24,125 nt of DNA from Desulfobacterales bacterium (GTDB lineage Bacteria > Desulfobacterota > Desulfobacteria > Desulfobacterales > B30-G6). The notes below the pieces were generated by a model that ran no database searches, was not told the DNA's origin, and worked only from the letters and a program-made list of their open reading frames with translations. The DNA is taken from positions 1 through 24,125 of the forward strand of contig JASJGV010000611.1 in assembly GCA_033791325.1 (NCBI GenBank), given 5' to 3'. The position numbers and the translations under genes were made by a program. Positions 1 to 24,125 of the stretch are shown here, in pieces (position 1 is the stretch's first letter; the number at the start of each line of letters is the position of its first letter).

Positions 1-76
1 TCGTGTGTCATTTGTCCTGCGGACGACATTAGGCCTGCGGGCGTCATTTATTGTTGCTCAACGCTTCGGGCCGACC
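1..76 (-). repeat. Mini-hairpin array module (18-bp units AATGAC/AATGTC + 4-bp stem + GNA loop), truncated by window start
   Basis: Reverse complement reads aatgacgcccgcaggcct aatgtcgtccgcaggaca aatgacacacga, similar to 4988-5060 and 15337-15400. Confidence 0.8.
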
Positions 77-185
77 TATAGGGGTTGTCAGAAAAACGTT
101 CCGATTGAGGACCGTTTTTCTGCTACAAACCCTTATGCCGCCATCCTATTTTCGGAACATTATTAGGACAAGCGGTATAAAACTT
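77..185 (+). repeat. ~109-bp dispersed hairpin element (family R, MITE-like), copy 1
   Basis: 106/109 identical to 16467-16575. Internal 10-bp perfect stem cagaaaaacg/cgtttttctg inside a longer imperfect hairpin. Confidence 0.95.
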
Positions 186-204
186 AACACATAAAACTTA
201 ACAC
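177..204 (+). repeat. Exact 14-bp tandem duplication (ataaaacttaacac x2) at the right end of family R copy 1
   Basis: 177-190 and 191-204 are identical. Confidence 0.9.
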
Positions 205-313
205 GATTCCCAATAGGCTTTTAGGGATTTAGACTGTAGCCAGTTAGGCGCTTACTGCTTATAGCTTTCAGCCACCCTCCAAACCTCCGACCCTTGTATC
301 ACCCTCGAACCCT
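205..313 (-). repeat. Mosaic intergenic repeat (8-mer AGGGTTGG/AGGGTTCG module + 7-mer GCTGAAA module)
   Basis: 291-313 is the exact reverse complement of 4880-4902; 255-272 is the exact reverse complement of 4920-4937. Confidence 0.9.
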
Positions 314-317
314 CTTT

Positions 318-782
318 TTATTCTCCGTGTAGTACTTTCAGCTTGGCATCGATGAGCTGTTTATGAGATAGACGCAACAGATTTTTTAGCTTGTTCATCA
401 GATAGTGCTCATACTGGTCCATCTTGCCATCCACATAAACAATGCGCCAGAGAGTCTCGACAATTTCAATTTTCTCCTCGTTGGTATAATTTTCGTTGAT
501 CAGTTTTGCAAACTGCCACAGGTCAAGGCTTTTGTTCAACTCGGCCTCGGCTTCTGCAACCAGTGCATCGGCGTGCTCCTTTGAAAGATCATATTTATCT
601 TTGAGTATCGAGAGAACGGTTTCCAGCTCGTCTTGGGTAAACGTCTCATCGATACGTGCAATTTCTACAAGAAGCGCACATGTGGCAACCTTGATATCGT
701 GCTCCCTGTTCTGACCCGCCCCCGGTACCAGTGGATCATCTCCCAGCGCTTTTGTAAAAAACCGTTTCAATGAATTCATCAT
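318..782 (-). CDS. TerB family (tellurite-resistance/DjlA N-terminal-like) protein
   Basis: 154 aa with ATCALLVEIARIDETF, LWRIVYVDGKMDQYEHYLMNKLKNLL, the typical TerB-like helical pattern. Confidence 0.85.
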   Translation of the reverse strand: MMNSLKRFFTKALGDDPLVPGAGQNREHDIKVATCALLVEIARIDETFTQDELETVLSILKDKYDLSKEHADALVAEAEAELNKSLDLWQFAKLINENYTNEEKIEIVETLWRIVYVDGKMDQYEHYLMNKLKNLLRLSHKQLIDAKLKVLHGE

Positions 783-816
783 ATCTATTCATCCTTTTGT
801 AATACAGCCGTCGAGT

Positions 817-858
817 TGTACCCATATTCCCGATACCAAGAAAGCCAATATGTGCCAT
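817..858 (-). pseudogene. N-terminal fragment of a Rossmann-fold dehydrogenase (3-hydroxyisobutyrate/6PGD or ProC-like)
   Basis: Reads MAHIGFLGIGNMGT (GxGxMG dinucleotide-binding start), then loses similarity and runs out of frame into terB, stopping at 736. Only 14 codons. Confidence 0.55.
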
Positions 859-911
859 AATCATAGCCGTTAGACTTGTGGCGGTCTGATAACAAACCCG
901 TCCAGGAAGTC

Positions 912-983
912 AGCATCAAAACGTGTTTGGAGATTTAGTCAGACGGGTGGTGACACGCCAAAAAACCGACCCAAGAGGTAAAG
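912..983 (-). pseudogene. C-terminal fragment of a HigA-family antitoxin with a nonsense codon at the conserved Trp
   Basis: Reads LYLLGRFFGVSPPV*LNLQTRFDA, compared with the HigA-type pattern LRLGRFFGxSPxFWLNLQxRYD. TGA at 939-941; no N-terminal HTH or start seen. Confidence 0.7.
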
Positions 984-1013
984 ACGGGTCTGACTGAAAG
1001 AGACAGGCAGGTA

Positions 1014-1331
1014 TCAGGAGAATCGAAAAAGAACGTCTTCAAAATTCTTTATTTTCCCCCTGTTGAACTCGATCCCTTCGTCCTTGAGCATGTTTATTTT
1101 TTTCTGTATCTCGGCTCCAGATGTCTTTCCTTGAAATCCCCCAATCCGACCGGATGTGGCAACAACCCGATGTCAGGGCACCTCAGGCGCATATGGATTA
1201 TTTCGCATGACCTGCCCGACGCCCTGATATGCCTTGGTATCCAGAGCATGGGCAATTTCTTTATAGGTTGTCACACGCCCTTTAGGTACCTTCCTTAACA
1301 GGTCATAGGCTTTATCGGCAAACGTTTTCAT
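1014..1331 (-). CDS. O6-methylguanine-DNA alkyltransferase (MGMT family), predicted selenoprotein with Sec53 at the catalytic Cys
   Basis: MKTFADKAYDLLRKVPKGRVTTYKEIAHALDTKAYQGVGQVMRNNPYAPEVP(TGA)HRVVATSGRIGGFQGKTSGAEIQKKINMLKDEGIEFNRGKIKNFEDVLFRFS. TGA at 1173-1175; frame intact on both sides. ATG overlaps the upstream stop (ATGA, 1328-1331). Family call is strong; Sec recoding is inferred. Confidence 0.85.
1141..1159 (-). promoter_or_regulatory. Candidate bacterial SECIS element for the MGMT UGA
   Basis: cca-c-atcc[ggtc]ggat-tgg: 7-bp stem with one bulge. G-led loop begins 21 nt after the UGA. Confidence 0.65.
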
Positions 1332-1765
1332 TGTTTATTCCTCTCTTCTAGGTCGCGAATACTTTTTCTTATTTCAGCCGGAATCGGCACTTTCTTATTG
1401 TTTTGATAATCAAATGTAACCAGAACGCCTTCTCCCATGGCTGCTATTTTCTTAAACCTATGACTGATTACAGCATACTTCATTATAAACCGATCATCTT
1501 CTATGGCATCCACTTTGGCTCCCACCATGACATGATCCGGATAGGTTAACGGAATTTTGTATATGCATTGAGTAGACGCAAGTATGGGGCCAATGCCTGT
1601 TTTGTTCATGACCGCCAGAAAATTAATTTTTTCAAAATATGAAATCCGTGCGCTTTCAAAAAGTTTGAAATACACGACATTGTTAACATGCTGAAATGCA
1701 TCCATGTCACCCCAGGCTATCGGCGAATCAATCACCACTGGATAGTCACTAATGAGTTCTTTCAT
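1328..1765 (-). CDS. Acyl-CoA thioesterase, hot-dog fold (YbgC/FadM/4HBT family)
   Basis: WGDMDAFQHVNNVVYFKLFESARISYF motif. Start re-called at MKELISDY (ATG 1765, after GGTGGTGA). Confidence 0.9.
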   Translation of the reverse strand: MKELISDYPVVIDSPIAWGDMDAFQHVNNVVYFKLFESARISYFEKINFLAVMNKTGIGPILASTQCIYKIPLTYPDHVMVGAKVDAIEDDRFIMKYAVISHRFKKIAAMGEGVLVTFDYQNNKKVPIPAEIRKSIRDLEERNKQ

Positions 1766-1778
1766 TTTATCACCACCG

Positions 1779-1833
1779 TTTGAACCGAAATAGCAAGCGC
1801 ATTCCCCTATCCTGCCGCAAGGTTCTTCAATCA
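1779..1833 (-). repeat. Dispersed repeat family S, short copy
   Basis: Reverse complement begins tgattgaagaacct (14 bp identical to 12160-12173) and ends cggttcaaa (identical to 12297-12305). Confidence 0.8.
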
Positions 1834-3354
1834 CCTATAATCCCGGTAATCCACCCCACATTGCTTGGCCTTGTAGGCAAATTTTCGTACCGTTGTCTGA
1901 AGCAGTTCGGCAGCCAGGGTTATATTGCCCCGCATGTTTTTCAAAGCATCGATAATCATCTCCCGCTCGAGCTTATTGACGGCATCTTCCAGGGACAATG
2001 CCGGCAGGGTATCGGTTTCTTTACCGGTTTGCAGGGTCGGGGGCAGATGATAGCCGTGAATCACGCCCCCGTCACATAGCAGAACAGCCCGTTCAATACA
2101 ATTTTCCAACTCTCTGACGTTACCCGGCCAGTGGTATTCCACCATCATGTCGATGGCCGGTGTTGAAAGCCGCTTGATCTCTTTGTTGTTCTCCCGCACA
2201 TATTTTTCCAGGAAATAATCTGCCAGGAGCAGTACATCGGTCTTGCGTTCCCGCAAGGGCGGCATATAGATCGGGAATACATTCAGGCGGTAATACAAAT
2301 CCCCCCTGAAGCTGCTGTCCTCAACCGACTCTTCCAGATTCTTGTTCGTGGCGGCGATGACCCGCACATCGCACTTAATGGTTCGATGGCCACCCACGCG
2401 TTCAAACTCTCTTTCTTGGAGAACCCGCAGGAGCCGGACCTGAACATCGAGATCGATGGCGCCGATTTCATCCAGGAAGATAGTGCCCTTGTGTGCCTGT
2501 TCAAATTTGCCTAGCTTTTGCTTGATGGCACCGGTAAAGGCGCCTTTTTCGTGACCAAACAACTCACTTTCGATGAGGTTGGCAGGCAGGGCCGCACAAT
2601 TAACTTTGATAAAAGGGCTTTTAACCCTCAGACTATTGTAATGAATCGAATTGGCTACCAGTTCCTTGCCGGTGCCACTTTCTCCCCTGATCAAAACCGT
2701 GGCATTGCTCCTGGAAACCTGCGTTATCATTTGAAAAACATCCCGCATCTTGTTGCTGTTGCCGATCATGTCGGTAACGCGGTATTTCTTTTCGAGTTCA
2801 CCCCGCAGACGTTTGTTTTCCTCGCCAAGACGGTCTTTTTCCAGCCGAACTCTCTCCAGGTTGATCACATGCCTCGCCAGCATGGTGGCGACAACGGATA
2901 ATAATTTTCCACCCTCTTTCAGATCGTAGGCTTCATCAAAAGGTTTGTCTACACTGAAAGCCCCAATGACCTGATTCCCCTTTATAATAGGGGTACAGAT
3001 AAACGACATTTCCTGATCTATTTTCTTCCTGCGGGATGTTGTCCGGTTGAGAAACAGGGGCTCCTTGCTTATTTTCGGTATCGTCAACGCCTTGCCGGTC
3101 TGGAAAACCCGCCCGGTGATACCTTCTCCGATCTTATATCTGACGCTTTCGACATCTCGTTTTGAAAGACCGTGGGCCACCTCAATATTAATTTCGTTTT
3201 TTAAAGGGTCCAGTATGGTGACGGTCCCACGAACCATGTTCATAGAATTGGACAAAATATCCAGAACCCGGTATAAGGATTTTTTAAGATCCAGGTGGGC
3301 ATTCAGCGCGACACTGATTTCGTATAGAAGGGTCACTTCTTCAATTTTTTTCAT
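1831..3354 (-). CDS. NifA-like sigma54-dependent activator (GAF + AAA+ + Fis-type HTH)
   Basis: Walker [19 protein letters not shown], Walker [28 protein letters not shown]; N-terminal GAF; C-terminal HTH. Confidence 0.95.
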
Positions 3355-3453
3355 CTTACATCCCTGATAACGACATTGTTAAGGAGATCCTTAGTAACAT
3401 TTTTGTAATAATTTGCAACAATAAATTCAAATTTGTAGGACAGGTGTTTTTGC

Positions 3454-4632
3454 ATGATCATTCATGTCGACATGGACGCTTTCTATGCATCGGTGGAGCA
3501 ACTGGACAATCCAGACCTGAAAGGCCAGTGCGTCATGGTGGGTGGCACCACAAACCGGGGTGTGGTGTCGGCTGCCAGCTACGAAGCTCGAAAATTCGGT
3601 GTCCACTCCGCCATGCCCATTTTCCAGGCAAAACAGAAATGCCCCGACGGTGTCTTTGTACCGCCCAGAATGTCCCGCTACAAGGCTATTTCTCGGCACA
3701 TCATGACCATACTGAAAGGATTTTCCCCGTTGGTTGAGATGGTGTCCATCGACGAAGCTTATATCGATATCTCCGGATGCACTCAAATCCTGGGCTCCCC
3801 CCGAGAGATAGCACTCACCATAAAGAAAAGGGTTTTAAAAGAGACCTTTTTGACCTGTTCGGTGGGGGTTGCACCGGTGCGGTTTTTAGCCAAGATTGCT
3901 TCTGACCTGGACAAGCCTGACGGGCTTACCATGATTCGTCCAGATCAGGTAGACGATTTTATTGATTCCCTTGCAATCCGGAAAGTTCCCGGCGTGGGCA
4001 AAAAAAGCACAGAGCAGCTCAACCGGCTCGGCGTTCGCTTTCTCGGCGACATCAAACAGTATCCAAAAGATATGCTCACAAAACGACTGGGCAAATTCGG
4101 ACATCGACTGGTTGAGCTATCCTACGGGATAGACACAACACCGGTATCTCCTGAATCAGAGCATAAGTCCGTCAGTTCAGAGATTACCCTTTCAAAAAAC
4201 ACCCTGGACACACGTTATCTTAAACAGACACTCCTTCAACAATCGGAACAGGTAAGCAAGGAGCTTAGAAAAATGGGTGTCAAAGCCAAGGTGGTAACGC
4301 TGAAGCTGAAACATGAAGATTTTAAACAGATCACACGCCGTATTACGATCCAGACACCAACACAGTCTACAAAAACCCTTTATAAGGAAGCAACCGGGCT
4401 TCTGGATCAATACAGCCTGACCCGGAAAGTCCGGCTGGTGGGCGTAGGGGCTTCGGGTTTTATCAGCGAAGCCGAACCTGTTCAGATGGGTATCTTTGAC
4501 AAAACACCGGCCAAGAGCCGAAATTGGGAACAGGTCGATAAAACCCTCGACCACATCGACAAGAAGTTTGGAAAGGATGTTGTTCGTCGGGCTTCCTTGT
4601 CACGCGGATCGAAAAAAGAAACCTCTTCTTGA
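3454..4632 (+). CDS. dinB: DNA polymerase IV (Y family)
   Basis: IIHVDMDAFYASVE, VSAASYEARKFGVHSAMP, SIDEAYID, AKIASDLDKPDG. Confidence 0.97.
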   Translation: MIIHVDMDAFYASVEQLDNPDLKGQCVMVGGTTNRGVVSAASYEARKFGVHSAMPIFQAKQKCPDGVFVPPRMSRYKAISRHIMTILKGFSPLVEMVSIDEAYIDISGCTQILGSPREIALTIKKRVLKETFLTCSVGVAPVRFLAKIASDLDKPDGLTMIRPDQVDDFIDSLAIRKVPGVGKKSTEQLNRLGVRFLGDIKQYPKDMLTKRLGKFGHRLVELSYGIDTTPVSPESEHKSVSSEITLSKNTLDTRYLKQTLLQQSEQVSKELRKMGVKAKVVTLKLKHEDFKQITRRITIQTPTQSTKTLYKEATGLLDQYSLTRKVRLVGVGASGFISEAEPVQMGIFDKTPAKSRNWEQVDKTLDHIDKKFGKDVVRRASLSRGSKKETSS

Positions 4633-4772
4633 CGCAAGGCCGGCAAACTATTATTGAAGGCAGGGAAATTTGAGGGTCTGGGGATTCAATAGTTGCCAAG
4701 AGCCAAGTGTATTCGACAGCTCCCCGACCTCATCGTATCCAAGCATCTCAGTCTTTGAAAGGCTTGAGAAAG

Positions 4773-4858
4773 AGAATATCGAATAATGAACAAGGAACCG
4801 CAGAATGATGAAGGATGCACTTGGACATTCGATATTTCTTGTTCGATATTCTGCGGTT
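4773..4858. repeat. Imperfect inverted repeat built from 7-bp-period units (GAATATC/GAACAAG type)
   Basis: aaccgcagaat (4796-4806) pairs with attctgcggtt (4848-4858); agaatatcgaa (4773-4783) pairs with ttcgatattct (4843-4853). Confidence 0.75.
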
Positions 4859-4879
4859 TAAATATAGTATTATAAACAA

Positions 4880-5104
4880 AGGGTTCGAGGGTGATACAAG
4901 GGCTGAAGGATGAAGGGTCGCTGAAAGCTATAAGCAGAAAGCATTAAGCCATAAGCAGTTTATAGCTTACCGCTAAAAGCAACAAAAAATGACGCGCGAA
5001 GCGTTAATGTCGTCCGCTAGGACAAATGACAGCCGAAGGCTAAATATCGCCTGCAGGGCAAAGGGTACCCAACAGCCTACAGCCGAAACCCCTAATAGCC
5101 TATT
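4880..5104 (+). repeat. Longest mosaic intergenic repeat (8-mer module, 7-mer module, four 18/19-bp mini-hairpin units, CAGCCTA module)
   Basis: Shares exact 16-23 bp blocks with 255-313 (inverted) and 15387-15422 (direct, same offset). Confidence 0.9.
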
Positions 5105-5121
5105 TTAGAAAGGAAAATAAT

Positions 5122-7071
5122 ATGGCCGGTGGGTATATGGGCAAATATTGTATTATCGATCTTGGATCTCAAGCAGTGGAAACCATTGAACCGGGTGATG
5201 ACTTCTATCGCAAATATCTGTCCGGGTATGGATTGGGTGCCGCCGTCATCATGGAAAGACAGAAGCCGGGTCTCGACCCTTTTTCACCGGAAAGCTACCT
5301 CGGGTTCTGTTCCGGTCTTTTAACCGGAACCCGGGCTTTTTTTTCCGGTCGTTTACTTGTCGTTGGTAAATCGCCATTGACCGGTGGATGGGGGGATGCC
5401 AATGCCGGTGGCTTTTTATCCAGGGAATTGAAGCGAACAGGATATGATGCGATCTTTTTTACCGGGAAAGCAGCAGCGCCTACCTGGGTGGATATCACGG
5501 AGCAGGGATTTACTTTCCATGATGCTGCGAACATCTGGGGAAAGAACATCATCGAAACAGAACGACTCATCAAGGATATGATCGAGGACAAGTGGACACA
5601 GATCGCTTCCATCGGCCAAGGCGGTGAAAATCTTTCACGGATATCCGGTATCGCAACAGACCGCGGAAGAATTGCGGCAAGATCAGGTCTTGGTGCCGTT
5701 ATGGGTTCGAAAAACCTGAAAGCCGTGGCATTTCACGGACAGGCTAAAATACCCGTAGCACGACCCGATGCTCTCAAATCTATCAACCGCAAATTTCTGG
5801 AGGACTATAAAAAGTCTAAACTATCTGACAGACTGACGGTTCGTTACATGCATACAGTAAGCAAAATCATTGCCCGTACAGGCATTTCAGTTCCATCGCA
5901 ACCCTCAACCTTACGAGAGCTATACAGACAATACGGGACACCGGGTCTGACGGTTTATTCCGCCATGACCGGGGACATGCCCATAAAAAACTGGAGCGGT
6001 GTGGGCATCACCGATTATTCCTATGAAAGTGCCGCCAAAAATTCGGATAAAAATGTTACCAGATACCAGAAACGAAAATATGCCTGCCAATCCTGCCCCC
6101 TTGGCTGCGGGGGTATCATCGAAATTGAAAAGGGTCGTTTTAAAGGTACCCATGGTCATAAGCCCGAGTATGAGACCCTGGGTGCTTTTGGCGGTCTGCT
6201 ACTGAATGATGACCTGGACACCATCATCGAACTGAACGAGATGTGCAATCGTGCCGGCATCGATACCATTTCCGCCGGAGGCGTCATGGCCTTTACCATC
6301 GAATGCTTTGAAAATGGTCTGATCGATACAACAGACACCGATGGGTTGATCCTTGAATGGGGCAAGCCGGATGCCCTTGTCCAACTTCTTGAAAAAATCA
6401 TCGACCGAAACGGCATCGGCAACACCCTTGCAGACGGGGTAAAGATAGCCGCCGAAAAAATAGGAAAGGATTCCGCAAAATTCGCCATGCACGCTGGCGG
6501 GCAGGAACTCCCCATGCATGATTCCAGGTTCGACCCCGGATATGCTATCGCCTATGAGTGCGAACCCACCCCGGGACGTCACACCATCTCCTGCTACCAG
6601 TATGCCGGGTTGTTCGGTGTCGAGCACAGCTTTCCGGCTGCCAATCTCATGATCAAGAAAACAAAGGGCAAAATGGCCAGGAATGTCCGTCTTTATGCGG
6701 CAGGCTCTTTTTATATGCAGTTGCTAAACTGCGCCGGTATGTGCCTGTTTGGCGCCATGACCAGCCGGCTGCCACTGGTAGAATACTTCAATGCCGTCAC
6801 CGGGTGGGACCTTTCTGCAGATGCGTACTTCAAGTCCGGAGAGCGCATTTTGAGCCTGCGCAAAGCATTCAACGCCCGGGAAAACATTAAGCCCGGAGAC
6901 CACGCATTGAGCGGTCGGGCCGTGGGGGAAACACCCCTTGCCAGCGGCCCTTTGAAAGGCGTCACAATCGATATCCAAAACCTCCGGGAAGAATTTTTCA
7001 AAGTGGTGGGATGGGATCCGGCCACGGGGGGGCCTACACCTGCCAAGATGGAAGAACTGGGGATTGAGTAA
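5122..7071 (+). CDS. Aldehyde:ferredoxin oxidoreductase family tungstopterin enzyme
   Basis: KSPLTGGWGDANAGG, GLGAVMGSKNLKAV, CQSCPLGC 4Fe-4S motif, PEYET, GIDTIS, GMC fourth Cys. RBS AAAGGA upstream. Confidence 0.95.
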   Translation: MAGGYMGKYCIIDLGSQAVETIEPGDDFYRKYLSGYGLGAAVIMERQKPGLDPFSPESYLGFCSGLLTGTRAFFSGRLLVVGKSPLTGGWGDANAGGFLSRELKRTGYDAIFFTGKAAAPTWVDITEQGFTFHDAANIWGKNIIETERLIKDMIEDKWTQIASIGQGGENLSRISGIATDRGRIAARSGLGAVMGSKNLKAVAFHGQAKIPVARPDALKSINRKFLEDYKKSKLSDRLTVRYMHTVSKIIARTGISVPSQPSTLRELYRQYGTPGLTVYSAMTGDMPIKNWSGVGITDYSYESAAKNSDKNVTRYQKRKYACQSCPLGCGGIIEIEKGRFKGTHGHKPEYETLGAFGGLLLNDDLDTIIELNEMCNRAGIDTISAGGVMAFTIECFENGLIDTTDTDGLILEWGKPDALVQLLEKIIDRNGIGNTLADGVKIAAEKIGKDSAKFAMHAGGQELPMHDSRFDPGYAIAYECEPTPGRHTISCYQYAGLFGVEHSFPAANLMIKKTKGKMARNVRLYAAGSFYMQLLNCAGMCLFGAMTSRLPLVEYFNAVTGWDLSADAYFKSGERILSLRKAFNARENIKPGDHALSGRAVGETPLASGPLKGVTIDIQNLREEFFKVVGWDPATGGPTPAKMEELGIE

Positions 7072-7075
7072 AGGA

Positions 7076-7235
7076 ATGAACGTCGAACATCGAACGCCCA
7101 ACATCGAATGTTGAATTTGATATTTGGAGAAACAGACGTCGGTGTGGTTCCAATATCCCGTTTCATCGGGGGTTCGAAATTCTTCAATTTTTTCATTCGA
7201 TGTTCGACGTTCGATGTTGGATGTTGGACGTTCAT
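7076..7235. repeat. Long inverted repeat made of AACATCG-type heptads, between convergent AOR and racemase genes
   Basis: Left arm 7076-7110 atgaacgtcgaacatcgaacgcccaacatcgaatg. Right arm 7194-7235 is complementary with one extra heptad. Confidence 0.9.
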
Positions 7236-7328
7236 CTTCAAAAAAAATCATCAGATACCATCTCGGATGGATTTCCACCGAACCAGTGATGTCTATCCAC
7301 ACCAAAGCAGATGAATTCCTATGGCAGT

Positions 7329-8024
7329 TTAGGATGCCAAAGCGTATTCCACCGCCGCTTCGGCGTGGATGACAGTGGTGTCAAACAAGGGTATGGGGCT
7401 GTCTTTATCTTTCACGAGCAGACCTATCTCCGTACATCCCAGAATCACACCTTCTGCACCGGCGTTTTCCAAACGTTTGATAACCGCCATATACTTTTCC
7501 TTTGAAGACGTCTTGATCTGACCCAAGCACAACTCTTCAAAGATGACCTGGTGTACCATATCCATGTCTGCATCATTGGGGGTCACAACTTCCAGTCCGT
7601 GGCCCTGCGCCAGTTTTCCCTTATAGAAGTCCTCCTGCATGGTAAACCGTGTCCCCAGCAACCCAATTTTCCTGATACCCCGTGACAGAACGCTCTTTGC
7701 GGTAGGGTCGGCGATGTGAAGCAGAGGGATATCGATCTGTAGTTGGACATCCGGCGCAACCTTGTGCATGGTATTCGTACATATCAGAAGAAAATCCGCC
7801 CCGCCCTTTTGGAGATTTCTCGCAGCCTCTCCCAGAAGTTTTCCGGCTTCATCCCATAGACCCTGTTGCTGAAGGGTTTCGATCTCCTGAAAATCCACTG
7901 AAGACAACAGACATTTAGCGGAATGCAGCCCGCCCAGCCGTTCCCTTACCAGTCGATTGATGGTTCGGTAATATTCCAGGGAAGACTCCCAGCTCATGCC
8001 GCCCAGCAGACCAATGGTTTTCAT
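7329..8024 (-). CDS. PLP-independent aspartate/glutamate racemase family (YgeA/RacX-like)
   Basis: MKTIGLLGGMSWESS, LICTNTMH, ILGCTEIG. Start at ATG 8024 after GGAG. Confidence 0.93.
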   Translation of the reverse strand: MKTIGLLGGMSWESSLEYYRTINRLVRERLGGLHSAKCLLSSVDFQEIETLQQQGLWDEAGKLLGEAARNLQKGGADFLLICTNTMHKVAPDVQLQIDIPLLHIADPTAKSVLSRGIRKIGLLGTRFTMQEDFYKGKLAQGHGLEVVTPNDADMDMVHQVIFEELCLGQIKTSSKEKYMAVIKRLENAGAEGVILGCTEIGLLVKDKDSPIPLFDTTVIHAEAAVEYALAS

Positions 8025-8055
8025 AATTTCGCTCCGTGGCAACCTTGCGGTTGCG

Positions 8056-8109
8056 GCTTTTAGCTGATAGCTCTTAGCTCGTGGCTATCCTGAACCTCAA
8101 AACCTAAAT
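8056..8109. repeat. Short 7-bp-period module (gctttta gctgata gctctta gctcgtg) of the mosaic repeat family
   Basis: Heptad periodicity similar to 4920-4980 and 14455-14470. Confidence 0.6.
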
Positions 8110-8138
8110 CAATGTCTTCACATTGAGCCCGTCTGTGA

Positions 8139-9041
8139 TTACTTTTTCAATATTATGGCTCGACGAAAAATAGTAACCAGACTCTTGGTAAAAAGATATA
8201 GCACCACGAAAAAGGTTAAGGGGAAAATAATACAGTCAAAGACGTACCCGGCAACAAGTTTAAAGGTCAATATCGCCATGTGGCGGGTTTTGTCTTTGAA
8301 GTATGCACCGATGTATTGAATGCGTTCTTTGGTGCTCTCGTATTTTGCCTTGAAATCTAAACCTGGGAAAAGCGACCCTTCCTTGACATCTTCCGGGAAA
8401 AAGCCCTTGTTCAGAGAACCCGGAGAAAACTCTTTGTGAATCTCTTCAAAGCCCGCCTGAGTCTCTTCGATCATGGGTTGCGTAATCTTTTTTGATAAAA
8501 ATGAGGCCCCGGTAATGGAGATGGGAAGGATCACATATAATATCAAAGTCAAAACAACCAGAAAAAGAACCGCCTCCCGAAAGATTTGAATTGTCCGCCC
8601 ATAACCACCCAAGAACCAGCGAAAAAGCAGAAATACCCCGACCCCGAATAGCATTGCCGCCAGACACCAATGATCGATTAACGTGACTGCCTCCAGACAC
8701 ATGCGGGTCATCAGCAGAATTGTACCGCCGGCCAGCGCTGTTTTCCAGGCCACATCCACATAATCGTATACCGCCTGTACGATATCACCGATTTCCAGGT
8801 TGAAACCGATGCCGACCTCAGAACCTTCGATGATGGCCAGCCCGCTCTTTATACCCGACAGCACCAGAAAGCCTGCCAAACTCCGATCAAAGGCATCCTC
8901 CAGATAGGCAAGGTTGGCATCGGAAATTCTTCCCATACCGACTGCCTCCACCAGGTGGTCTGCATACCCGGTCAACGCCAGAATACCAGCAATTATAATC
9001 AGAACAAGCAGCAGACTTTTCTTGGCATATTGTTTTTTCAT
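8139..9041 (-). CDS. Hypothetical multi-pass membrane protein (~300 aa)
   Basis: Long ORF with several hydrophobic segments; no family recognised. Start uncertain (ATG 9041, 9074 or 9089). Confidence 0.75.
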   Translation of the reverse strand: MKKQYAKKSLLLVLIIIAGILALTGYADHLVEAVGMGRISDANLAYLEDAFDRSLAGFLVLSGIKSGLAIIEGSEVGIGFNLEIGDIVQAVYDYVDVAWKTALAGGTILLMTRMCLEAVTLIDHWCLAAMLFGVGVFLLFRWFLGGYGRTIQIFREAVLFLVVLTLILYVILPISITGASFLSKKITQPMIEETQAGFEEIHKEFSPGSLNKGFFPEDVKEGSLFPGLDFKAKYESTKERIQYIGAYFKDKTRHMAILTFKLVAGYVFDCIIFPLTFFVVLYLFTKSLVTIFRRAIILKK

Positions 9042-9182
9042 TGGCGTATCTATTTGCAGGTTCGTTACGGTCATGTATAATAGCGGCATCTCGATTCATT
9101 GTCAAAATCATTAGAAGCCATCTCGAAAATACCTTTTGGCCCAAATTTTTATTTTTTCTACACAACATTCGACTCAGGAGTA

Positions 9183-10007
9183 ATGCATATCATGCTGAAG
9201 GTGGTACTCTGGTCTCTCATAATTTATACTGGATATTGCCTGCTTCTTTTTCTGGGCCAAAGACACATGCTGTTTCCCCGCTACCTGATGCCACCTCTGG
9301 TTGTGGAAGATCATGAGAAAGCACCTCCCCTGGAAACTATTTGGATTCAAACGCGTTTTGGAAAAGTAGAAGCATGGTATTTACCACCGGCAAGATCGTC
9401 TAACAATCAACCTGCTCCACTGGTCATATTTGCCCACGGAAATGCCGAACGTATCGATTTCTGCATCCAGGAACTACTCCAGTTTACGCTTTGGGGTATG
9501 GGGGTTTTGTTGGTGGAGTTTCCGGGTTATGGTCGATCCGAAGGAAAACCATCCCAGGCAAGCATCACAGAAACATTTGTAACTGCTTATGACCTGATGG
9601 CAGGCAGAGAAGATGTGGATGCATCAAAGATAATACTGTATGGGCGTTCCATAGGGGGAGGTGCCATCTGTTCATTGCTAAAATATCGTCAGGCAGCAGC
9701 AGTCATATTGATGTCCACCTTCACTAGTGTCCGTTCGTTTGCCTCAAGATATCTCGCCCCCCCTTTTCTTGTACGGGATCCGTTTGACAACCTTGCTGCT
9801 GTACGAACATTTCAGGGACCGCTATTAATCCTGCATGGAAAATATGATGAAGTCATTCCCTATGCCCACGGAAATGCCCTTTACCAGGCCTCCCCGAACG
9901 CCCGATTCCTTTCTTATGAATGCGGTCATAACGATTGCCCGCCGGATTGGCGCCAATTCTGGGAAGATGTGAAAGATTTTCTCAGGAATGCCGGCCTGAT
10001 ATACTGA
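9183..10007 (+). CDS. Alpha/beta hydrolase, ABHD17/Bem46-like, with N-terminal membrane anchor
   Basis: FAHGNAE, PGYGRSEGKPS, nucleophile elbow YGRSIGG, LILHGKYDEVIP, CGHND. AGGAG RBS before ATG 9183. Confidence 0.9.
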   Translation: MHIMLKVVLWSLIIYTGYCLLLFLGQRHMLFPRYLMPPLVVEDHEKAPPLETIWIQTRFGKVEAWYLPPARSSNNQPAPLVIFAHGNAERIDFCIQELLQFTLWGMGVLLVEFPGYGRSEGKPSQASITETFVTAYDLMAGREDVDASKIILYGRSIGGGAICSLLKYRQAAAVILMSTFTSVRSFASRYLAPPFLVRDPFDNLAAVRTFQGPLLILHGKYDEVIPYAHGNALYQASPNARFLSYECGHNDCPPDWRQFWEDVKDFLRNAGLIY

Positions 10008-10009
10008 TA

Positions 10010-10221
10010 GGTTGATAGGGGTTTAGGTTGTAGGCTGAAAAGCTATCCTGATTCTAACAACTGAACCTAATACTTAAAACCTAACACCTAAAACGGATTG
10101 GTTTCCCCTCCAACCTTTTTTTTATGCTTGGAAGCTATGATGCCTGGATGCTGGGATGCTGCTAACAGCTGATCGCTGTCAGCTACCCTTGGACCCTCCA
10201 AACCTCCGACCCTCCAACCCT
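10010..10221 (-). repeat. Mosaic intergenic repeat between convergent hydrolase and DUF47 genes
   Basis: 10135-10221 is an inverted relative of 14334-14405. 10101-10115 is the exact reverse complement of 15263-15277. Confidence 0.85.
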
Positions 10222-10229
10222 GTTCTTTT

Positions 10230-10898
10230 CTACTTCGCCACCATCGCCCGCATCATGTCACCGGCATTTTCAGCATGATCTGCAATGGAACCGATAATCT
10301 CAGCCAGCTTGACGACATGATAAACGGTGATCGGGTCGACATCCATGCTGAATATTTTCGCCTTTATCGTGTGTTCCACACGATCGGCCTCCCGTTCCTG
10401 GAGACGTAGCGTCCGGATGATATCCTTGACGATAATACGTTGTTTTTCTTTATAATTATGGAAATATTTCCTGGCCTCCACGATCATATTGCCCAGCTCA
10501 TCGATGGGGTCCACCACCATTTCCACCAGATGGAAAATATCCTTCTGTATCTCCTTTGGGTACTTCTCATCAGGCCTGAGAGAAAGCCAGTCCAGGGCAT
10601 GCTCCACCGAATCAAGCACGCTATCCTGCTCTCTTAAATATCGAAACAGTTGAAATTTATCGATGGGCATGATCGTGCCTTTTGGAATGTGTCCCCGAAT
10701 TCTCCGTTTGATGGAATCGGCCTCTCTCTCCATCTCGATAATATCTCCACGGAGGGAGTCGAAACGGGAACATTTATAGGATATATGGCACTCCACTGCT
10801 TCCTGAAATACCCATGCGCAGTCCTTAACAACTTCTGCATGTTCCTGCATTCCGTCAAACGGCGATGTCATGAACATTGACAAGAAAGGTATTCTCAT
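10230..10898 (-). CDS. DUF47/TIGR00153 phosphate transport regulator (PhoU-like fold)
   Basis: EREADSIKRRIR and EREADRVEH repeats, IADHAENAGD; adjacent to PiT. Confidence 0.9.
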   Translation of the reverse strand: MRIPFLSMFMTSPFDGMQEHAEVVKDCAWVFQEAVECHISYKCSRFDSLRGDIIEMEREADSIKRRIRGHIPKGTIMPIDKFQLFRYLREQDSVLDSVEHALDWLSLRPDEKYPKEIQKDIFHLVEMVVDPIDELGNMIVEARKYFHNYKEKQRIIVKDIIRTLRLQEREADRVEHTIKAKIFSMDVDPITVYHVVKLAEIIGSIADHAENAGDMMRAMVAK

Positions 10899-10909
10899 GG
10901 CCCTCTCCT

Positions 10910-12142
10910 TTAATAAAATATCCGGATAATTTTAAAAACAATCATGCTGGTTATGGCTGATGCCGGAACCGTCAGGACCCAGTAGATCATGATCTGGAAT
11001 ATAATCCTGAAATTAACAGCTTCGAGCCCCCGCGCAAGACCAACGCCCAAAACTCCGCCCACTGCCGCATGGGTTGTAGACACAGGTAATCCCATCTTCG
11101 AAGCCAACAAAACCGTTGTTGCTGCTGCAAAATCAACGGAAAACCCACGGGTATTGGTCAGGGTGGTAATTTTGGTTCCGATGGTTGTCATCACCCGCTT
11201 TCCGGCCATACCAATACCTAAGGCAATACCGATACCGCCAAACATCAGCAGGAATATTGGCACCGGAACCTTGTCACCGATGGTACCCGTTTTGACCAGA
11301 AAGTAAATCACAGCCAGAGGTCCAATGGCATTTGCCACATCATTTGCACCCTGCGCCAATGCCACATAACAGGACGTACCGATTTGAATCCTTCGAAAAA
11401 CCTCTTCGGCGCCGTTGCCGTTACTCTCTGTTTCCACAAGATATCTCCGCAACAATACCTTTCCAATATACCCCAAAACAGCAGCTAAAAGAAACGATAG
11501 GATCAGGGCCATGGGCATTGATATGGAAAATTTTTTGCCGAGGGGGGTTTTAAAGAGAAACGAAAGAACCACCACAAAAACGGTAATCCCTATAAAATAG
11601 GGCGAGCAGCGTATGGACCGTTCGAATATGGCATCTCTTGAAAGAATAACCCTGACAATCACCTTGAACATGACAAACGCGATAACGAGGCTGAAGACAG
11701 GCGAGATAACCCAACTCAGGACAACCGCTCCCAGTTTCCCCCAATTGATTACAGAAATTCCCCCGGCCATGATACCAAAGCCTATCATGGCTCCGACGAT
11801 GGAATGGGTTGTTGAAACCGGCAGAGAACGCCAGGTGGCAAAACTAACCCATAAAGCGGCCGCCAGTAACGCCGCGAGCGCACCAGCCAATGCAATATGG
11901 GGGTCTGACATCACCTCGGTGGAAACGATGCCTTTACGAATGGTGTTAGTGACATGCGAACCGATGAAGGTCGCGCCCACAATATTCAAAATACCTGCAA
12001 TAAATACAGCTTGGCGGATGGTAATCGCTTTGGCGCCAACAGCCGATGCCATGGAATTGGCAACATCATTGGCACCGATATTCCAGGCCATATAAAAACC
12101 AAACACAAAACCAATGATAAGAATCAGATATTCAGCCGACAT
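10910..12142 (-). CDS. Inorganic phosphate transporter, PiT family
   Basis: Two GANDVAN motifs and two PVSTTH motifs. Start re-called at MSAEYL (ATG 12142). Confidence 0.95.
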   Translation of the reverse strand: MSAEYLILIIGFVFGFYMAWNIGANDVANSMASAVGAKAITIRQAVFIAGILNIVGATFIGSHVTNTIRKGIVSTEVMSDPHIALAGALAALLAAALWVSFATWRSLPVSTTHSIVGAMIGFGIMAGGISVINWGKLGAVVLSWVISPVFSLVIAFVMFKVIVRVILSRDAIFERSIRCSPYFIGITVFVVVLSFLFKTPLGKKFSISMPMALILSFLLAAVLGYIGKVLLRRYLVETESNGNGAEEVFRRIQIGTSCYVALAQGANDVANAIGPLAVIYFLVKTGTIGDKVPVPIFLLMFGGIGIALGIGMAGKRVMTTIGTKITTLTNTRGFSVDFAAATTVLLASKMGLPVSTTHAAVGGVLGVGLARGLEAVNFRIIFQIMIYWVLTVPASAITSMIVFKIIRIFY

Positions 12143-12159
12143 ACTTCCACATGATATTT

Positions 12160-12305
12160 TGATTGAAGAACCTCGCAGCAAGTTACGAGGAATGTTCTGC
12201 CGTACGGCAGTGCTTCGCATCGACCGTAAGGACTTCTGGCTAATTTAGATTCACCCGCTAACCCCGCAGCAAGCTACGGGATAACGCTCGCTGTTGCGGT
12301 TCAAA
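12160..12305 (+). repeat. Dispersed repeat family S, long copy with two related hairpins and a perfect 14-bp palindrome
   Basis: cctcgcagcaagttacgagg (12171-12190), cccgcagcaagctacggg (12263-12280), ctgccgtacggcag (12197-12210). Ends match 1779-1833. Confidence 0.8.
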
Positions 12306-12508
12306 ATGAGACTATCATAACCAAAAAAAGCTCTATGTCAAGTTTCATGAAACGTTCGGGATGGGTTTTCCAGCATTCATGGCATGCTGCCCTGCAAAAA
12401 TACCATAGGTGTTATTTTTCGTTAACATGGGTTATTAACAAGAATTGATTTATATCTATAAATAAAATCATTGACGATAAATAACTATAAATATAAATGC
12501 TCACCAGA

Positions 12509-12534
12509 GCGTTACAAACAACCCATTGTTACGC
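12509..12534. promoter_or_regulatory. Candidate operator palindrome upstream of the regulator-tupABC locus
   Basis: GCGTTACAA-N8-TTGTTACGC, 8/9 arm match, 31 bp upstream of ATG 12566. Confidence 0.45.
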
Positions 12535-12565
12535 ACCCTGCACAAAATAGAAAGGATTGCGATTC

Positions 12566-13468
12566 ATGAAAGACCTCATGACCACCAAACAAGTCTCCGT
12601 TTTTCTCAACATCAACGAGAAGATGGTATATACCCTCGTGTCGGAAAAAGGACTGCCGGCCACCAAAGTGACAGGCAAATGGCTGTTTCCGAGGCACCTC
12701 GTGGAACAGTGGATCGAAACCAACACCCAAAATTATCCGGAAACGGAAAATCGACTGCCGCCGTATCAAGACCTGCTCATCATCGCCGGCAGCAATGATT
12801 TGCTTCTGGATAAAACCATATCCCTGTTCAACACACGCTATCCAGATCACCTGGCTGTTTTCGGGAACCTGGGCAGCATGGGCGGGCTAAGGGCGCTGAA
12901 AAGGGATATGTGTCACATCGCCTCGAGCCACCTGCTTCAGGACAATAAAAATGAATATAATTTTTCCTTTGCTTCCAAAGAACTTCATAAAATGCCGGCT
13001 GTGGTCAATTTTTGCAAACGCGAGCAGGGAATTCTTCTAAAGAAAAATAATCCCAAACACATAAACAGCATACCCGATCTCGGGAAAAAAGGGGTTCAGA
13101 TCATCAACCGGGATCTCGGAACAGGCACCCGCCTCCTTTTTGACAAGGAACTGAAAAGTGCAGGCCTCACGGGTGACAAGATCGATGGTTACCACAATAT
13201 TGCAAACCGGCATATGGACGTCGGTCTGGAGATATTGTCAGGACGGGCCGATGCCGGTCCGGGCATTCGTCCGGTCGCGTCTCTTTTAGGCCTCGACTTC
13301 ATACCCCTGCGATGGGAACGATATGATCTGCTGATATCCCGGGATCGCTTTTTTGAGCAGGGGGTTCAGTATTTCCAGGCACTCCTGCACGAAGACGCGT
13401 TTCTCAAAATCGCTCAGGATCTTGATGGTTACGATATCAGCGAGCGGGGAAAAATGAGGTTTTTATAA
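12566..13468 (+). CDS. Excisionase-type HTH (HTH_17) + PBP-like domain transcriptional regulator (TaoR-like, molybdate/tungstate associated)
   Basis: MTTKQVSVFLNINEKMVYTLVSEKGLPATKVTGKWLFP HTH; AGSND, GSMGGL, NRDLGTGTR, LDFIPLRWERYDL PBP domain; directly upstream of tupA. Confidence 0.88.
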   Translation: MKDLMTTKQVSVFLNINEKMVYTLVSEKGLPATKVTGKWLFPRHLVEQWIETNTQNYPETENRLPPYQDLLIIAGSNDLLLDKTISLFNTRYPDHLAVFGNLGSMGGLRALKRDMCHIASSHLLQDNKNEYNFSFASKELHKMPAVVNFCKREQGILLKKNNPKHINSIPDLGKKGVQIINRDLGTGTRLLFDKELKSAGLTGDKIDGYHNIANRHMDVGLEILSGRADAGPGIRPVASLLGLDFIPLRWERYDLLISRDRFFEQGVQYFQALLHEDAFLKIAQDLDGYDISERGKMRFL

Positions 13469-13505
13469 CTAAAATTAATTGTGTTGAAATGGAAAGGAAA
13501 TTTAA

Positions 13506-14333
13506 ATGAGAAAGGTATTTGCTGCAGGACTGATGGTTTTTTTGATGATGGGAATATTCAGTGGTGTTTCACTGGGAGCAGAGAAAGTATTGATGATGGC
13601 AACCACCACGAGTACAGATAATACCGGGCTGCTCGATTACCTGGCGCCGGCCTTTACAAAAGCCACTGGCATCGATTTGCGCTGGACCGCGATCGGAACA
13701 GGCAAGGCGCTGAAGATGGGCCAGAACTGCGATGTAGATGTCCTGCTGGTCCACGCACCCGGCGCTGAAAAGAAATTTGTCGATGCCGGTTTCGGCGTCA
13801 ATCGTCGGGAACTCATGTATAACGATTTTGTTATCATCGGGCCCGCGTCAGACCCTGCCGGAATCAAAGGTCTCCCCATCAGCAAAGCCATGATGGGTAT
13901 CCAGAAGTCAAAAGCGTTGTTTGTCAGCAGAGGGGATAATTCCGGCACCAACAAAAAGGAAATCCTTCTCTGGAAAAACGCGGGTATGACTGTGCCGGAT
14001 AAAGAGCCTTGGTACATGCAGGCCGGACAGGGGATGCTGGCAACCATTCAAATCGCCGAACAGCGAAACGGCTACGCCATGACGGACAGGGTAACTTATA
14101 TCAAGTACAGTCACAACAGCGGTGGCAATCCTGTACTGAAAGTCATTGTGGAAGGCGATGCCATTCTTCTCAACCAGTACAGCGCCATTGCCATCAACAC
14201 CGGCAACTGTCCCAATGCAAAGTTTGATCTCGCCATGGCCTTCAGCGACTGGATGGCCGGCTCAGAAGCCCAGAGGATGATCAAAGATTTCAGGTTGCTG
14301 GGACAGCAGTTGTTTACACCGAATGCGAAATAG
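13506..14333 (+). CDS. tupA: Tungstate ABC transporter substrate-binding protein
   Basis: Signal peptide; MATTTSTDNTGLL (TTTS), VHAP, YNDFVIIGP, SRGDNSGT. Confidence 0.93.
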   Translation: MRKVFAAGLMVFLMMGIFSGVSLGAEKVLMMATTTSTDNTGLLDYLAPAFTKATGIDLRWTAIGTGKALKMGQNCDVDVLLVHAPGAEKKFVDAGFGVNRRELMYNDFVIIGPASDPAGIKGLPISKAMMGIQKSKALFVSRGDNSGTNKKEILLWKNAGMTVPDKEPWYMQAGQGMLATIQIAEQRNGYAMTDRVTYIKYSHNSGGNPVLKVIVEGDAILLNQYSAIAINTGNCPNAKFDLAMAFSDWMAGSEAQRMIKDFRLLGQQLFTPNAK

Positions 14334-14575
14334 AGGGTTGGAGGGGTGGAGGGTGGCTGAAAGCGATCAGCTGACAGCAGCATTCCAGCTTCCAGGCATC
14401 CTCGCTTCCCAGCAAACAAGGAATCCAAGGACTGAAAGAGTGAAGGGGAAGCTTTCAGCTATAAGCTGTAGACCAACATAGAGCTAAGGGCGGATAGCAA
14501 CCCAATAAACACAACGAACTCAATAACAATAAAAGCGACAAGGTCGCGTTTTATAAATTCGTGGAACGAATTTAT
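14334..14575 (+). repeat. Mosaic repeat filling the tupA-tupB gap (8-mer, 7-mer and 9-mer periodic modules + 42-bp twin hairpin)
   Basis: Begins agggttggagg directly after the tupA stop; inverted similarity to 10135-10221; 14534-14575 matches 16755-16796. Confidence 0.85.
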
Positions 14576-15262
14576 ATGGATTACATCTTCACAGGATTTA
14601 TTCAGGCGTTTCAGCTTCTGTTCAGCGGGGATGAGCAAACCTATTCCGCCATTTTCGTGACAGTTCGCGTGACAGGCTATTCCATGGCGGTCAGTCTGCT
14701 GGCGGGCATTCCCCTGGGATTTATGCTCGGCCACCTCGAATTTAAAGGCAAACGCCCCTTGCGACTTCTGGTGGACACTGCCCTGGCACTGCCGACAGTT
14801 TTCATCGGGCTTGTTGTCTACGCGTTCCTGTCCAACCGCGGCCCCCTGGGGCATATGGGCCTGTTATTTACACTACCGGGTATCGCCATCGGTCAGACCA
14901 TACTGGCGCTTCCCATTGTCATTGCCTTGACGGCAGCAGCCGTCGAAGGCATGGATCGTCATCTGAGAACAACCCTCATTTCACTGGGTGCCAACCGGAG
15001 ACAGCTTCTGTTCAGCAGCCTCTGGGAGGTTCGTTTCAGCATTACTGCGGCAGCCTTAACCGCCTTTGGCAGGGTCATGACGGAAGTCGGCATCTCCATG
15101 ATGGTGGGTGGCAACATCAAATGGCACACCCGGACCATCACGACGGCCATCGCCCTGGAAACCAACAAGGGGCTCTTTGGCATGGGCATCGCCCTCGGGT
15201 TGGTCCTCTTGATGATCGCCTTTGCTGTGAACTTGTCGGTGGCGCTGGTGAATAAACGATAG
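14576..15262 (+). CDS. tupB: Tungstate ABC transporter permease
   Basis: LPTVFIGLVVY, FGRVMTEVGISMMVGGNIKWHTRTITTAIALET. ATG 14576 preferred over GTG 14561. Confidence 0.93.
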   Translation: MDYIFTGFIQAFQLLFSGDEQTYSAIFVTVRVTGYSMAVSLLAGIPLGFMLGHLEFKGKRPLRLLVDTALALPTVFIGLVVYAFLSNRGPLGHMGLLFTLPGIAIGQTILALPIVIALTAAAVEGMDRHLRTTLISLGANRRQLLFSSLWEVRFSITAAALTAFGRVMTEVGISMMVGGNIKWHTRTITTAIALETNKGLFGMGIALGLVLLMIAFAVNLSVALVNKR

Positions 15263-15440
15263 GGTTGGAGGGGAAACAGACCGTTTTACGTTTTAAGTGT
15301 TAGGTTTGGTTAAGCCGTCAGCTATTAGCAACAATCAATTACGCGCGCAGCGCTAATGACCATCAATGACCGCCGAAGGCGTAATGTCGCCTGCAGGGCA
15401 AAAGGCACCTAACAGCCTACAGTCTGAACCCCTATCAGCC
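15263..15440 (+). repeat. Mosaic repeat filling the tupB-tupC gap, including three 18-bp mini-hairpin units
   Basis: 15263-15277 is the inverse of 10101-10115; 15387-15422 aligns ungapped with 5047-5082. Confidence 0.85.
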
Positions 15441-15450
15441 TAATATAGCT

Positions 15451-16455
15451 ATGATAAATCTTTATCAAATAGATAATCTCCAGCACCATTATAATGGCCA
15501 CCCGGCCCTGGATATCGACAATTTTTCCATCCGGCCGGGCACCATCACCGGTATCATCGGCCCCAACGGCAGCGGCAAAAGCACTTTGCTTAAAATGCTG
15601 GCTTTCATCGAACAGCCCCGGAAAGGCAAGATCCTCTTCAAAGGTGAATCCGCCGAACCCTTTGCGGATCACGTCAGATTTCAGGTCACGCTCCTGACCC
15701 AGGAGCCGTACCTTATGAAACGTTCGGTCTTCAAAAACATATCATACGGGCTCGAACTGCGTAGGGACACCCATGATCTCTTAAGCCGCGTACATGACGC
15801 CTTGTCTCTGGTGGGCCTGTCCGGAAATGACTTTTTGCATCGGAAATGGTATGAATTGTCCGGTGGTGAAGCACAGCGTGTAGCCCTGGCCGCACGGCTT
15901 GTTCTAAAACCGGAAGTTCTGCTGCTGGACGAACCCACAGTCAGCATCGACGCCGCCAGTGCTCAGATAATCAAGGACACTGCTCTTATGGCAAAAAACA
16001 AGTGGGGTACAACACTGGTAATCGCGAGCCATGACTGGGAATGGCTATATGATATCTGTGAACATGTCGTTCATTTGTTCAGGGGACGTTTTTTTGGCGT
16101 CGGCCGCCAGAACTTTATTTTTGGTCCCTGGTCTGAAACAACAAGCGGCAAATGGGTTAAGAATCTCCAGGATGGTCAATCTCTTGAAGTGCCATGCCCC
16201 CCCTCGGAAAATGCCATAGCCATCATCAACCCGGAAAACATATTGTTGACCACAGAGGGAAATACCTGTTCCATCGAAGGCATCATCACAAGACTGGTTC
16301 TGGAAAGACACACTCAGGAAATTATCCTCATTGTCCAGGCTGCCAACCAAGCTATTACCGCCAAGTTGTCACCGGAAGATAAACGTAGATTTTCGTTCTA
16401 CCCCGGTCAAACGATCCGACTATCCTATACACCAGAAGATGTTAACTGGTATTAG
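15451..16455 (+). CDS. tupC: Tungstate ABC transporter ATPase with C-terminal extension (TOBE-like)
   Basis: GPNGSGKS, LSGGEAQRVALA, LLLDEP, ASHD; about 120 extra C-terminal residues; operon context. Confidence 0.88.
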   Translation: MINLYQIDNLQHHYNGHPALDIDNFSIRPGTITGIIGPNGSGKSTLLKMLAFIEQPRKGKILFKGESAEPFADHVRFQVTLLTQEPYLMKRSVFKNISYGLELRRDTHDLLSRVHDALSLVGLSGNDFLHRKWYELSGGEAQRVALAARLVLKPEVLLLDEPTVSIDAASAQIIKDTALMAKNKWGTTLVIASHDWEWLYDICEHVVHLFRGRFFGVGRQNFIFGPWSETTSGKWVKNLQDGQSLEVPCPPSENAIAIINPENILLTTEGNTCSIEGIITRLVLERHTQEIILIVQAANQAITAKLSPEDKRRFSFYPGQTIRLSYTPEDVNWY

Positions 16456-16466
16456 AAGCTATCTCA

Positions 16467-16575
16467 TATAGGGGTTGTCAGAAAAACGTTCCGATTGAGG
16501 ACCGTTTTTCTGCTACAAACCCTTATGCCGCAACCCTATTTTCGGAACATTATTATGACAAGCGGTATAAAACTT
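16467..16575 (+). repeat. Family R element, copy 2
   Basis: 3 mismatches versus 77-185; starts 11 bp after the tupC stop. Confidence 0.95.
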
Positions 16576-16582
16576 GACGAAA

Positions 16583-16610
16583 CCCCAATGTTGCATAAAC
16601 AACATTGGGG
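16583..16610. terminator. Perfect 11-bp hairpin, possible terminator or RNA stability element
   Basis: ccccaatgttg-cataaa-caacattgggg. No clear U-tract on the + strand and only TTT on the minus strand. Confidence 0.4.
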
Positions 16611-16754
16611 GAAAGCGTCTTCACTTGTCTCGGGATACCCGCGGCGATCACCCCGCCTCATGGTGTGGAAAGAATGGACCTTGACATATTCAGAAGCATC
16701 CATGTAAAATCCCCGTAAATCAACCCATTCGGATATCAATCATATTTAACAATT

Positions 16755-16796
16755 AGCGACATAGTCGCGTCTGATAAAATCGTGAAGCGATTTTAT
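16755..16796 (+). repeat. 42-bp twin-hairpin motif upstream of the PrdB-like gene
   Basis: 34/42 identical to 14534-14575. Confidence 0.8.
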
Positions 16797-16810
16797 TGTG
16801 GAGGTAACAA

Positions 16811-17692
16811 ATGTCCGTATCAGCTAAAAGGGTAAATGGGTTCTATTTTATGCCGCCCTCACTCAGCGCATGGATCGGTCAAACCATACCTGAAAAAAAG
16901 TTTGGTGGGCAAATCCCCTGGACACCCCTGAAAAAACCCGTCTCGGAAACCGTTTTCTCTTTGATGACATCCGCCGGCATCAACATTAAAACAGACCCGG
17001 ACTTTGACATGCAGCGGGAAAAGCAGGAACCCACATGGGGAGATCCCTCCTACAGGAAGATACCGAAATCGGCAAGGGAATCAGACATCCATGTCAATCA
17101 CCTGCATGTTAATACGGATTATATCAAAAAAGACATGAACGTAACCCTGCATTTGGGGCGATTTCGGGAATTCGAAACCGATGGTGTTATCGGTGCAATA
17201 GCCCCCACGTCCTATTCCTATTACGGATATCAAACAGATCCAACCGCTCTGATGGAAGAGACCATGCCAAAGGTTGTGGCAGACATGAAATCCGAGGGAG
17301 TGGAAGCCGTTCTCCTTACCCCGGCCTGACCGCTGTGCTGCCGGTCCGTGGGACTGGTTGCACGGTTTCTCGAAGAGAATGGGATCTCCACCATTCTGCT
17401 CACCATGACACCCGATTTTAACAGAGAAATAGGAATACCGCGCATTGCGGCCATCGAATACCCTTATGGACGAGTCGTGGGTGAAGTAAATGATACTGAA
17501 GGACAACGGCAGGTGCTTCTGGAAGCATTGTCGGTGCTGGGTACTGCAAAAAAACCGGGTGAAGTGGTACATCTGCCATACACCTGGCACGAAGACCCCA
17601 AAGACACAAAATGGCATCCGCCCGAGGCTTCCCCCATCATCAAGATGTACCTCGCGACAATAAAGAAAGCCGGAGCCGAAGCACGCAAGTAG
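16811..17692 (+). CDS. Glycine/betaine/D-proline reductase selenoprotein B family protein (PrdB-like), 293 aa, Sec173
   Basis: Track ORFs 16811-17329 and 17348-17692 are in one frame. Read-through gives EAVLLTPA(TGA)PLCCRSVGLVARFLEENGISTILL, matching the PrdB UxxCxRS pattern. PWTPLKKP and GDPSYRKIP upstream; GGAGG RBS. Confidence 0.92.
17335..17363 (+). promoter_or_regulatory. Bacterial SECIS element for the PrdB-like UGA
   Basis: gtgc-t-gccggtcc[gtg]ggactggt-t-gcac: about 12-bp stem. G-led loop begins 18 nt after the UGA at 17327-17329. Confidence 0.8.
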
Positions 17693-17732
17693 ACGCAATG
17701 CCGTTAAAAACAAATAATAAAGGCTTAGTTTA

Positions 17733-18647
17733 ATGGATAAAGATAACGAAAGTATCGTCATTCTGTTTGCGAATATATCGGAAAGTGCACATCTGTATGA
17801 CCGAATGGGTGATACCACTGCAACTAATTTGATTAAAAAATGTCTCTCTCTAATCCAAGAAATAGCACAGGAACAAATGGGGGATGTGATAAATATCTTT
17901 GGAGATAAGGTCAATTGCGTATTTTGGGACGCCACCTCAGCTGTTCTGGCGGCCAAAGGGATGAATGAAGCTATCGAGAATTATATTGTGAATGATACCG
18001 ATAGTAGAATGCCCATCAATCTGCATATTGGTATCCATTCTGGCCCAGTACAAAAAGAGGAAAATAAATTATTTGGTGATACTGTCAACACGGTGGCTAT
18101 AGTTAACAAAACAGCCAAGTCCCGGGAGATCTTGATTACCGAACAGGTATTCAATGGCTTGGAATCCGAGCTGAAGCCATCGGCCCAGTATACGGCAACA
18201 ATAAGGGTAAAAGGGAATAGTTCACCACTGAACCTATATGAATACATTTGGGAAGATATTGAAACGACTGTTGCGATCGACAAGAACAAGTTAAACCAGT
18301 TAATAAATGATCAGGACACATGTCTCGAACTGACATCCCAAAATCAGACCTATGAAATTTCCACCCATACCCCCCGTCTCAAGTTAGGTCGGCAGTCTCA
18401 GAACGATCTTGTAATCGGTGATAAATCGGCATCCCGGTTCCATGCCTCCATTGAGTTAAAGAACGATAAATTTGTACTGAGCGATCACAGTACAAACGGT
18501 ACCTTTGTATATCCGCAGGACGGTAAATCATATAGTATAACTCAGACAAAAACTTACCTTGAAGGAACGGGTGCTCTTTGTTTAGGCGAAGATAGTGGTT
18601 TGGATTCACCCATAGCGATACATTACCGTATCAAGGATGCCACCTAA
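17733..18647 (+). CDS. Class III adenylate/guanylate cyclase-like domain (degenerate) + FHA domain
   Basis: VILFANIS, IFGDKV, LHIGIHSGPV, FGDTVNTVAI; FHA LGRQ, SRFHA, STNGTFV. Confidence 0.88.
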   Translation: MDKDNESIVILFANISESAHLYDRMGDTTATNLIKKCLSLIQEIAQEQMGDVINIFGDKVNCVFWDATSAVLAAKGMNEAIENYIVNDTDSRMPINLHIGIHSGPVQKEENKLFGDTVNTVAIVNKTAKSREILITEQVFNGLESELKPSAQYTATIRVKGNSSPLNLYEYIWEDIETTVAIDKNKLNQLINDQDTCLELTSQNQTYEISTHTPRLKLGRQSQNDLVIGDKSASRFHASIELKNDKFVLSDHSTNGTFVYPQDGKSYSITQTKTYLEGTGALCLGEDSGLDSPIAIHYRIKDAT

Positions 18648-18748
18648 ATTCTCCCTTAGTTGAAGAATCCAGCTCTCCAAAACCATCCATGCCTCAACAT
18701 ACAATCCAGTCGTGGTGATATCATCATCCATGTCGCTGTATAGACCGG

Positions 18749-19507
18749 TTAGAAGCGCAAGGAAAGACAGGTCAAGCCCCCATCCATCTTGGCCACTTCA
18801 CTCACATCCAGTTCGACGATGGGTTGATTCAGGACAGACAGTTGTTTCTTGGTGATTGGATAGCCCTTGGGCATGATCAGGGAATCGTTGATCCACAGCG
18901 TGTTGGCAGCATATGTCTCTGTATCGTCCAGAACGATCTTATTATAAGGCTCGAAAAGATTCAGATGTTGGAATGGCGCCGTCAGGATCAGTGTGTTCTT
19001 GCCTACATAATTAATACTCGATTTTAAATGCAAGCCATCCCCCACGGGAATGGTATCCCAGGCATAACCATGCGATCCGAGTATGGTGCCCAACTGCCGT
19101 GCACCTTCGACATTGGTACGGTCGGAAATACCGATAAAGATATAGTTCCCCACCATCAGGACGTCGCCACCATCCACAGTACCGGGCGCCTGGATGTTCT
19201 CGATTTTTCGAAATCGTGACAAAACCGGTTCGATACTCGCTTGCTCTCCCTGTCGAGATATGGCTCCAGGGATGGTGATCACGGCCACCTCCGGTGTCAC
19301 CACGGCCGTATCTTCCACAAAATAGGCATCCGGATAATCAGGCTGCGTATCCAGGATCATCACCTCTATACCCAGCTTCCCGAGTATCTCAATATAAGCG
19401 TTGTGCTGCTCCTCAACCAATGGGAAACTGGGTGTCCCAAGAAGTGAGGTTGTCAAGCCCTTGCTGAAATTAGGGCCGGGTTTTCTCACAAGCGCATGGG
19501 TGAACAT
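18749..19507 (-). CDS. Dimethylargininase (DDAH)/amidinotransferase family
   Basis: FVEDTAVV, VDGGDVL, GLHLKS, DGGLTCLS catalytic Asp/His/Cys. Start MFTHAL after AAGGA. Confidence 0.92.
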   Translation of the reverse strand: MFTHALVRKPGPNFSKGLTTSLLGTPSFPLVEEQHNAYIEILGKLGIEVMILDTQPDYPDAYFVEDTAVVTPEVAVITIPGAISRQGEQASIEPVLSRFRKIENIQAPGTVDGGDVLMVGNYIFIGISDRTNVEGARQLGTILGSHGYAWDTIPVGDGLHLKSSINYVGKNTLILTAPFQHLNLFEPYNKIVLDDTETYAANTLWINDSLIMPKGYPITKKQLSVLNQPIVELDVSEVAKMDGGLTCLSLRF

Positions 19508-19599
19508 AAATATTTCCTTATTTGAAGATTGAAAAACCCTGCGGTATGTCACGTGGAATGAGCTCACTGTTGCAGGTCAAAAATCATCTGGACCTTACA

Positions 19600-19703
19600 T
19601 ATAGGGGTTGTCAGAAAAACATTCCGATTGAGGACTATTTTTCTGCTACAAACCCTTATGCCGCGATCCTATTTTCGGAACATTATTATGACAAGCGGTA
19701 TAA
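19600..19703 (+). repeat. Family R element, copy 3
   Basis: 5 mismatches in 104 bp versus copy 2; ends 6 bp from the GGDEF gene stop. Confidence 0.93.
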
Positions 19704-19709
19704 GTCCGC

Positions 19710-21332
19710 TTAGTCAAGGACGTCCCCCAATGCCGTCAATTGTACACTGCTTTCCGGAACAGGAATTTCTTCAGTATAGACCACCACCTGGTCTCGCCCG
19801 TTTTCCTTGGCCGCATACAAAGCCGCATCAGCCCGTTGCAACAGGTCATCGATATTCTTACCATCATCGGGAAACGTTGCGATACCCAGACTGATGGTCA
19901 CCGGTGGCAGGCTGCCGACTTTGATTTCGGAAACGCCCCTGCGAAGGCGGTCAGCCAGGATAAAAGCGGCCTCCTTGACGGTTTCCGGCAGAAACATGAT
20001 AAATTCTTCGCCGCCATATCGACCGACGCTGTCCACGTCTCGAACACTTTTCTGTAAGAAAGCGCCAACAGCTTTCAGCACCTTGTCACCGGCAGTATGC
20101 CCGTATGTGTCATTAACGGTTTTAAACTGATCCAGGTCTCCCATGACCACGGACAAACTTTTTTTATACCGTTGGGTACGGTGAATTTCATCCTGAAGCT
20201 TTGCCATGAAATAGCGCCTCACATGCAGACCGGTCAATGAATCATTAATGGCCATTTCCCACAGTTGTGCCTTACTGATGGAGATCGCTGCCTGGTCTGC
20301 CACCGCACCCAGCATCTCTATATCCTCAGCCGTAAAACCGTCGCCGTTCTTCTTGTTGGTGACATTGATAACCCCAATAATGTCCTCGTATACTTTCATC
20401 GGGATGCAGGCAATGGAGTCTGCAAAAGACGCACGACCCTCTACAAACCTTTTGTCTTCAACGGTTTTATTGATGAACACCGGCTCTCCTGTTTGGAAAA
20501 CGGTCCCGGCAACACCTTCTCCCGGCTCGAACGTTTTACACTTGATTTCATTGTTGTTGATTTTCTGCTGGTACTCTTTGTCCTGCAGACCCGCCAGAAC
20601 GCGAACGCTCAATTGGTTTGTATCCGGGTCGTGAAGCATGATAGAGCCTTTCTCGGCGACTGTCACCTCGACAGCCTGGTTCAGAATGTATTTCAAAAGG
20701 CTCTTGAGATCACTGATATAGGTCATGGCCCGCCCGATATTATAAAGGAGGGAGAGGTTGTTAAGCGTCTTGTCCAGATCCTCTTTTTCCTTTATATGCC
20801 GTTCGTGCAGAAGACAGGTATTGATGGAGACGGCTGCGTGCAGGCAGATCCTTGTTAAAAAGTCGAGACAAAATTTATCTTTAGAAATTTCCTTAAAAGA
20901 CCTGTTTAACGCCACCAGACCAATGACATTCTCTTTCATGTTCAGCAGGGCCCATGTTACCGATTTCAGGCTTTTTGGTTTCTTTTCTCTGAAAAACGAT
21001 TTGACTTCAGGAATATCGTCCATGGCTTCCATGGGTTGAAAGCCGTTTTGGCGCAACCGGGATAAAAAGCCATCACCACTCTTGAGTGCATTTTTCCAGA
21101 CATTGAATCCCTGGTTGTAAACGAGGTTAAAACTGCTGATTTCCTGATTGAAATTGAAAACAGCGATGGCATCGGCACCCAGTTTTCTGCTGAGAATGTC
21201 GGCAAAAATCCCATACAGTTCATCTGAACATCGGGTGTCGCTCAACTGATGTACCGCATCCAGAAGTTCGCTCAGTTCTTTTATGCGGGGATCCGTATTG
21301 TCTTGAAACTCGATGCTGATTTCATCTGTCAT
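19710..21332 (-). CDS. GAF-GAF-GGDEF diguanylate cyclase
   Basis: DSLTGL, DLDQFKTVNDTYGHTAGDKVL, RDVD (RxxD I-site), RYGGEEF; two GAF-like regions. Confidence 0.93.
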   Translation of the reverse strand: MTDEISIEFQDNTDPRIKELSELLDAVHQLSDTRCSDELYGIFADILSRKLGADAIAVFNFNQEISSFNLVYNQGFNVWKNALKSGDGFLSRLRQNGFQPMEAMDDIPEVKSFFREKKPKSLKSVTWALLNMKENVIGLVALNRSFKEISKDKFCLDFLTRICLHAAVSINTCLLHERHIKEKEDLDKTLNNLSLLYNIGRAMTYISDLKSLLKYILNQAVEVTVAEKGSIMLHDPDTNQLSVRVLAGLQDKEYQQKINNNEIKCKTFEPGEGVAGTVFQTGEPVFINKTVEDKRFVEGRASFADSIACIPMKVYEDIIGVINVTNKKNGDGFTAEDIEMLGAVADQAAISISKAQLWEMAINDSLTGLHVRRYFMAKLQDEIHRTQRYKKSLSVVMGDLDQFKTVNDTYGHTAGDKVLKAVGAFLQKSVRDVDSVGRYGGEEFIMFLPETVKEAAFILADRLRRGVSEIKVGSLPPVTISLGIATFPDDGKNIDDLLQRADAALYAAKENGRDQVVVYTEEIPVPESSVQLTALGDVLD

Positions 21333-21364
21333 AGCAACCTTCCATGGTGTTTCATTTGAACCAA

Positions 21365-22756
21365 TTAAAACCCTTCAAACGGTTCCCGTTTTAGAAATCT
21401 ACCCCTGCCGATTTTACCGACAAAGGCAAGCTGCTCGCCATTCCATTCTGCAACCCGTTTGCCTCTGGAATAGACAGCATACGGCATACCGGTCATTTCC
21501 ATGCCCTCATAAGGCGTGTAATCGACATTCATATGCAGTTTGTCCTGGGTAATTGTAAATTTCTGATCCGGATCAAAAACAACGATATCGGCATCCTTGC
21601 CCACGATAATTTCACCCTTGTCCTTTAACCCAAACATCCGAGCAGTTCCCGTGGAAAGGACATCCACCATCCTTTCGAGACTGATGCGACCCTTTACGAC
21701 ACCTTCCGTATGCATCAGCATCAGAAGTGTCTCGATACCTGGGGCACCGTTGGGAATTTTTTTGTAGTCGTCCTTTCCAAACATATCCTTTTTACCTTTG
21801 AAATCAAAGGGGCAATGATCTGTTGCCACCACCTGGAGATCGCCACCCTTCAAGCCCCCCCACAAAGCTTCGCTGCTTTCTTCTGTTCTCAACGGCGGTG
21901 ACATGACGTACTTGGCGCCGTTAAAATCCGCTTCCTTGTAGCGATCTTCATTCAGAAGTAAATACTGGGGACAGGTCTCTGCAAACACATCGATGCCGTG
22001 ATCTCTGGCTTCTTTCACCTTGAAAAGCCCTTCTTTGGAAGAAAGATGAACAATATAGATCCGTGAACCGGTCAGTTCCACCATTTTGATGGCCCTGGAA
22101 ATGGCCTCTTCTTCGGCAATATTCGGCCGACTGACGGCATGGTAGTAGGGTGCCAGCTTTCCTTCCTTTTCGAGCATTTCGTTCATGTGCTGAATGATGT
22201 AGACATTTTCCGCGTGGACTTGTACCAGTCCGCCATATTTCTTCGTCTCCTCCAGGAGTTTTATCATGGTGGCATCATCTACCCTGAAATCATATACCAT
22301 GAATATCTTAAAGCTGGGTGTGCCGTAATCCAGGATTGCCTTTTTAACCTCCTCGATAACCTCCGGTCTCGGGTCCATGACAGCTGGGTGCAAGGAGAAG
22401 TCCACCGCCGCTTTTCCTTCGGCCCATGATTTTTTCCTCTCCAGAGCCTCCAGCAGGGATTCACCTTTTTGCTGCAGGTCAAAATCGACCACCGTGGTGA
22501 CACCACCACATGCGGCTGATATGGTGCCGGTTTCGTAATCGTCCTGCGCGCTCGTTCCCATAAACGGCATGGAGATATGCGTATGGGGATCGATGGCCCC
22601 GGGAAGCACATATTTCCCTTTTGCATCGATGATTTCGTCTGCGACAACATCAAGATCCTTTCCAATGGATTTGATCTTATCTCCTTCCGCATACACGTCC
22701 GCAACATACCGCCCGGTCGAGGTTACAATCGTACCGTTTTTAATATGTACACTCAT
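21365..22756 (-). CDS. hydA: Dihydropyrimidinase / D-hydantoinase
   Basis: PGAIDPHTH, FKIFM, VHAEN, YIVHLS, YVMSPPLR, ATDHCPF. Start MSVHIKNG after AAGGAGG. Confidence 0.95.
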   Translation of the reverse strand: MSVHIKNGTIVTSTGRYVADVYAEGDKIKSIGKDLDVVADEIIDAKGKYVLPGAIDPHTHISMPFMGTSAQDDYETGTISAACGGVTTVVDFDLQQKGESLLEALERKKSWAEGKAAVDFSLHPAVMDPRPEVIEEVKKAILDYGTPSFKIFMVYDFRVDDATMIKLLEETKKYGGLVQVHAENVYIIQHMNEMLEKEGKLAPYYHAVSRPNIAEEEAISRAIKMVELTGSRIYIVHLSSKEGLFKVKEARDHGIDVFAETCPQYLLLNEDRYKEADFNGAKYVMSPPLRTEESSEALWGGLKGGDLQVVATDHCPFDFKGKKDMFGKDDYKKIPNGAPGIETLLMLMHTEGVVKGRISLERMVDVLSTGTARMFGLKDKGEIIVGKDADIVVFDPDQKFTITQDKLHMNVDYTPYEGMEMTGMPYAVYSRGKRVAEWNGEQLAFVGKIGRGRFLKREPFEGF

Positions 22757-24053
22757 TGGGTCCCTCCTTGGTAAATGCTTCAAGCTTAATCTCACTCTCC
22801 AGGTTTTTATCCATTACCCGGGTCTCATCACGGCTCCATGCCGCGGGCATCTCCTTAAACGAGATCAACCCGGGCACGGGGCAAACAAAGCTGCAGAGCA
22901 TACAGCTCAAACACTTGTCTTCCACCAGTTTTGGTCTGCGCTCTTTTGAATCCCACTCGATGGCCTGACCGGCGGCATCGGTACATACGATGTAGCACTG
23001 ACCGCAGCCCACGCATTTATCAAGATCGTAGTGGGTAATACCCTGGCGGTCCAGATCGAAATGATCGGTTGTTTTCAGGTTTGGCAGCGCTTTTCCCACC
23101 AGATCGCCAACCTTTGTTATGGCGCGTTGGGCCATAAAATCCGACAACCCTTCGATCATATCTTCAACAATTCGATAGCCATAGTGCATGATGCCGGTGG
23201 TTACCTGTATCGTGGACGCACCCAGCAGGATGTATTCCAGGGCATCGATCCAGGTCTCGATGCCACCGATCCCGGAAAGTGGCAGCGCAAGCCCTTCGCA
23301 CTTGGCCATGTCGGCAATGAAATGCAGCCCGATGGGTTTTATGGCCGGACCGGACGTGCCGCTGACAGCCCCTATGCCGAATATGTTGGGTTTGGGAACC
23401 AGGTCTTCCATACCGACCTCTGATATACCACTTACCGTGTTGATGGCAGAGATGGCATCGGCGCCACCGTTTTTCGCATAAATAGCCGGTTCCGTCATAT
23501 CCGTAATGTTGGGGGTCATCTTGGCGATCACCGGGATGGAAACGATGTTCTTGACCGTCGTGGTGAATTTTTCAATCAGGTCAAAGGCTTTGCCCACATG
23601 ATGCCCCGTCCCCTCGATGCACATATGGGGGCATGAAAAATTGAGTTCTAGCATGTCTGCGCCGTTGTCCTCGGACACTTTGGCCAGATAGGCCCATTCT
23701 TCGTTAGAAAACCCCATGATACTCGATATTAATATGTGTGCTGGATAATGCTTTTTCAGATAGAGAAAATCGGTCAGGTTGTCTTTCAAGGGCCGATCTG
23801 AAATCTGTTCCACGTTCTGAACCCCTACAACCTGTTTAGCACCGTAGTGAAAAGCGTTCATCCTTGGGGATGGGTGGGTGATTTTCAACCGATCCGAGTT
23901 CAGCGTTTTGAATACCACGCCGGACCAACCGGCCTCAAAAGATTGTGCAACCATCTCGGCACTGTTGGACACCGGTGACGAAGAGAGCAGGAAAGGGTTT
24001 AAAAACGTCCTCCCGCAAAATTCGATGGATAGATCCATGGGTTGATTGGACAC
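22740..24053 (-). CDS. preA: NAD-dependent dihydropyrimidine dehydrogenase subunit PreA
   Basis: NPFLLSSSP, ELNFSCPH, AKMTPN, SAINT, CVGCGQCYIVC and CLSCMLCSFVCP clusters. GTG 24053 lies 7 nt after GGAGG; overlaps the hydA start by 17 nt. Confidence 0.95.
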   Translation of the reverse strand: MSNQPMDLSIEFCGRTFLNPFLLSSSPVSNSAEMVAQSFEAGWSGVVFKTLNSDRLKITHPSPRMNAFHYGAKQVVGVQNVEQISDRPLKDNLTDFLYLKKHYPAHILISSIMGFSNEEWAYLAKVSEDNGADMLELNFSCPHMCIEGTGHHVGKAFDLIEKFTTTVKNIVSIPVIAKMTPNITDMTEPAIYAKNGGADAISAINTVSGISEVGMEDLVPKPNIFGIGAVSGTSGPAIKPIGLHFIADMAKCEGLALPLSGIGGIETWIDALEYILLGASTIQVTTGIMHYGYRIVEDMIEGLSDFMAQRAITKVGDLVGKALPNLKTTDHFDLDRQGITHYDLDKCVGCGQCYIVCTDAAGQAIEWDSKERRPKLVEDKCLSCMLCSFVCPVPGLISFKEMPAAWSRDETRVMDKNLESEIKLEAFTKEGPNECTY

Positions 24054-24067
24054 AATATTTCCTCCTG

Positions 24068-24125
24068 TTTTATACCGCTTGTCAATATAATGTTCCGAAA
24101 AGTAAGATGGCGGCATAAGGGTTTG
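24068..24125 (-). repeat. Family R element, copy 4 (3' part; truncated by window end)
   Basis: Reverse complement caaacccttatgccgccatcttacttttcggaacattatattgacaagcggtataaaa matches the 3' half of 77-185. Confidence 0.92.

Follow-up and report, generated by a model that had tools for sequence, protein, structure and literature searches.

MGMT-family proteins with selenocysteine (Sec) are a known gene type, catalogued as a selenoprotein family since 2005-2007. The first to be reported was CHY0809 (ABB14497.1) from Carboxydothermus hydrogenoformans (PMC1287953); two sequences from the Olavius algarvensis symbiont metagenome (Zhang & Gladyshev 2007; PMC1976440) and one from GOS (Zhang & Gladyshev 2008; PMC2398784) came later, and Sec-MGMT is listed as a selenoprotein family in reviews from 2022 and 2026 (PMC9312934, PMC13188914). 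An earlier note on the DNA analyzed here had described Sec-MGMTs as rare deltaproteobacterial or metagenomic predictions, a description that matches the first three of these reports. Our search of the literature turned up no experiments on a natural Sec-MGMT.

The gene we investigated lies in a stretch of 24,125 nucleotides (the window; contig JASJGV010000611.1) from the metagenome-assembled genome (MAG) of a Desulfobacterales bacterium. CHY0809 resembles it in that both belong to PF01035, carry a UGA (Sec) codon in place of the alkyl-accepting Cys, and have a stem-loop directly after the UGA. CHY0809 was predicted by Sec/Cys homology, as was the gene described here, and both are predictions from sequence. 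The two differ, judging CHY0809 by its description, in that its host is a thermophilic Firmicute and that the reviews file it under COG0350 (AdaB). The Sec-MGMTs from Olavius and GOS share a deltaproteobacterial or marine origin with our gene, but in the respective papers they are table rows only, and clade size, SECIS anatomy and switching between Sec and Cys are absent there. An orthologue from the MAG 'Olavius sp. associated proteobacterium Delta 1' (L074) is 79% identical to our sequence and has the TGA at the same codon and the same hairpin. To these reports the present analysis adds the size of the clade, an fdhF-like SECIS anatomy, Cys forms with relic hairpins as a natural control, and the mis-annotation of these genes under code 4.

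The chemistry has a precedent in an engineered protein. Human AGT with the substitution C145U is active and protects E. coli from MNNG; the Sec makes activation by Asn137 dispensable, and repair by a selenolate thus works in vivo (PMC4150793). As in our gene, the Sec in this protein occupies the MGMT nucleophile position; however, AGT C145U is an artificial two-domain protein made by EF-Tu/UAG recoding without a SECIS, whereas the natural protein keeps the Asn (N45). The canonical Ogt/MGMT proteins (EC 2.1.1.63; best solved match 1mgt; SsOGT, 4zye; E. coli Ada-C, 1sfe) align with the predicted product in the helix-turn-helix, the Asn hinge, the P-C-H-R-V loop and the C-terminal E-G motif, but in this copy the N-terminal domain is missing, Sec is predicted in place of the Cys, and Gln stands at the position of the arginine finger. 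The Atl proteins (S. pombe Atl1, 3gva; V. parahaemolyticus Atl, 2kif) are single-domain proteins of ~105-116 residues without the N-terminal MGMT domain, as is the product predicted here; however, their nucleophile position is occupied by Trp or Ala and the N-P Asn hinge is missing, whereas the family described here has Cys or Sec together with the Asn hinge.

The reading frame and its in-frame UGA

The gene and the features at its 5' end are all located on the minus strand:

1014..1331, minus strand: Sec-MGMT coding sequence, 105 codons including the predicted UGA-Sec codon 53, plus the terminal TGA
1173..1175, minus strand: in-frame UGA, codon 53, at the active-site nucleophile of P-C-H-R-V; probably read as selenocysteine
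1339..1345, minus strand: Shine-Dalgarno-like GAGAGGA, 7 nt 5' of the ATG, read from the sequence
1328..1834, minus strand: 4HBT-type thioesterase ORF from the ORF listing (PF13279, E 3.8e-24)

In translation, the frame begins with ATG at 1331-1329, continues through 105 sense codons (1331..1017) and ends with a terminal TGA at 1016-1014. Its sole internal stop is the TGA at 1175-1173, which falls within P-U-H-R-V. The match to PF01035, the Pfam domain that holds the DNA-binding and active-site part of MGMT, spans residues 4-87 and thus both sides of the TGA (E 4.6e-24; 84.5 bits, cut-off 27), and TIGR00589 of NCBIfam (ogt superfamily) also scores above its cut-off (61.7 bits; cut-off 46.4). 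Translation and domain match agree with the earlier note, which had described a 105-codon frame whose lone internal stop sits at the Cys of PCHRV. The plus-strand reading of 1014-1331 gives a meaningless translation and was discarded. Standard ORF calling yields an ORF of 52 amino acids (1173-1331) for this locus.

GGAGG-type motifs are found at an equal distance before the ATG in Sec-MGMT orthologues too. The TGA stop of the thioesterase (1330-1328) overlaps the ATG of the MGMT gene (ATGA), and this overlap, from which a coupling of the two genes had been proposed, is real; however, the arrangement is lineage-specific, as the synteny comparison found neither the thioesterase nor TerB beside the gene at any orthologous locus. 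Because the neighbors are not shared, the gene context offers no functional clue. A consensus scan detected no intrinsic terminator 3' of the gene.

The in-frame TGA is widely conserved. Among 60 related genomes we found seven orthologues (78-87% identical; four from the same genus and three from other families of the order), and in each of them codon 53 is the one and only internal TGA. Scanning species-representative genomes yielded 80 loci, with TGA at codon 53 in 59, TGC or TGT in 20, a deletion in one, and TGG in none. The orthologues that share the TGA are 70-87% identical to our sequence, and their hosts are all MAGs of Desulfobacterota type, according to the record titles Desulfobacterales, Desulfobulbia and Desulfatiglandales, including the Olavius Delta 1 symbiont. 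The lineage from which our gene comes is one of marine-sediment sulfate reducers. Within the genus the gene is accessory, being present in 5 of 10 genomes (this genome counted). Some related loci (L087, L091, L094 and L095) are truly degraded.

The best 120 protein matches include 22 proteins with PWHRV, which would make them Atl-type relatives. This assignment does not hold, as their DNA fits only when TGA is translated as Trp; these database entries represent more Sec forms, miscalled under code 4 on short contigs. The homologue search suggested in the earlier note therefore returned both TGA and Cys codons at position 53, and a family whose other members all have TGC, TGT or TGG was not what we found. 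A further candidate, a seemingly second type of Sec-MGMT in a related genome (G050; 39% identical, '1 TGA'), proved to be a normal Ogt with PCHRV, in which the TGA terminates the gene.

Two explanations would make the TGA a defect. The source is a fragmented MAG (624 contigs, 74% complete), and the TGA might be a sequencing or assembly error for TGC. However, contigs from three independent marine-sediment metagenome studies cover 1173-1175 without a variant base, and the same TGA recurs in dozens of independent assemblies; the probability of an error, which the earlier note had named as a way for its reading to fail, is practically nil. Alternatively, the gene could be a pseudogene with a premature stop, and the 52-residue N-terminal fragment its only product. 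The 52-residue ORF from standard calling and the degraded loci named above would fit this explanation. Against it, the TGA occurs at one exact codon in 56 distinct Sec forms, none of which has a further stop or a frameshift, and H54, R55 and E85, all located downstream of the TGA, are invariant. In the same 56 sequences dN/dS is 0.075 before the TGA and 0.21 for codons 69-104, and the latter value indicates purifying selection: the part downstream of the UGA is maintained as protein. The C-terminal half had been described as intact from the single sequence, and this holds across the 56 Sec forms. Given these observations, we find a pseudogene scarcely credible.

An fdhF-like hairpin downstream of the UGA

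The region following the UGA contains two overlapping features:

1141..1159, minus strand: SECIS minihelix, CCA-[C]-AUCC / GGUC / GGAU-UGG, predicted from folds and comparative pairing
1122..1181, minus strand: near-invariant ~60 nt around and after the UGA, with suppressed variation at synonymous sites that points to RNA-level constraint

Counting the U of the UGA as +1, the hairpin extends from +17 to +35 and thus begins 13 nt past the UGA. The lower stem begins with +17, the upper one with +21; the bulged C is position 1156, the GGUC tetraloop occupies 1151-1148, and the G-U of the loop is at +26/+27. The upper stem and the loop correspond to the hairpin with a G-led loop that had been noted 21 nt downstream. 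Folded by itself, the hairpin has little stability (-6.6 to -7.4 kcal/mol), and the folding energies obtained for the stretch that follows the UGA do not differ significantly from those of shuffled sequences (z +1.4, +1.0, +0.9 and -0.8). No SECIS family matched 950-1400 in a scan against Rfam, which gave only a sub-threshold match to nrdJ (18.7 bits, E 0.49). Since the single-sequence energy is no better than that of shuffles, the significance of the hairpin comes from the comparative data only.

The hairpin is similar to the SECIS of E. coli fdhF, which in the actual gene sequence forms the SelB-binding minihelix GGU-[U]-GCA / GGUC / UGC-ACC; the G-U of its loop is located at +23/+24. Both consist of a 3-bp lower stem and a short upper stem, with a lone bulged pyrimidine on the 5' side, and both are capped by a GGUC tetraloop that presents G-U; both lie within the coding sequence just past the UGA, and the codon following the UGA encodes His in both. 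The loop G-U of our hairpin is exactly 3 nt (one codon) further from the UGA than that of fdhF, the upper stem has 4 bp rather than 3 bp, and the bulge is C instead of U. In addition, fdhF has a longer lower helix that reaches back toward the UGA. The hairpin described here is a putative SelB site.

Sliding identity is 0.95-0.975 in 1122..1181, as compared to ~0.82-0.89 elsewhere. In the eight closest sequences, synonymous variation is present in 3 of 14 amino-acid-invariant codons at positions 54-68 versus 39 of 53 elsewhere (Fisher p 6e-4; the compared sequences are related, so that this figure, and likewise the shuffle figure given below, overstates independence). The codons that make up the hairpin are frozen in the Sec forms: Ala is always GCC (55/55), Ser TCC (58/58), Gly GGT (58/58) and Arg CGG (58/58), whereas Gly, Val and Ala in the flanks are each encoded by three or four different codons in 58 Sec forms. 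For codons 58-63, the synonymous difference (pS) among 56 distinct Sec forms is 0.010, compared to 0.52-0.56 in the flanks, and in the 10 Cys forms that fall within the clade the same codons, encoding identical amino acids, have a pS of 0.575. The GGUC loop is present in 56 of 56 Sec forms, but only in 3 of the 10 in-clade Cys forms. This contrast of the hairpin with saturated flanks and with the Cys forms holds irrespective of the p-values. At the level of sequence comparison, it shows that the RNA constraint on the hairpin is tied to the presence of the UGA.

Pairing in the stem is also conserved. In 51 distinct sequences 98% of the cells are paired, with six invariant pairs and one that covaries. 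The covarying pair, the one base pair from which the support by covariation comes, occurs as A-U, U-G, G-U, G-C and U-A, with 7 double changes (a number reached in 0 of 500 shuffles) and 7 unpaired cells. The word depth in the metagenome contigs has a ~20-fold spike that is limited to 1131-1172, as would be expected if many co-occurring genomes share this stretch of ~40 nt exactly.

Probable Sec decoding in the host and exchange between Sec and Cys

The MAG encodes selB (372 bits, cut-off 242) and selA (600 bits, cut-off 268). In this MAG, which is 74% complete and consists of 624 contigs, selD and tRNA-Sec were not found: a match to tRNA-Sec (34.7 bits) is a tRNA-Ser(GGA) according to ARAGORN, a search with the DNA of a congener's tRNA-Sec gave no match, and the match to the selD family is merely a 79.7-bit paralogue. 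Five relatives with the same TGA gene have more complete genomes; tRNA-SeC(UCA) is present in four of these (Infernal and ARAGORN), and selD, itself a TGA-containing (Sec) gene, in all five. Thus, of the four genes by which the earlier note had proposed to confirm Sec decoding, selA and selB are found in the MAG itself, whereas selC and selD were found in congeners and not in this MAG. TGA serves as a normal stop in this host and also terminates the Sec-MGMT gene; therefore, a genetic code in which TGA encodes Trp is not the explanation for the in-frame codon.

The window contains another candidate selenoprotein gene:

16811..17692, plus strand: GrdB-family selenoprotein gene, predicted U173 (TGA 17327-17329); PF07355, E 3.7e-8

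The TGA of this GrdB-like gene is kept in seven congeners, and it is followed by a strong hairpin (17332-17366; -24.5 kcal/mol, z -3.4), whose loop has its G-U at +22/+23. A second Sec-type gene in the window had been claimed previously, and these findings bear this out.

The Cys forms in the clade illustrate the exchange between the two residues. True Cys forms occur at 75-84% identity. In a tree calculated from DNA, with the TGA codon and the hairpin columns excluded, the 10 Cys forms are placed at five or more positions among the Sec forms; the gene is short and the tree weakly resolved, but the well-supported branches by themselves require at least two changes between Sec and Cys. Three of the Cys forms (L052, L075 and L079) retain an intact hairpin, which is gone from the remaining seven. 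Homologues at a greater distance (45-62% identical), from DPANN archaea, Methanosarcinales, Helicobacteraceae and Patescibacteria, all have Cys and no hairpin. Because the tree has no outgroup root, we can only infer the history of the exchange; the simplest one would be a single gain of Sec from Cys, followed by several reversions.

Predicted function and possible gain from Sec

Codon 53 aligns with the alkyl-accepting Cys of the solved MGMTs (1mgt, 4zye and 1sfe). Y23, N45, H54, R55 and E85 do not vary among 53 members of the family; we take these residues to correspond to Y114, N137, H146, R147 and E172 of human AGT. In alignments with 1mgt and 4zye, Q36 lies opposite the Arg of P-RAVGG, and the arginine finger is thus absent in this copy. 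However, most orthologues have Arg at this position (R in 39 and Q in 14 of the 53 family members), and this natural alternation suggests that Q36 is a variant and not damage. The N-terminal ribonuclease-like domain (PF02870) has no match in the 105 residues, and PF01035 begins at residue 4. The host also encodes a canonical Ada-like AraC-MGMT with I-P-C-H-R-V and PF02870; the Sec protein would therefore be an additional alkyltransferase.

The conserved TGA, the selection on the protein, the hairpin that is frozen in Sec forms only, selA and selB in the MAG, and tRNA-Sec and selD in its congeners all favor the reading given in the earlier note, a selenoprotein MGMT in a Sec-decoding host. We consider it very probable that the gene is decoded with Sec and that its product is a member of the MGMT family with Sec at the nucleophile position. 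That the product functions as a DNA-alkyltransferase is likely too, though we hold this with less confidence than the decoding. The insertion of Sec itself, the transfer of alkyl groups from DNA and a kinetic benefit, if there is one, are what we infer from these comparisons.

Two other explanations concern what is made from the UGA and what the product does. In E. coli, Trp is inserted at UGA at a low level, in competition with Sec, and UGA-53 might be read mainly by near-cognate Trp read-through. If this were the case, then the product would be an Atl-like protein with P-W-H-R-V and without a nucleophile. P-W-H-R-V is the classic Atl motif, the layout of the protein is Atl-like, and public gene callers already give this translation. 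However, if Trp had been selected, TGG would be expected, and there are 59 TGA, 20 TGC or TGT and no TGG codons at this position; the switches within the clade are always from TGA to TGC or TGT; the SelB-type hairpin is frozen in the TGA forms alone; and TGA is a normal stop in the host, including at the end of the Sec-MGMT gene. A mainly Trp-containing product is therefore very unlikely. The gene might also be Sec-decoded and yet not encode a DNA O6-alkylguanine transferase, its product being instead an Atl-like lesion sensor, or an acceptor or reactant for another electrophile. The protein shares its single-domain layout with Atl, and the family profile aligns end to end with Atl1 (3gva; 1-98 to 3-98, 57.5 bits) and with vpAtl (2kif). 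PF02870 is missing, this copy has Q36 at the position of the arginine finger, and the host already possesses the canonical Ada-like Cys-MGMT; moreover, we found no biochemical study of the single-domain Sec/Cys MGMT family in the literature. On the other hand, the full catalytic set (nucleophile, His, Arg, Asn hinge, Tyr and Glu) is invariant, and true MGMTs come out slightly ahead of Atl when PDB sequences are searched with the family profile (63 and 60 versus 57.5 bits). That a costly Sec, or a Cys, is kept exactly at the nucleophile position argues for covalent chemistry beyond binding. We consider a function other than alkyl transfer unlikely.

If the gene encodes a Sec-dependent alkyltransferase, as we propose, then SelB with Sec-tRNA(Sec) would bind the mRNA hairpin, which consists of a 3-bp stem, the bulged pyrimidine, a 4-bp stem and the GGUC loop and is made from the codons of A-T-S-G-R-I-G beginning 13 nt past the UGA, and would deliver Sec to UGA-53 instead of termination. 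The product most likely flips out the alkylated guanine, as do other O6-alkylguanine-DNA alkyltransferases, and the alkyl group would be taken up irreversibly by a selenolate in place of a thiolate (suicide transfer). The 'faster' or 'recyclable' repair that had been suggested for the Sec form is speculation. There is a slim chance that selenium supply determines which of two products is made, a suicide alkyltransferase with Sec or an Atl-like form with Trp in P-W-H-R-V, or that the Se-alkyl adduct can be removed. In the former case, near-cognate Trp read-through in the absence of selenium would place P-W-H-R-V on an Atl-like single-domain scaffold, and this Trp form would bind the lesion, be unable to accept the alkyl group, and might hand the lesion to excision repair. 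In the latter case, the Sec-MGMT would be capable of turnover.

MGMT is among the very few selenoprotein families in which Sec would be a consumed alkyl acceptor and not a redox catalyst, and each repair event would spend one costly Sec residue. What may be gained in return is a nucleophile that is already ionised and independent of the activation network of Asn, His and Glu, as the comparison with hAGT C145U suggests; another candidate gain is better performance in sulfidic, anoxic sediments. The clade provides a compact test case of 105 residues with natural Cys counterparts that are 75-85% identical, and its fdhF-like SECIS might be recognised by E. coli. Standard gene callers either shorten the product to 52 residues or read the TGA as Trp, as happens on short contigs, and the latter translation places false 'PWHRV' Atl-like proteins in public protein collections.

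Apparent tryptophan at the active site of database homologues

Among the 120 best matches of the Sec-MGMT (the putative selenocysteine alkyltransferase encoded in the window) in the public protein collection, 22 carry the motif P-W-H-R-V, for example P0002 (L118:222-539) and P0005 (L119:430-771). Since gene callers set TGA to Trp on short contigs, we reject the reading of these entries as alkyltransferase-like (Atl) proteins; they are Sec-MGMTs whose TGA was translated as Trp. Such an annotation artefact could lead the assignment of proteins to families astray.

At codon 36 (CAG, window 1226-1224) the protein has Gln in place of the arginine finger, the base-replacing Arg of MGMTs. The Gln is common to the window copy, its nearest relative (L118) and four further members of the clade, and across the wider single-domain family Arg and Gln alternate at this position (39 vs 14). 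The Gln may indicate that the base is flipped in a different way.

Copies of the Sec-MGMT in other genomes and in metagenomes

In several other genomes the Sec-MGMT copy is degraded: a second copy beside locus L070 on OY762721.1 (L091) has acquired an additional stop and a frameshift, the copy at L094 is frameshifted past approximately residue 70, that at L087 is disrupted at its 5' end, and that at L095 has lost the active-site region by deletion. An 83%-identical TGA form with the bacterial hairpin is found on a 1.8-kb contig (JARRMB010000140.1; L046) of a MAG labelled Candidatus Bathyarchaeota; the contig most likely comes from Desulfobacterota by mis-binning, rather than representing an archaeal Sec-MGMT. 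The contig is very short, and its source MAG is archaeal by label.

In the marine-sediment metagenome runs X1, X2 and X4, the word depth of contigs rises about 20-fold at window 1131-1172 (in X2, for instance, from 5 to 137), and many contigs of 31-87 nt end precisely where the hairpin lies. Both observations fit a SECIS of about 40 nt that is identical across many co-occurring genomes and collapses the assembly graph.

Gene neighbourhood

1328-1834, minus strand: thioesterase
1831-3354, minus strand: NifA-like sigma-54 activator (GAF, AAA+ and HTH)
3454-4632, plus strand: Y-family translesion DNA polymerase, DinB/Pol IV type (PF00817 and PF11799)

Overlaps of 4 nt join the activator to the thioesterase (GTGA) and the thioesterase to the MGMT (ATGA), which suggests a single translationally coupled transcript; this arrangement was found in none of the orthologous loci checked. 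The polymerase gene lies about 2 kb off and is divergent from this string. Its proximity to the Sec-MGMT may reflect a loose DNA-damage neighbourhood, or coincidence.

Other selenoproteins and a second MGMT in the host lineage

16811-17692, plus strand: GrdB-family (PF07355) selenoprotein gene, 293 residues, TGA 17327-17329, hairpin 17332-17366
G000:C271 (host MAG), L137:983-1879, minus strand: Ada-like protein, AraC-type HTH and two-domain MGMT, 298 residues

The GrdB-family protein places U173 within T-P-A-U-P-L-C-C, and the hairpin 3' of its UGA is strong (-24.5 kcal/mol, z -3.4). The TGA is kept in seven congeners and is also present in paralogues at 33-35% identity. In the relatives G003, G006, G008, G032 and G039, selD contains one in-frame TGA (e.g., L116 and L117), which makes selenophosphate synthetase another selenoprotein of this lineage; G039 has two such copies. 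The host's Ada-like protein is canonical: it carries I-P-C-H-R-V, and its arginine finger is intact.
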